Source of the DNA: Spirochaetia bacterium
GTDB taxonomy: Bacteria > Spirochaetota > Spirochaetia > UBA9216
Reading direction: 5' to 3'
Length of the DNA stretch: 64,000 bases
Assembly: GCA_963677925.2 (NCBI GenBank)
Contig: CAXXYH010000004.1
Coordinates: forward strand, 352,001 to 416,000
The position numbers were made by a program, and so were the translations under genes. The notes under the pieces were generated by a model. The model saw nothing but the letters and a program-made list of their open reading frames with translations, did not search any database and had not been told where the DNA came from. Of this stretch, positions 1-64,000 are shown in pieces (the first letter of the stretch is position 1; every line of letters begins with the position of its first letter).

Positions 1-763
1 TATCAAGATACCCGTCTTTATCTATATCTTCAACAAGGGTAATTACAGACAGGTTTTCTTCTATAGTAAAATGGGTTATCCCGTAACCGTTCAGAATCAC
101 AAGCTGGCGAACAATTCCGGCCCTTGTACGAAAGGATATATCCAGACAATATGGAAAATCATTCCCTATGTGGATTTCAAGCTGGGACATGCCGTTTAAA
201 ACCTGCTGCCTTGCGACGGGTATTGTATACCTTAGATAAAGGTTTCCGTCAATCTGGTAAAATACCAGCAGAAAATATCCATAATAATCTTTGTCCGAGC
301 TGAACAGCCTTGAAGAATCAGAGAGCCTGCTGAAAGAGGCATCCGTGTCCTTGTCTCCTTCAACAGCAAGCAGAAGCAGATCATTAAACCCGTTTTTATC
401 AAGATCATGCTCTATCATTAGCGATTTGCCGTTTACAGTTACTGTCTTCATATTCCAGGGAACCAGATTCTGCGCAGAGGAAACAAGTGCGGGAGTTGTC
501 AGAGGGGCTGACTCCGGTCTGTCAGATTCATCAGTAACATGGTCTGTGTTTATCTTTTCATCGATGGTATTTTCATTCTGAACAGATACTGAATGTGTCA
601 CTTCCGGGTTATCTATAGAAGAATCTGCTGCGGGTTCAATTATATCATCTTCAGTCTTTATATTTGAAACGGAGTCCTCAAGAGTATGGATATCTGCAGT
701 GGAGCAGGACCAGAGGAGAAGCCCGAAGACTGTAAGCGACAAAAAGGGTGAAACTTTCCGCAT
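1..763 (-). CDS. Putative lipoprotein, runs off the window start
   Basis: ATG at 763; MRKVSPFLSLTVFGLLLWS-C is a signal peptide with lipobox, followed by an acidic linker. Absent from the ORF track, consistent with no stop inside the window. Confidence 0.7.
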   Translation of the reverse strand, partial: MRKVSPFLSLTVFGLLLWSCSTADIHTLEDSVSNIKTEDDIIEPAADSSIDNPEVTHSVSVQNENTIDEKINTDHVTDESDRPESAPLTTPALVSSAQNLVPWNMKTVTVNGKSLMIEHDLDKNGFNDLLLLAVEGDKDTDASFSRLSDSSRLFSSDKDYYGYFLLVFYQIDGNLYLRYTIPVARQQVLNGMSQLEIHIGNDFPYCLDISFRTRAGIVRQLVILNGYGITHFTIEENLSVITLVEDIDKDGYLD

Positions 764-899
764 CTGCTTAAATATACCAGCTAAGATTACTGCATTCAAG
801 CCTTTGAAAAACAAGGTAAGTTCAGCTCTGCTTTACACTTATGGGAAAAAATGCTTAGATAGGCATACAGAAACCGTATAATCCATCTGGAGCATAATA

Positions 900-2276
900 A
901 TGAAAACAATGAAATTCGGGGGAAGCTCCGTAAAAGACGCAGAAAAGATTAGAAATGTAGCTTCAATTGTAAAAGCTGAATCGGAAAAGACCAAGGTAGC
1001 AGTTGTTCTATCGGCCATGAAAGGTATTACCGATAACCTGCTTGAATGCGCCGATCTTGCAGTTCAGGGCAACACCGCTTATAAGACAATACTTAAAGAT
1101 ATAACCGAAAGAGAATTTACAGCCTTTGATGAGCTGATTGGAAAAGATAACGAACCTGAAGCCAGAGAAAGACTGGCTGAAATGCTTGAGGAACTGAAAG
1201 AAATCCTACTTGGTGTACAGATGGTAAAAGAATGCTCTGTCAGAAGCCAGGATCTGATCGTAAGCTTTGGAGAACGCATGAACAATACTGTATGTGCCGC
1301 CTATCTTCGATCTATTGGAATCAAAGCTACCTATGTTGATACTAGAAAACTGATTCTCACTGATGATAATTTCGGTGCTGCCAGGGTAAATTATCATGAA
1401 AGCTATATGCGGATAAGGGAACACCTTTCAAGTATTGAGGGGATACCCGTAATAACAGGCTTCATAGGCGCTACCGAAGACGGAATAACCACAACACTCG
1501 GAAGAAACGGTTCGGATTTTACAGCATCTATTATAGCAGGAGCAACAGGCAGTGAAATTGTTGAAATCTGGACTGATGTTGACGGTGTTCTCAGTGCCGA
1601 CCCCAGAATCGTTGAAGATGCATTTGTTATTCCGGAACTTACATACACCGATGCGATGGAGCTTTCCTACTTCGGTGCAGAAGTTATTCATCCGTATACA
1701 ATGATTCCTGCTGTTGAGAAAAACATCCCAATTATAATAAAAAATACAATGAACCCTTCTGCACCCGGTACTGTTATTGCTGCGACAATCAAGCCGCACA
1801 GCAGACCGATAACCGGTATCGCTTCAGTAAAAGATACTGCAATTGTAAATATTGAAGGCAGCGGAATGACTGGTAAACCGGGGATTGCAGGAACCGTATT
1901 CACCGCAATGGCTGAAGCCGGTATAAATATTATTATGATATCGCAGGCATCAAGTGAACACAGCATCTGCCTTGTTCTAAAGGAAGCTCAAGCCATAAAG
2001 GCTGTTGAAATACTTAACGAAAAACTTGCTGTTTACATCAAAAATAAGAGAATTGAAGGTGTACAGATTAGAAAGGGACTGGAAATTGTAGCCGTTATAG
2101 GTGAAAGTATGATTGGAACTCCCGGTATTGCAGGCAAAATCTTCAGCGCTCTGGGTGAAGCAAGTGTTAACATCCTGGCAATTGCACAGGGCTCAAGTGA
2201 ACGCAATATTTCATTTGTAGTAGATAAGGCTGATAAAAACCTCGCCCTTAATACCGTTCACAAGGCCTTTTTATAA
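900..2276 (+). CDS. lysC: Aspartate kinase with two ACT domains (ThrA-like AK, no homoserine dehydrogenase domain)
   Basis: KFGGSS, TTLGRNGSD, WTDVDG, ELSYFGA motifs; ACT repeats ISQASSE and IAQGSSE. Confidence 0.9.
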   Translation: MKTMKFGGSSVKDAEKIRNVASIVKAESEKTKVAVVLSAMKGITDNLLECADLAVQGNTAYKTILKDITEREFTAFDELIGKDNEPEARERLAEMLEELKEILLGVQMVKECSVRSQDLIVSFGERMNNTVCAAYLRSIGIKATYVDTRKLILTDDNFGAARVNYHESYMRIREHLSSIEGIPVITGFIGATEDGITTTLGRNGSDFTASIIAGATGSEIVEIWTDVDGVLSADPRIVEDAFVIPELTYTDAMELSYFGAEVIHPYTMIPAVEKNIPIIIKNTMNPSAPGTVIAATIKPHSRPITGIASVKDTAIVNIEGSGMTGKPGIAGTVFTAMAEAGINIIMISQASSEHSICLVLKEAQAIKAVEILNEKLAVYIKNKRIEGVQIRKGLEIVAVIGESMIGTPGIAGKIFSALGEASVNILAIAQGSSERNISFVVDKADKNLALNTVHKAFL

Positions 2277-2301
2277 TTGAAAGTTTTCAAGGGAGAACTA
2301 A

Positions 2302-3600
2302 ATGAAATTTTACAGTACCAGAAATAAAGACAGTAAGGTTACTTTTAAAGAAGCTATATTCAAGGGACTTGCACCTGACGGAGGGCTATATATGCCCGAA
2401 GTAATGCCGTATATGAAGGATATGCTTGATTCATTCGATGAAAACACTTCTTTCAATGAAATGGCGACCGAGGTTGCATACAGACTGCTTAGTGAAGAGC
2501 TTGATAAAGACGCTGTGAAAAGAATATGTGACAGGGCTTTTGATTTTATCCCTGCCATAGTTCAGCTTGATGAAAATGTCAGCATACTTGAGCTTTATCA
2601 TGGTCCATCCTGCGCTTTCAAGGATTACGGTGCATCATTTCTTGCATCTTCCATGGAAGAATATCTTAAGACTGATGATCGCAAGGCTGTCATTCTTACT
2701 GCAACAAGCGGAGATACCGGCAGTGCGGTTGCACGTGCCTTTTATGATAAACAGAACATCGATGTAGTTATTCTGTATCCGTCGGGAAGAGTAAGCCCCC
2801 TTCAGGAAAAACAGCTTACAACACTAGGCAGGAACATCAAAGCACTTGAAGTTAAAGGCTCCTTTGACGACTGCCAGCGAATGGTTAAAGAGGCTTTTGT
2901 TGACCAGAAACTTGCTGTTGATTATAACCTGACATCAGCAAACTCAATCAGCCTGGGCCGCCTAATTCCCCAGTCTTTCTACTACATCTGGGCATGGGCT
3001 CAGGCCAAAAGCAGAGAAAACCTCTGGTTCTGCGTTCCAAGCGGAAACTTCGGAAACCTGACGGCAGGGCTTATGGCTCATCGCTGGGGTATGGGAAATG
3101 AGGGCTTTATTGCAGCAACAAATATCAATGATGTAGTCCCTGAATACCTTAAAAAGGGCGAATTCAGCCCGCGGGCTTCTAAGCTAACACTTTCGAACGC
3201 GATGGACGTAGGAAACCCCAGCAACTTTGAGAGAATGCTTGAGCTTTTTAATGAATCGCATAGTGCAATGTCAGGGATTATAAAAGAAGAAGTTGTAACT
3301 GACGCAGAAACAAAGAAGACTATAAAAGAAGTGCTTGAACAGAAGGGTTACGAGATGGATCCGCATACTGCGGTGGGATATCTTGCTTCAAAGCGTTTCA
3401 CAGAAGCAAATAAGAATGCTCAGATTATCAGCCTTTCAACAGCTCATCCGGGCAAGTTTACCGAGGTTTATGAGGAAGCAACCGGTAAGAAACCCGGATT
3501 GCCGCAGAGACTCCAGGATGTAATGAAACTTGAAAAGAAGTCTGTTGTTGTTGATAATACAACTGAAGCCCTGAAGAATTTTATTAAAGCAACATTCTGA
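2302..3600 (+). CDS. thrC: Threonine synthase
   Basis: GLAPDGGL, HGPSCAFKD (PLP lysine), ATSGDTG, VPSGNFGN, TAHPGKF. Confidence 0.95.
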   Translation: MKFYSTRNKDSKVTFKEAIFKGLAPDGGLYMPEVMPYMKDMLDSFDENTSFNEMATEVAYRLLSEELDKDAVKRICDRAFDFIPAIVQLDENVSILELYHGPSCAFKDYGASFLASSMEEYLKTDDRKAVILTATSGDTGSAVARAFYDKQNIDVVILYPSGRVSPLQEKQLTTLGRNIKALEVKGSFDDCQRMVKEAFVDQKLAVDYNLTSANSISLGRLIPQSFYYIWAWAQAKSRENLWFCVPSGNFGNLTAGLMAHRWGMGNEGFIAATNINDVVPEYLKKGEFSPRASKLTLSNAMDVGNPSNFERMLELFNESHSAMSGIIKEEVVTDAETKKTIKEVLEQKGYEMDPHTAVGYLASKRFTEANKNAQIISLSTAHPGKFTEVYEEATGKKPGLPQRLQDVMKLEKKSVVVDNTTEALKNFIKATF

Positions 3601-3614
3601 TTATTCAGAATAGG

Positions 3615-4697
3615 TTATTCAACATACATTCTAAGCAGCTTTTTACCGTCTGCTGATCTGAAGGGGTTCTTTTTATTTTTAAGGAAGGATTTATAGGTTC
3701 GGCAGGCATCGTAATAGGGCTCAGGGCTCCTGAAGGTTGACAGCAGGTCGCATCTGAATACTTCAAGTAGAACCGGAAACAGAGCGGAAGACATGTCCGA
3801 TTCTATTCTGTATGCCGGCAGGCGGGGAATTGCCGCCGGCAGCATATGTCTTTCTACCAGATAGCATACATTTTTTATCATCTCTGATTCAAAGCCAAGC
3901 TTTTTCATAAATCTAAAGGCTGTACTTGATCCAATCTGAGCATGTCTGTCAAAACGGTTGCCGTCAGCCTGTTTAGAATCGGGCTTGCCGATATCATGCA
4001 GCAGCAGTGCAAGCGACAGCTGTAAATCGGCTGTTTTACGGTAGGAAAATGTTTCGAGTGTATGCTTCCAGACACCTCCTTCGGGGTGATATTCCTTGGA
4101 ATGATCAAGACCGGAGAGGGCGCCAAGCTCAGGCCAGAATTCATCAATAAAGCCTGTCTTTTTCAGAAATGACAGGCCATCAGCCGGATTCTTTCCAGTC
4201 AGAATCTTTTCAAGCATCAGCCTTTGATACAGAACGGAGGGCTCCTCTGAAAATCCGGAGGATCCTTCATTTATCAGTTCTACAGCCTCATCACTCAATG
4301 AAAAACCGTATCGTGAAATTAATACAGCCGACTCAAGTTTCAGCCTCCAGCTGCCGGATTGAGCAGTATCTGCAACAAGCCTGATTTCACGTTTTCTGAG
4401 TTCCGGGTAGCAGCCGGGTTTATCATAGAAAATATTCCGATCACTGTCATAAAGAAGGTTACAGACCGAAAAAGGATGCCCCGGAACCTCATCAACCGAA
4501 TCAATACACTTTATATAGATGCTTTCATCATTTTCAGTAAGCACAGCATCAGCCTCATCTACCCCGGGATATTCAAGCTCATAGTCTTCTCCGGCAAGTT
4601 CCGCAAGATCTCCTATATAGTATGCAAACTTAGGTGTAATTGTATTTTGATCGTAGTATCGTTCAAGAGAGGAGATGCCGTAGAGCAGAGAATTCAC
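3615..4697 (-). CDS. HD-domain protein related to CCA-adding enzyme / poly(A) polymerase, with degenerate nucleotidyltransferase head
   Basis: YHPEGGVWKHTL, LLHDIGKP, HAQIG motifs; the N-terminus lacks GGxVRD, DxD and RRDF. Confidence 0.7.
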   Translation of the reverse strand: MNSLLYGISSLERYYDQNTITPKFAYYIGDLAELAGEDYELEYPGVDEADAVLTENDESIYIKCIDSVDEVPGHPFSVCNLLYDSDRNIFYDKPGCYPELRKREIRLVADTAQSGSWRLKLESAVLISRYGFSLSDEAVELINEGSSGFSEEPSVLYQRLMLEKILTGKNPADGLSFLKKTGFIDEFWPELGALSGLDHSKEYHPEGGVWKHTLETFSYRKTADLQLSLALLLHDIGKPDSKQADGNRFDRHAQIGSSTAFRFMKKLGFESEMIKNVCYLVERHMLPAAIPRLPAYRIESDMSSALFPVLLEVFRCDLLSTFRSPEPYYDACRTYKSFLKNKKNPFRSADGKKLLRMYVE

Positions 4698-4714
4698 TCA
4701 GTCCACCTTTGTTT

Positions 4715-6151
4715 TTATAGTTTCAGAGTGTACATTATACCAAGTGAGATATCGTAAATAAAGCGGTTTTCACCTTCCTGCGGCTTCCATATTCCCGCTT
4801 CACCGGAGACCACATCCTCAAGAGCCAGTTCATTCATCACATATCCAAGGGTACAGCCTAACGACAATGTGAAATTATAGAGTTCTGCTTTAGCCTCAAA
4901 GACCGATTTAATTGTATGCTCTAAAACATCTTCATCAAGGAATTTAGAACCGGTATTATCGTGCCAGCTGTCTTCATGCCAGGGATTTGATGGAGATTTG
5001 CTTCCTGATATCACATACTCAAGACCGGCAAGATAATCAATTGGAATATCCTGAAAGAAATTCCATGTATTGGAATATTCAGCCTGTACTGCCGCGCAGT
5101 TTTCACCGTATTTGAAGCCGAGATAATTGTCAGTATAATCGATTGTCCTGGTTTCACCGTCCACCGTGTATGTATCGAGGGGGTAGTAGGTGTACTGGTA
5201 AGGATATGCATTGTAATCTGAGCTTGTTGTGTAAGTGGACTCAAAGACATACTTCAAAGCAAGAGCAGCATCGAATGAAAACTTACCAAAATCAGTATCT
5301 ATTCTGCCGCCTGCAGCCCAGGCCATTTTATGCGGCTGCCAGGGGTTATCTTCATTAAGCCAGTGCAGATTGAAATCATCTATAAGCCATTGTCCGAAGT
5401 AGTACATATCTGCATAGTTATAGTCCGCAAAGAATCCCATAATATAGTTTTCATTGGATGTTGTTTCCCAGGGTCTGCCGTCTGAAATTTTTGTATACTG
5501 AATAAAATACTGCGGAATAGGGCTGATAAAATACTCTGCGTCAAATGAGCGGTCTACGTAAACGGCCGACTCCTGAAGCCCTATCCTGAAATCACCGATT
5601 TTAAGTCCGTATACTTTAAGATTTGCTCCACGATCTACATCATAAATTGCCGAGTTTTCATTTAGCCGTACCCACCTTGTTTCATAAAAGAAAAGATCTC
5701 CGTCATAGGAGAAATCTGCAATGAAAGCCGGATTATTATTTCCGTTTACGAAGAGGGCATAATCTGAATCAAAAATATCCGAGTGTTCCTTCTGCCCTGC
5801 AGTAAAGGAAAAATCATTAAACCAGAAGCTGAGGTATCCGCTTCTCATCATTGAATAGTATCCGCCGACATCGCCCTCAGGCAGGGCAGCAGGGTCCGCT
5901 CCATATTTGCCGTCATTAGCAACGGCCAGATCCGCGTTCAGCTGAAAATAAGGGAGTGTAAAATCAAGAATGAAATCTCCCTGATTGTAATATCCAACAG
6001 TATCGTTGATATGATTATCAATGGAGAAAGCAAGGTCGAGGAAACCTTTTTCAGAACTTGAGGAATCTGTCTCTGATTCCACAGATTCTGATGAGAAGAT
6101 AAAACCGGTAAATAATAAAAGAAAAGCGGGAAGTAAAAGTAGTTTTTTCAT
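4715..6151 (-). CDS. Secreted outer-membrane beta-barrel protein, Wzi (capsule assembly)-like
   Basis: Signal peptide MKKLLLLPAFLLLFTG (likely start 6151); Tyr/Phe-rich beta-strand pattern, GQWLIDD and YLGFKYG motifs; lies at the end of the polysaccharide operon. Confidence 0.55.
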   Translation of the reverse strand: MKKLLLLPAFLLLFTGFIFSSESVESETDSSSSEKGFLDLAFSIDNHINDTVGYYNQGDFILDFTLPYFQLNADLAVANDGKYGADPAALPEGDVGGYYSMMRSGYLSFWFNDFSFTAGQKEHSDIFDSDYALFVNGNNNPAFIADFSYDGDLFFYETRWVRLNENSAIYDVDRGANLKVYGLKIGDFRIGLQESAVYVDRSFDAEYFISPIPQYFIQYTKISDGRPWETTSNENYIMGFFADYNYADMYYFGQWLIDDFNLHWLNEDNPWQPHKMAWAAGGRIDTDFGKFSFDAALALKYVFESTYTTSSDYNAYPYQYTYYPLDTYTVDGETRTIDYTDNYLGFKYGENCAAVQAEYSNTWNFFQDIPIDYLAGLEYVISGSKSPSNPWHEDSWHDNTGSKFLDEDVLEHTIKSVFEAKAELYNFTLSLGCTLGYVMNELALEDVVSGEAGIWKPQEGENRFIYDISLGIMYTLKL

Positions 6152-6161
6152 AGTTTTTACC

Positions 6162-7802
6162 TTATAAAAAGTCAATAAAGTTCTTCAGCGAGAAAATAAC
6201 ATGAGCAGCAATTTCAATATCATTACGTTCTGCGCTTTCAATATGGTTATAGTTGTTTATTACAGACCAGTAAAAATCAGCGCCGAAGCTCAGGAACTCA
6301 AACATCTTATATGTACCGTACAGGTTAAAAATATGTGAGGCTTCCACCGTTCCGGTCGGAGTAATATCATCAGAAGACGGAGCCCATGAGTCGGCAATTG
6401 TCTTTTCACCCTGCTGGAGGTAGGTATAATCAATGCCGGCAGAATATTTATCCTGAACATCATATTTTATTGTAAAATACCATACCATTGAATCAGGTCC
6501 GTATTTATACCCAATCGGTTTCGTTATATATTCATACTGATCGGTTACCAGAGACCAGTATCTTCTGACATTGTAATAATATGGAGAAGCTTTCCTATTA
6601 TACATCCACGGAGAGGTCAAAACCCATTCAGCGCCGTATGACAAGTAGCCATCACCAAGCGGATAAGCACCCTTACCTCCTGCCATATAGCCGAAGACCG
6701 GAGGACCGCCCCCGCCGTCACGATCAGATTCATATTCAGTAGCAAATTCATCCATGGCAACCTGACCATAGATGTTGATATATCTCCACGGATTAATTGA
6801 GACTTCTGCAGACAGTAATGAATTACATCTTTCAGTATCCAGCCAGTTGTGAAAGATCATCAAGTAATTGGAATCATGAATAAGACTGTAATCCTCATCG
6901 AAAGTCACAGACTCAGCTATTGCAGCCTGAATACGGCCGTCCCAGAAGCGGGCTTCAAAGCGGTGCCCCATAAAGGCAGCATAATCTATGGACGTATCAT
7001 CGTAACTGAAGGGTTCCAGAACTGAATACACGCTGGTAAATGTGAAATTTTCCGATCTGAGCTTCATCTGTAGAAAATCATAGTAGGTACTGTAGTCTGA
7101 AAGCATCAGGTTTCCGGATAAGCCGTTTCCCCATGAAAGCTGGTCGCGGCCGAAGTAAATATCCCACCATTCACCGCCGAATGATGACACAGCCCTGAAC
7201 GGCGCGTAAATATCTATTCTTGGACTGGGATCGTCAAAAATCAGATTGGAATAATTATAAGCCACATCTTCGGTATCAGGAGAAGTTACTGTTCTGAATT
7301 CCTCCTTTACCTCAATATCCATAATCATGTACAGAGACTCGGCAAACCAGAACTCCAGAGGTATATCGAGAAAAGAAGAGCGTTCATCATAACCGTAATT
7401 CCATTCGTAACTCTGAGCTGTTTCAGCTTCGGTATCTTCCAGTTCAAAGTGGTAGAAACCTTCAGGAGTTAAAATTAGATCAGTATTGAACTGATAATTA
7501 TCTTCATTTACAAGCAGCTCATCTTTATCTATAAACTCCTGTATATAATCATAAGCCTGTTTTCCAACCTCTGAAAGGATCCGGTAGTGAACCTTTGATA
7601 AAGAATTTTTCACTTCCTGATAAGTCCAGGGTCTTGCAGTTTCCGGCTGAGCCAGCCCGGACTCGTAATAGAGATTATCAATAAGCCGGTATAAATCAGA
7701 TGAAACAGGGAGTACCGTCCTCATATTCTGGGCAAATACTAATCCCGCAGTCAGACTTAATACAATGATCAGAATAAAGAAAATTGGTCGATTTCTGTTC
7801 AC
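6162..7802 (-). CDS. Capsule assembly Wzi-family outer-membrane protein
   Basis: Signal peptide, RPWTY, GRDQLSWGNGLSGNLMLSD, GHRFE, YGQVAMDE, PIGYKYGPDS. Confidence 0.65.
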   Translation of the reverse strand: MNRNRPIFFILIIVLSLTAGLVFAQNMRTVLPVSSDLYRLIDNLYYESGLAQPETARPWTYQEVKNSLSKVHYRILSEVGKQAYDYIQEFIDKDELLVNEDNYQFNTDLILTPEGFYHFELEDTEAETAQSYEWNYGYDERSSFLDIPLEFWFAESLYMIMDIEVKEEFRTVTSPDTEDVAYNYSNLIFDDPSPRIDIYAPFRAVSSFGGEWWDIYFGRDQLSWGNGLSGNLMLSDYSTYYDFLQMKLRSENFTFTSVYSVLEPFSYDDTSIDYAAFMGHRFEARFWDGRIQAAIAESVTFDEDYSLIHDSNYLMIFHNWLDTERCNSLLSAEVSINPWRYINIYGQVAMDEFATEYESDRDGGGGPPVFGYMAGGKGAYPLGDGYLSYGAEWVLTSPWMYNRKASPYYYNVRRYWSLVTDQYEYITKPIGYKYGPDSMVWYFTIKYDVQDKYSAGIDYTYLQQGEKTIADSWAPSSDDITPTGTVEASHIFNLYGTYKMFEFLSFGADFYWSVINNYNHIESAERNDIEIAAHVIFSLKNFIDFL

Positions 7803-7826
7803 TTTTTAAACTCCGATATCAAATTA

Positions 7827-8897
7827 TTATCTTTCAGTATAATTCTGTTCCATCCACTTAAGGTATTCGCCGGATTTAACAGTTTCAATCCAATCCCGGT
7901 TTTCCAGGTACCATTTAACAGTCTCTTTTAGGCCTGAATCAAAGCTGTAAGCCTGTTTCCATTTGAGTTCTGTTTTCAGCCTTGAGCAGTCGATTGCATA
8001 ACGTCTGTCATGTCCGGGTCTATCCTTTACATAGGTTATCAGTTTTTTATAGTAATCCTTGTCCTTGCCCTTAAGTTCAGCAACTATTTCACAGAGACTG
8101 TTCACCAGCCTGATATTTTCCCACTCGTTTTCACCGCCGATATTATAGGAACGGCCGGTTTCGCCGTCATTCACTATAGTCCACACCGCGGAATTGTGAT
8201 CTTCCACATACAGCCAGTCTCGTATATTTTTTCCATCCCCGTATACCGGCAGAGGTTTCTCTTTAACCATGTTTTCAATCATGACGGGGATTAGCTTCTC
8301 GGGAAACTGGTATGGGCCGTAATTGTTGGAACAGTTTGAAAGGGTAATAGGCATTCCGTATGTGTGGTTGTAGGCTCTCACAAGATGATCAGATGAGGCT
8401 TTGGCAGCAGAATAAGGACTTCTCGGATCATAGGGAGTATCCTCATGGAAATATCCTTCATCGCCAAGACTTCCGTATACTTCATCAGTACTTACATGGT
8501 GGAAGAGCTTTCCCTCAAAATCACCCCAATGGTCCCTTGCTGACTCGAGGAGGTTGAAGGTTCCGTTAATATTAGTGGTGATAAACTGTCCAGGCTCGGT
8601 AATTGAACGGTCAACATGACTTTCAGCAGCAAGGTGTATAATTGTGTCTATTTCATAATGCTTTATAACATTGTCAATTTCAGGTTTATCTCTAATATCA
8701 ACTTTTTCAAAGAAATAGCGCTCTCCGCCGAATTCCTTATCTATATCATCAAGGCTGTAGGGATTTCCAGCATAGGTTAGAGCATCAAGATTGACAATCT
8801 TTCCGTTAAAATCCGTCTTCTTAAACATATAGCGGATGAGGTTTGAACCGATAAATCCGGCACCGCCGGTTACGAGTATGTTGGTAAGTTTTCTCAT
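7827..8897 (-). CDS. rfbB: dTDP-glucose 4,6-dehydratase
   Basis: GGAGFIG, HLAAESHVDRSI, STDEVYG, YSAAK, DRPGHDRRY. Confidence 0.97.
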   Translation of the reverse strand: MRKLTNILVTGGAGFIGSNLIRYMFKKTDFNGKIVNLDALTYAGNPYSLDDIDKEFGGERYFFEKVDIRDKPEIDNVIKHYEIDTIIHLAAESHVDRSITEPGQFITTNINGTFNLLESARDHWGDFEGKLFHHVSTDEVYGSLGDEGYFHEDTPYDPRSPYSAAKASSDHLVRAYNHTYGMPITLSNCSNNYGPYQFPEKLIPVMIENMVKEKPLPVYGDGKNIRDWLYVEDHNSAVWTIVNDGETGRSYNIGGENEWENIRLVNSLCEIVAELKGKDKDYYKKLITYVKDRPGHDRRYAIDCSRLKTELKWKQAYSFDSGLKETVKWYLENRDWIETVKSGEYLKWMEQNYTER

Positions 8898-9199
8898 AGT
8901 ATTTTTATTCCTTTCTTTTTTATTTCCGGTATTATAGGAAGTTGTGAATTATCAAAATCATATTTGGAAAAGCCCAATGCATCAAAACGTATATCATATT
9001 CCTTTGCTTTGGCAAAAATTTCTCGTGGATTAAACTCATTTTCATCAACTATTACAGCCAAATCAATATCACTCCAGGAATCATAAGATCCTTCTGAATA
9101 AGAACCAAATAAAAAAATATTCTGGATTTTGTATTCTTTTTTTAACTCATCACAGAACCTTTTGATAGTTATACGAATGGAATCATCGATTTCAACCAT
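8894..9199 (-). CDS. Minimal nucleotidyltransferase (MNT), antitoxin-like
   Basis: LFGSYSEG...SDIDL motif, 101 aa, overlaps the end of the HEPN domain. Confidence 0.88.
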   Translation of the reverse strand: MVEIDDSIRITIKRFCDELKKEYKIQNIFLFGSYSEGSYDSWSDIDLAVIVDENEFNPREIFAKAKEYDIRFDALGFSKYDFDNSQLPIIPEIKKKGIKIL

Positions 9200-10416
9200 T
9201 GATAAATCTCCTTTCCATTTTCTAAAATATATTCTGAACGTGTCTTATCAACATCTTTTGACAGAGATTTTATTCTCTCACCATATCTGCTTGCTATATA
9301 ATAATATGAAAGATCATTAAATAGTTCTTTTCTCTCTTCTTCAATTTTTATACCAAATCCATTTGCTAATCTTAACAAGTCATGTATCCGCGGGACAGAA
9401 ATACCATTATATTCATATAAAGCTTTTAGTGCTTTTTCAATACATTGTTGTACTGTAATTAAGACATAAAGATACCTGCCTGAATCATGCATGGATGATG
9501 CCGTCTCTATATCATATTCTGCATGTTCAATCCAGTTTTCCACTCTTGAAAACAGCTTATTACATTCCTTCAGAAATTTCTCAAGACTTTCCTGCCAGGA
9601 TTCAACATTGTAGCTGAAGACCTTTTTGACTTTTTCCTTGGAAAGAAGCGAGTATTCCGGACGCTTTACCTTTGCAGGAAATTCATAGCTTGTACATGAA
9701 CCAACATTACAATCATTCGTGACTAAACCGAGATTTCGTCCCATCCTGTAAATCTCTGATGCAAATTCAAACCAAGTACACTGGTTTTCTCCGGACAGAT
9801 GATAAAGGCCGTAATCGGTTGAATCAGTCTGAATAATTGTTTTTATCAGTCCTGTGAGCAGTTTAGTCCAGGTCGGGGAACCATGCTGATCATTAACTAC
9901 CTTTATAGAGTCACGGCTGTTCATAAGTTTTATCATCGTAAAAACGAAGTTGGGTCCGTACTGACCATAGAGCCAGGCGGTACGGATGATAAAATGCCTG
10001 CTGTTGGTGCCGGCAATTGCCTGCTCACCTTCAAGCTTACTCCGGCCATAGACTGATACAGGTCCAGTTTGTGCCTGTTCGGAAAGAGGAGTACTGCTGC
10101 TGCCGTCAAAAACATAGTCTGTTGATATATGAATTACAGGAATTTCAAGCTCTGTGGACAGTTTTCCGATATTCCCGGCACCGTCACGATTAAGCGCATA
10201 GGCTAATTCGCTTTCTTCCTCAGCCTTTTCAACAGCGGTGTAGGCGGAACAGTTCACAATCCAGTCCGGTTTATTTACTTCCGCATATTCTTTCAATGCT
10301 TCAGGCTCAAGAATTGAAACTTCCCGATCCGTTCCGCAGAAATCCATGCCGGCCTGCTTAAACTCCTCAGACAGCTCTGTGCCGAGCATTCCCTTATTAC
10401 CGATAATCCAGATCAT
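9169..10416 (-). CDS. rfbD: dTDP-4-dehydrorhamnose reductase fused to a C-terminal HEPN domain
   Basis: GNKGMLG, AYTAVEKAE, ISTDYVFDG, YGRSK and RPEYS over ~285 aa, then W..AEYD...QQCIEKALKA...PRIHDL...SRY (HEPN) in the same frame. Confidence 0.9.
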   Translation of the reverse strand: MIWIIGNKGMLGTELSEEFKQAGMDFCGTDREVSILEPEALKEYAEVNKPDWIVNCSAYTAVEKAEEESELAYALNRDGAGNIGKLSTELEIPVIHISTDYVFDGSSSTPLSEQAQTGPVSVYGRSKLEGEQAIAGTNSRHFIIRTAWLYGQYGPNFVFTMIKLMNSRDSIKVVNDQHGSPTWTKLLTGLIKTIIQTDSTDYGLYHLSGENQCTWFEFASEIYRMGRNLGLVTNDCNVGSCTSYEFPAKVKRPEYSLLSKEKVKKVFSYNVESWQESLEKFLKECNKLFSRVENWIEHAEYDIETASSMHDSGRYLYVLITVQQCIEKALKALYEYNGISVPRIHDLLRLANGFGIKIEEERKELFNDLSYYYIASRYGERIKSLSKDVDKTRSEYILENGKEIYQWLKSMIPFV

Positions 10417-10958
10417 TTTAAAACCTTTAAAAAGGGAAGCGTTTCATCTTTGGCAGATACTGAAGGAGTAATTCCACTCAACGGCCATTGCACAGCAACT
10501 TCGGGATCATTCCATTTGATCCCACCGTCAGCTGTCGGTGCATACTCTGCGGTACATTTGTATAGAAAGTGGGTATTGTCTGTCAGAGTCAGAAAGCCGT
10601 GAGCGAACCCCGGCGGGATATAAAACATCTTTCCATTTTCTTCAGTTAACTCTACACCAACCCACTTTCCGTAGGTTTCGGACTCTTCACGAAGATCAAC
10701 TCCTACATCCCAGACAGCGCCTTTAACAACACGTACCAATTTACCCTGGGCATGGGGTTCTGTCTGGAAATGCAGGCCTCTAAGAACACCTTTTGAAGAG
10801 AGAGAGTGGTTGTCCTGAACAAAATCTTCGGCTATTCCAGCGTTTACAAACTCAGACTTTTTGTAAGTTTCCATAAAAAAACCGCGGTCATCAGGAAATT
10901 TCCGCGGTTCAATTATGATAAGTCCTTCAATATCAGTTTTAACAAAATTAAAAGGCAT
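10413..10958 (-). CDS. rfbC: dTDP-4-dehydrorhamnose 3,5-epimerase
   Basis: DDRGFFME, QDNHS, RGLHFQ, GFAHGF. Confidence 0.97.
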   Translation of the reverse strand: MPFNFVKTDIEGLIIIEPRKFPDDRGFFMETYKKSEFVNAGIAEDFVQDNHSLSSKGVLRGLHFQTEPHAQGKLVRVVKGAVWDVGVDLREESETYGKWVGVELTEENGKMFYIPPGFAHGFLTLTDNTHFLYKCTAEYAPTADGGIKWNDPEVAVQWPLSGITPSVSAKDETLPFLKVLK

Positions 10959-10976
10959 TATCAGATACTCCGTTTA

Positions 10977-11846
10977 TTATAATGTTTCGATGTAATGCTG
11001 CAGATACTGTCCATAGGTTGATTTTGCGAGGGAGTCTGCAAGGTCTATCAGCTGTTTCTTATCAATGAAGCCCATTTTATAAGCAATTTCCTCGATACAG
11101 GCTATTTTAAGGCCCTGACGATCTTCTATTGTCTTTACATAGTTTGTTGCATCAACCAGTGAATCGTGAGTTCCGGTATCAAGCCAGGCAAAGCCCCTGC
11201 CCATCAGCTGAACTTTAAGCTCGTTCATTTTAAGATATTCGTTGTTAACTGTTGTAATTTCAAGCTCTCCACGGGCGGAAGGTTTAATATTATGAGCAAT
11301 ATCAATAACCCTGTTATCGTAAAAATACAGGCCGACAACAGCATAGTTTGATTTTGGTTCGGCTGGTTTTTCTTCAATGGATAATGCTGTGCCGTTTTCA
11401 TCAAAATCAACAACACCGTAACGTTCAGGATCCTTGACCCAGTATCCGAATACAGTAGCTCCTGATTTCTGAGCTGCGGCTTCCTGGACCATCTGGGAAA
11501 AATGATGTCCGTAGAAGATATTATCACCGAGGATCAGGCAGACGGAATCATCTCCGACAAAGTCTTTTCCAAGAATAAAGGCCTCAGCAAGCCCGTTAGG
11601 GGCATCCTGTATCTTGTATTCAATATTCAAACCAAGATGTGAACCGTCTTTGAATAATTCTTCGAATCTTGAAGTATCCTGAGGAGTGGAAATTATAAGA
11701 ATATCCTTGATACCTGCAAGCATCAGTGTGGAAAGCGGATAATAAATCATAGGTTTGTCATAAACAGGAAGAAGCTGCTTGCAGACAACCTGTGTCGCAG
11801 GAAAAAGTCTGGTGCCGGAACCTCCGGCAAGTATAATACCTTTCAC
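10977..11846 (-). CDS. rfbA: Glucose-1-phosphate thymidylyltransferase
   Basis: [36 protein letters not shown]. Confidence 0.97.
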
Positions 11847-11867
11847 TTTTTATTCTCCTTAAAAAAG

Positions 11868-13172
11868 TTATTTACGTCCTACGCCCTCATAGGTAAATCC
11901 CTCTTTAACTACAAGCTCGGGATCAAGAAGGTTTCGGGTATCAAGAATGATATTACTCTTCATTACCTCTTTTATTCTGCTGAGGTTTAGACCTCTGTAC
12001 TCATTCCATTCCGTAATAATAATCAGAGCATCGGCACCCTTTGCGGCATCATATGCGCTGTGACAGTACATAATATCCGGATACATCTTTGCGAAATTAT
12101 CCATTCCCTTGGGATCATGCGCCTGCACATTACCTTTGGCGGAAAGGATTTCTTTTACGATCGTAATTGCAGGACTTTCACGGATATCATCAGTCTGCTG
12201 TTTAAAAGCAAGCCCCAGAACCGCTATTGTTTTACCTTCAAGCCCGCCGGTCAGCTTAGACAGCTTTTCAACCATTCTGGCCTTCTGCTTCTCATTTGTG
12301 TCTATTACGGATTCAATCAGGTTCATCTGAACACCGTATTTCTTACCAAAACTTGCAATGGCCTTGGTATCCTTCGGAAAACAGCTTCCGCCGTAACCGG
12401 GCCCCGGATGCAGAAACTTGGGACTTATACGTCCGTCCATTCCCATGGATTTAGCCACCTGATGAATATCCGCACCAACAGCCTCTGACAGGTTTGCGAT
12501 TTCATTGATAAAGGTAATCTTTGTAGCAAGAAAAGCGTTAGAAGCGTATTTTATAAGCTCGGCTGTTTCAAGATTGCACCAGACAAATGGAACACTTATC
12601 AGGTTCAGGCTGCGGTACACTTCAAACATTACGTCTTTAGCCTTTTCGGTTGAATAACCGATAACGGTTCTGTCAGGATGAAAAAAGTCCTGTGTGGCAC
12701 GGCCTTCCCTTAGGAATTCAGGGTTTGAAACAACATCGAAATCGGAATGACCTACTTTCTCTTTGAGCGTTTCATAGATCCAGCGGTTTGTTCCGACAGG
12801 CACGGTTGATTTTGTTACTACAACCTTGTAACCGTTCATGTTCTGAGCTATGGATTCAAGAACAGCTTCAACATAGCTTAAGTCCGCTTCCATGTTAGGC
12901 TTTTCAGGAGTTCCTACAGCGATAAAAATAACATCTGCTTCTTTAATAGCAGTGTTTATATCAGATGTAAAATCGAGTCGTCCCGATTCAAGGTTTCGTC
13001 TCAGGTAGTCCTCAACGCCCGGTTCATATATTGGAGAAATTCCGTTTTTAAGAAGTTCAATTTTCTTTTCATCAAGATCTACACCGGTTACCTGATTTCC
13101 GAAATCTGAAAGTCCGACCGCAGCGATCAGACCGACATAGCCTGTTCCAACTACACATATTTTTTTTGACAT
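11868..13172 (-). CDS. ugd: UDP-glucose 6-dehydrogenase
   Basis: GTGYVG, KSTVPVG, SNPEFLREG, GYGGSCFPKD. Confidence 0.93.
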   Translation of the reverse strand: MSKKICVVGTGYVGLIAAVGLSDFGNQVTGVDLDEKKIELLKNGISPIYEPGVEDYLRRNLESGRLDFTSDINTAIKEADVIFIAVGTPEKPNMEADLSYVEAVLESIAQNMNGYKVVVTKSTVPVGTNRWIYETLKEKVGHSDFDVVSNPEFLREGRATQDFFHPDRTVIGYSTEKAKDVMFEVYRSLNLISVPFVWCNLETAELIKYASNAFLATKITFINEIANLSEAVGADIHQVAKSMGMDGRISPKFLHPGPGYGGSCFPKDTKAIASFGKKYGVQMNLIESVIDTNEKQKARMVEKLSKLTGGLEGKTIAVLGLAFKQQTDDIRESPAITIVKEILSAKGNVQAHDPKGMDNFAKMYPDIMYCHSAYDAAKGADALIIITEWNEYRGLNLSRIKEVMKSNIILDTRNLLDPELVVKEGFTYEGVGRK

Positions 13173-13191
13173 TTAATTAACCTCGTATATA

Positions 13192-13860
13192 TCAATTTAG
13201 AAGATCTTTAAGAAGCCCTTCCGGTTGAGGGAGGTTCTTAAATCTATTCAATACTTTTAATTTTGAATTAAAGACAGCAATTGCAGTTAGAATTATAATT
13301 TTAAAATAAATTCTTAATGAATGATTTTCATAAAACCAACATTCAAGATCTCCCTTATAATTGGCAATTAATGTATCATGTATTTCATTATAATCCATAC
13401 CAGACCTAGCCATAACATCTTCTTCATCTCTAAAGATAATTGAACCAATGCCTGTTAGACCAGGAGTAAGCTTTGAAATAACCAAGCGTTGCTCTTTTGA
13501 ATAATTATTGTATTGTTTTTCTGTAAGTGGACGAGGGCCGACAATACTCATATTTCCAATCCAAATATTAAAAAGCTGTGGCAATTCATTAATTTTAGTT
13601 TTTCTTAGAAATTTACCAACTGGTAATACTCTAGGATCATTCTTTGTGGTTACGGCACCACCTTTCATTGATTCGCTTTTTTTTAACATTGTTGCAAATT
13701 TTATAACATTAAAGAGCTTTTCATTTCTACCCATTCGTTTTTGCAAATAGAATATTTCATGTTCCCCTGTCATTAAAAGTAAAATACATATTATAAATAA
13801 TAATGGAGAAAAAACGACTATAGCAATTGATGAAAACAGTAAATCAAAAAATCTCTGCAT
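13192..13860 (-). CDS. Initiating sugar-phosphate transferase (Bac_transf family)
   Basis: RFFD, KFATM, DPRV, LRKTKINELPQL, SIVGPRP, PGLTG. Confidence 0.92.
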   Translation of the reverse strand: MQRFFDLLFSSIAIVVFSPLLFIICILLLMTGEHEIFYLQKRMGRNEKLFNVIKFATMLKKSESMKGGAVTTKNDPRVLPVGKFLRKTKINELPQLFNIWIGNMSIVGPRPLTEKQYNNYSKEQRLVISKLTPGLTGIGSIIFRDEEDVMARSGMDYNEIHDTLIANYKGDLECWFYENHSLRIYFKIIILTAIAVFNSKLKVLNRFKNLPQPEGLLKDLLN

Positions 13861-13862
13861 TT

Positions 13863-15047
13863 TTACATCCTTCCATCTAAATATTTTCCTGTTTCTTTAT
13901 GTCCAAAATTTGGTATCATTTCGTTAAATAAATTAACTAACTGGTTTTTATCCCAATTTGTTTTTTTTAACAAATTTATCTCATTAAGAAATTTTTCTAA
14001 TTTATTTTCAGAATAATTCAATTTATTCTTGATTATTCCTAGTGAAATAAAACGTTCTAAATCTATAATTTCTTCTTTTGTAAAAAATTCTTCAAAATCT
14101 TTTTCCCCTGTAGTATCACTTTTAAAAAAGTAGCATGGCCATTTCCCTTTATCCGGCATAGTATAAATCAAGTCTCTTGCCTCTTGTTCAGAATTACATT
14201 CATAAGGTTGATAACCTATTTGTTTTAAATATTTTTTTGCTATTGAAGAAAAGGTAATCAAGTTCAATTCGTGACTTAATTTAGGAAAGAAAATATCTCT
14301 ATTTTCACCAAGTAAAATTGACAACAAACAAAGTTGCCCGGCTTCCTCTGGGACAACAAAGTATCTGCGAACATCATTTGGTGCTGAGATTGGTTGTTTT
14401 TTTATAATTCTTTGATTAAAACCATGAAGCAAACTCCCATCTGAAAAAGCTACATTTGCAAACCTTGCAGTAGATATTGGGATTTCTTCACTTTTTTTCA
14501 TAAGAAACATTTCCATAATTCTTTTAGAAGCGCCCATCATATTTACAGGATTAGCTGCTTTATCAGTTGAAACACAAAAATATTTTTTTGCATTATACTT
14601 TATTGATAAATCAATAGTTTTTATCGTATTCAAAATGTTTACATCAATCATTCTCATTAATGTAAATGGATCTTTTTCACTTCTAACATGCTTCAAAGCT
14701 GATAGATTAACAACATAATCATACATCCCTTCACAAATGATCATTCTTTCAAATTCAATACTCCCACAATCAATTGCAAAAGTCTTAAAATCTCCATCTA
14801 TATAACCAATTGATGAACGAAGATCTCTTACAAGCTCAACCATATTGTTTTCAGAAATATCAACTACGTGAAGTTTTTTCGGATTTCTTTTAAAAATTTC
14901 TTTTACAACAGCTTGCCCAATTGAACCAGCTCCACCAATAACTAAAAAACCGGAGGACTTTACTAAATTATTAATGATATTAGCTTGTGAAATTATATCA
15001 TCTTTTAAAATAGATTCTTTTCTTCCAATTAATTTAAGAATATCCAT
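13863..15047 (-). CDS. UDP-N-acetylglucosamine 4,6-dehydratase (Polysacc_synt_2 family, soluble)
   Basis: GGAGSIG, ALKHV, STDKAANPVNMMGASK, RFANV. Confidence 0.88.
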   Translation of the reverse strand: MDILKLIGRKESILKDDIISQANIINNLVKSSGFLVIGGAGSIGQAVVKEIFKRNPKKLHVVDISENNMVELVRDLRSSIGYIDGDFKTFAIDCGSIEFERMIICEGMYDYVVNLSALKHVRSEKDPFTLMRMIDVNILNTIKTIDLSIKYNAKKYFCVSTDKAANPVNMMGASKRIMEMFLMKKSEEIPISTARFANVAFSDGSLLHGFNQRIIKKQPISAPNDVRRYFVVPEEAGQLCLLSILLGENRDIFFPKLSHELNLITFSSIAKKYLKQIGYQPYECNSEQEARDLIYTMPDKGKWPCYFFKSDTTGEKDFEEFFTKEEIIDLERFISLGIIKNKLNYSENKLEKFLNEINLLKKTNWDKNQLVNLFNEMIPNFGHKETGKYLDGRM

Positions 15048-15062
15048 TTCTGATTCCTTATT

Positions 15063-15929
15063 CTAAATTTTATTTAAACAGTAATCTTTAGATAGCAAAT
15101 CTATATCTGTCTTTAAATTTGTATCAACAATTAAATTACCGTAAAGTTTATCATAAACTGCAGGTTTTAGTTTCCTTAAAAAATAACAAAATAATTTAGA
15201 ATTAAATAAAAAAAGCTTCTTATTTATTTTTTTACTAACAGCTTGTACCAATTCTTTTGTAGAAATATTAAATGAATCAGAAATTATTATAATTCCTGAA
15301 GAAGCATCACTATTTAACAATAAATAGTTTAAATATATTAGAAAATTTTCAATATGTAAAAACGTTCTTTGATTCTTTACATCTTTAAATGGTAGAATTG
15401 GAAATTTATTAATTAATTTAATTAATAAACGAATATTGCCAGGGGCTTTTGGTCCATAAATCATTGGGGGTCTAATTAAGAAAACTTTAAAATTTTCGTC
15501 GTTTAACTCCAAAAGTATATGATCTGCTTCTAACTTAGATTTTCCATAATTTGTGATAGGGTTTGCTTTTGTTCTAATATCTATATTCTTATCATTCGCA
15601 TATACAGCAATAGAACTCATTTGTATAAATTTTTTAACATTATTTTTTTTTGCTTGATTTGCTAATTTAACTACAAGATCTCTATTAACTTGATAGTATA
15701 AAGATTCGATTCCTTTTTCTTTTCTATGTGCAATTCCAATCAATGAAAATACTATATCGATATTATTAAAAATAGAATCTGGTATTTCATTTAAATTATT
15801 ACAAATGATTTCACCTTCTAATCCGGTTTCAACTCTGCTTATTACCGTAATATCATATCTTTTAATATTTTCCTTGATGAAATAGTTACCAACATAACTA
15901 TCTCCTCCAATCACTAATAATTTAATCAT
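15063..15929 (-). CDS. NAD-dependent epimerase/dehydratase (likely a 4-reductase or epimerase)
   Basis: GGDSYVG, GIAH, SSIAVY, YGKSK, RPPMIYG. Confidence 0.88.
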   Translation of the reverse strand: MIKLLVIGGDSYVGNYFIKENIKRYDITVISRVETGLEGEIICNNLNEIPDSIFNNIDIVFSLIGIAHRKEKGIESLYYQVNRDLVVKLANQAKKNNVKKFIQMSSIAVYANDKNIDIRTKANPITNYGKSKLEADHILLELNDENFKVFLIRPPMIYGPKAPGNIRLLIKLINKFPILPFKDVKNQRTFLHIENFLIYLNYLLLNSDASSGIIIISDSFNISTKELVQAVSKKINKKLFLFNSKLFCYFLRKLKPAVYDKLYGNLIVDTNLKTDIDLLSKDYCLNKI

Positions 15930-16746
15930 TTTTCATATACCTTTCTAACACTAATTGATTTATCTCTTTTCTCTCTTTATCAAAAAACCAACCCCACTTA
16001 TTAAAATAATAGATAGCTGCTTTTATATGAACAATTAACAATTTGAAATTCTTATGTGATTCCTTTTGATGTTCATGAATAATTTTAACGTTTGGATAAT
16101 ACATAGTCATATATTTTTTATGTATTCTTCTTGTTATATCAGTATCTTCTCCGTACATAAATATTTTTTCATCAAACAAACCAATTTCTTGTAATACAGT
16201 ACTTCTAAAAAACATAAAACATCCGGATAAATATGGAACATTTAACTCATTATTGTAATCTGTAAACCTTAATTCAAACTTAAAATTTCTACGTTCTATA
16301 ATTGATTTGAAAGGAATAAATCTTCTCCCAATCCAGTCAAAAGGAGTAGGTAATAACTTACACAGATATTGCATATCTCCATTTGGATAGATAATTCTTG
16401 GCATTGCTAAACCTATAGCGAAATTACTATCAAGATATTCAGCAAGTTTATCTAAAACATTTTTCTCAAAAACTATATCAGGATTTAAAACAACATGATA
16501 TTTTTCTTCATAAATACTATCTTTTAATGCAATATTATGCCCAGCACCATAACCATTATTATCTGCCTTTATATATCTAACATTTATATTACCATCAAAC
16601 CAATCTTTTGCATTATCATCGGGTGAATTATCAATAAGATATAATCTTGAACTTCGATCTGAAGAAAAAAAACTATCTATTACTTTTTTTACATCTTTAT
16701 ATCTATTTTTGTATATAACTATTGACCCGTTTATATCATTCTTCAT
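15922..16746 (-). CDS. GT2 glycosyltransferase (rhamnosyltransferase-like)
   Basis: IDNS, GYGAGHN, LNPD, LSGCFM, FMYGEDTD. Confidence 0.88.
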   Translation of the reverse strand: MKNDINGSIVIYKNRYKDVKKVIDSFFSSDRSSRLYLIDNSPDDNAKDWFDGNINVRYIKADNNGYGAGHNIALKDSIYEEKYHVVLNPDIVFEKNVLDKLAEYLDSNFAIGLAMPRIIYPNGDMQYLCKLLPTPFDWIGRRFIPFKSIIERRNFKFELRFTDYNNELNVPYLSGCFMFFRSTVLQEIGLFDEKIFMYGEDTDITRRIHKKYMTMYYPNVKIIHEHQKESHKNFKLLIVHIKAAIYYFNKWGWFFDKERKEINQLVLERYMKND

Positions 16747-16941
16747 GAATATTTCCTGTATTATATTGACTTAGAAATTTTTAAAAATTGTATTACTACC
16801 TAAAACTGCTTTCTACTCATTGAAGCTTAAATCATTTCAGTGCTTTCAGAGTCAATATACTTTTGAACAATAGGACTTTTCTAGTGCTATTTACAAAACA
16901 TAATTATTAAACAATTTTTAATCTCATCTAAAAGTGTCCTC

Positions 16942-18826
16942 TCACTGATATTCTATGATTTCAGACTCTGTAGCTGGTACTAATCTAATAGCTTTGCCTC
17001 CATTTGGTGGTAAATCTTCTTGAATTATAGATGTCGATTTTACTAATAATCTCTCTATTTGAACATCGCTTGAATCGCAACCTGTAGAATAAACAGTCGC
17101 AAGATACCAAATATCATCTGTAAGAAAACTAAGGGAACAACGATATTTTTAGAGTTACCAGTAATAGTACCAACATACCATTCAGTTCCTGATCTACGAG
17201 AAATAGATGCAAACTTTCCTATTTCTCCTAATAATGCGGTAGTTTCATCCTAAGTAGTTGGCAGCGCATCCCAGAATTCTAATTCTTCATTATCAAAACT
17301 ATCCGGACTATCCATACCAATATATAAATTGTAGCGGACTATAAAATAGAACTGTTTTAGCTAGTTGAGTAGCACGAGACCACTCACTTGTTACACGTTC
17401 ACTAAAATAACAAAAAGTATGATCCGCTGCACCCGCTAACATACGCGTATATAGGGATATCAATATGTTTGTCATAGACGGACTACCCTCATCTCCCAAT
17501 ATCCCTTCCTGAGTTAGCAAGTTAGGATAAGTACGGCTATAACCAGTAGGTCGATATTCATCATGAATATCTATTACCATTTCGTAATCTGCAGCCATTC
17601 TGACAGCACTATGTAGCCATTTTGTATAATATTGATTTCTTACTTTTACAAATCCAAATTTTATACCGTAAATACCATAGTTATGATAAGTATTTATAGT
17701 ATCTTTTAAATCATAATTCTCCATACCTACTTGGTTTAGATAAACAAAAGTTTTTAGCCCAACATTATATGCAGACTCTGTAACTAATTGTATGTCTATT
17801 TCATTAATGGGATCAGTAGGTACCGAATTCGGATTAAACTCCTCAGAATACCCCAAACCATACCAGCCAGCATCATAATGTAAATATTGTATATTGTGCT
17901 CTAAAGCAAAATCGATAGCATTAAGAGCCTCTTCAGCGGAAAGTCCTAATCGGATAGCTTTTCCTGGAGTGATCCAAGATGTATCAGACAACTCATTTGG
18001 GTCATTAAGATTGAGAATCAAATATTGTATATTTATCAAATCTGAATAAGAATCACCAATAATTATTACTCGCCACAGAGTAGAATATAGTGTTTTTGTA
18101 ACCACTTCACTATCAATTTTTGTAACAATATTATTACCATCGGCTTCTGAAAATAAAGTTCTACTATAGTCAACCATACGGGCTTCGGTAAGTGCTACAA
18201 CAAGACTACTATTTATTTCGATAGTTAATGGTCTTTCACAATTATTACCAATTGAACTGACAGTTTCCTCAGAATAAATACCTTGAGATTCTTATGTCAC
18301 AAATGCTTTATGATCATCTATAAAATTGAAAGAAGATACTTCGTCTTTGATAGTAACAGATGAAGAATTACCTACATCAGGTATTTCATAATTAAATGCT
18401 ACCCCTTCATCATATGCTCTAATAATAACATTGATATATTCACCACTTGATTTGATCAGCTTTAATGTTATCTCATTAAAATTATTTTCAATATTATTCC
18501 ATTGATCATATGGAGGATCCCAAGAAGAATTTTGACTTCTACTTGAAACTATTTCTATAGAAAGTTCTTCTGTAAACGTTTGTTGATCTAACAAAAGCCC
18601 AAATCGGCTATCTTGAATGATATTAGTTCCATTATATGAAATGGAATATAAAGGTACTCCATATAGGTTTCCGATATCACAAGTTTGAAACGAAATTCTT
18701 AATTTACCATCAGGAGACTCTAGGACTTCTCCAATTACAGGAGAAGTTGGTAATATGCAAGCAGTAATAAAGATTGTTCCATTAAATAATATTACTGCTA
18801 TTCTAAAAATATAAATTATTTTTCAA
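16942..18826 (-). pseudogene. Glycoside hydrolase family 97 (SusB-like) lipoprotein pseudogene
   Basis: SPDGKL, RAYDEGVAF, DTSWITPGK, DAGWY, RTYPN, TQEG, TRMLAG and GG-A-RL motifs spread over several frames. Lesions: in-frame TAA at 18292, extra G near 17311, TAG near 17251, further frameshifts near 17135 and the start. Confidence 0.88.
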
Positions 18827-18956
18827 TATTGTCCAACACATGAATTATTAACAAGTTTTCGGTTCAGAAATATTTGTTTTTAACTTATATTACAAATAGT
18901 TATTAAGATTTTTGTCTGTAAATATTCAACACTCGAACTAAAATAGCAGTATATAT

Positions 18957-19997
18957 CTAAAAATTGTTTAGATATTGAAATATTTTTTTTAACTCATTAG
19001 TAATATTAATTTGAAAATTTTCAAATCTATACTTTTCATTCAACTTCTTAAAATTGGATTTTTCAAGTTTTTCGATATTTTCCAACAAATAAATTAATTC
19101 TCCTTCAGAATAAGGATTAAAATGATATATTCCGGGATCTTTAAATTCTTTTAAGGAACCTGCATTTGATAAGAATATTCTTTTTGAAAATCTCATTGCT
19201 TCAACAACAGGTAATCCAAAACCTTCATATAACGATGGTAAAATAAAAGCTTCTGAATAATAATACAAATTCATCAATTGTTTATCATCAACAAATCCTA
19301 ATTGGATAACTTGATTATCATCATATTTTTTTTTTCCACCAGCTAAAATCAGTTTTATTTTATTATTTGTTTTTTTTATACATTTTATTAAGAATTCCAA
19401 ATTTTTCTGATTTCTTTCATTCCCAACATAAAGAACATACTTATCTTTTATAAACCTTTCTTCAAAATCAGTTTTTACGGTTGATGAATATTTTGACCAC
19501 AAAGGTACAGCAATAGAATCTCTTTTAAAATCTTTCAAAACATCTCTTCTTGTACTCTCAGAAACGGTAAAAATATAGTCAGAATTCTTTATGCTTCTTT
19601 TAACTATAAACCTATAATAAATTGTACCAAATTTATTAACTAAATTCCTATCGGAAAAAAAGTTCTCAATTTTATAGAACATTAGATCATGCACAGTAAT
19701 TATATAATTTATATTTCTTGGTTTTATGAATGAATTAGAGTAAAACATTGAATGTAGGACATCTATATTATATTTTTTAATTATATAAGAAGTAAACAAG
19801 AAATGAAAGACATTATATGGTTTAAGATTCGTTATTATTTGTTCAAAAAAGGCAAACTCATTATAATATCTATTTACTAATAATAGAATATCGCAAGTTT
19901 TTATATTATTTTTATATATATATATCAAGGCTTTAGTATAATTTGATATTCCGGTTTCATTGTCACTTAATAATCTACAATCCAGCAGTATTTTCAT
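18957..19997 (-). CDS. GT4 glycosyltransferase
   Basis: ITVHDL, VSESTR, QKN, PSLYEGFGLPVVEAM. Confidence 0.9.
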   Translation of the reverse strand: MKILLDCRLLSDNETGISNYTKALIYIYKNNIKTCDILLLVNRYYNEFAFFEQIITNLKPYNVFHFLFTSYIIKKYNIDVLHSMFYSNSFIKPRNINYIITVHDLMFYKIENFFSDRNLVNKFGTIYYRFIVKRSIKNSDYIFTVSESTRRDVLKDFKRDSIAVPLWSKYSSTVKTDFEERFIKDKYVLYVGNERNQKNLEFLIKCIKKTNNKIKLILAGGKKKYDDNQVIQLGFVDDKQLMNLYYYSEAFILPSLYEGFGLPVVEAMRFSKRIFLSNAGSLKEFKDPGIYHFNPYSEGELIYLLENIEKLEKSNFKKLNEKYRFENFQINITNELKKIFQYLNNF

Positions 19998-20009
19998 AAA
20001 CTTTTTCCA

Positions 20010-21203
20010 TTAATATTTTAGACGTCTATGTTTATTAAAAACAATTATAGATAAAAGATGGTTAATAAAATAAATAAAATAATAGCAGATTAACTGAAAA
20101 ATCACAAAGTTTAAAGCTATGTAAAATCTAGCTTTAAATAAAAGAAACAGGTTTGAATAGAGAATCACTTTTAAATAAGCATCTTGTTTAATTTTATTAA
20201 CTTTAAAAATTATAATTGCAAATATTATCGTTAGAATAATAGGTCCTATATAAGGCAATACTAAATGAGCCGCGGCTGGATAAAAATACCCCCCCATTGG
20301 TATAAATTTTTCTTTAATTACACCAACTGTATACATTTCGCTCATATAATTATTAACAGTATATAATGATGTACTTGCACCGATATATGATAAAAAAAGA
20401 TTAATAACTCCATTTAGTGAATATAAAATTAAACTGTAATTATAATTATAATCCACTACTTCAATCGTTTGCATCAATCCATAAGAACCAAAAACACCTT
20501 CACCAATAAAAGGATATAAAAAATTTAAAATATTAACGCCATTCCTTAATATTCCTATTAAAGCAATTACAATAATTAACCCTATAAAATAAATTAACAT
20601 GTTTTTTTTATTCTTTAATGTTAATATATAACTGATAAAAAGAACAAATAAATTTGTTCTTTGTGTATCTACATAACTTAACAGTATAAAACTTAATAAT
20701 ATTATAATTCTAATTTTCTCTTTTTTTCTATACCTGACAAAAATTATTATACCTAAGACTTGAAGTATATTTCTAAAATATGCTGTAATTGACGCTCCAA
20801 TTCCAGAGCGTTCTCCTGAAGTCCAATTGAATTGACTGCTTAAATAAAAGCCTATTGGAAATAATAAAAAATATAGATAGATGGGATTTATTGTTAGCTC
20901 AGGAAGTTTATTACCATAAAAACTTAGATATACTTTTTTCTTGTTAAACAACAAAATTATTGAATATGTAATTAAACAAAAAGAGGAAATTATTATTTGT
21001 TTATTCAAAACATCAAATCTATTTATATAAAGGGTAAATGGTATTGAATTCATATTTGGAAATATTTTATATATAAGATATGGAAAAAAATTATATAAAA
21101 TTATAAAGCCAAGAAAAATCCAATGTATTAAGTTGCTAATTTCAATTTTATTTTTATAGAAAACGATTAAACTGAAAATTATACTTACTAAAAATAATAT
21201 CAT
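20010..21203 (-). CDS. wzy: Putative O-antigen/capsule polymerase Wzy
   Basis: About 10 hydrophobic segments, Ile/Phe-rich, located among GTs in a Wzx-containing cluster. Confidence 0.65.
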   Translation of the reverse strand: MILFLVSIIFSLIVFYKNKIEISNLIHWIFLGFIILYNFFPYLIYKIFPNMNSIPFTLYINRFDVLNKQIIISSFCLITYSIILLFNKKKVYLSFYGNKLPELTINPIYLYFLLFPIGFYLSSQFNWTSGERSGIGASITAYFRNILQVLGIIIFVRYRKKEKIRIIILLSFILLSYVDTQRTNLFVLFISYILTLKNKKNMLIYFIGLIIVIALIGILRNGVNILNFLYPFIGEGVFGSYGLMQTIEVVDYNYNYSLILYSLNGVINLFLSYIGASTSLYTVNNYMSEMYTVGVIKEKFIPMGGYFYPAAAHLVLPYIGPIILTIIFAIIIFKVNKIKQDAYLKVILYSNLFLLFKARFYIALNFVIFQLICYYFIYFINHLLSIIVFNKHRRLKY

Positions 21204-21216
21204 GACTTAATTAACC

Positions 21217-22314
21217 TTATCCAAAAAAGCTATCTATTACTTCAATTGTTTGACTATCAAATCTATCTTCATCAAAATATATAGATACATTATTCATATC
21301 AACAAATTTAAAATAGTCTTTATTCTTTTTCAATTCAAAGATTTTTTTATATAAGTCATTCAAGTTTGAAAACTGATATTTAACTGGAACAAGCCCATCA
21401 TATAATTCATGCATAGGTGCGATGACTGGAATATTTAATGTTAATGCTTCAAGAACGACTAATGGAACGCCTTCAAAATAAGAAGTAAGTATTAAAACAT
21501 CAGTATTTTTATAAATTTTTTCTTTATCACTTTCCCATCCGTGAAATTTGACATTTTTCTCATTGATAAATTTTAATCTTTTTTTAGCCTTAATTAGATC
21601 TTTTCCATCTCCAAAAATGTTAAATATAAATTCATGTGAATTCTTTTTTAAAATCTCATTAATTAAATCAATAAACAAAAAAATGTTTTTTTGTTTATTC
21701 ACCATTCTTCCCACCCAGGTTATTTCTTTATAATTATTTTTATTTTTATTAATAATTATCGATTTCCTTTCGATATAATTATCTATAATTTTTATTTTAT
21801 AATCCAGAACACCTCTTTTTATCCCCAGAGCTCGCTGATACAAGGAAATTGTAATAAGATTATCTATTTTATTAAATAGTAAACTATTTAATAGATCTCT
21901 TATAAATCCAAGTTTTGATTTAATATCGCGTTTTGATTGTAATAATGGGATATAATTGACACACTTAAAATTATTTTTTTTTGCAACAAGAAAACCAAAA
22001 CTTGATAATTCAATATCTCCTTGAACAAAAATAATTAGTTCTGGATTTATATCTTTAAAGATACTCAAAATTTCATTCTTTTTATTTGTAAAAATATGTA
22101 TTAAAGAATAAAAACATTGTGGTTCTTTTGAGAAATAATTTACTGTAATAATACTTATATCTAAATCAGATAACTTTTGATATAACCGTTCATTTTGATT
22201 ACTTATTACTACTGAAATATCATAATGTAAAATTAAAGACTTAATTATTTTGACCATCATCTCTTCATGACCACCAAAATGAATTGTATCATTATATAGT
22301 AATATCTTTTTCAT
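21217..22314 (-). CDS. GT4 glycosyltransferase
   Basis: FGGHE, VGRM..QK, TSYFEGVPLVVLEA. Confidence 0.88.
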   Translation of the reverse strand: MKKILLYNDTIHFGGHEEMMVKIIKSLILHYDISVVISNQNERLYQKLSDLDISIITVNYFSKEPQCFYSLIHIFTNKKNEILSIFKDINPELIIFVQGDIELSSFGFLVAKKNNFKCVNYIPLLQSKRDIKSKLGFIRDLLNSLLFNKIDNLITISLYQRALGIKRGVLDYKIKIIDNYIERKSIIINKNKNNYKEITWVGRMVNKQKNIFLFIDLINEILKKNSHEFIFNIFGDGKDLIKAKKRLKFINEKNVKFHGWESDKEKIYKNTDVLILTSYFEGVPLVVLEALTLNIPVIAPMHELYDGLVPVKYQFSNLNDLYKKIFELKKNKDYFKFVDMNNVSIYFDEDRFDSQTIEVIDSFFG

Positions 22315-22323
22315 CTCATCCCA

Positions 22324-23334
22324 TTATAAATTAAATAATTCTTTCCATGAATTTTTAATATTTTTTATTGAAAATTTTGCTGATGCCCTTATTGCATTCA
22401 TAGAAATCTGATGCAAATCCTCTCTTTTCATAATTGAACTTAATTTATCAATTTCCCATGAGTCTACAAGAAAACCATCAACACCATCTGTGATTATATT
22501 TCGAGGCCCAATATGATTACTTGAAATAACAATAAGGCCTTGAGACATAGCTTCAATAATTACTATGCCAAAAAGTTCTTCCCATTCATTATTTTTTATA
22601 GAAGGAACAAAAAGAAAACTATTATTTCTATAAATTTCTGTAAGTTTTTTTTTGTCATCAATGAATCCAAAATATTTAATATTTTCACTGTCTTCTATTT
22701 TTTGTTTTAATTTTCCTTTACCAATTACAGAAATTTCATAATTTTTAAAAAGTAAACTATTTGAAAATGAAATAAGGATCTCGACTCCTTTACATTCTTC
22801 TAATCTACCAACAAAAAGTATTTTATTATCAATCTCCTTTATGCCTGAAAATAAGGGCAAATCAACCACATGAGGTATTGTTCTGATAGGACCCCTATAA
22901 TCTATACTTTTTCTAATAGACCTTTCACTTGATTCTAAAACTGTAACTATTGCTTTAAAATTATCATAAAAATTTTTATTTTTTAATTTAAATTTATCCC
23001 AGTATGGCCAAGAAGTGTGATATATCAAATCATGTCTATTTTTTAACAAATTAAAAACTCTCAATCGTTTATGAAAAGGTTTACATCCAATAACAATTGT
23101 TAAATCTCTTTTAAAAAAGAGATTTATATATTCAATAAAGGACTTTAAACAAATTGATAAATTATCTAATGTTCTTCTCTTGATAATATCCGCTAAAATT
23201 TTTCTTAAGGGAAATAAAAATAAAATTTCTAATTTTATTCCAGATTCTAATGATAATGCTTCGATTGCTTTAAAATAGATTCTCCCGTCGATATCATGAA
23301 AAAGTAATATCTTTTTAGATAATTTTCGCACCAT
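22324..23334 (-). CDS. GT4 glycosyltransferase
   Basis: FVGRLEECKG, WEELFGIVIIEAM. Confidence 0.88.
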   Translation of the reverse strand: MVRKLSKKILLFHDIDGRIYFKAIEALSLESGIKLEILFLFPLRKILADIIKRRTLDNLSICLKSFIEYINLFFKRDLTIVIGCKPFHKRLRVFNLLKNRHDLIYHTSWPYWDKFKLKNKNFYDNFKAIVTVLESSERSIRKSIDYRGPIRTIPHVVDLPLFSGIKEIDNKILFVGRLEECKGVEILISFSNSLLFKNYEISVIGKGKLKQKIEDSENIKYFGFIDDKKKLTEIYRNNSFLFVPSIKNNEWEELFGIVIIEAMSQGLIVISSNHIGPRNIITDGVDGFLVDSWEIDKLSSIMKREDLHQISMNAIRASAKFSIKNIKNSWKELFNL

Positions 23335-23342
23335 TAAACAAC

Positions 23343-24314
23343 CTAATTTGAATAATATTTTTTTTCAATATTTTCTCTATTATAATTCCATAAAACTTTC
23401 TGCATTACTACAATTGGATTTAAAAATTTTTTATTAAATAAACTAACATTATTTCTTTTAAAAATAATAATTATTGATAAAATTTTTCTTAATCTGAATC
23501 TATATCTTATAGCTAAGATAACTCTATCAAGTCCATGTAAATTCAATTTGTTAAAATCCTCTTTTGAAAGCCCTCTTTTTAAAAACTTGTAATGGTCGAT
23601 AAAGACCTTTAACCTACAATCAAATACATCTTGAGATATATTAGTAGTTAAACTTCCTTTACCTCGAGTAATACAATAAATGCAATTAGGATCTACTTCA
23701 AATTTTTTATAAAAGAAACCGATTTTAGTAGAAAACATTACATCATTTGAAGCAACAACCTCATCAAAATTGATATTAAATTCATTGAGGAATTTCCGAT
23801 TTATTAATTTAGAACAGGGTGACGTAAATCTATATCTAAGAAATAATTCCTCTTCATGTCCTGGGTTATGTATATAATTCCTTATTAAATTTTCATAGTG
23901 CAAATGTCTATCTGTAATTTCACCAGATTCTAAAATTACACTTGTAGGAATAAAAAATATGACATCAAATGAAGTACTAAAATACTTTGATACAATTTCA
24001 TAAAACCCGTTTAGAAACCAATCATCAGAATCAGAAAAAAGAAGCCAACGACCAGAAGATTTGTTAATCCCTATATTTCGACAAGCGCCAGCACCTTTAT
24101 TTCCTGAGGTATTTGAAAAAAACTTTATATGTGAATATTCCTTTTTAACTTTCAAATATTCAAATTTTTCGACACCATTAGTACTATTATCATCTATAAC
24201 TATGATTTCAATATTTTCCTTTTTCGGTATTGTTTTTAATAATTTTTCTAGTAATTCTGGTGCGTTGAAATGTGGTATTATTATTGAAAGGTCAATCTCA
24301 AATTTTTTATTCAT
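23343..24314 (-). CDS. GT2 glycosyltransferase
   Basis: SIIIPHFN, IDDNS, GAGACRN, FSDSDD. Confidence 0.9.
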   Translation of the reverse strand: MNKKFEIDLSIIIPHFNAPELLEKLLKTIPKKENIEIIVIDDNSTNGVEKFEYLKVKKEYSHIKFFSNTSGNKGAGACRNIGINKSSGRWLLFSDSDDWFLNGFYEIVSKYFSTSFDVIFFIPTSVILESGEITDRHLHYENLIRNYIHNPGHEEELFLRYRFTSPCSKLINRKFLNEFNINFDEVVASNDVMFSTKIGFFYKKFEVDPNCIYCITRGKGSLTTNISQDVFDCRLKVFIDHYKFLKRGLSKEDFNKLNLHGLDRVILAIRYRFRLRKILSIIIIFKRNNVSLFNKKFLNPIVVMQKVLWNYNRENIEKKYYSN

Positions 24315-24326
24315 TTTTTCAAACTA

Positions 24327-25583
24327 TTAAAATTTCTCTCCATTTCCAATTCCTATATAAATATTAGTAAAATTATCACTTCTATCACTATATGCATTTC
24401 GTCCATCAATAAATACTGGAATTTTATAAAAAGAATGCACATATTCATTAAAAATCATATGTTGAGTTATTAGAATAGCAGCATCACAATTTGATATTTC
24501 TTTTTCAAAATCTAAATCCTCCCAATATTCTTCTATGTAAGGATCAATTTTAATTACTTTTGCACCTAATTTCTCTAATGTATTTATTACTGGAAAAGCA
24601 GGTGATTCCCTAATGTCATTTACATCGGGTTTATATGATAAGCCTAAAACAAGAATTCTGCTATTTTTTATACTTTTTTCAATTCTATTTAATCCATTGG
24701 TACATAATGACACAGTATATTCAGGCATATTAGCATTTATTCTTCTAGCTAAACTTAAAAACTGGTGATCATAACCAATATCTTTACCTTTCTCAATCAT
24801 ATAATATGGATCTACTGCAATACAATGACCTCCTACGCCCGCACCAGGATAATGAGCCATAAATGCAAACGGTTTTGTTGATGCACCTTTAATAACTTCT
24901 AATGTATTAATTCCCTGTAATTGAAAGGATTGTGCCATTTCGTTTATAAACGCTATATTAATATCTCGGAAAGTATTTTCTAGAATTTTTGTAGCTTCAG
25001 CTGCTTTAATCTGAGAAAGTAATGTAATTTCTGCATCTATCATCTGTGAATATAAAGCTTTTGCTTTTTCTCCACTTTCCTTGTCGATACCTCCAACAAC
25101 TCTTGGGATATTACTTACATTCCATTTTTTATCTCCAGGATTAATACGTTCTGGACAATGAGCAAGATAGTATTTAACATTTGCCTTGTCTAATATTGGT
25201 TTAACGATTTCTTCACATACCCCAGGATAAATAGTTGATTCAATAACAACAATATCATCTTTTTTTAAAAATTTTACTATCTCCTCACAGGCGTTTATTA
25301 TATAACTTAAATCCGGTAAAGTTTTTGATTTTACAGGTGTAGGAACACAAATAATATAATTATTACTTTTAGAATCTTTAATTGATGTATACACCTCTAT
25401 TTGAAATTTGTCATATAATTTTTTGGTATATGTTTCTAAAAATTTTAGTTCTTTGCGAGAATTTATCAGTTCTACTAAGTTCTTATTTAGATCAACACCA
25501 ATTACATGGTTATTTTTGGATGCTGCTTGATATGCTAATGGCAAACCAACATATCCTAAACCAATTATAGTTATATTTTCCAT
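24327..25583 (-). CDS. UDP-N-acetylhexosamine 6-dehydrogenase (WbpA/WecC/TviB family)
   Basis: GLGYVGLP, CVPTP, ESTIYPG, PERINPG, GVGGHCI, DIRESP. Confidence 0.9.
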   Translation of the reverse strand: MENITIIGLGYVGLPLAYQAASKNNHVIGVDLNKNLVELINSRKELKFLETYTKKLYDKFQIEVYTSIKDSKSNNYIICVPTPVKSKTLPDLSYIINACEEIVKFLKKDDIVVIESTIYPGVCEEIVKPILDKANVKYYLAHCPERINPGDKKWNVSNIPRVVGGIDKESGEKAKALYSQMIDAEITLLSQIKAAEATKILENTFRDINIAFINEMAQSFQLQGINTLEVIKGASTKPFAFMAHYPGAGVGGHCIAVDPYYMIEKGKDIGYDHQFLSLARRINANMPEYTVSLCTNGLNRIEKSIKNSRILVLGLSYKPDVNDIRESPAFPVINTLEKLGAKVIKIDPYIEEYWEDLDFEKEISNCDAAILITQHMIFNEYVHSFYKIPVFIDGRNAYSDRSDNFTNIYIGIGNGEKF

Positions 25584-25587
25584 TTTT

Positions 25588-26256
25588 TTACTCCTTTAAG
25601 GATAAAAACAAATTCTTATTTATTAAGATTTCTTTTTCTGACATATTAAAAATATTCTTATTTTTTTTTATCTTTTCAATATCCCAATCCCACCACTTGA
25701 TCTCTTCTAACAGATCTATACATTCTTTTGTAAATCTGGATTTAATAACTTTTGCGGGGTTTCCTACTACGATACTATATGGTGGAATATCTTTAACAAC
25801 GACACTTCCTGCGCCTACTATTGAACCTCTCCCAATATTAATCCCAGACAGAATAACAGAATTCGAACCAATCCATACATCTTCACCAATATTAATATCA
25901 CCTTTCGAATCAATCTCATTTAAATTATTACTTTTAAAAAGGTTTTGAAATATATAATAAGAAGTAATTCGATTATATTTATGATTATATTCCTGAATAA
26001 TTACATTTGATGCAATCGAACAAAAACTTCCTATTCTGATTTTATTTATTAATGAAGCAATTCTTGTTCCTGGACCATTTATTGTAGTATATCTACCAAT
26101 TTCAATTTTCCCCACTAAAGACACAACATCTTTAATTTTAGAACCAACTCCTATTTGCTTAATTAAATTATATGAAATCTTAGAAATATTATGTATCTCA
26201 ATATTATTTTTTCTAGCATAATTTCTTTTTATTATACTCTTAACAAACCTTATCAA
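25588..26256 (-). CDS. CatB/Vat-type hexapeptide O-acetyltransferase
   Basis: IGSFCSIA, SKGDINIGEDVWIG, GAGSVV.KD.PPY.IV.GNPA, WWDW. Confidence 0.85.
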   Translation of the reverse strand: MIRFVKSIIKRNYARKNNIEIHNISKISYNLIKQIGVGSKIKDVVSLVGKIEIGRYTTINGPGTRIASLINKIRIGSFCSIASNVIIQEYNHKYNRITSYYIFQNLFKSNNLNEIDSKGDINIGEDVWIGSNSVILSGINIGRGSIVGAGSVVVKDIPPYSIVVGNPAKVIKSRFTKECIDLLEEIKWWDWDIEKIKKNKNIFNMSEKEILINKNLFLSLKE

Positions 26257-26296
26257 AATTATTCCTTTAGATAATAAATAGAAGATATAAACTATC

Positions 26297-27685
26297 CTAT
26301 TTATTTATTTCTTCCTTAAAAAAATTAGAACTTATTTTTTTTATAGGATACGCGTTTATAAATTCTTCTAATTCTTCTAAATTTTCAGCTATAGAGAAAT
26401 ATTTATTCTCTATAGCAAAATCCAAATATTCATAACCTGGAAGTCTCATAATTATAATTTTACATTCTAAAAGAGTTGCCTCAAAAATCATAGTAGAATA
26501 TACACCCACAACATACTCTATCTCATTTTGTATAAACTCATAGATATTGTCCTTTCTAAGAACTAATTCAAAATTTTCTAATTTTAAAGCCTCTAACAAA
26601 TCAGGATAATCTTTTTGCCAACCATCATATTCACCAGGATGTAGTTTATAATATACTTTAAGATTAATATGCTTTTTAGCATAATTATAAGCAATATTTA
26701 CTAAATCCTCTCCAATAGTTCCTTGAGAAATAAATAAAATTTCTTTACCTTTTTTTATTTTATTAATATCTGTAATAGTCTTTTCTAAATGGGGAAAACC
26801 ATATATGTATACAAATCTTCTATCTATGGGTAATGGTGTAGATTTAAACCAATATTCACCAAATAAAAACATTTTATTTGGAAAATATGGTATATTTTTA
26901 TTATGAGGGAAGCTATAACCTAAATGATACTTGGACATAGTTCCATGCTGAATTTCAATACAATCAATATTATTTTTATGACAAGCTGAGACAATACTTT
27001 CTTTTCCATATGAACAAATCAAATATACTTCTTTTACACAACGTCTCTTAAATAAATTAGTAAAAAAGGATTCTTCATATTTAAATTTTGTAATTAAGCG
27101 TATTACTATTGGATAGAGATCTATTGATAAATTAAATTTCTTATTTAAATCATTTAAAATAGATTTAAGTACTTTTTTATCCTCATCATCTATTATGATT
27201 TCTTTTTTCTTATAATTTATAGTATTTAATGAATTATAGTGTTCAAAATAACTTCTTTCTTTCGAGAATTTTGAAAAATGCTTTCCTTTATCTGGTAAAT
27301 CGACTATCTCAAATTTTTCATTTTTCTTTTTAAGATCCTCTACTATATATTTAGTATATATATCTATATATTTTCCATTTTCATAAGATTTGCGTCCACT
27401 TTCAAAAACAAGTATATCAATTTTTTTCTTTCTTCTTCCTACACTAAAAAACAAACTATTAAAATTTCTGATAAATAAATAATACAATCTTATAATAATA
27501 TTTCTTTTAACTCTTCTTTGAGCAAATCCAAACAAACCCAATGAATTTGCAATTATATTAAAAATAGTATTCCTAACTATTTTCCAATAATAAATATTAT
27601 TTATCTTTTTATTAAAAAGATCGTTCTTTTCCTCAAGATCCCAAAATATTTCACAAATTTTTTTTATAGTAAATGTATTATTCAT
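26297..27685 (-). CDS. Putative nonulosonic-acid (sialyl/KDN) transferase, GT-B-like
   Basis: EIQHG, KLHPGE (HP motif seen in bacterial sialyltransferases), YSTMIFEA; adjacent to wzx and the CMP-nonulosonate synthetase. Confidence 0.5.
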   Translation of the reverse strand: MNNTFTIKKICEIFWDLEEKNDLFNKKINNIYYWKIVRNTIFNIIANSLGLFGFAQRRVKRNIIIRLYYLFIRNFNSLFFSVGRRKKKIDILVFESGRKSYENGKYIDIYTKYIVEDLKKKNEKFEIVDLPDKGKHFSKFSKERSYFEHYNSLNTINYKKKEIIIDDEDKKVLKSILNDLNKKFNLSIDLYPIVIRLITKFKYEESFFTNLFKRRCVKEVYLICSYGKESIVSACHKNNIDCIEIQHGTMSKYHLGYSFPHNKNIPYFPNKMFLFGEYWFKSTPLPIDRRFVYIYGFPHLEKTITDINKIKKGKEILFISQGTIGEDLVNIAYNYAKKHINLKVYYKLHPGEYDGWQKDYPDLLEALKLENFELVLRKDNIYEFIQNEIEYVVGVYSTMIFEATLLECKIIIMRLPGYEYLDFAIENKYFSIAENLEELEEFINAYPIKKISSNFFKEEINK

Positions 27686-27703
27686 ATATTATTAAAATTT
27701 TTA

Positions 27704-29122
27704 CTAAATTCTCTTTTTCAATTTAATTATTTCATTATAAAAAAAAATTAACCCAATTGTAATTAGTAATATTATTTTAAATGATAATGATAAATAATAT
27801 ATATTATTTGGAAGTGAGAAAAAGATACTTACCCCACCACATAGCGTTAACAGAAAAAATATTATTTTATTTATTCTAATGGTCTTAAATTTTAATATAA
27901 ATTTACTATTTACAAAATGAAAGACAAATAAAAAGAAATAAGATATAATTGTTGTCACTGCCGCTATTTGATATCCATATCTTGGAATCAGTAGATAGTT
28001 TAGAACTATATTAATGACTCCAGCTAGTAAAGTAAAAATTGAAATTGTTCCTGTTTTTTTATTATAAAAAGCATAATTACCAAATAAAGTATATAAAAAC
28101 ACGATCACATATCCTAATACTATATATGGAACAATATCTAGTGCCTCTAAATACTTTTTATCTGCCATAATTATAATTAATTCTTTACTAAATAAAATAA
28201 TTAATAATGCAATAAAAAAAATTATTTTTGCATATTTTTCAGCAATATTCTGAATTTCATCATATCTATTTTTTTCTAGTTTTTTATAAAAAATAGGAAT
28301 CCAGGCTTTATTCAGAGCCATTACAACTATATTCATTATCATTCCTACATTATAGGCAAAAGAATATAATCCTGTTTCATTAGTTCCAACCAATTGGTTT
28401 ATAATAATTCTATCAAATTGAGCTAAAATAAAGCCTGAAAGAGCATGAGGAATTAATGGAATTCCATAGGATAATGAATAATTAATATCCTTCCATCTAA
28501 AAGAAATTTTTGATTCTTTCAATAGACAGATAACTGAATAGATACTTAATAATACTGAAATTACTAATTGAGAATAAATCTTTCCATTATATTTTTCATC
28601 ACTTAATGAATAAACCCAAAGAACCGAAAGAATAGTTATTACACTATTTCTAAAGACTGAAAGAATCGCATATTTTCTACTATTTTGATGTGCCTGTAAT
28701 AACGACAGATACATTTGATAAAATATAGTTAAAATGGAAAGACAAATAGAAAAAATAAAAATATTTTCAGAAATTGAGAGTAATCTGGAAATGATAGATC
28801 GGTTTAAAAAAAATATGAATAAGATAAATCCATCAATGATTATTAAAAAAATTAAGTTTGATCCAATAAACGATGGATATTCTCCTTCTTTTTCAAAAAA
28901 TCTTCGAAAAATCGCTCCATGGATATTAAAACCTAGTACAATAGAAAAGATTCTTACATACGAATTAAAAACTGAAACTAAACCATAATCAGAAGGGGTT
29001 AAAATACGCGTGAAAATTGGAATAGTCAAAAAAGCAATCGCATTATTAAAAAAATCAGCTATTAGATAATTTGAAGAATTTAAAACAAATTTATTGTTTT
29101 TTATTGATTTAATGAATTTCAT
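27704..29122 (-). CDS. wzx: Polysaccharide flippase Wzx
   Basis: PIFTRILTPSDYG, DRIII, GLYSFAY, LNYLLIPRYG; about 12-14 TM segments. Confidence 0.9.
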   Translation of the reverse strand: MKFIKSIKNNKFVLNSSNYLIADFFNNAIAFLTIPIFTRILTPSDYGLVSVFNSYVRIFSIVLGFNIHGAIFRRFFEKEGEYPSFIGSNLIFLIIIDGFILFIFFLNRSIISRLLSISENIFIFSICLSILTIFYQMYLSLLQAHQNSRKYAILSVFRNSVITILSVLWVYSLSDEKYNGKIYSQLVISVLLSIYSVICLLKESKISFRWKDINYSLSYGIPLIPHALSGFILAQFDRIIINQLVGTNETGLYSFAYNVGMIMNIVVMALNKAWIPIFYKKLEKNRYDEIQNIAEKYAKIIFFIALLIILFSKELIIIMADKKYLEALDIVPYIVLGYVIVFLYTLFGNYAFYNKKTGTISIFTLLAGVINIVLNYLLIPRYGYQIAAVTTIISYFFLFVFHFVNSKFILKFKTIRINKIIFFLLTLCGGVSIFFSLPNNIYYLSLSFKIILLITIGLIFFYNEIIKLKKRI

Positions 29123-29130
29123 CTTCTATG

Positions 29131-30276
29131 TTATTTCTTTAAGAGTCGAATTACCATTTCTCTAAAAGCACCTTCTCCGCCTTTCGAATTAAGGACATGT
29201 TTTACAATCCTTTTATTTTCATCAATAGCGTCTGAAGGACAAAATGAAAAACCAACTGCATTGAGAACCTCAAAATCATTTATATCGTCACCTATATAAG
29301 CAACTTCTTTTAATGAAATATTTTCAATATTACAAATTTCTTGTACTACAGATAATTTATCTTTAATCCCCTGATAAAGATAATCAACTTTTACTTTTTT
29401 TGCTCTTCTTGCAACAATTTCAGTATTCTCAGATGTAATTATACCTGTTCTTATTCCTGCTTCTTTTAGTAATTGAAATCCCATTCCGTCTCTAGTATTA
29501 AATTTTTTCAATTCATTACCAGTTTGATCATAATACATGCCAGCATCAGTCAATACACCATCTACATCAGTTAGTACAATCTTTATTGTCTCTATTGCTT
29601 TGAAATAACTATGATATTTTTTAATTAGATTCTCTATAATTACCAAATCATCTTCTTCATCTATTTCAGTTAAACAATATTCTTCCATTTCATAAGTTAA
29701 AATATTTCCAGAAATTCTATTATTTGACTTAAAAATCTTATCAACAGTACTAATATAAAAAGCACCATTTTCGATTAAAAATCCTGAAAAGTCCTGTCGT
29801 CTTGGCCTGTTAAAGATATCATAATTTAACGCAGTTCCATTATCAGACCATAAAAATCTTTTTGTTCTTGAACAGCTGACTATTGAATCAATTTTTTTAT
29901 CCGAAAACCTCTCTAACGCTTCAGTTAAATCTCTTGCTTCCAATAAAGGTGATGTTGCCTGAATTAGAATAAAGATATCATCATTAGATATGGGCTTTGA
30001 ATTTAGAAATTCAATCATAACACTTTCAGTTGAAGAAGAATCTTCAGCATTTTCTTTTAATCTATTATATATATTTACTTTCTGAAATTTAAATGATTGA
30101 ATTACTGTTTTATATTCTTCAGAATCTATTGCTACATGAATTTCATCAATTTTTTGACAATTTTCCGCTGCTAATAAAGTCCAAAAAATTAAAGGTTTAC
30201 CTGCAATTTTTTTTATATTCTTATTGGGAATGGATTTACTTCCACTGCGTATAGGAATAAAAGCTATTGTTGACAT
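29131..30276 (-). CDS. neuA: Bifunctional CMP-nonulosonate synthetase + KdsC-like HAD phosphatase
   Basis: PIRSGSKSIPNKN, QATSP, RRQD, ENGAFY, EIDE; C-terminal DVDGVLTD, GDDIND, GGEGAFRE. Confidence 0.85.
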   Translation of the reverse strand: MSTIAFIPIRSGSKSIPNKNIKKIAGKPLIFWTLLAAENCQKIDEIHVAIDSEEYKTVIQSFKFQKVNIYNRLKENAEDSSSTESVMIEFLNSKPISNDDIFILIQATSPLLEARDLTEALERFSDKKIDSIVSCSRTKRFLWSDNGTALNYDIFNRPRRQDFSGFLIENGAFYISTVDKIFKSNNRISGNILTYEMEEYCLTEIDEEDDLVIIENLIKKYHSYFKAIETIKIVLTDVDGVLTDAGMYYDQTGNELKKFNTRDGMGFQLLKEAGIRTGIITSENTEIVARRAKKVKVDYLYQGIKDKLSVVQEICNIENISLKEVAYIGDDINDFEVLNAVGFSFCPSDAIDENKRIVKHVLNSKGGEGAFREMVIRLLKK

Positions 30277-30277
30277 G

Positions 30278-31147
30278 CTATCCTCTATATTTTAGTTTAT
30301 CTCTTTGAATTGCTTCGATTGGTAAGATTTCCTCTTTTTTATAATGTAAAGACTGTGACGCTGCATTTAAATCTCTAATTAATTTTTTCAATCCCTGAGG
30401 TTCTAATGAAGCAGCATGATCAGTACCTTTCCACGTACGATCTAAAGTAAAATGCCTTTCTATCCATTCAGCACCTAAAGTATATGCAGCTATATCAATA
30501 GCTATACCTAAATGATGACCAGAAAATCCTACACTTTTTACTTTTGAACCGTAGGATTCCTTAAGTCGTAAAATTTCTAGTAGGTTAACATCTTCAAAAG
30601 GAACTGGATATCCTGATGTACAACTATAAATAATAACTCTTGATTTTAAAGTGTTTTTTTCATTAAAAAATGAAAGAATCTTTTTTTCTTCCTCATGCGT
30701 TGTCATACCAAAGGATAAATGAATATCTCCATCATACTCATCTCTTAGGACTTCCAACATTGAGAAATGTGTATTACATGCAGAAGGTACCTTTATAAAT
30801 TCAGGATTTATTTCTATAATTTCTTTCGCTGAAGTAATGTCCCATACAGAAGTGGAATAAACTATCCCTCTTTGTTCGCAATAATTTTTTAATTCCTTAT
30901 GTGTCTTTTTATCTAACTCTAAAAATTCTCTATGTTCCCCATATGTATCACCGTATGAATGCATAGGATTAGGATGTGGTGCATTATACTGTTCTTCAGT
31001 CAATAATTCTTTTGGTGTACGTTTTTGAAATTTTGCGACTGATGCTTTGCAAAAAACGGCTGTATCAATTAACTCTTTAGCTATGTCGATATTCCCTTTA
31101 TGATTACATCCAATTTCTGCAATTACTTTTGGCAGCTTATACTCCAT
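30278..31147 (-). CDS. neuB: N-acetylneuraminate/nonulosonate(-9-phosphate) synthase, no C-terminal SAF domain
   Basis: IAEIGCNHKG, KFQKR, GFSGH, IERHFTLDR, DHAASLE; AGGAG RBS before the ATG at 31147. Confidence 0.88.
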   Translation of the reverse strand: MEYKLPKVIAEIGCNHKGNIDIAKELIDTAVFCKASVAKFQKRTPKELLTEEQYNAPHPNPMHSYGDTYGEHREFLELDKKTHKELKNYCEQRGIVYSTSVWDITSAKEIIEINPEFIKVPSACNTHFSMLEVLRDEYDGDIHLSFGMTTHEEEKKILSFFNEKNTLKSRVIIYSCTSGYPVPFEDVNLLEILRLKESYGSKVKSVGFSGHHLGIAIDIAAYTLGAEWIERHFTLDRTWKGTDHAASLEPQGLKKLIRDLNAASQSLHYKKEEILPIEAIQRDKLKYRG

Positions 31148-31274
31148 ATTTACTCCTACAAATAAAACAAATATATATCGTTCTAAGGAAGTGATTTTTT
31201 CCAAATTAGAACTAAAATAATTTTCAAAAATTTATATGGCAAGATTATATATAGTTCCTAAAATTTTCCACTCA

Positions 31275-31781
31275 TTACACAAATACATCCTGCAGAAAAG
31301 TCACTCCCTGCTTCTTCTCAGCATTATCCGGAATATAACTTTCAGCATACAGCCTGAATGTTTTTTCATTTATATCTTTATCATTCCGAATTAATTTCAG
31401 TCCGGATTTTATACATGCATACTCTACAATAAAATCAATATCACTTGCTCCGACCAGAACTATACTTTCATACCCGGTTGCTTTTATACCACCTATAAGT
31501 GTCTCAATCTTATCCCGGTAATCAGCGACATTCTTGAGAGTCCGCTTGAAATACTTGTAGCTGCGCCTGGTAATCTCTTCAACACCGGAGGGAGTAACAA
31601 CATAGCGGATATTCCTGTTATTAACCTTCTTTACCATCAGCCAGCCCTTCTGTACAAGACGTTTCAGGATAGCATTTGTCATCCCGAGAGACAGCTCTGA
31701 TGTTCTGGCAAGCTCACGCTGGCTTAGAGGAGTTGAGGTGTTATGAATACTGTTTAAGATTTCTATTTCTTTTTCGTTCAA
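31275..31781 (-). CDS. Winged-helix (MarR-like, EPS-associated) transcriptional regulator
   Basis: SQRELA...SLGMTNAILKRL...Y.VTP.G; first gene of the polysaccharide operon. Confidence 0.85.
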   Translation of the reverse strand: MNEKEIEILNSIHNTSTPLSQRELARTSELSLGMTNAILKRLVQKGWLMVKKVNNRNIRYVVTPSGVEEITRRSYKYFKRTLKNVADYRDKIETLIGGIKATGYESIVLVGASDIDFIVEYACIKSGLKLIRNDKDINEKTFRLYAESYIPDNAEKKQGVTFLQDVFV

Positions 31782-32025
31782 GGTTTTATTCTAAACCTAA
31801 ATACTTCAGCATTTAGGTTTTACCATAAGTATAAAGAAGTAATTTTAAAAAAATTACTTCAAACTAAAAATGGCTACTAATCGAGCAGTCATTTTTAGTC
31901 AGGCACAATGAGTCCTTCCATTTTTAATTATAAAATGGAAAATATATATGGACCCAATTCTGTGCATTCGCCGCCGAAACAGACTGATATGAAATGAGAA
32001 CTGGTATGTTTCTGTCATCGGTTAG

Positions 32026-32070
32026 TGTTCGATGTATGAACAATTATACCGCAATACAGATCGATTTCAA
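32026..32070 (-). promoter_or_regulatory. Sigma70 promoter of the polysaccharide operon with a palindromic operator over the start site
   Basis: TTGAAA (32070-32065), 16 nt, TATAAT (32048-32043), then immediately TGTTCatacatcGAACA (32042-32026). Confidence 0.7.
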
Positions 32071-32119
32071 TAGAATTCGGATTAATAATTGGCTGAATTT
32101 ACACATATCTGTAAGAAAT

Positions 32120-32136
32120 TGTTCGAATGCTGAACA
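32120..32136. promoter_or_regulatory. Second copy of the TGTTC-N7-GAACA operator
   Basis: Minus strand TGTTCagcattcGAACA, 94 bp from the first copy. Confidence 0.65.
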
Positions 32137-32150
32137 TAAATTTAGGAGTT

Positions 32151-32450
32151 TTATACAGAATAAAAGATTTGCCCCATTCGATCGATATGGTCAATAAGTT
32201 CTTTATTATCAATATGCTCCATTATTGAAATATCTATCTTATAAGGAAGCATCAGTTTTTCAAGCTCTTCATCGATCTGAAAGAGAATATCGGTAGAAAG
32301 TCCATTTCCAATTAATGTAAGATCTATATCTGAGCCGTTATGAAATGTATCCTTAGATCGGGAGCCATAGATTAAAACTTTTTTTACTTGCGAGAATTGT
32401 TTAAAAACACTCTGGATTTGAAGGATAGTATCTTCTTTCAAGCCAAACAT
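32151..32450 (-). CDS. MNT nucleotidyltransferase (HI0073-like antitoxin)
   Basis: IYGSRSK...GSDIDL...DIS. Confidence 0.9.
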   Translation of the reverse strand: MFGLKEDTILQIQSVFKQFSQVKKVLIYGSRSKDTFHNGSDIDLTLIGNGLSTDILFQIDEELEKLMLPYKIDISIMEHIDNKELIDHIDRMGQIFYSV

Positions 32451-32457
32451 TTTTCTG

Positions 32458-32880
32458 TCACTTTTCCTGTTCAGCCAGCTGACGCATCTTTATAGAAAAC
32501 TTTTCGAATTCACCATAAAATTGCTGAACCACACTCTCAATAATGTCCTCAGCGGTTTTTTCATTATATGTATGCGAACTTTGATTCCTGCTTTGAATCA
32601 TCTTCATCCATGAACCACCATCCTCGATAAGACCATAGCTGAAGGCTTCTCTCACCGCATCTTTAGAACCAAAAATCTGGTTATTACCTCGATATTTAAA
32701 AAAATCCTTTATTGTATTCCATGCAAGTTCGTGAGTAAATTCAAAAGACTGAATAAGCCCCTGTTTTTCAAGATCACTTAAATCTCTTATTCGAGATAAT
32801 TTTACCGCATTTTCGAGCTGTTTAAGAGCTTTAATATAACTGTTCAGACGCTGAATCCAGCGGATATCCTTATTATCCAT
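32458..32880 (-). CDS. HEPN protein, HI0074 family (nucleotidyltransferase substrate-binding, putative RNase toxin)
   Basis: DIRWIQR, GLIQSFEFTHELAW, RNQSSHTY (Rx4HxY); likely start MDNKD at 32880. Confidence 0.9.
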   Translation of the reverse strand: MDNKDIRWIQRLNSYIKALKQLENAVKLSRIRDLSDLEKQGLIQSFEFTHELAWNTIKDFFKYRGNNQIFGSKDAVREAFSYGLIEDGGSWMKMIQSRNQSSHTYNEKTAEDIIESVVQQFYGEFEKFSIKMRQLAEQEK

Positions 32881-32891
32881 TGATTTGAATA

Positions 32892-33257
32892 TTATAAAAC
32901 AAATCTTTTCCATTCAAGCTGACAACCCTGAAAATTTAACAGATAACCCACTTTGCAGCCGGCGATGTGTAAATAATTGATTAACTGTGCTGAATGTGCC
33001 TCTGAAAACTGTTTAACCGACTTTAATTCAAGAATAACCTTGTTTTCAACGACAAGGTCTGCGAAATATTCACCTACAAGATTACCTTTGTATTCAACAT
33101 TAAACGGCACATTATACCCAACCGATAAGCCGGTTTCTTTTAGTTCATAAAACATAGCATTGTGATAGCATTGTTCCAATAATCCAGGACCCAAACTGCC
33201 GTGCACCCTAAAAGCACAACCAATAACCTTATAACTTAAATCTTTGTACAGAACCAT
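32892..33257 (-). CDS. GxxExxY protein (PD-(D/E)XK nuclease-like)
   Basis: LGPGLLEQCY, ADLVV..VILELK, AQLINYL, LLNF; GGAGG RBS before the ATG at 33257. Confidence 0.9.
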   Translation of the reverse strand: MVLYKDLSYKVIGCAFRVHGSLGPGLLEQCYHNAMFYELKETGLSVGYNVPFNVEYKGNLVGEYFADLVVENKVILELKSVKQFSEAHSAQLINYLHIAGCKVGYLLNFQGCQLEWKRFVL

Positions 33258-33291
33258 ATCTGCCTCCTGCATTTTTATACAGAAGACACAG

Positions 33292-33366
33292 ATCCGCTTT
33301 ATAAATTGTCAAGGGACGTAAACGAAGTTTTCGTCTATGCCTGCCCTTTACAATTTATAAACGGAT
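33292..33366. repeat. Long imperfect inverted repeat with an inner hairpin
   Basis: atccgctttataaattgtcaaggg ... ccctttacaatttataaacggat; inner gacgtaaac-gaa-gttttcgtc. Confidence 0.85.
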
Positions 33367-33726
33367 AGTAAAATGAAGAATCTTCAGGAGGAGGATACCT
33401 ACTATTTCCTTAATCTCTGCCCGCCATTACCATATACAAATCAGTGTTCTCAGTGGCCAAAGAACCTTAAACTCTGAGTGCTGCTACAATAGACTATATT
33501 TACTTCAGCAGAATTCCGGAGTCTTCGATTTCTGATTTTAATAGCGAGTTTGTATTTTTGTTATATTGAACAATATCAAAAGAGTATTCTATTCCGCGTC
33601 TTTCGATATCAGCCAAAAATATAATCCTTTTTTTATTAAAGATTATTTTCCTGGTATCTGTCATAAGAAAACGCCCTTTCGGATTTAGTATAAAGTTATT
33701 GATTCTATCGGTCAAATCCTATTTAA

Positions 33727-34266
33727 CTAAAACACCACCATTCCGATTACTGCCCCGGCAAGAATATAAATCGGAGCCGGCAGCGGTTTGACTCTGTATG
33801 CAGCAAAGAGGACAGCAAAAAGTATTAACGCAGGGATATTCAGGCTGAACGCCGGGGTATCATTTAACAGGCTTTTACTGATCACATACCAGGATGCAGA
33901 AGCAATAAGCCCAATGGCTGCCGGGCGGATACCCCACAGCACATTTTTAACGATTTTGTTTGAAGCATAATTCTTCATAAAAGCAGCGATAAATATGATA
34001 ATTACCAGGGATGGAAGCACTATTCCTGCAGTTGCGGCAAGAGATCCCTGAACAGAGGCAAGTCTGAAGCCTGTATAGGTTGCCATATTGATTCCTATCG
34101 GTCCCGGCGTTGACTGGCTTACGGCTATCATATCAATAAACTCATTAGAACCAAGAAGACCGCCGTCAACAACTGCTGTTTTTAACAAAGGAAGACTTGC
34201 AAGCCCACCGCCTATAGTAAAAAAGCCGATACGGATGAACATCAGAAACAGGTGAAGTATACTCAC
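33727..34266 (-). CDS. Short-chain chromate transporter (CHR) subunit
   Basis: FTIGGG, SQSTPGPIGIN, LPSL. Confidence 0.9.
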   Translation of the reverse strand: MSILHLFLMFIRIGFFTIGGGLASLPLLKTAVVDGGLLGSNEFIDMIAVSQSTPGPIGINMATYTGFRLASVQGSLAATAGIVLPSLVIIIFIAAFMKNYASNKIVKNVLWGIRPAAIGLIASASWYVISKSLLNDTPAFSLNIPALILFAVLFAAYRVKPLPAPIYILAGAVIGMVVF

Positions 34267-34808
34267 GCCTTTTTCCTTTCAACGGTGCTCTTTATAAGCC
34301 CGGCGAGCGCACCGGCTATTATCACCGGAACCGGAGAAACCTCGAAGACCGCAGCTGCAGCCAGTGCCGCAAGTGATAGAATTATTTCAACAGCCGATTT
34401 CCAGCCTTTTTTAGCTAGGCTTATCAGCGTATTCACCAGCAGAACCGAAACAGCCACTCTTATTCCCAGAAAAGCCTTCTGTACAAGGGCAATCTCCTGA
34501 AACCGCGGAAGAAAAACAGCAATAACCATAATTATTATCAAAGATGGTGTTACCATACCTATAGTAGAAATAACAGCTCCTGGTATTCCGCGCCTCTTGT
34601 AACCTACGAATGTTGCAGTATTAATCGCAATTATCCCTGGTGTAGCCTGACCGATTGCATAGTAATCAAGCAGCTCTTCATCAGTCAGCCATCCGCGTTT
34701 TTTTATCAGTTCATCCCTGAGCATTGGAAGCATTACATACCCGCCGCCGATAGAAAACAAGCCTATCCTGAAAAAAAGAAAGTACAGAAGAATCAGTTCG
34801 CTAAGCAT
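34263..34808 (-). CDS. Short-chain chromate transporter (CHR) subunit
   Basis: FSIGGGY, GQATPGIIAIN, TPSL. Confidence 0.9.
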   Translation of the reverse strand: MLSELILLYFLFFRIGLFSIGGGYVMLPMLRDELIKKRGWLTDEELLDYYAIGQATPGIIAINTATFVGYKRRGIPGAVISTIGMVTPSLIIIMVIAVFLPRFQEIALVQKAFLGIRVAVSVLLVNTLISLAKKGWKSAVEIILSLAALAAAAVFEVSPVPVIIAGALAGLIKSTVERKKA

Positions 34809-34888
34809 GGACCCATATTACTTATTTTACAAAAGTTATAAAAGCCGGATTCTTGCATCTGCACAAGTAAATATATTATTATCAGTAA

Positions 34889-35863
34889 ATGAGCAAATTA
34901 CAGGTTTACGGAATAGGAAACGTCCTTATAGATGTTGTTGTACATGTTACAGATGAAGATCTGGCGAGCCTCGGGCTTGATAAAGGAATAATGAAACTCA
35001 CCGAAGGCGAGGAAAGAGATAAAATTGTGGAATTCATCCGAACAAAGAAGCCGGAATTTCACTGCGGAGGTTCAGCTCCCAACACAATAATTACACTGTC
35101 GCAGCTGGGTGTAAACGCTGCGCTTTCGGGTAAAATCGGTCCGGACGATCTCGGCGACCGTTATGAAAAGCAGCTTAAAGATCATAATGTTACCTCTTAC
35201 CTCAAACGCGGCGAAGGCAACACCGGCACAAGCATAATCCTTGTAAGCCCGGATTCCGAAAGGACGATGAACACCTCACTTGAGATTAACCGTGAATACG
35301 GTATTGATAACATACAGCCGGACGCCATTGCCAAGGCTGAATACCTTTACTTCACAGGATATATGTGGGATACGGAATCTCAGAAAAACGCCTTAACCAG
35401 GGCCATCGAAATAGCCAAAGAATCAGGAACAAAGATCGTCTTTGATGCTGCGGACCCCTTTGCAGTTAACCGAAGCGAGGGTGAGTTCTGCCGACTTGTA
35501 GAAAATCATTTTGACATAGTTTTTGCCAACGCAGAAGAGGCAAGACTGATGTTCGGTTCAGATGATGTAGTAAAATGCACTGAAATGCTTTCCGAATTAT
35601 GTGAAATAGCGGTTGTTAAAAACGGCTCCAAAGGCTCGGTTGTCCGTAGGGGCGCTGAATCCTATCAAATTCCTGTATACAAAACGAAGGCTGTTGACAC
35701 AACAGGGGCCGGAGACATTTACGCTGCAGGCTTTCTTTACGGACTGTGCACCGGCAAAAGCCTTGAGGAAAGCGGACATATCGCATCAAAACTTGCATCA
35801 GGCATAGTCGGGCAGGTCGGCGCCCAGTTTACAGCTGAAAGACTGAAGGCCATTAACATCTAA
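34889..35863 (+). CDS. PfkB-family carbohydrate/adenosine kinase
   Basis: GNVLID, GGSAPN, ERTM, ANAEE, DTTGAGD. Confidence 0.9.
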   Translation: MSKLQVYGIGNVLIDVVVHVTDEDLASLGLDKGIMKLTEGEERDKIVEFIRTKKPEFHCGGSAPNTIITLSQLGVNAALSGKIGPDDLGDRYEKQLKDHNVTSYLKRGEGNTGTSIILVSPDSERTMNTSLEINREYGIDNIQPDAIAKAEYLYFTGYMWDTESQKNALTRAIEIAKESGTKIVFDAADPFAVNRSEGEFCRLVENHFDIVFANAEEARLMFGSDDVVKCTEMLSELCEIAVVKNGSKGSVVRRGAESYQIPVYKTKAVDTTGAGDIYAAGFLYGLCTGKSLEESGHIASKLASGIVGQVGAQFTAERLKAINI

Positions 35864-35911
35864 GAACTGCAGTTCTTAGATAAGTTCCAATTTGGAATTA
35901 TGATTATTCAG

Positions 35912-35952
35912 AAAAACCTCAAGAACCCCAATTTTGGGTTTTTGAGGTTTTT
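35912..35952. terminator. Bidirectional intrinsic terminator between convergent genes
   Basis: aaaaacctcaagaaccc...gggtttttgaggttttt hairpin flanked by A and T tracts. Confidence 0.65.
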
Positions 35953-35953
35953 A

Positions 35954-36463
35954 TTAATCTATCAGGTATCCTGTAAAACCGATTCCGTACCTGGTGTAGG
36001 ACTCATCTGCAAAGACATAGGCCGCCTCAAAATAAAAGCCGCCCAGTGAAAGGCACGCCCCAAGTTCAGGATTAAAATGATATACAGCACTCTCCGCTGT
36101 CGAGTGAAGCATCACTGCACCGCCGTAGGGTCTGAATGCAAGAATATTTCCCAGACTCATATCAGCATAGAGATGCATCGGTACATCAATCAGAGCATTT
36201 TCCCCATCACCAAAATCATAGGTCATGTAGAGAAAACCCAGTTCTCCCCCGGCCGAAAGAAACTTATTAACCCTGTAACCGGCGCCAAGCAGACCTCCGG
36301 CTCTAAGATAGAACAAGGATTCCAGAAACTGAAATGCTCCCTCAGTCTCAAAATCGTGTGCGTTGTAATAAATACCAGCGGAAATATCGACGGTCAGTCC
36401 ATCGGCCATTAAAAAGCTGCTGCATAATAGTAGAAGCAGCAACAGGAGAATTAACTTTTTCAC
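35954..36463 (-). CDS. Secreted hypothetical protein, small OM beta-barrel-like
   Basis: Signal peptide, Gly/aromatic alternating strands. Confidence 0.6.
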   Translation of the reverse strand: MKKLILLLLLLLLCSSFLMADGLTVDISAGIYYNAHDFETEGAFQFLESLFYLRAGGLLGAGYRVNKFLSAGGELGFLYMTYDFGDGENALIDVPMHLYADMSLGNILAFRPYGGAVMLHSTAESAVYHFNPELGACLSLGGFYFEAAYVFADESYTRYGIGFTGYLID

Positions 36464-36517
36464 GTTAGACCTCTTTTAAATTATAACTTTTATATTTTGT
36501 TATGCAAATTATATCAT

Positions 36518-36544
36518 AAAAAAGCCGTCAGAAATCTGACGGCT
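36518..36544 (-). terminator. Intrinsic terminator of gatCAB-aspS
   Basis: agccgtcag-N4-ctgacggct followed by T6 on the minus strand. Confidence 0.8.
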
Positions 36545-36567
36545 GAATAAATACTGAAATAATTTAT

Positions 36568-38343
36568 CTATTCTTCGCTGATCATTGAGATCTCAAGGCT
36601 GAGTTCCTCAAGCTGAGACTCTTCTACAGGACCCGGGGCATCAGACATCATACAGGTGGCCTTCTGTGTTTTCGGGAAGGCAATTACGTCCCTGATTGAA
36701 TCTGTGCCGATAAAAAGCATCATGATTCTGTCCAGGCCGAGGGCAAGTCCTGCATGGGGCGGAGCTCCGTACTGGAGGGCTTCAAGAAGGAAGCCGAACT
36801 TAAGCTTTGCATCTTCTTCCTCTATACCAAGCAGGCTGAATATCTTCTGCTGCATAACGTTGTCATGGATTCTGACAGACCCCCCGCCGATCTCGTTTCC
36901 GTTAAGAACAAGGTCGTAGGCATTGGTTTTAACTGCAAAAACATCGGTATCAAGCAGCTCTTCGTCTTCCGGTCTCGGTGCAGTGAAGGGATGATGCATT
37001 GAAGTAGGCCTGCCGTTGTCGTCCTTTTCAAAAAGCGGGAAGTCAACTACCCAGAGGAAGTTGAACTCGTTCTTGTCGATAAGACCTAGTTTTTCACCCA
37101 TTAGAAGTCTGAGTGCGGCAAGGCTCTGGCATACAACCTTTTCCTTATCTGCGACAAATATCAGTACGTCGCCTGTTTCAGCACCCATTCTTTCATAAAG
37201 AGCCTTGGACTCTTCCTCAGTAAAGAATTTAACAATCGGAGACTGAGGACCGTCTGCGTTCATCTTAATCCATGCAACACCCTTGCCCCTGTAAGGTTTG
37301 ATGTATGGAGTCATTTCATCAAGATCTTTTCTGCTGAGCTTGTCGGCAGCGCCCTTGAGGTTGATACAGCGCACGAGGCCGCCAGATGCTACAGCGTTCT
37401 TGAAAACGCCGAAGCCTGAGTCCGCAAAAACATCGGAACAGTCAACAATCTCAAGGCCGAAACGAAGGTCCGGCTTATCGTTACCGTATTTTCGCATTGA
37501 CTCATCATAGCTGAGTCTCGGGAAAGGAAGCGCTATATCCTTGTTAAAAATATCCTTCATCAGTTTTTTGAAAAGACCTTCAAGCATGCTGATGATATCG
37601 TCACGGTCTACGAATGACATTTCAAGGTCTACCTGGGTAAACTCGGGCTGCCTGTCGGCGCGGAGGTCCTCATCCCTGAAACACTTTGCTATCTGGAAGT
37701 ATCTGTCGAAGCCTGAAATCATCAGAGTCTGCTTGAAAAGCTGGGGACTCTGGGGCAGAGCGTAGAACATTCCCGGGTTTACACGGCTTGGAACAAGATA
37801 GTCTCGTGCGCCTTCGGGTGTTGATTTCTGAAGAATAGGAGTTTCAACCTCAACAAAATCATTATCAAGAAAGTAGTTCCGAATCATTCCGGTTACCTTG
37901 CTTCTAAAGATCATGTTGTTCTGAAGCTGCTTACCGCGGAGATCGAGGTATCTGTGAACAAGTCTGGTTTCTGCATTTACGCTTTCAGAATGCTGTACAT
38001 CGAAGGGCGGAGTCTTTGATTTATTGAGAAGCTCAAAACTCTTTACGTAAACTTCAATATCACCGGTATCAAGGTTGGCATTTGCCATTCCTTCCGGTCT
38101 TGCCCTTACTTCACCCTCAACAGCAACTACAAACTGGCTTCTGAGTGTATGAGCCATGGCATGTGCTTCCGGGGCAACCTGCGGATCAAAGACAATCTGG
38201 GTAAGACCCCATCTGTCGTGGAGGTCGATAAAGGCAACGCCTCCGTGATCGCGGTAGTTTTCAACCCATCCGTTAAGAACGATGCTTTTGCCTGCATCTT
38301 CCTTTCTGAGCTGTCCGCAGTTATGTGTTCTCTTCAGTTTCAT
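36568..38343 (-). CDS. aspS: Aspartyl-tRNA synthetase (likely non-discriminating)
   Basis: RDHGG, TPEGARDY, LPQSPQLFKQ, FRDEDLRADRQPEFTQ, GLDR. Confidence 0.97.
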   Translation of the reverse strand: MKLKRTHNCGQLRKEDAGKSIVLNGWVENYRDHGGVAFIDLHDRWGLTQIVFDPQVAPEAHAMAHTLRSQFVVAVEGEVRARPEGMANANLDTGDIEVYVKSFELLNKSKTPPFDVQHSESVNAETRLVHRYLDLRGKQLQNNMIFRSKVTGMIRNYFLDNDFVEVETPILQKSTPEGARDYLVPSRVNPGMFYALPQSPQLFKQTLMISGFDRYFQIAKCFRDEDLRADRQPEFTQVDLEMSFVDRDDIISMLEGLFKKLMKDIFNKDIALPFPRLSYDESMRKYGNDKPDLRFGLEIVDCSDVFADSGFGVFKNAVASGGLVRCINLKGAADKLSRKDLDEMTPYIKPYRGKGVAWIKMNADGPQSPIVKFFTEEESKALYERMGAETGDVLIFVADKEKVVCQSLAALRLLMGEKLGLIDKNEFNFLWVVDFPLFEKDDNGRPTSMHHPFTAPRPEDEELLDTDVFAVKTNAYDLVLNGNEIGGGSVRIHDNVMQQKIFSLLGIEEEDAKLKFGFLLEALQYGAPPHAGLALGLDRIMMLFIGTDSIRDVIAFPKTQKATCMMSDAPGPVEESQLEELSLEISMISEE

Positions 38344-39785
38344 TATTTATCCTCTATAAGTTTGCTAATTATACTCTGTACGGATTGCGGATTGGCTGTT
38401 CCCTTGGTCGCAGCCATAACCTTTCCGACGATAAATCCCCTGGGTTTCTGATCACCGGCTTTAAGCTGGTCTTCAACTTTGGGGTTCTCATCAAGAACTT
38501 TCTTAACAATATCTTCAAGTGCACCGTCATCGGCACTCTGATCCCAGCCTTTTTCTTTTATTATGGTTTGTGGATCCTTATCTTCATCAAAAATTGCCTG
38601 CAGTGTTTGAGCGGCTATTTTACCATGAATTTTATTATCATCAAGCATTTTCAAAAGCGATGTAAAACGCCCGACAGTCAATGCTGAAGCCTCTGTTCCA
38701 AGGTCGGCCTTCGACATTCCCTTGCTGTTAAGTTCCTTTGCCACGTTGCCCATTATCCACTTTGCGGCGGTTGAGGTATCAGCCCCGGCAGCAGCGACCT
38801 GTTCAAAATATTCTGCACAGGTTTTCTCCTCACAGAGGTAATCCGCCTGATCTTCGGTAAGGCCGAAATCCTTTACAAAGCGCTGTTTGCGGGCAAGAGG
38901 AAGCTCTGTCAGTGAATCTTCAATCATAGCGAAAAAGGCTTCATCCGGTCTGAAAGGCGGAAGATCCGGCTCAGGGAAGTAACGGTAGTCGTGGGCCTGT
39001 TCCTTGCTTCTCATACTTTCGGTGACTGAACGCTTTTCGTCCCAGAGACGGGTTTCCTGAACGATGGTTCCGCCGCCGTTTATAACCTTTTCCTGCCGCT
39101 TTCGTTCGTACATCAGGGCCTTGTTAACAAAGCTTGATGAGTTGAGGTTCTTTATTTCAACCTTTCTTCCAAGCCCCTTTCCCGGAAGGTTGATTGAGAT
39201 GTTAGCATCGCAGCGCATCGATCCTTCTTCCATGTTTCCGTCACAGACACCTAGATGTCTTACAGTCCGTCTGAAAGCCTGGAGAAAGTCTTCGGCTTCA
39301 TCGCCTGTTTTAAACTCAGGCTCGGTAACGATTTCAAGAAGACAGGTACCTGCACGGTTATAGTCGCAGTAGGACTTGCCGCCCTCATGAATCATCTTTC
39401 CCGCATCTTCTTCAAGGTGGATCTCGTGAAAGTTTATCTTCTTAATTTCTCCGCCCGATTCGTATTCAAAGTATCCCTTCTGACCAAAGGGATTGGTAAA
39501 CTGGGAAATCTGATAGTTCTTGGTCAAATCCGGATAAAAGTAGTTCTTTCTTTCAAAAACACCGTTTGTTGCCAGTTCACAGTTCATTGCCCGGCAGACT
39601 ATGTATGAGAGCTTTACAGCTTCTTCATTAAGCGCCGGCAGAACACCCGGATAGCCGAGGCAGACCGGACATACGTTGCTGTTAGGTTCGTCGCCGAATT
39701 TGGATTTACATCCGCAGAAAATCTTGGTCTCTGTCAGAAGCTGGATATGTATTTCAAGTCCTATAAACGTTTCGTATACTGACAT
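38343..39785 (-). CDS. gatB: Asp/Glu-tRNA amidotransferase subunit B
   Basis: GLEIH, RKNYFYPD, HLEEDAGK, MRCDAN, DYRYFPEPD. Confidence 0.97.
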   Translation of the reverse strand: MSVYETFIGLEIHIQLLTETKIFCGCKSKFGDEPNSNVCPVCLGYPGVLPALNEEAVKLSYIVCRAMNCELATNGVFERKNYFYPDLTKNYQISQFTNPFGQKGYFEYESGGEIKKINFHEIHLEEDAGKMIHEGGKSYCDYNRAGTCLLEIVTEPEFKTGDEAEDFLQAFRRTVRHLGVCDGNMEEGSMRCDANISINLPGKGLGRKVEIKNLNSSSFVNKALMYERKRQEKVINGGGTIVQETRLWDEKRSVTESMRSKEQAHDYRYFPEPDLPPFRPDEAFFAMIEDSLTELPLARKQRFVKDFGLTEDQADYLCEEKTCAEYFEQVAAAGADTSTAAKWIMGNVAKELNSKGMSKADLGTEASALTVGRFTSLLKMLDDNKIHGKIAAQTLQAIFDEDKDPQTIIKEKGWDQSADDGALEDIVKKVLDENPKVEDQLKAGDQKPRGFIVGKVMAATKGTANPQSVQSIISKLIEDK

Positions 39786-41137
39786 CAGAGGGCCTCCATC
39801 TTTGCAGGACAGCTTGCCGGAGGAAGCACTTCTGCGAGTTTTTCAGCAGCTTTAAAGATTCTTTCCTCGGAAAAAACAGGCCCCATAAGCTGCATGCCGA
39901 CGGGAAGTCCGTTCTCAACAGATACCGGAACGCTCATAGCCGGGATTCCGGCAAGGTTCGCGGCAACGGTGAACTTGTCGGCAAGCTTCTGCTGAAACTG
40001 GTCAAGGCTCTGATCACCGTGTTTGAAGGCGGCAGTCGGGAAGGCAGGCATCATGACAAGGTCCGCACTATTAAAAACTTCGTCAAACTCGTTTCTGATT
40101 GCAGTTCGAATCTTCTGAGCCTTCGTATAGTACTGATCCTGGAACCCGGAACGCAGAACGTAGGTTCCCATCAGGATTCTAAGCTTAACCTCATCACCGA
40201 AGCCATCATCCCGGGATTTCCGTACAAGGTCTTCAAATGCCTCTACATCGTCGCTTCGGTGACCGTAGCGCACACCGTTGTAGCGTGCGAGGTTGGCGCT
40301 GGCTTCTCCCATTGCTATCGTATAGTAGGCGGCAATTCCGTAGTCGAGCATCGGAAGGCTTACCTTATTTATCGTGTAGCCTATCTTCTCGAAGGCTTCA
40401 ACAGCCTTTTTATATGCCGCTTCAACCTCAGGCTTAAGACCAAGATCCCCGTCGAGAACAGCTATGGTCTTTGATTCATCGGAGGCTGGAACATGGTCAA
40501 CAGAGGTTTGATCCATGGTATCCTTGGCCTTGATTATGTTGAAAACCGTTCTTGCGGTTTCAACGCTGTCCGCAAGTACTCCCACAACTTCCAGTGATGA
40601 GGCATAGGCAACAAGGCCGAAGCGGGAAACAACACCGTAAGTGGGTTTTAGTCCGTATACGCCGCAGAAAGAAGCGGGCTGGCGTATTGATCCGCCTGTA
40701 TCTGAACCAAGCGCAAAGGGAACAAGTCCCGCAGCAACAGCAGCAGCCGAACCGCCGCTTGAACCGCCGCAGACGCATTCGGTGTTCCAGGGGTTGTTTG
40801 ATACGGCAAGTGCCGAATTATCAGTTGAGGATCCCATCCCGAACTCGTCGAGATTAGCCTTTCCCGCTACAACCGCACCTGCATCTTTGAGCTTTTTTAT
40901 TGCTGTTGCATCATAGGGAGAAACAAAATCCTTAAGCATCTTTGATCCGCATGTGAGATGCAGGCCTTCAACGGCAATATTGTCCTTAACGCCGAAAGGA
41001 ACTCCATCCAGGACTCCGCCGGTTTTTCTGGAAGAAAAAGATTCTTCCCTTTCCTCGAACTCCAGAAAACTGGAGAACGGTTTATCATGTTCTTTAACGC
41101 CGGAAATATAGTCTTTCCAGTTTTTTACTGTAGTCAT
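39785..41137 (-). CDS. gatA: Asp/Glu-tRNA amidotransferase subunit A
   Basis: VKDN, DEFGMGS, GGSSGGSAA, SDTGGSIRQP, NLARY. Confidence 0.95.
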   Translation of the reverse strand: MTTVKNWKDYISGVKEHDKPFSSFLEFEEREESFSSRKTGGVLDGVPFGVKDNIAVEGLHLTCGSKMLKDFVSPYDATAIKKLKDAGAVVAGKANLDEFGMGSSTDNSALAVSNNPWNTECVCGGSSGGSAAAVAAGLVPFALGSDTGGSIRQPASFCGVYGLKPTYGVVSRFGLVAYASSLEVVGVLADSVETARTVFNIIKAKDTMDQTSVDHVPASDESKTIAVLDGDLGLKPEVEAAYKKAVEAFEKIGYTINKVSLPMLDYGIAAYYTIAMGEASANLARYNGVRYGHRSDDVEAFEDLVRKSRDDGFGDEVKLRILMGTYVLRSGFQDQYYTKAQKIRTAIRNEFDEVFNSADLVMMPAFPTAAFKHGDQSLDQFQQKLADKFTVAANLAGIPAMSVPVSVENGLPVGMQLMGPVFSEERIFKAAEKLAEVLPPASCPAKMEAL

Positions 41138-41173
41138 ATTATCAACCTTTGTAATATCGGTGGATTATGTAAA

Positions 41174-41470
41174 TTAAAGTACGTTGGGTATAACGATAAA
41201 ATTATTTTCGTGCTCGGGGGCACGGTTAACAAGATCAACGGGATTATAATTATTTACTGCGTTATCATTGCGGAGAGCATTTTCTCTTACGAGTGCGTGA
41301 GTGGTCGGAGGAAGGTCATTGACATCGACTTTGTTCATCAGAGAGAAGTATTCAATCATCTCTGAGACCGCGGTTCGAAGCCGGGTTTCTTCCTCTGCAG
41401 TCAGTTCAAGCTGAGCCTGTTCAGCAGTTATAATTAATTCGTCCTTTTCCATAACTAATGAATTTGACAT
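41174..41470 (-). CDS. gatC: Asp/Glu-tRNA amidotransferase subunit C
   Basis: A.LEL..EE, PTTH, LR.D, AP...F.VIP; directly upstream of gatA (start may be 41452). Confidence 0.88.
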   Translation of the reverse strand: MSNSLVMEKDELIITAEQAQLELTAEEETRLRTAVSEMIEYFSLMNKVDVNDLPPTTHALVRENALRNDNAVNNYNPVDLVNRAPEHENNFIVIPNVL

Positions 41471-41508
41471 AATGGGTTGTCAGTGTCAATATAGCGCGAG
41501 GTGATCTA

Positions 41509-42426
41509 TTGAGCTGGTATGGATTTATTCAAAAATACTTCGGCCTGTTTTTCGGGCTGGGAATACTAATCGGACTGATTTTTTCCTCTGTTTTTGACGG
41601 ATATAAAAACCTCGTTCTGCCGCTGCTTGGAACGGTAATGCTGTTCACCTTTCTGTCTATAGATATCAGGCAGGCACTTTCAAATCTGAAGAGGTTTCAC
41701 AACATTGCAGCGGTGTTCATCATCACCAAGGTTATCCTTCCAATCCTGCTTTATCATCTGGCCAAACCGCTCGGAACCGATATCTCAATAGCCGTATTCA
41801 TGCTGTGCATCACACCCTTCGCCTCAATTTCACCTACACTTACCACTCTGCTTGAAGGAGATACCGAGTTTATCCTGCTTAACCAGATACTGATGACCCT
41901 TCTTGCCCCCTTTTATATGCCGATATTGATTATGCTGGTTCTCGGGGCTGAGATTCAGCTGAATCCTGTACAGATGTTTAAAATACTGACCTTTCTTATT
42001 TTTGTTCCATTCGGGTTGTCGCTGATAATCCGGCCTCTGCTGAAATCTGCAGTGCTTAAGACTAAAAAATACTTCGGGGCGGTAAATATTCTGCTTATCA
42101 TGGCCGTTATCTGCATCCTGCTTGCAACAGCCGCCGGCAGCATCCTTGAAAACCCTCTGCATACCCTGCCTCAGCTTGGCTTAAGTTATCTTCTGGGATT
42201 AATACTGATACTCAGCGGTCTTTTTATCCCCTTCTTTCTTGATCGGAAAAAGCGGATCGGTCTCTCTGTTTCTGTACTATACATGAACGTGGGGCTTACT
42301 GCTGTGGTTGCTTCAGGTTTTTTCAGCCCGGAAGTCCTTCTGTTTATTCTGATTTATGAAATACCGGTTAATACACTTCCTACACTGATGCGGTCAGCTG
42401 CAGAACGCTTCAGAAAAAGAGATTAA
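41509..42426 (+). CDS. Bile acid:sodium symporter (BASS/SBF) family transporter
   Basis: About 10 TM helices, ITPFASISP, T.LAPF.MP, MNVGL. Confidence 0.7.
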   Translation: MSWYGFIQKYFGLFFGLGILIGLIFSSVFDGYKNLVLPLLGTVMLFTFLSIDIRQALSNLKRFHNIAAVFIITKVILPILLYHLAKPLGTDISIAVFMLCITPFASISPTLTTLLEGDTEFILLNQILMTLLAPFYMPILIMLVLGAEIQLNPVQMFKILTFLIFVPFGLSLIIRPLLKSAVLKTKKYFGAVNILLIMAVICILLATAAGSILENPLHTLPQLGLSYLLGLILILSGLFIPFFLDRKKRIGLSVSVLYMNVGLTAVVASGFFSPEVLLFILIYEIPVNTLPTLMRSAAERFRKRD

Positions 42427-43070
42427 AAGAGGGGCTTCTCGTTCTTAGGTGCGCCGATTGAGGAAGGAGCTTCCGCCGGCTTTAAAAGAGTCCGCCGGCC
42501 CTTAAGAGATCGGGAAAGAGTAAGCCTGTCCGCATATTCAAGATCCCCGCCTGCCGGAAGTCCGGATGCAAGCTGGCTGATCCGAAGTCCCGATTTCTTA
42601 AGCAGGTTAACCAGGTACATCGCAGTCGTCTCACCCTCAACAGTCGGATTTGTGGCAATAATCAGCTCTTCCACCTTTCCGCTTTTAAGCCGGTTAAGCA
42701 GGTGTCCGATTGTCAGCTCCTCAGGCCCTATACCGTCTATCGGGGAAATTACTCCCTTAAGAACATGGTAGTAGCCTTTGAAGTCGCCTGTAGCCTCTAT
42801 TGTCGTGATATCTTCCGGCTGCTCAACAATGCAGATCAAACTGTGATCACGGGAGGCATCGCTGCAGATATCACAGGGATCCTCCTCAGTGTAGTTCCCG
42901 CAGATAGAGCAGGTTTTAATGTTTTCCTGAATTCCGCCTATAAGTTCGGCAAGGTTTGATACCCAGCCAGGATCAGCCTTTAGAATATGATAGGCCATCC
43001 TCCGGGCGCTTTTTGAACCTATTCCGGGAAGTTTAGAAAGATTTTTTACAAGCAGATCGAGACTGTTCAA
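42423..43070 (-). CDS. recR: Recombination mediator RecR
   Basis: LPGIGSKSA, C4 zinc finger, YHVLKG, ATNPTVEGETT, DLEYAD. Confidence 0.97.
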   Translation of the reverse strand: MNSLDLLVKNLSKLPGIGSKSARRMAYHILKADPGWVSNLAELIGGIQENIKTCSICGNYTEEDPCDICSDASRDHSLICIVEQPEDITTIEATGDFKGYYHVLKGVISPIDGIGPEELTIGHLLNRLKSGKVEELIIATNPTVEGETTAMYLVNLLKKSGLRISQLASGLPAGGDLEYADRLTLSRSLKGRRTLLKPAEAPSSIGAPKNEKPLF

Positions 43071-43085
43071 TTTCCGCCTTCTGTC

Positions 43086-43403
43086 TTAAAACCCCATCAT
43101 TTCCGGGGGAAGGTTCAGTTCGGAAGCAATGCTGGAAGCTTCCTGCTGTATTTTTTCCTTTATCTTGTTAGAAGCATCGGTAAATGCGGACAGAACAAGA
43201 TCTTCAAGCAGTCCTATATCACTCGGATCAACCGCCTCGGGAGCTATCTTTACATCAAGCACCGAATACTGTCCGGTAAGGGTAATCTCAACCATCCCGC
43301 CGCCCGAAGAACCGGTTGCGGTTACATTATTGAGTTTTCCCTGCATATCCTGCATCTTGCTCTGCATTCCCTGCAGATTTTTTATCATATCCATCGGATT
43401 CAT
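43086..43403 (-). CDS. ybaB: YbaB/EbfC nucleoid-associated protein
   Basis: GSSGGGMV, VDP.D..LLEDL; between dnaX and recR. Confidence 0.93.
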   Translation of the reverse strand: MNPMDMIKNLQGMQSKMQDMQGKLNNVTATGSSGGGMVEITLTGQYSVLDVKIAPEAVDPSDIGLLEDLVLSAFTDASNKIKEKIQQEASSIASELNLPPEMMGF

Positions 43404-45401
43404 TTATTCACCACCCTGAATGACCTGGCCGCGGAAAACCTTTTTTACAGCATCAACATGTTCCTGATGATCCTGGCCGCTTTCCTCGTCGCGGTTGATC
43501 TTTAATACTTCAACCTCGATCTGGTATGACCTGCCGGTCTGTTCATTAATTATTTCGTTTATAACCTGTCTATCGTTCTTTACGACTGAGGCTGTATATC
43601 CGTTTTCAAAACTCAAACAGAGCTTTCCGCCGTTAACGGTCCATCTCACCGACTGCTCTACCGCAGCGGCAAGTGTCAGCTTGCGCTTCCTGATACCTTC
43701 AAGAATGCGGCTCTTCTCATCCGAGCTGAATCCCCCGCCGCTTCCGGCCACTGTTGACTGAACAGCAGCTGATGTCGGTTCCGGTGAGGCATAAGCCGGA
43801 GCTGTCTGTGACGGAGCTGCGGGCATTGACGTTGGAGCCGCAGGGGCTGCTGCCTGAGCAGGAGGTTCAGAAACAGGCGGATCATCCACAAATCTTTCGT
43901 AGTAATCCTCATCCTCTTCATCATCGTCATAATCATCCGGATCAAAGGCGCCGCTTACAGCCGGCTTCTGTACCGGAGGCGCCTGCTGTTGCGCTGCGGG
44001 CTGCTGAGACTCTGCCGGAGCCTGTCCAAACGGCTGAGACTGGGGTTCAGGCCGTCCAAGCTGAACGGAAGGAGCATCATCCTTAACCAGAGGCGCATTC
44101 TGCTGTACCTGAGGCTGCACCGGCTGTACGGGTGCCGAAGGAGCTGCAGCAGCTGCCGGAGCAACCGTTTTTTCAACCTGAACCTGTGCCTGTACAGGAA
44201 CCGAAGGCTGAGTTTCAGTCTGAATCGCAGATTCAGAAACAGGGACTGCTTTTGCACCTGAAATTGCACGGCCTTTCAAGGCTTCAAGTCTGTCATATAT
44301 TTCTGCCGGAGAAATCCATGTACTTATATCTGAAAGAAGACTCAGAAGAAGCTCCAGCTCAAAGCGTTCATTAAGCGAATAGCGGACATCTCTGTAAAAC
44401 TTAAAAATTAGCTCAAGAGCCTTTTCAAGCTGGGGGCGTGAAAAAGTTCTTACCGCCGTATCGGAATATCTTGCCTTTGCATAGCCCAGCAGAGCCTCGC
44501 TGTCCGCACCGCTTTTGATAAAAAGCAGGCTTCTAAAGTATTCGGCAAGGTCTACAGCAAACTGCTCTACCGAAACTCCGCCGGCAATAATCTCCGAACA
44601 GAGTCTTATTACTTCCGCGGCATTCCTGCCGGCCATGGCATCGGCAATTGTATTCATGCTGTCCAGGCCGACCAGGCCCAGTTTCTCGCGTATTATTTCA
44701 AGGTTGATATTTCCATCTGAAAAGGCAACAACCTGATCAAAAAGCGTATAAGCATCACGCATAGAACCGGTAGCTTCCTTAGCTATCCAGAAAAGAGCGT
44801 CATCCTCCGCAGCGACATTCATTTCACGGCAGGCATCGGAAAGGCTGTTTTTAATCCTCTCCAGCCCAATCAGCCTGAAATTAAACTGCTGACAGCGCGA
44901 ACGGATTGTAGCCGGAACCTTGTGAATCTCGGTTGTTGCAAAGATAAAAATAATATATGGAGGCGGTTCTTCGATGGTTTTCAGAAGCGCGTTGAATGCA
45001 CTGTTTGAAAGCATGTGAACCTCATCGATAATATACACCTTGTAACGGCAGGAATTGGGCGCGAAAAGCACCTCGTCCTTGATTTCACGAATATCGTTTA
45101 CCGAAGTATTTGATGCTCCGTCAATCTCAATCACATCAAGGGCATTTCCCTTTGCTATCTCGGTACAGTTGCTGCAGACTCCGCAGGGTTCGGGCGTCGG
45201 ACCGTTTTCACAGTTGACCGCCTTGGCAAGAATTCTTGCTGCGGATGTTTTTCCGACGCCGCGTGGGCCTGAAAAAAGATAGGCGTGGGCAATCCTACCA
45301 GCCTTAATAGAGTTCTTAATAGTTGAAACTACAAATTCCTGTCCGACCAGCTCTTCAAAGCCGGACGGACGACGTCTTGATGCGGTTACTTCATATGCCA
45401 T
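43404..45401 (-). CDS. dnaX: DNA polymerase III subunit gamma/tau
   Basis: GPRGVGKT, zinc motif, IDEVHML, SRC, GSMRD; long Pro/Ala/Gln and acidic linker. Confidence 0.96.
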   Translation of the reverse strand: MAYEVTASRRRPSGFEELVGQEFVVSTIKNSIKAGRIAHAYLFSGPRGVGKTSAARILAKAVNCENGPTPEPCGVCSNCTEIAKGNALDVIEIDGASNTSVNDIREIKDEVLFAPNSCRYKVYIIDEVHMLSNSAFNALLKTIEEPPPYIIFIFATTEIHKVPATIRSRCQQFNFRLIGLERIKNSLSDACREMNVAAEDDALFWIAKEATGSMRDAYTLFDQVVAFSDGNINLEIIREKLGLVGLDSMNTIADAMAGRNAAEVIRLCSEIIAGGVSVEQFAVDLAEYFRSLLFIKSGADSEALLGYAKARYSDTAVRTFSRPQLEKALELIFKFYRDVRYSLNERFELELLLSLLSDISTWISPAEIYDRLEALKGRAISGAKAVPVSESAIQTETQPSVPVQAQVQVEKTVAPAAAAAPSAPVQPVQPQVQQNAPLVKDDAPSVQLGRPEPQSQPFGQAPAESQQPAAQQQAPPVQKPAVSGAFDPDDYDDDEEDEDYYERFVDDPPVSEPPAQAAAPAAPTSMPAAPSQTAPAYASPEPTSAAVQSTVAGSGGGFSSDEKSRILEGIRKRKLTLAAAVEQSVRWTVNGGKLCLSFENGYTASVVKNDRQVINEIINEQTGRSYQIEVEVLKINRDEESGQDHQEHVDAVKKVFRGQVIQGGE

Positions 45402-45473
45402 ACGCGAAAATTGTATATGATAATCGGGCCGTTATCAAGCTCGGAGTTGATCAGGATTCGGGCGTATCTGTGT

Positions 45474-46424
45474 TTATGCGGGTTTTACTGGAATACAGAT
45501 ATCGAATACATGCTTCCCTTCAGGGTGTTGTTTCGGATCATTTTTTGAGAGTTCGTAGCTCAGACCGTCAGCAGCCTCATATCCGCTGTCCGGCAGCCAG
45601 TCAGCACAAACCCAGTTCCAGGCATCACCATACTGATCAACATCAACCTCAAACTCTACCATTGCATACTTTCCGGCAGGCATGAGCATTTTACCAACAT
45701 CACCGCTAACCTCCGTGTCAGGTGGCACAGTCAGACAGACGCTGGTCCGCAGCTTTGTCTCATCAGTCAGGTTAGGATCATCATGATATACGCTCATCAG
45801 CTTTGTATCCGGAAAATTAAGCAGATCCCTCGCTCCTGCCCATTTGAAAAGCTTTTCATACAGGCCGGCAAATAATGCCTCATCCCCGGCATAGGGCCCG
45901 ATATAACGCACATAGGCTACCGTCATATCCTCAACATTTTCTACTCTGACATTTCTGCCTTCTACTTTCATTCGGTTCCTCCGTTCATCAATAATCTTAT
46001 GATCAAGATGATACGGCTTTGAACCGGCCTCAGCTTCACAATTCTTGCCCTTCATTTGCTCAATCTTGCTGTCCGCTTTGCAATCCTTGCTGAGAAGGCT
46101 TAAACGCCAGTCTGTTGCAGACTGATCATAATGTTCACGAAAGCTTCTGGCAAAAACAGATGATGAGCTGAATCCGCAGTCCAGTGCAATTTCAGTAATA
46201 TTCTTCTCTGTGCCGGCAAGCATACGGGCGGCTTTTTCCAGCCTGAGTCGTTTGATGAAAACATTCAGCGGCTCTCCCATAAAGGCTGTGAATATCCTGT
46301 GGAAATGATAGGGTGAAAACAAAGCGACAGCCGCCAGTCGATCGAGGTTCAGCTCCTCATCGAGGTGTGAATCTATATAGTCTATTACTCTGTTTATGCG
46401 CTGTATGTAATCCTTACTGCTCAC
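45474..46424 (-). CDS. AraC-family regulator with C-terminal GyrI-like ligand-binding domain
   Basis: FSPYHFHRIF, RLRLEKAA, IALDCGFSSSSVFARSF; C-terminal YIGPY, HDDP, GKYA, WLPDSGY, DICIPV. Confidence 0.93.
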   Translation of the reverse strand: MSSKDYIQRINRVIDYIDSHLDEELNLDRLAAVALFSPYHFHRIFTAFMGEPLNVFIKRLRLEKAARMLAGTEKNITEIALDCGFSSSSVFARSFREHYDQSATDWRLSLLSKDCKADSKIEQMKGKNCEAEAGSKPYHLDHKIIDERRNRMKVEGRNVRVENVEDMTVAYVRYIGPYAGDEALFAGLYEKLFKWAGARDLLNFPDTKLMSVYHDDPNLTDETKLRTSVCLTVPPDTEVSGDVGKMLMPAGKYAMVEFEVDVDQYGDAWNWVCADWLPDSGYEAADGLSYELSKNDPKQHPEGKHVFDICIPVKPA

Positions 46425-46815
46425 AGCACTCCAGCCACTTTTTCACTTTTTCCCTGAACTCACCGATTAGGAGATCAAAATCGGGCTCATTGATTCCCGC
46501 CCATCGGAACTCCACATGTTCATCAGAGAGTTTTATATCGAAATCCTTTGTACTGCATTTGTAAATAATTCCGGTGATGTGCCAGTTATCAAGAAAGGCG
46601 TTCCAGGTATCAACTATAACTTCCGGGATAATTTTCATTCCGGTTTCTTCGAAAACTTCCCTGGTTACTGCCTGCTCGGCAGTCTCTCCGAATTCAATAT
46701 GTCCACCCGGTAATTCCCAGACCGTGTTCCGATCAGTATTACGACGAAGAATCAGAACACGGCCGTCAGGATCCTGAATTAATGCCTTAATTGAAAAAGT
46801 TATTCTCCTTCCCAA
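46414..46815 (-). CDS. NUDIX hydrolase
   Basis: Nudix box PGGHIEFGETAEQAVTREVFEETG; LSDEH. Confidence 0.9.
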   Translation of the reverse strand: MGRRITFSIKALIQDPDGRVLILRRNTDRNTVWELPGGHIEFGETAEQAVTREVFEETGMKIIPEVIVDTWNAFLDNWHITGIIYKCSTKDFDIKLSDEHVEFRWAGINEPDFDLLIGEFREKVKKWLECCEQ

Positions 46816-46886
46816 AACGTTTTTCTCCTGATTTTTTCTGGTTAATCAGTGTATCAGCAGTTTCAGGATTTGAAAACTTTTATTGA

Positions 46887-47582
46887 TTAGAAAGCAAAGC
46901 TTCCCCCTATACCGCAGGCTATGCCTCGCATCATAAGATAGGTATTAGTTGACTCAATCGTTTTAGCAGCGGTAAGCCCCGTTGAGGGTCCAGTAAGATA
47001 GGATGCAGTCAATGTTAGCGGATTATAAATATCCCTGTACTCAGCAAACAGATTAACAGTTACCTGTTTGATCTTAATACCCAGAGATCCGCCGGCAAGC
47101 CATCCGTAACCGAAGGGTGCACTTGCTGAAAACTCAGTAAATCCGGCATATTCATCTGCCGCAGCAACATCGTCCGCCGCCCAGCCTTCAAGCGGAGTTA
47201 ACGTCGCATTCCAGCTCCCGGCGCCTCCTCCGAATGCCTTTATAACCACCGGCCCCATTTCAAACTTCAGCTGTAGTTTGATGTAGGCAAGGAAGTTATC
47301 AGCTATAAACCATGGCTTTGAAGGCGATACCGCATTCCCGTCCACTGATGCACCCTCAACCATATAACCGTGAAATTTACAGTAATCAAAGCCGACAGGA
47401 ATCTCAAGAAACTTACCAAGCCCGAGTGAAGTGCTTAGGCCGGATGTCAATGCGACAGCTCCATCATCATAAAGATATAGGCTTTCAGGCACAAATACTG
47501 AAATCTTTGTACCTGCTTCCTCAGCAAAAACAGCACTTCCTAGAATCAAAACTGTGCAAATTAAAACAGCAATTTTTTTCAT
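46887..47582 (-). CDS. Secreted hypothetical protein, possible OM beta-barrel
   Basis: Signal peptide ending AVFA, AGGAG RBS, C-terminal Phe. Confidence 0.65.
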   Translation of the reverse strand: MKKIAVLICTVLILGSAVFAEEAGTKISVFVPESLYLYDDGAVALTSGLSTSLGLGKFLEIPVGFDYCKFHGYMVEGASVDGNAVSPSKPWFIADNFLAYIKLQLKFEMGPVVIKAFGGGAGSWNATLTPLEGWAADDVAAADEYAGFTEFSASAPFGYGWLAGGSLGIKIKQVTVNLFAEYRDIYNPLTLTASYLTGPSTGLTAAKTIESTNTYLMMRGIACGIGGSFAF

Positions 47583-47657
47583 ATAATTTCTCCTACAGTA
47601 ACCTAAGTATAGTTAACCATAAGAGCAAAGCAAGCAGTTTCAACGTAATTAGAAACC

Positions 47658-47700
47658 TGTGGATAACATGTGGATAAATTATGGAAAAGCATGTGAATAA
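47658..47700. promoter_or_regulatory. Cluster of tandem DnaA boxes
   Basis: TGTGGATAA at 47658 and 47669 (perfect), TATGGAAAA at 47680, TGTGAATAA at 47692. Confidence 0.75.
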
Positions 47701-47780
47701 AATTATAAAAAACATAGACCCGAAGCCTCGAGTCTTCGAGCGAGCTGAGAGATATCTGTTATATACCTGGTAAATAAAAA

Positions 47781-47882
47781 CGCCGCCAAGCTTACTGCGG
47801 CTCAGTAAAACACCACTGACCGCTGCTTCCTTCCGGACCTGACGGGGTTGGGTAGTGCGTACTAGCACAGGGCCTGACGGCG
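47781..47882 (-). ncRNA. ffs: Signal recognition particle RNA (small bacterial SRP)
   Basis: Helix-8 motif GTCAGGTCCGGAAGGAAGCAGC; closing stem cgccgtc/ggcggcg followed by a U tract. Confidence 0.95.
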
Positions 47883-47888
47883 AATAAA

Positions 47889-47973
47889 CGGAGAGAGGGG
47901 GATTCGAACCCCCGGTACCTTTCGATACACACGCTTTCCAAGCGTGCGCCTTCGACCGCTCGGCCATCTCTCC
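47889..47973 (-). tRNA. tRNA-Ser(GGA)
   Basis: GGAGAGA acceptor, cacgc-TT-GGA-AA-gcgtg, long variable arm, GGTTCGAATCC; CCA not encoded. Confidence 0.95.
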
Positions 47974-48010
47974 AGATATGAAATAATGATGTTTCTCCGA
48001 CTCTTAGCTT

Positions 48011-48098
48011 CGGAGAGAGAGGGATTCGAACCCTCGGTACAGACGAGCTGTACAACGGCTTTCGAGGCCGCCCGATTCAACCACTCTCGCATCTCTCC
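48011..48098 (-). tRNA. tRNA-Ser(CGA)
   Basis: gcggc-CT-CGA-AA-gccgt, long variable arm, T-loop. Confidence 0.95.
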
Positions 48099-48213
48099 CA
48101 GATGACTGCAAAAAAATTCTACATATCACTGTGGTTGAGTTTTTTAGGAAAACCATGTTTTCATAAAAAATCTCAAAAAACAAAATTATTCCGTCAGGAA
48201 TAATTTTGTTTAG

Positions 48214-48287
48214 TATACCCAAGAGGACTCGAACCTCCGACCTTTAGGTCCGCAACCTAACGCTCTATCCAGCTGAGCTATGGGTAC
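48214..48287 (-). tRNA. tRNA-Arg(GCG)
   Basis: GTACCCA acceptor, GCTCAGCTGGATAGAGC D-arm, ttagg-TT-GCG-GA-cctaa, GGTTCGAGTCC. Confidence 0.93.
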
Positions 48288-48406
48288 AAGGGAATAAGAA
48301 ATCTGAGATTTCTTATTTTGAAAAATCTTTGATTTTTCATTTTTAGTATTCAATAAAAAAGAATACTTCAAGGTTTATATTATACTGTGTTTACAGTAAA
48401 AAAAAT

Positions 48407-48493
48407 CGGAGAGGGAGGGATTCGAACCCTCGGTACCGTTACCAGCACAACTCCTTAGCAGGGAGCCCGATTCAACCACTCTCGCACCTCTCC
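48407..48493 (-). tRNA. tRNA-Ser(GCT)
   Basis: gctcc-CT-GCT-AA-ggagt, long variable arm. Confidence 0.95.
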
Positions 48494-48522
48494 GAATGAA
48501 ACCAGCCCTTACGGGCAAAATA

Positions 48523-48607
48523 CGGAGAAGGTGGGATTCGAACCCACGGAACCTTGCGGCTCAACGGTTTTCAAGACCGCCTCCTTCGACCACTCGGACA
48601 CCTCTCC
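48523..48607 (-). tRNA. tRNA-Ser(TGA)
   Basis: gcggt-CT-TGA-AA-accgt, long variable arm. Confidence 0.95.
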
Positions 48608-48633
48608 ATATTACAATAATTGTCGTGGGGTCT

Positions 48634-48662
48634 AATATATGAATCAATGGCAGTTTTGTCAA
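48634..48662 (-). promoter_or_regulatory. Sigma70 promoter of the tRNA cluster
   Basis: TTGACA-17-TATATT followed by a GC-rich discriminator. Confidence 0.75.
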
Positions 48663-48731
48663 TATTGATAGAGGTAAAAACAATAGGAAAGAGAATCTAT
48701 GACTTTTAAAATATTGCAGTTTCTGAAAATT

Positions 48732-49610
48732 CTAATCAGTAAAAAGATCAAAGAGTCGTTCAAGATCTTCCATGGAATAATATGATATTTCGATCTTTCC
48801 CTGATTAAGGCTTCCGTTAATATTTATCTTGGTTCCCAGCCTGTCAATCAGTTTCTCTTTTATAACTTCCAGTTCAGGAATTCTTTTTGCAGTTCCGGAA
48901 GCCTTTGACTTTGATGACTTCTTTCCCGATTCAGCGGCTCTCTGTCCTGCAAGTTTTTCAGCTTCTCTAACAGATAAACCTTCATCAAGTATTCTTTGAT
49001 GAAGTTCGGACATCTGCTTTGAAGTGTTCATCGAAAGGATCGCCCGTGCATGTCCGGCAGAAACTATACCCTGAACCAGGGAATTCTGCACTTCCTCCGG
49101 AAGTTTCAGCAGCCTCAGGCTGTTGGCTACAGTTGAACGTTTTTTCCCGACCTTCTCTGCAAGCTCTTCCTGATTGAGGTTTTCTATATCCATCAGCTCT
49201 TTATAGGCTATTGCCTCTTCAATCGGGTTCAGATCTTCACGCTGAATATTTTCAATCAGGGCAATTTCAAGTTTTTCATTGTTAGTATAGTTTCTCTCAA
49301 TAACCGGCATCTCTTTCAGACCGGCAAGCTTTGAAGCACGGTAGCGCCTCTCACCAGCAATGATGATAAACCTGTCCCCTGATTTTTCAACTATGATAGG
49401 CTGAATAACACCCTTGTCTTTAATAGAAGCAGCTAACTCACTTAGAGCTTCCTCATCAAAGTTTTTTCTCGGCTGATCAGGATTGGGGATTATATTTTCA
49501 ATAGATACAACAGTAATTCCGGAGGATGTGCTTACAGAAGATTCAACAGTGTCTTCTGCTCCGCCCATCAGGGCGCTTAGACCGCTTCCGAGTGCAGGAC
49601 GTTTAGACAC
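48732..49610 (-). CDS. parB: Chromosome partitioning protein ParB/Spo0J
   Basis: LGSGL.AL, PNPDQPRK.F, IIAGERR, ALIENIQREDL, VANSLRLL, GHARA. Confidence 0.97.
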   Translation of the reverse strand: MSKRPALGSGLSALMGGAEDTVESSVSTSSGITVVSIENIIPNPDQPRKNFDEEALSELAASIKDKGVIQPIIVEKSGDRFIIIAGERRYRASKLAGLKEMPVIERNYTNNEKLEIALIENIQREDLNPIEEAIAYKELMDIENLNQEELAEKVGKKRSTVANSLRLLKLPEEVQNSLVQGIVSAGHARAILSMNTSKQMSELHQRILDEGLSVREAEKLAGQRAAESGKKSSKSKASGTAKRIPELEVIKEKLIDRLGTKININGSLNQGKIEISYYSMEDLERLFDLFTD

Positions 49611-50361
49611 GATCCATCACCTCCGCGGCAAGTTTTTCATAGCTTCGGGCACCGATACACGTTTTGTCATACAAGTTTACAGGGACGCCATGAGAAGGAG
49701 CTTCCGATAATCTTACATTTCTCGGAATTATGGTTCTGAAAACCTTATCCTTGAAATAACCGGAAACCTCCTGGACAACTTCATTTGCAAGCCTGGTCCT
49801 GGAGTCGTACATAGTGAACAGGATACCGTCTATGCTGAGATTTTTATTAAGACCCTTCTGAACAGATTTAACTGTCTGAAGAAGAAGACTGAGACCTTCA
49901 AGCGCAAAGTATTCACACTGTAATGGGATGATCACCGAATCCGCAGCAGTCAGGCCGTTGAGGGTAAGAACACCAAGAGATGGAGGACAGTCAATAAAAA
50001 CATAATCGTAATTACTCTTAATTTTTGAAAGGCTGTTTTTAAGATAATACTCGCGGTTCTCAAGGTTGATAAGTTCTACATTTGCACCGGTAAGGTTTAT
50101 ATTGGAAGACAATATTTCCATATTATCCATGGCAGTTTTCTGAAGCGCTTCTTCAGGAGTTTTTTTACCAACTATAACTTCATATATACCGGCTTCATTT
50201 CTATCAGCACCGACACAGCTTGAAAGATTGCCCTGCGGATCAAAATCAACAAGCAGAACTTTTTTCCCGGCTTCAGCAACATAAGCCCCCAGATTTGCGG
50301 CGGTTGTAGTTTTTCCTACTCCACCCTTCTGGTTCGCGAACACAACAGTCTTTCCTTTCAT
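49603..50361 (-). CDS. parA: Chromosome partitioning ATPase ParA/Soj
   Basis: NQKGGVGKTT, DFDPQGN, DCPP, QCEYFALEG, IPRNVRLSEAPS. Confidence 0.97.
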   Translation of the reverse strand: MKGKTVVFANQKGGVGKTTTAANLGAYVAEAGKKVLLVDFDPQGNLSSCVGADRNEAGIYEVIVGKKTPEEALQKTAMDNMEILSSNINLTGANVELINLENREYYLKNSLSKIKSNYDYVFIDCPPSLGVLTLNGLTAADSVIIPLQCEYFALEGLSLLLQTVKSVQKGLNKNLSIDGILFTMYDSRTRLANEVVQEVSGYFKDKVFRTIIPRNVRLSEAPSHGVPVNLYDKTCIGARSYEKLAAEVMDRV

Positions 50362-50481
50362 GAAAAGTATTTTATACTGTATTGTTATTTTTGGTAAGAG
50401 GCAAAAAACTTTTCATCCTAAAAACAGCTATTATTGACGATCGCTTATCGTAATAGTAATATTAAACCAAGGAGTTCTCAG

Positions 50482-50703
50482 ATGAAAGAAGCAGTTAGTG
50501 CGGCATTAGAAGATGTCAGACCGTCTCTCCAGGCAGACGGAGGCGACATTGAACTTGTCGATGTATCTGAAGACGGAGTTGTTTCTGTACAGCTCAAGGG
50601 CGCCTGTAACGGCTGTCCTATGTCTAAAATGACCCTTAAACAGGGTGTTGAAAGGTATCTTAAAGAACAGGTACCCGGAGTAAAAGAAGTAGTAGAAGCC
50701 TGA
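50482..50703 (+). CDS. NifU-C/NfuA-type Fe-S cluster carrier
   Basis: VRPSLQADGGD, GACNGCPMS..TL; AGGAG RBS before the ATG at 50482. Confidence 0.92.
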   Translation: MKEAVSAALEDVRPSLQADGGDIELVDVSEDGVVSVQLKGACNGCPMSKMTLKQGVERYLKEQVPGVKEVVEA

Positions 50704-50710
50704 AGTCATG

Positions 50711-50740
50711 GGCTGACTCATCCTGAGTCAGCTCTTTTTT
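50711..50740 (+). terminator. Intrinsic terminator
   Basis: gctgactca-tcc-tgagtcagc followed by a T tract. Confidence 0.75.
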
Positions 50741-50872
50741 CTTTGTAAAATACCAACAATCGATATATATTTAGAAAGATAGCTGTTATTTCCTATTTTT
50801 CTTAACTTTTAATGGAAATCAGCCGTAAATTAGAGAGATCTATGATTATTATTCTGTAAACGGGGAAGCATA

Positions 50873-51922
50873 GTGAGTTCCGGAGATAACAGCTTTATTC
50901 AACTGATAAAAGAGATCCCAAAGGCAGAAATTCATCTTCATCTCGAAGGTCTGGTAAGTGCTGACAGCATATGGAACCTTATCCAGGACAACAACCTTGA
51001 CCTTGAGGGAATTAAAAAAAGAGAAGACTTAATTGAAAAATTTAAGGTTACAAGTCTCGATGAGTTTATTGCACTGTTTATTAACGTAATACAATCCAGT
51101 TTTGTAAAAAACCAGGATGTTGCATACCTTATAAATGATGCCAAGGAATATCTTACAAGAAACAACATCAAGTACGCAGAAATATTTTTTGCAGTAACAA
51201 AATTTATTCAGACTGGTTTTTCATTTTCTTTTATGATGGATATTCTGGAAGCCGGGTCAAGAAAACTCTATGAAGAGTCCGGCATCACAGTCAAATGGCT
51301 GATTGATGTTTCCAGAACATTCGGGCCTGAGAACGCCGAGAACAATCTGAATCTTGTTCTTGAAAACAGAAAACCCAGTGTAATAGGTATAGGCCTCGGA
51401 GGTGCAGAATCTTCAGGACCGGCAGAAGACTACAGTGAAGTATTCAAAAAAGCCGAAGCTGAAGGACTTAAAGTAGTTGCCCATGCAGGTGAAGACATAG
51501 GTCCTGAATCAATTACAGCGGCCCTTGATTACCTTAATGCTGCTAGAATTGGTCACGGAATTAGTGCAATTCAGGATGAAGCCCTTATGGAAAGACTGGT
51601 CAAAGAACAGATTCCTCTTGAGATATGTCCGACAAGTAATCTTTTTACAAGAAAATTTGTTGAAAAGCTTCAGGATCATCCTATTAAAACCTTTTTTGAC
51701 AAAGGAATCTATGTAACTCTTAATTCGGATGACCCGACTCTTTTTAACTCCGAACTTACAAATGAATATATAATGCTTTATAAAGAAGGCATTTTTAATG
51801 AGAAAGAAATCCTGAAAATAATGAAAAACAATGTTTTTTCCATTTTTGCTGAAGAGTCAGTAAAGAAACAGCTCTGGTCTGAGGCGGAAAAGGTTATTTC
51901 CAAATACGGTTTCACGGAATAA
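50873..51922 (+). CDS. add: Adenosine/adenine deaminase
   Basis: PKAEIHLHLEG, HAGE, RIGHG, EICPTSN, NSDDP. Confidence 0.92.
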   Translation: MSSGDNSFIQLIKEIPKAEIHLHLEGLVSADSIWNLIQDNNLDLEGIKKREDLIEKFKVTSLDEFIALFINVIQSSFVKNQDVAYLINDAKEYLTRNNIKYAEIFFAVTKFIQTGFSFSFMMDILEAGSRKLYEESGITVKWLIDVSRTFGPENAENNLNLVLENRKPSVIGIGLGGAESSGPAEDYSEVFKKAEAEGLKVVAHAGEDIGPESITAALDYLNAARIGHGISAIQDEALMERLVKEQIPLEICPTSNLFTRKFVEKLQDHPIKTFFDKGIYVTLNSDDPTLFNSELTNEYIMLYKEGIFNEKEILKIMKNNVFSIFAEESVKKQLWSEAEKVISKYGFTE

Positions 51923-51938
51923 TGTTTCACGTGAAACA
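51923..51938. promoter_or_regulatory. parS: parS centromere-like site
   Basis: Perfect 16-bp palindrome TGTTTCACGTGAAACA, close to parAB and oriC. Confidence 0.93.
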
Positions 51939-51979
51939 AAAAAAGGCTGACAAGAAATAATTCTTGGTCAGCCTTTTTT
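51939..51979. terminator. Bidirectional terminator between add and gyrA
   Basis: aaaaaaggctgac...gtcagcctttttt. Confidence 0.8.
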
Positions 51980-52022
51980 ATATTCTTTTCAAACAAATAC
52001 CGGTTTTCACCGGCATCCATTA

Positions 52023-54458
52023 TTATTCATCATCTGAATCTTTAATAACTCTTGCTACTCCAATTACAGAATCCGGTTTATTGATATTTACAACTCTAAC
52101 CCCGAGTGCAGACTTACCCATAAGTGAAATATCTCCGCAGGCAAGTTTTAAGGTATTTCCCTGAGAGGTAATACAGACCATTTCGTCTTCTTCCTTAACT
52201 TCCATTACTCCGATAATTTCACCGGTTTTATCTGTTACCTTATAGGCAATCTGACCTCTGGTTCCTCGTCCATGCGGGGTAAACTGATCATAGTTTGTAC
52301 GTTTTCCATATCCGTATTCGCTGATGATCATCATCATTTCGTCTTCCCTTACACAGAGAATGCCGGCAAGCTCATCATTTCCAGAAAGCTTTATACCTGT
52401 TACACCCCTGGTTGCTCTGCCCATAGTTCTTACGGCCGACTCGTTGAATCGTAAAGCGCTTCCTTTCTTGGTTACAAGAAAAACTTCTTCATTACCTTTT
52501 GTAAGAATTGCACTTACAAGGGTATCTCCGCTGTCCAGTTTTACGGCAATAATTCCACGTGTTTTTGCGTTTGAGAAGTCGGAAGTTTTTACTTTCTTCA
52601 CAATTCCCCGTCTGGTTCCCATAAAGATGAACTCATCATCTGTAAAATCCTTAAGGGAAACAATGGTTTTAATCTCTTCATCAGGAGAGATTGAAAGAAG
52701 TGCTTTAACCTGTGTTCCCCTTGCAGCCCTGGAGCCTTCCGGTATTTCATGAATCTTCATCCAGTATGCCTTACCGACACTGGTGATGAAAAGTATATAA
52801 TCATGGGTGGAACCGACAAAGAGATGTTCAATAAAGTCTTCATTCTTCAGATTAGCAGAGGATGAGCCCTTTCCGCCCCTTCCCTGATTCTTATAAGCTG
52901 TTACCGGAAGTCTTTTGATGAATCCCTTGCTGGAGATGAGGACTACCATATCCTCTTCCTTGATCATATCTTCGATATCAATTTTTTCGGCTTCTTCAAG
53001 AACAATTTCAGTTGTTCTTCCCTTTCCATATTTAACAGCTATTTCTTCAGTTTCATCTTTTATTACACCAAGAATCTTGGAATCGTCAGATAAGAGGTCT
53101 TCAAGATAGGCAATTAAAGCTCTGATTTCAGCCAGTTCATCAAGTATCTTCTGAGTTTCAAGACTGGTAAGCTTCTGAAGTCTCATATCCAGAATAGCCT
53201 GAGCCTGCCTTTCAGAAAGCTTGAATGTATCCATCAATGATGTTCGGGCAATATCTACTGTTTTTGAACTTTTTATTATTTTGATAACATCATCAATATT
53301 ATCTAGAGCAATCTTTAAACCTATAAGAATGTGTTCTCTTTCTTTTGCCTTTTTAAGATCAAACTGGGTTCTTCTTGTAATTACTTCCTGACGGTGCTCT
53401 ACAAAATATTTTATCTGGTCTTTTAAAGTTAGAAGCTTTGGCTTTCCTTTTACGATAGCTAAAGCATTTACATTAAAATTCTGCTGCAGCTGTGTCTGAG
53501 TAAAAAGACGGTTTAAAACAACCCTGGGTATAGCACCCCTTTTCAGCTCAATAACAATCCTGATACCGTCCCTGTCGGACTCATCCCGAAGGTCAGAAAT
53601 ACCTTCAAGTTTTTTGTCGGAAACCAGATCTGCAATCTTTGTTATAAGAGTAACCTTGTTAACCGCATATGGAATTTCAGTAACAATAATTATATCTTTA
53701 CCGGTTTTTGTAGTTTCAAGCGAACATCTTGCCCTTATAGTAACTCTTCCGCGTCCTGTTTTATAGGCATTCTTAATACCTGTTTTTCCGAAAATGATAC
53801 CTCTGGTTGGAAAATCAGGACCGCTTATATGCTCCATCAAACCTTCAATTGTAATTTCTGGATCATCAATATACGCTTTTACAGCATTGCTTACTTCTTC
53901 TATATTATGCGGCGGCATGTTTGTAGCCATACCTACTGCAATTCCGCTTGCTCCGTTTATCAGAAGGTTTGGTATTGCAGCAGGAAGAACAAGCGGTTCC
54001 TGAAGTGAGTCATCATAGTTCGGTCCGAAATCAACAGTTTCCTTTTTGATGTCGTTAAGCAGTTCATCGGCAATCTTCTGGAGTTTTGCCTCTGTATATC
54101 TCATAGCTGCTGGAGGATCCCCGTCTATAGATCCGAAGTTACCCTGTCCATTGACAAGTGGGTAACGCATAGAGAAGTCCTGTGCAAGTCTTACAAGAGC
54201 ATCATATATGGACTGGTCACCGTGAGGGTGATACTTTCCAAGAACATCTCCAACTATTCTTCCGCACTTTTTATTAGGCCTGTCCGATTTCAGGCCCATT
54301 TCACTCATTGCATAGAGTATTCTTCGATGTACCGGTTTCAGTCCATCACGGACATCAGGAAGGGCCCTGCTGATGATTACTGACATTGCGTAATTGAGAT
54401 AGGAGTTTTTCATCTCCTCCTCAATCGCAACTGGTATAACTTTTCCGGTTGTTTCCAA
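52023..54458 (-). CDS. gyrA: DNA gyrase subunit A
   Basis: [29 protein letters not shown], GyrA box QGRGGKG. Confidence 0.98.
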
Positions 54459-54486
54459 TTTTAGCCCCCGCTAAGTAAATTAGGTA

Positions 54487-56436
<1,950 letters not shown>

Positions 56437-56599
56437 CTACATTATATCTTTGTTAAAATAAAAAAACAAGCGTCGAGCTTCTTTAGCCAATTCTGAAATT
56501 ACCCGAATTCCTAATGATATTTTCTTGCAAAGAGATACGCTATAGATTAAAATAGCCAATTGAGTGCTTGAGCCTGTTTTTAAAAATGTTTTTAACGCA

Positions 56600-56825
56600 C
56601 TTACTTGTGTATAACTTGTGGATAACTTATTAAAAACTAATTATTTATACTGAATAAAATTATACTGAGTTGATATATATAATTTTTATTTATATAGATT
56701 TATAACTCATTATAATATATAGATTTATTCATTAGTGCTGATTTAAATCCGGATTTTTAAAGTTATCCGGATTTTTTTAACATTATTTGATTTTTTAGTT
56801 ACTTGTGGATAAGCTGTTAATAAAA
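56600..56825. other. oriC segment upstream of dnaA (DnaA boxes + AT-rich region)
   Basis: TGTGTATAA at 56606, TGTGGATAA at 56617 and 56804, TGTTAATAA at 56815; very AT-rich in between. Confidence 0.8.
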
Positions 56826-56836
56826 GGATTAAACCT

Positions 56837-58264
56837 ATGCCCGATAATGATGTATGGGATTGGAGCGGTTTCTGGTCTGAGACCCTCAATCAATTCAGGA
56901 ACCGGATCACTGAACAGGAATGGGTCATGTGGTTCAGTAATCTTGAGTATATTTCCGGTAATGAAAATACCATAAACATAGCCGTACCATCTTCATTCTA
57001 TAAGGATCAAATTTCCCAGAGATACGGCAAAGAACTGGGACAGACTATAGAAGAAATATGCGGTAATGAACTTTCTATTATTTTTGAAGTTGTAAAAAAA
57101 ACAAAAGATACTCAGGAATCAAAGAAACAGCATGTTTCCGAAACTGCTGAAATTGAAACTCCTGTAAAAAGAGATAGACCAGTTTCAAAACCTCAGACAA
57201 GGGTCAGAGAATCAGCACTGTCTGATTCCCACTATCAGCTTAATCCTGATTATACCTTTGATACATTTGTTATCGGAGAAAATAATTCATTTGCTGCCAA
57301 CGCAGCCTATGCTATTTCCAAAAATCCGGGAACTGCATATAACCCCTGTCTTTTCTATGGAGGTGTCGGACTTGGTAAGACCCACCTCATTCAGTCTATA
57401 GGACATTCGGTTTTTGCAGATACACCCGAACTGAAGATTGTTTATGTTACTGCCGAAACCTTCACTAATGAGTTTCTGGATCTTCTTTCAAAGAAAAAAA
57501 TCCAGCAGTTCAAAAATAAATACCGCACGGTAGATGTACTTCTCATCGATGATATTCATTTTCTTCAGGGAAAAGAAGCAACTCAGGAAGAGCTCTTTCA
57601 TACCTTTAATGCATTGTATGAATCCAAGAAGCAGATAGTATTTACCTGTGACCGTCCTGTATCTGAGCTTAAAAATCTTGCAGACAGATTAAGAAGCCGT
57701 TTTGAACGCGGTCTTAATGTTGATTTGAAACCGCCAAACCTTGAAACCCGTCAGGCTATCCTTATGAGAAAGCTTGAAAATAGAAATATTCCAATATCAA
57801 GAGAAGTTATTGAACTTATATGCCAGAATATAACTTCAAATGTAAGGGATCTTGAATCTGCACTTTTAAAACTTGTTGCCTATTCCGAACTTGTTCATAA
57901 AGAAATTACCCTTGATATAGCCAAAGAACAGCTCAAAGACCACTTCATAGACATTGTACAGGCTAATGTTTCTGTTGATCAGATACAGAGAATAGTTGCG
58001 GATTATTTTGGTGTAGGTATTTCTGATCTGAAAAGCAAAAAGAGAACAAAAGCTGTCACCCTTCCAAGACAGGTTGCAATGTATATACTGCGTGAAATGA
58101 CTGAGTACTCAACTACAGAGATAGGATATGAATTCGGCGGACGCGATCATACAACTGTTATGCATGCATGTCAGCGTATTGAAAGCAGGATGAAAACCGA
58201 TTCTACACTTGAACCGGCTATTAATAACCTTATCAGGACTATTAAAGACGAGCGTAAAAACTAG
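56837..58264 (+). CDS. dnaA: Chromosomal replication initiator DnaA
   Basis: YTFDTFV, GGVGLGKTHL, LLIDD, RLRSRF, NVRDLE, GGRDHTTV. Confidence 0.98.
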   Translation: MPDNDVWDWSGFWSETLNQFRNRITEQEWVMWFSNLEYISGNENTINIAVPSSFYKDQISQRYGKELGQTIEEICGNELSIIFEVVKKTKDTQESKKQHVSETAEIETPVKRDRPVSKPQTRVRESALSDSHYQLNPDYTFDTFVIGENNSFAANAAYAISKNPGTAYNPCLFYGGVGLGKTHLIQSIGHSVFADTPELKIVYVTAETFTNEFLDLLSKKKIQQFKNKYRTVDVLLIDDIHFLQGKEATQEELFHTFNALYESKKQIVFTCDRPVSELKNLADRLRSRFERGLNVDLKPPNLETRQAILMRKLENRNIPISREVIELICQNITSNVRDLESALLKLVAYSELVHKEITLDIAKEQLKDHFIDIVQANVSVDQIQRIVADYFGVGISDLKSKKRTKAVTLPRQVAMYILREMTEYSTTEIGYEFGGRDHTTVMHACQRIESRMKTDSTLEPAINNLIRTIKDERKN

Positions 58265-58269
58265 AAAAA

Positions 58270-58445
58270 TCTGTTGATATTCTGTTTATGAATTGCGGAA
58301 AATTTATTATTCTGTTAATAAATTGAATAACCGGTTAATAATTTTTGAAAGTTATTATTTTTATATTTTCTTATGTATATAGGATTTAACCGGGTTATTA
58401 ACATATTAGAAGATATTACTATTATTACTTCTTAATTAATATATA
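58270..58445. other. oriC segment between dnaA and dnaN with degenerate boxes and a DnaA-trio-like tract
   Basis: TTATTAACA at 58395 followed by TATTACTATTATTACTTC (58414-58431); several TGTT.AT.A-like boxes upstream. Confidence 0.7.
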
Positions 58446-58488
58446 ATGTATAATTAGAGAATGTATAATTGTATTGAAGGAGATATCA

Positions 58489-59592
58489 ATGAAATTTACT
58501 TGTGAAAAAAGCAATATTACAAGAGAAATATCCATAGCTCAGGAAATTATATCTTCCAAGAATGCTCTATCTATTCTTTCAAATGTTCTTCTTGAAGCTG
58601 AAAATAATACTCTTTCAATCAAAGCTACTGATCTTAAAGTCGGTTTTGAAACCAGTATCCCTGTAGATATCAGTATGCCGGGAAGTACCACAGTTTACTG
58701 TGATAAGTTTCTTAGTATTTTAAGATCACTGCCTGACGGAGATATTGAATTTGAACTTAAAGACGGGAAGCTTTATATTAAGCCCTTATTTAAGAAAATT
58801 AACTTTCAGCTCAAAAGTATTGCATCTGAACAGTATCCTGAAATGCAGAAGATATCCGACGACAGTTTCTTTGTAATGCCTCAGAAAGATCTTATTGAAA
58901 TGATTACACAGACGGTTTTTGCTGTCTCTGATGATGAAACAAGATATTTTATGAATGGTGTCTTCATGGAAAACAGCGAAGGCAACCTGATTATGGTTGC
59001 TACTGACGGAAGAAGACTGTCATTTATCAAAAAAAATACTGCCGGTACTGTAAAACCTTTCAGCGGAGTAATAATTCCGCCAAAAGTACTTTTACTTATA
59101 AGCAAACTATGCAGCGGTGAAGGCTCAATACAGGTCGCTGTAACAGAGAAAAACATATTCTTTAAGTTTGACAACCAGAAAATATCATCAAGCCTTATAG
59201 AGGGCCAGTTTCCCAACTATAACAGGGTTATTCCGGATAACCAGCAGTATGATATTACTGTGAGAAGGGATGAACTTGTTGAAGCTGTTAAACGTGTTTC
59301 TCTGCTTGTAGAAAATAAATCAAGAAGAATATTTATGAACCTGGCTTCTGGAATAATTGAACTTAATTCCGAAGAAAGTGAAATCGGTGTGGCAAAAGAG
59401 GAAATTGAATGTGCCTTTGAGGGTCCTGAAACTACAATAGCACTTAATTATTCCTACCTTACCGACCCTCTGCGTGTAATAAACAATGAAAATGTCAGGA
59501 TAAGGTTTTCTGAGCCGAATAAGGCCATAACAGTTCAGCCTGCAGAGGAAGCCGACTATTTTCACATTGTTATGCCTATGCAGCTTGACTGA
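58489..59592 (+). CDS. dnaN: DNA polymerase III beta clamp
   Basis: ILSNVL, ATDL, FAVSDDETRYFMNG, ATDGRRL, IEGQFPNY, VMPM; AAGGAG RBS before the ATG at 58489. Confidence 0.97.
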   Translation: MKFTCEKSNITREISIAQEIISSKNALSILSNVLLEAENNTLSIKATDLKVGFETSIPVDISMPGSTTVYCDKFLSILRSLPDGDIEFELKDGKLYIKPLFKKINFQLKSIASEQYPEMQKISDDSFFVMPQKDLIEMITQTVFAVSDDETRYFMNGVFMENSEGNLIMVATDGRRLSFIKKNTAGTVKPFSGVIIPPKVLLLISKLCSGEGSIQVAVTEKNIFFKFDNQKISSSLIEGQFPNYNRVIPDNQQYDITVRRDELVEAVKRVSLLVENKSRRIFMNLASGIIELNSEESEIGVAKEEIECAFEGPETTIALNYSYLTDPLRVINNENVRIRFSEPNKAITVQPAEEADYFHIVMPMQLD

Positions 59593-59598
59593 TACTGA

Positions 59599-60681
59599 AT
59601 GAGTTTTAAAACTGTAAAAGTTTTTAATTTTCGTAACCTTAGCAATTCAAGTATAAATTTCTCAGATAAAGATATTTACCTGGTCGGTGAAAACGGCCAG
59701 GGTAAAACAAATTTTCTTGAAAGCATTTATCTGCTTTGCGTAGGCTCATCTTTCCGTACAAAGAATGAGAACATGTTTATTAAATCAGGTCAGAAATCGA
59801 TGTCTGTTTCCGGAGAATACGTGGATAAGGGTACTTTTCGTAAAATACTGCTGAAAATTGAAGGCGGCCGTAAAAGTATTTCAGTTGATGGAGTCAGGCT
59901 TAAAGACAGAAAGGAGCTGATTGCTGATTTTCCCTGCATTGTTTTTTCACATGATGATATCAATGTCGTAAACGGGGCACCTGAAAAGCGCAGAATCTTT
60001 ATGAATCAGACCATCAGTCTTTATGATTCTGAATATATTGATTCGCTTCGCCTGTATAACAGAGTTCTTAAGATTAGAAACCGTGTTCTAAAAGAAAAAC
60101 GGATTGATTTGATTGATTTATATGATAATCAGCTTGCCGAGGCCGGGATAGTAATTCAAAAAAAACGGATACAGCTGATAAATGATTTCAACTCGACTTT
60201 TTCTTTTCTTTACCGGACTATAGCTTCAGCTGACATTGATTTAAAAATCAGATATTCATCCTCCTGGAAAAATAAACCGGAACAGGAAGAAATTTTAACT
60301 GAATTAAAAGAGCATCGCAAAAAAGATATTGATTATGCTCTTACAACTTCCGGACCGCATCGTGACCGGATAGGTTTTTATAGCGGAAATCACAATTTTG
60401 CTTCAACGGCATCAACAGGTCAGGTTAGACTTATTTCCTTATCACTTAAAGCTTCACAGGCAGTATTTTTCTCTGTAAAAACTGGAAAACAGCCGATTCT
60501 GCTTCTTGATGATGTACTGCTGGAACTTGATCTTCAGAAACGTAAACGATTTCTTGAAAACCTTCCTGATTATAAACAGGCCTTTTTTACATTTCTTCCT
60601 GATGAAGGGCTTGTTGATTATAAGAAAAGCGGCCATCTTCACAGGGTCAGCAATGGAAATATTGAATTGGAGGAAGTATGA
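59599..60681 (+). CDS. recF: DNA replication and repair protein RecF
   Basis: NFRN, GENGQGKTN, GPHRD, STGQ, LLLDDV. Confidence 0.95.
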   Translation: MSFKTVKVFNFRNLSNSSINFSDKDIYLVGENGQGKTNFLESIYLLCVGSSFRTKNENMFIKSGQKSMSVSGEYVDKGTFRKILLKIEGGRKSISVDGVRLKDRKELIADFPCIVFSHDDINVVNGAPEKRRIFMNQTISLYDSEYIDSLRLYNRVLKIRNRVLKEKRIDLIDLYDNQLAEAGIVIQKKRIQLINDFNSTFSFLYRTIASADIDLKIRYSSSWKNKPEQEEILTELKEHRKKDIDYALTTSGPHRDRIGFYSGNHNFASTASTGQVRLISLSLKASQAVFFSVKTGKQPILLLDDVLLELDLQKRKRFLENLPDYKQAFFTFLPDEGLVDYKKSGHLHRVSNGNIELEEV

Positions 60682-60959
60682 AAAAGGCTGCTGATTTAAT
60701 AAAAATCATGATTGATAATATGATTCAGGATGAAAGTCAGCGCGAAGCTGTATCATTATTTTCATCATGGTCGGAAATTGCCGGTATTGATGAAGGTGCT
60801 CATTCAAAAATTGAGGAGATAGAAAACGGAATAGTTTATGTTAAAGTAGACCATCCCGGCTGGCTTCAAAAGCTCGAATTTAAAAAAAGAACAATACTTA
60901 GAAAACTGCAGAAAAGTTATCCCGAATTGAAGTTAAAGGATGTCCGTATAAGACTTTAG
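60678..60959 (+). CDS. DUF721/DciA family protein
   Basis: W..IAG...HS, V.VDHPGW.Q.L, IL.KL; directly after recF. Confidence 0.82.
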   Translation: MKKAADLIKIMIDNMIQDESQREAVSLFSSWSEIAGIDEGAHSKIEEIENGIVYVKVDHPGWLQKLEFKKRTILRKLQKSYPELKLKDVRIRL

Positions 60960-60962
60960 ATC

Positions 60963-60992
60963 TTGACATCTGCAGACTAAAAAACGTATACT
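60963..60992 (+). promoter_or_regulatory. Sigma70 promoter of the rpmH operon
   Basis: TTGACA-18-TATACT. Confidence 0.65.
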
Positions 60993-61080
60993 ACGGAACC
61001 TTAGTGCAATTTAGAATCTAATTGATTATATTTTAATATATTTAACTGATATAACGATTTATACATAAGGAGCATCCCTG

Positions 61081-61236
61081 ATGAAAAGAACATATCAGCC
61101 CAGCAAGGTGAAGAGAAATCGTAAATTCGGCTTCAGGGCGAGAATGGCAACAGCAGGCGGCAGAGCAATTCTTGCACGCAGAAGAAAAAAAGGCAGAAAG
61201 AAACTTTCTGTTGCTGATGAAAAGAAGCCTTACTAG
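61081..61236 (+). CDS. rpmH: 50S ribosomal protein L34 (absent from the ORF track)
   Basis: [51 protein letters not shown]; AAGGAG RBS. Confidence 0.97.
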
Positions 61237-61570
61237 GGAAGAAAGACTTAAGAATCTTTCTGACATTAAAAATCTTTTTGCTTCCGGAAAGAAAGTTTCA
61301 GTTCCGGGAGCAAAACTGGTTTATTCCGGAAATAATCTTGGGTATTCAAGATTCATGGTTACCTTAATCAGGAAGTACGGTAATTCGGTTCAGCGTAACC
61401 GTGCTAAAAGAGTTGCTAGAGAAGTTTACAGGCTGAATAAAGATCGGCTGAAACCCGGATTTGATTTGGCCATCATTCTTTTTCCTTCTGCAGATTTCTA
61501 TTCTGCAAGAGAAAACCAGATACTTGGATTATTAAAAAAAGCCAGGCTTTGCTCCGGCATGGGAGAATGA
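61217..61570 (+). CDS. rnpA: Ribonuclease P protein component
   Basis: [16 protein letters not shown] motif; overlaps the end of rpmH. Confidence 0.93.
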
Positions 61571-61580
61571 CAGGATCATT

Positions 61581-61802
61581 ATGAAAGAGCCGGTTAAAAA
61601 AACTATTATTGGATCTATAAAATTTTATAAAAAATTTATATCTCCAATGCTTCCAGATACATGCCGGTACTACCCAACCTGTTCAAGTTATGCAATCACA
61701 GCAATAGAGAAATACGGACCCGGAAAAGGCAGCTATATGGCTGCCCGACGCATTTTAAGGTGTAATCCCTTTCATGCAGGCGGTTATGATCCGGTTCCCT
61801 GA
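61581..61802 (+). CDS. yidD: Membrane protein insertion efficiency factor YidD
   Basis: [25 protein letters not shown]. Confidence 0.95.
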
Positions 61803-61819
61803 AATAAAAAGGAGTAGCA

Positions 61820-63667
61820 ATGGATAAGAAAACGCTATTAGCGATTATCCTTTCAACAGTTGTAATTTCCGCCGGATTCCTTATCCAGGCAAAATTTTTT
61901 CCTGCCCCGGAGCAGGAGGTCGTAGAAGAAACAGCAGTAACTCAGACTGAGGAAGTTCAGCAGACAGCAGCAGTACAGAATATTCCAAAGAGTCAGTCTG
62001 CTTCTTCAGACGAACTTATTTATACTGAAGATCAGGATGATATTATTGCCCAGACAATAACTGCTGAAACTGAAAGATTTATTATTACATTTTCCAATGA
62101 AGGCGGAGTTCTGACTTCACTGAAGCTTAAAGAACATCTTGATATGGGTGAACCTCTTGAGATGATTTTTGCCGGAGACAGCGGAAAAGCAGCCTTTGAG
62201 CTTTCTTTCGGTGACTGGAAGGCTGTGCCTGTAGATGATAAATTTAAATTCAAAAGACTTGATGATTATACATTTCAGTTCTATAGAACCTATCTTGCAC
62301 CTGCAGATGCTGCCGGTAACCGGGTTCCGTTTGTTCTGACAAAAACATATAAGTTTACTCCAGAAGACTACATGCTTGAGCTAAGAATTGGTATTGAAAA
62401 TTCTGTTAATAAAATTCCGTCTCTTAACTTTGACGGCTATTCTTATACTCTGAGTTTTGTGCCTCAGATTGGTCCGGAGTTTACAAAACTTGATAACCGG
62501 TATTTTTACAGGCGCTTTTATACTTATGAAGGTAAAAAAGCCAGTGTTGAGAAAATAAAGGATAATTATCTTGTACTGGAAGACCGCGTTACATGGACCG
62601 GAGTTGCAGGTAAATATTTTGCTGCAATAGCAGTTCCTGATGCAACGCAGTATGAAATTACGCTGTCTGAGATGGTTGAAGGAAGTCTTCCTCAGAGCAA
62701 TGAAATTTTCTTTTCAAGACCTCCTGTAAAGAGTTCAAACAGTGAAGATGTTTTCAAATTTTATATGGGTCCGAAGCTCAAAAGATATCTTCTCCCTTAT
62801 AATTCAGCTGATGAAAACGGCTTTGCCATGAAAGATCTGAACCTTGATGAAATTGAAGATTCAAGCTCAATTCTTGGATGGCTTGAATGGATTCTTCAGA
62901 AGATTCTTGTTCTTGCTTATAAACTTATACCTAATTACGGTATCGGAATTATTATTCTGACAATAATCATGAAGGTTGTACTCTTTCCGTTTACTAAGAA
63001 GAGTTACCAGTCTACAGCTAAAATGTCTGCTCTTTCACCGAAAATGGAAGAGCTGAAAGCTCAGTATAAAGACCAGCCTCAGAAACTTAATGCTGCAATG
63101 GGTGAACTTTATAAGAAAGAAGGTGTCAGTCCCATGGGCGGATGTCTGCCTATGCTTCTGCAGTTTCCGGTCTTTATAGCCATGTACGGTCTTATGAATA
63201 AGTACTTTGAGTTCAGAGGAGCTGTATTCATTCCCGGGTGGATTAATGACCTGGCAATGCCGGAATCCATTCTGCATTTTGCAGGAACCCTTCCTTTCCT
63301 TGGGTGGTCGGATTTAAGACTTCTTCCGATTATATTTGTAGGAACACAGATTCTGAGTCAGAAGATTATGCAGAGCAACCAGACTTCAGCAGCCGCAGGT
63401 AATATGAAGATGATGATGTACATGATGCCTGTTATGTTCTTCTTTATACTTTATAACGCACCGTCAGGATTGCTGGTTTACTGGATTTTCTCAAACCTTT
63501 TTACAATGCTTCAGCAGATGTATACTAATAAGCATCTTAAACCTGCAGCAGCCGGTAAAGGCGGAGCAGATCTAAAAATAGCAGGAAATGACAATGATTC
63601 GGCAGATAATAAAAAAAAGGTTGTGCCTCCAGCCAAAAAGAAGCCGAAAAAGAAGGGTAAGCGCTAA
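61820..63667 (+). CDS. yidC: Membrane protein insertase YidC
   Basis: YMGPK, NYGIGII, GGCLPMLLQFP, WINDL, PSGLLVYW; basic C-tail. Confidence 0.96.
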   Translation: MDKKTLLAIILSTVVISAGFLIQAKFFPAPEQEVVEETAVTQTEEVQQTAAVQNIPKSQSASSDELIYTEDQDDIIAQTITAETERFIITFSNEGGVLTSLKLKEHLDMGEPLEMIFAGDSGKAAFELSFGDWKAVPVDDKFKFKRLDDYTFQFYRTYLAPADAAGNRVPFVLTKTYKFTPEDYMLELRIGIENSVNKIPSLNFDGYSYTLSFVPQIGPEFTKLDNRYFYRRFYTYEGKKASVEKIKDNYLVLEDRVTWTGVAGKYFAAIAVPDATQYEITLSEMVEGSLPQSNEIFFSRPPVKSSNSEDVFKFYMGPKLKRYLLPYNSADENGFAMKDLNLDEIEDSSSILGWLEWILQKILVLAYKLIPNYGIGIIILTIIMKVVLFPFTKKSYQSTAKMSALSPKMEELKAQYKDQPQKLNAAMGELYKKEGVSPMGGCLPMLLQFPVFIAMYGLMNKYFEFRGAVFIPGWINDLAMPESILHFAGTLPFLGWSDLRLLPIIFVGTQILSQKIMQSNQTSAAAGNMKMMMYMMPVMFFFILYNAPSGLLVYWIFSNLFTMLQQMYTNKHLKPAAAGKGGADLKIAGNDNDSADNKKKVVPPAKKKPKKKGKR

Positions 63668-63699
63668 AGAGAAAGTTATGTCTCTAAGGAGTTTAATAT

Positions 63700-64000
63700 A
63701 TGATCAAAGAATTTGAAGGTAAGACAGAGAAGGAGGCAATTGATAAAGCAGTAGAAGAACTTGGAATAGATCGGGAAGAATTCGACGTTGAAATTATAAA
63801 CAAGCCGAAAAGCGGGTTATTCCGCAAAGGAAACGTCAAAATAAAGGTATATATCGGAGATTCTGATGATTCAGATGAAACCAGCATTGATGATTTTGAA
63901 AAACAGATTATTGATTACCTTGAAAAACTTATAGAGAAAATGGGTTTTCCGGGAAAAGGAAAAATCGTTTTCAGAGAAGAAAACAAGATTGGACTAGAAA
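63700..64000 (+). CDS. jag: Jag/EloR (KhpB) RNA-binding protein, N-terminal part (runs off the window)
   Basis: MIKEFEGKTEKEAIDKAVEELG...VEII..KSGLF (Jag_N); follows yidC. Confidence 0.88.
   Translation, partial: MIKEFEGKTEKEAIDKAVEELGIDREEFDVEIINKPKSGLFRKGNVKIKVYIGDSDDSDETSIDDFEKQIIDYLEKLIEKMGFPGKGKIVFREENKIGLE

Follow-up and report, generated by a model that had tools for sequence, protein, structure and literature searches.

The ligand-binding domain of STM3175 by itself is reported to give tolerance to albicidin, and autoregulation is raised by the authors as a possibility (PMC10414762); E. coli is described there as carrying the ligand-binding domain alone, as ygiV, and the terms "internal", "isoform" and "start codon" are absent from the main text. 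For TipA and AlbA, both of the MerR family, the literature describes a single gene that gives a full-length ligand-sensing regulator (TipAL, AlbA) plus a short form consisting of the ligand-binding domain (TipAS, AlbAS) that sequesters the drug; the short forms are described as arising by alternative translation, from genes whose autoregulated promoter is located upstream. Within the AraC family, virF of Shigella is described as carrying a gene-internal promoter and as yielding, besides VirF30, an N-terminally shortened second product, VirF21, that feeds back. AraC itself binds as a dimer via a separate dimerisation domain, and the araI1-I2 sites of araBAD are direct repeats with a 21-bp pitch, of which the proximal one overlaps the -35 element.

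In this study we analysed a gene for an AraC-type regulator, in which the DNA coding for the interdomain linker likely carries, as judged from the sequence, an intragenic promoter of activator type that would yield a stand-alone GyrI-like isoform of 165 aa. Comparison of the homologs demonstrates selection at the nucleotide level on every element of this unit, together with its geometry and its phylogenetic spread.

Domain organization of the fusion protein and its homologs

The gene is located on the minus strand at positions 45474-46424 (stop included) of a 64,000-nt window, that is, the whole stretch of DNA analysed (positions 352,001-416,000 of contig CAXXYH010000004.1, assembly GCA_963677925.2), from a Spirochaetia bacterium (GTDB UBA9216), and encodes from a GTG start a protein of 316 aa with an AraC/MarA-like DNA-binding domain, a linker and a GyrI-like domain. 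By its sequence this ORF is a fusion of the Rob/STM3175 type, in which a MarA-like AraC DNA-binding domain is joined to a GyrI-like domain. The two-HTH DNA-binding domain (HTH_18, residues 30-107, coded at 46104-46337, minus strand) matched PF12833 (E = 1.2e-19) and PF00165 (E = 3.5e-15) in Pfam and forms seven helices in the AF2 model, and the GyrI-like domain, which is of high pLDDT in the same model, matched PF06445 (E = 3.5e-36) over residues 158-314, covering profile positions 2-155 of 155; the protein belongs by its domains both to the MarA/SoxS/Rob-like two-HTH class of the AraC/XylS family and to the GyrI-like class. Among solved structures the best relative was STM3175 (7R3W, E = 1.5e-24), followed by SoxS, RamA, Rob and MarA, and SbmC (1JYH) was also among the PDB matches. 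Residues S37, R43 and R93 of the DNA-binding domain are invariant in 45 homologs and correspond, with an offset of three residues taken from the ungapped match to 7vwy_G, to S34, R40 and R90 of Rob, which contact the robbox according to PMC9178005. The base-contacting residues are present in recognition helices 3 and 6, with H42 at the position of Rob Q39. The domain order is the same as in STM3175, but the linker is about 45 aa long as compared with about 10 aa in STM3175. Linker residues 114-136 fall below pLDDT 50 in the AF2 model, in which the region of the boxes described below is predicted to be disordered, and a helix of moderate confidence is modelled at residues 142-151, directly before M152.

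Protein searches found thousands of family members, and 153 sequences were used for the comparison of elements, consisting of 76 homologs, whose record titles point to a dozen or more groups at phylum level and include Carboxylicivirga marina, Marinifilum flexuosum and Draconibacterium orientale, and a second, independent set of 77 metagenome sequences. The first set remained from 80 genome loci after removal of L047 and L071 (partial), L060 (match length not a multiple of three) and L041 (in-frame stop shortly past the match start), and the second from 80 metagenome loci after removal of one that did not span the linker and two that were duplicates of other sequences. The codon and element counts given below are over 77 codon-aligned sequences unless the metagenome set is named, and the label "Bacteroid-titled" was set by hand from record titles; the homolog sequences are phylogenetically related and so not independent, and the control columns inside the gene mitigate this relatedness in the counts but do not remove it. 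Three loci considered as genes for the ligand-binding domain alone were rejected: L168 stops at a contig end on reading of the sequence, and the contig ranges of L071 and L152 likewise show the match stopping at the contig end. E. coli ygiV was set aside as too distant to be an informative relative (24% identity over 94 aa), and no boxes were seen upstream of it.

Tandem boxes and the candidate promoter in the linker

A preliminary description of this DNA had reported three direct repeats at 21-bp pitch in the linker, and we confirmed them on the minus strand, with starts at 46091, 46070 and 46049 and a pitch of exactly 21 nt. Box 1 (46071-46091, AGCAAGGATTGCAAAG, promoter-distal, beginning AGCAAG-N6-AAA), box 2 (46050-46070, AGCAAGATTGAGCAAA, the best conserved unit, beginning AGCAAG-N6-CAA) and box 3 (46029-46049, GGCAAGAATTGTGAAG, promoter-proximal, beginning GGCAAG-N6-GAA) carry GCAA in 34/77, 74/77 and 69/77 of the sequences, respectively; the three repeats hold for the window itself, but as a rule for the family only the latter two boxes are near-universal. 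The form of the box in the family is nGCAAk-N7-mAA, in two or three copies at 21-bp pitch, and box 2 has both GCAA and AA in 68 of the 77 sequences.

The 64-kb window has a single instance of GCAAG three times at 21-nt pitch, against 0/100 shuffles, and the 5.04-Mb genome a single instance of two boxes followed by TAnnnT, against none in 5 shuffles; other tandem boxes with a -10 were not found in this genome. Generic repeat finders (seed 6; TRF with a minimum score of 30) did not report the three repeats of the window gene, which are too weak for them. By alignment-free counting, the two-box pattern was found 83 times in the sense strand of the 76 homolog CDSs, with 0 occurrences in the antisense strand and 0 in the flanks. 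The metagenome set behaves alike, with the pattern in the sense strand of 59 of the 77 sequences and in the antisense strand of none, and TAnnnT follows in 48 of the 59, always in codon phase (48/48). Within 400 nt upstream of the 76 homolog genes 10 boxes were detected in 29.8 kb, which is the level of control regions, with no enrichment. A wider regulon in the window's genome was likewise not indicated, since a single box plus TAnnnT occurs 73 times against 60-77 times in shuffles; nor was an independent tie between the box and this DNA-binding domain found. Homologs without boxes retain the recognition helix.

For the promoter proper, the earlier proposal was a -10-like hexamer with a non-consensus -35 position overlapped by the third repeat. 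Both sequences were verified: TATCAT lies at 46008-46013 of the minus strand, and AAGCTG (46036-46031) lies 17 nt upstream of it, overlapping repeat 3. Counted from the first base of box 3, TAnnnT is conserved at +36 in 65/77 sequences, and its second codon holds T at the third position across 11 amino-acid types. The usual gap between a -10 element and the transcription start is 5-8 nt, which places the predicted internal start at 46000-46004 (minus strand), and the internal transcript would then have a 5' UTR of about 30 nt. A search for sequencing runs with this sequence listed one source, which is not recorded as RNA. No -35 consensus was detected, positions +13 to +18 reading AAGnnn over the 77 sequences, as expected for activator-dependent class II promoters according to PMC12052159 and PMC9178005. 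A sigma-70 promoter scan of the window did not call the TATCAT/AAGCTG pair, and instead flagged TTGCCA-17-TATGAT at 46153-46125, within the part coding for the DNA-binding domain.

The geometry of box 3 was compared with that of E. coli micF, which we read directly. At micF the first A of CAAA stands 12 nt after the G of GCAC, and the -10 stands 35 nt after the same G; both distances are identical in box 3, whose AA overlaps the -35 position. The site has the two elements one helical turn apart, in forward orientation and overlapping the -35, that define class II mar/sox/rob sites of about 20 bp, the A element being one base off (GCAA). In the Bacteroidales-type subset the -10 consensus turns into TAnnTTTG, which is the -7 motif of Bacteroidetes according to PMC7366714, and was found in 22/34 Bacteroid-titled sequences but in only 1/43 of the others. 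It is encoded by Tyr-Phe-Cys, and this Phe is TTT in 20/20 cases, as compared with a TTT:TTC ratio of 388:213 elsewhere.

The boxes could also be operators for negative control, at which the regulator or a paralog blocks elongation or represses a constitutive internal promoter. They are indeed located inside the transcribed region, with the last one overlapping the promoter; VirF21 is reported to negatively autoregulate virF; and one homolog, L169, keeps the -10 even though its boxes have decayed. The family promoter, however, has neither a -35 consensus nor an extended -10 able to support constitutive activity, and the orientation and spacing of the boxes are those of an activating class II marbox or robbox, and we regard negative control as unlikely.

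Candidate ribosome site and internal start, and codon choice

The Shine-Dalgarno sequence GGAGG (45978-45982, minus strand) is located 6 nt ahead of the ATG at 45971, as previously described, and this ATG (45969-45971) shares the frame of the 316-aa ORF, in which it encodes M152, leaving 165 aa. The SD sequence stands between this ATG and the -10, which is 42 nt upstream. The predicted short isoform (45474-45971, minus strand) would contain the complete GyrI-like domain, the Pfam match of which begins at residue 158 of the long form. That both signals should be conserved among homologs had been anticipated and was borne out: a start codon stands at the column in 67/77 homologous sequences, with exactly 78 nt from the box 3 start to the internal ATG in 47/77, and the SD sequence is held by codon choice while the residues vary, GGAG persisting under the residue pairs W-R, R-R, W-S, M-E and Q-E. 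The GGAGG column encodes Arg in 52 sequences, in 51 of them by AGG or AGA (AGG 43, AGA 8, CGN 1); AGG makes up about 15% of the remaining Arg codons, and CGN predominates in ten other conserved Arg columns. Residues 142-151 are modelled as the helix of moderate confidence, and part of the conservation of W and R before M152 could be due to selection on the peptide. GGAG is present in 22/34 Bacteroid-titled sequences, and its retention there is puzzling, as Bacteroidetes are described as not using the classical SD.

All five features by strict definitions are present in 49/77 sequences, and every element is missing in L028, L062 and L078; joint loss of promoter and internal start showed no significant association (Fisher p = 0.18). 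L169 is a stand-alone gene that begins at the internal ATG, with TATATTGA and GGAGG kept; its DNA-binding domain is lost, with an in-frame TAA in the former box 3.

The SD sequence and the ATG are the best supported elements, and they might be used solely for internal translation on the full-length mRNA, the boxes and TAnnnT having some other purpose; the short forms of TipA and AlbA are reported to be such second in-frame translation products. Internal translation alone leaves unexplained, however, the conservation of GCAA...AA and TAnnnT as nucleotides at fixed distances, the base-exact class II geometry of micF and the switch to TAnnTTTG in Bacteroid-titled sequences. In addition, anti-SD 5-mers are located directly upstream of the -10 in 22/77 sequences, as compared with 3.7% of background windows, and in folds the SD is paired over 3.8 of 5 nt in the long RNA, against 2.2 in the short RNA and 2.9 when the upstream part is shuffled; initiation on the long mRNA would therefore be disfavoured, and we hold this explanation to be quite improbable.

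The codons of the linker were then compared with those of the rest of the gene. The preliminary description had suggested that the SK-x5 peptide repeat is a by-product of DNA-level selection and that AGC is favoured over TCN in the repeats, and the homologs agree well with both suggestions. Serine in the boxes is AGC in 21/21, 58/58 and 43/43 sequences, box by box, and the other conserved Ser columns of the gene are TCN or mixed AGC/AGT. The first codon of a box is NGC irrespective of the residue (Ser AGC, Arg CGC, Gly GGC), as seen in box 2 with CGC in 10/10 Arg and AGC in 58/58 Ser, and the fifth codon is NAA (Gln CAA in 47/47, Lys AAA in 36/36). The peptide repeat can be considered a by-product because S, R and G alternate as NGC, and K, Q and E as NAA. 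When third-position conservation was scanned over all 311 codon columns, the linker columns 119, 130, 126, 123 and 139 ranked top, Trp and Met columns aside, with 4-11 amino-acid types in each; the median of 0.19 bit indicates that synonymous sites outside the linker columns are saturated. On this sequence evidence the linker is conserved at the level of nucleotides, not of the peptide. Neither protein nor RNA structure was found as a cause in these predictions, because residues 114-136 are of pLDDT below 50 and RNAalifold gave 0 pairs (24 of 46 ungapped sequences, plus the window).

The conserved letters might instead act in RNA or bind an unrelated host factor, for instance as a translation enhancer or a site for an RNA-binding protein, in agreement with a region that is A-rich and predicted to be unstructured and with a strand specificity compatible with an RNA signal. 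Such a host factor would nevertheless need to be conserved over a dozen or more groups of phylum level, as judged by record titles; a -10 that varies with the host sigma factor is left unexplained by an RNA signal; and the motif is built of two elements spaced like those of a MarA/Rob DNA site, making this alternative very unlikely. Selection on a basic, S/K-rich linker peptide, or a functionless, decaying fossil of a fusion between regulator and target gene, is hardly credible: the linker peptide does appear conserved in protein alignments and an origin by fusion is plausible, but the residues vary under fixed nucleotides (S/R/G as NGC, K/Q/E as NAA, 11 types with third-position T), the segment is predicted to be disordered, the box codon choice, the Arg codons of the SD column and the third-position scan contradict it, and a fossil would have decayed, given that synonymous sites elsewhere are saturated.

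Proposed circuit and its relation to known systems

The reading that we favour is the intragenic activator-type promoter. From sequence comparison we infer that it is active, which protein binds the boxes, that binding activates and does not repress, and what the short protein does. A second expression unit would be written into the DNA coding for the interdomain linker, composed of two or three tandem robbox-like sites, a -10, a GGAGG-bearing 5' UTR of about 30 nt, and the in-frame ATG, the -10 being placed so that the last box takes the class II position overlapping the missing -35. An AraC-type activator on the boxes would recruit RNA polymerase to the intragenic promoter, and the most economical choice for this activator would be the full-length product of the same gene, presumably the sole specific factor guaranteed in every host; the cis element moves with the gene through many phyla by record titles. 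The short transcript would give the 165-aa stand-alone GyrI-like protein, and this, by analogy with TipAS, AlbAS and the ligand-binding domain of STM3175, may act back on the sensor by binding and buffering the inducing compound. The -10 would be retuned to the host sigma factor, TAnnnT serving in most hosts and TAnnTTTG in those of Bacteroidales type; in some family members an anti-SD directly ahead of the internal start may prevent translation of the short product from the long mRNA; and the linker peptide would exist mainly because the promoter must be translated. To the full scheme, that is, a self-contained one-gene circuit in which the sensor binds its own linker sites and drives a class II promoter to produce free ligand-binding domain, with the module kept through cross-phylum transfer, retuned to the host sigma factor and in part of the family assisted by the anti-SD, we give an even chance.

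If correct, this gene would be an unusually clear case of overlapping codes, in which an ORF is under selection for binding sites, a promoter, a ribosome site and a start codon as well, and the conserved "protein motif" would be a shadow of DNA signals. An unannotated protein of about 165 aa is predicted in many genomes. Single-domain GyrI-like genes could then arise from fusions by simple 5' deletion, with L169 as a case, and the same module, which appears both with a -10 of sigma-70 type and with a -7 element of Bacteroidetes type, would offer a natural experiment in promoter recognition. A transcription-based route would also be added to the long/short regulator design of TipA and AlbA, and this design would be extended to the very large AraC-GyrI group, including antibiotic binders such as STM3175. 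Our search of the open-access literature found no paper in which an internal promoter, an internal start or an isoform is linked to regulators of the GyrI-like or AraC-GyrI kind.

With TipA and AlbA the locus would share a long regulator plus a product consisting of the ligand-binding domain alone, the short form being here predicted from the sequence. TipA and AlbA differ from it in DNA-binding family (MerR) and in ligand-binding fold, and Pfam detects only AraC and GyrI-like domains here instead of MerR, coiled coil and TipAS-type effector domain, so that the likeness to the TipA/AlbA pairs is one of working and not of membership. Furthermore, their autoregulated promoter is located upstream, whereas no boxes were found upstream here and a promoter with activator sites appears inside the ORF. 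VirF21 is reported to be translated from a leaderless mRNA and to retain the DNA-binding domain, whereas here an SD-bearing leader is predicted and the short form would be without the HTH; the -10 stands 42 nt before the ATG with the SD in between, unlike a leaderless isoform of VirF type, whose mRNA begins 1-2 nt ahead of the internal ATG. Conservation across phyla is not described for virF in the parts of the literature examined. With araI1-I2 the boxes share the 21-bp direct repeats and the overlap of the proximal one with the -35, but, as judged from the box sequence and the exact distances, they fit the monomeric MarA/Rob type better. With class II mar/sox/rob promoters such as micF the locus shares a two-part site of GCAn and AA(A) 12 nt apart, in forward orientation and overlapping the -35, its G lying 35 nt before the -10; the intragenic boxes differ in having GCAA for GCAC and two or three tandem sites at 21-bp pitch for a single site, and the whole promoter here lies inside the coding sequence, in codon phase.

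Architecture of the linker element and its genomic setting

The regulator gene on the minus strand of the window (45474..46424; GTG start) encodes a 316-aa protein with an HTH_18/HTH_AraC domain at residues 30-107 and a GyrI-like domain at residues 158-314 (Pfam). The preliminary description located candidate binding sites, a promoter and a start within the DNA encoding the interdomain linker, and after re-reading of the sequence all its coordinates proved correct: three repeat 16-mers on the minus strand, AGCAAGGATTGCAAAG starting at 46091, AGCAAGATTGAGCAAA at 46070 and GGCAAGAATTGTGAAG at 46049, at an exact pitch of 21 nt; the -10-like hexamer TATCAT (46013-46008); AAGCTG (46036-46031) at the -35 position, 17 nt upstream of TATCAT and overlapping repeat 3; the SD sequence GGAGG (45982-45978), 6 nt before the ATG; and the in-frame ATG at 45971, codon 152 of the ORF, at which a 165-aa protein with the entire GyrI-like domain (short form) would open.

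The repeats are weak on their own, being reported neither by a generic repeat search nor by TRF on the window, and the sigma-70 promoter scan of the window did not call the internal AAGCTG/TATCAT promoter. Three copies of GCAAG at 21-nt pitch occurred once in the window and in none of 100 shuffles, and two boxes (nGCAAk-N7-mAA) followed by TAnnnT were found once in the 5.04-Mb genome and never in 5 shuffles, which disfavours chance. No box enrichment was detected elsewhere in this genome, nor upstream of homologous genes (400-nt flanks, 76 loci). The sigma-70 scan also gave a second site, TTGCCA-17-TATGAT (46125-46153, minus strand; 10 of 12 positions matching), within the region coding for the DNA-binding domain.

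Upstream of the regulator (window 45474-48607, minus strand) are five tRNA genes and the small SRP RNA gene (47781-47879). Between the latter and dnaX (43404-45401) stand three genes, a 231-aa ORF with no Pfam match, a NUDIX hydrolase gene (46414-46815) overlapping the GTG start of the regulator by 11 nt, and the regulator itself; because bacteria commonly have the SRP RNA gene paired with dnaX, the three may be an insertion. A promoter-like TTGATA-17-TACAAT (45410-45438, minus strand) immediately precedes the dnaX start, within the 72 nt that separate dnaX from the stop codon of the regulator; the stop codon itself is bridged by an inverted repeat of 10 nt (45465-45474 / 45492-45501).

Conservation and spacing among homologs

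The protein search yielded 4576 relatives. In 45 aligned relatives (51-70% identity) the linker follows the pattern SKxxKxxSKxxxxxSKxxKD...Y...QxWRxxMK, with M152, R149 and Y138 conserved in 90% or more. We fetched 80 genomic loci, which by record titles span a dozen or more phylum-level groups, including Spirochaetota, Bacteroidota, Ignavibacteria, Calditrichota, Neomarinimicrobiota, Chloroflexota, Myxococcota, Desulfobacterota, Acidobacteriota, Bacillota, Actinomycetota, Latescibacterota and Acetothermia. After removal of L047, L060, L071 and L041 (partial matches, a frameshifted match or an early in-frame stop), 76 loci were codon-aligned with the window gene, giving 77 sequences. L041 (Latescibacterota by title) carries an in-frame stop soon after the match start, and the L060 match has a length not divisible by three; gene decay or faulty assembly may account for both.

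Counting from the first base of box 3, the box nearest the -10, GCAA stands at +1 to +4 in 69 of the 77 sequences, and in 74/77 and 34/77 for boxes 2 and 1, respectively; the AA of box 3 is seen in the logo at +13 and +14, TAnnnT at +36 to +41 in 65/77, a GGAG-type SD in 59/77 and a start codon at the M152 column in 67/77. Box 3 and the ATG are exactly 78 nt apart in 47/77, and all five features occur at once in 49/77. No -35-like consensus is present in the aligned homologs, where +13 to +18 reads AAGnnn. An alignment-free search for the two-box pattern gave 83 sense-strand occurrences in the 76 coding sequences, none antisense and none in the 400-nt flanks. For replication, 80 metagenome loci were fetched, 77 of them unique and new, and the two-box pattern was found in the sense strand of 59/77 (antisense, 0/77); two boxes plus TAnnnT occurred in 48/77, in codon phase in 48/48, with the first in-frame ATG at 78 nt in 22/48 and an SD before the ATG in 36/48.

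Conservation of the module is incomplete across the homologs, near-matches being present in most of those that do not satisfy the strict pattern. Five members (L139, L148, L157, L163 and L165) have a short linker (286-293 aa in total) without boxes and -10, and therefore the long linker goes with the module. Some of these five retain GGAGG or an ATG close to the domain start. Co-loss of promoter and start across the homologs was not significant (p = 0.18).

Selection at the level of nucleotides

A role of the encoded peptide is disfavoured by the structure prediction and by codon usage. The AF2 model (mean pLDDT 85.5) stays below pLDDT 50 over residues 114-136, the stretch that takes in the boxes, and so predicts the box-encoded peptide to be disordered; a helix is predicted at residues 142-151, just before M152. 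Judging from codon choice, the selection on the linker is on nucleotides and not on the peptide. The first codon of a box is NGC: Ser is AGC in 21/21, 58/58 and 43/43 cases (boxes 1, 2 and 3), Arg is CGC in 5/5, 10/10 and 16/16, and Gly is GGC. AAG or AAT follows as the second codon, and the fifth is NAA, with Gln as CAA (47/47) and Lys as AAA (36/36). Ser columns elsewhere in these genes served as controls: S37 is encoded by TCN in 75/77, and S228 and S280 are a mix of AGC and AGT. At the R149 column (n=52 sequences) Arg is encoded by AGG in 43, AGA in 8 and CGN in 1, AGG or AGA thus making up 51/52; CGN prevails at ten other conserved Arg columns, and among all remaining Arg codons AGG accounts for 210/1413 (15%). 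The amino acids before the internal ATG differ (W-R, R-R, W-S, R-S, M-E, Q-E, G-R), with the letters GGAG constant 6-7 nt before the ATG and Ser at this site always AGY, never TCN. The preference for AGC over TCN in the repeats and the preservation of the SD, the -10 and the internal Met in homologs, both raised in the preliminary description, are borne out by these counts.

An unbiased scan, in which 311 well-filled codon columns were ordered by third-position information, placed linker columns 119, 130, 126, 123 and 139, each with 4-11 amino acids, directly below the columns of Trp and Met, which have a single codon. With a median of 0.19 bit per column, synonymous sites elsewhere are saturated. 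Column 139, the codon after Y138, has 11 residue types and T as third position in 70/76; together with TAY of the Y138 column it makes TAnnnT. The codon comparison shows the boxes, -10, SD and ATG to be under nucleotide-level selection, with spacing and strand fixed.

As to RNA structure, RNAalifold gave no conserved pairs for 24 sequences. 5-mers of CCTCC type, complementary to the SD, were found within 15 nt before the -10 in 22/77 sequences vs 144/3944 background windows (3.7%), lying between box 3 and the -10 (+21..+35) in L003, L011, L021, L043, L054, L079 and other homologous loci; the window gene (46028-46014) has no clear anti-SD. Of the 5 SD nucleotides, folds of 39 sequences had 2.2 paired in the predicted short transcript, against 3.8 in the long-RNA context and 2.9 once the upstream sequence had been shuffled (Wilcoxon p = 4e-4, a significance overstated since the sequences are related). 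As a lead only, such pairing could stop the long mRNA from yielding the short protein.

Promoter reading is favoured by the -10 itself. Bacteroidetes promoters are described as carrying TAnnTTTG at -7 (PMC7366714), and this sequence stands at +36 in 22/34 Bacteroid-titled sequences (labelled by hand from record titles) vs 1/43 others. It is coded there by Tyr-Phe-Cys, with Phe as TTT in 20/20; for other Phe codons of the same genes TTT:TTC is 388:213. A -10 changing with the host sigma factor is hard to explain except by promoter function. The SD is missing in 12/34 Bacteroid-titled sequences vs 6/43 others; despite the absence of classical SD sequences reported for this phylum (PMC7366714), a GGAG-type SD is retained in 22/34, such as L020, L027 and L031 with GGAGG 6 nt before the internal ATG.

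Comparison with known activators and two-product regulators

The N-terminal domain most resembles STM3175, SoxS, RamA, Rob and MarA. S37, R43 and R93, invariant in the 45 aligned relatives, align with Rob S34, R40 and R90 (offset 3, from an ungapped structure-database match). The robbox of micF is described with an A element GCAC and a B element CAAA overlapping the -35, Rob contacting -47G, -45A and the T's opposite -34 and -35 (PMC9178005), and class II marboxes as lying in forward orientation with overlap of the -35 (PMC12052159). When micF of E. coli K-12 was read directly, the G of GCAC was 12 nt from the first A of CAAA and 35 nt from the first T of the -10 (TAGAAT); both distances equal those of the AraC-GyrI family (G at +1, AA at +13, TAnnnT at +36), and the alignment shows the module in class II geometry. 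The module would fire as an intragenic promoter, with the full-length protein as its probable activator: the cis element accompanies its gene from phylum to phylum, and the DNA-binding domain encoded by that gene belongs to a type that recognises sites like these.

L169, a locus from the same phylum, carries in its region 1336-1980 a 166-aa gene, 58% identical to the GyrI-like half, that starts at the ATG homologous to M152, 145 nt past an unrelated gene. The DNA-binding half is gone, the upstream region retains TATATTGA and TGGAGGAGG (SD, GGAGG), and an in-frame TAA lies in the former box 3; the internal start is therefore able to open a gene of its own. This suggests that single-domain GyrI-like genes can arise in the same way, for example E. 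coli ygiV beside the di-domain STM3175, its Salmonella counterpart, described as having an AraC domain (PMC10414762). In E. coli K-12, ygiV is GyrI-like only and follows ygiW by 52 nt, with GGGAGG 4 nt before the ATG; no GCAA boxes were seen in this upstream region (L081:5233-5284).

In the open-access literature searched, no paper connected an internal promoter, start or isoform with regulators of AraC-GyrI or GyrI-like type, and the words 'internal', 'isoform' and 'start codon' are absent from the main text of the STM3175 paper (PMC10414762). The module would represent a cis-regulatory element embedded in a coding sequence and shaping that sequence across many phyla. By analogy with TipAS, AlbAS and the ligand-binding domain of STM3175, the short protein may buffer ligand. 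TipAL/TipAS and AlbA/AlbAS, described as alternative in-frame products from one gene, belong to the MerR family, and NolA of Bradyrhizobium is another known relative of the long/short-product idea. VirF30/VirF21 are of the AraC family and are described as using an internal promoter, with a leaderless mRNA and a short form, VirF21, that retains the DNA-binding domain, whereas the short form predicted here would retain the GyrI-like domain.
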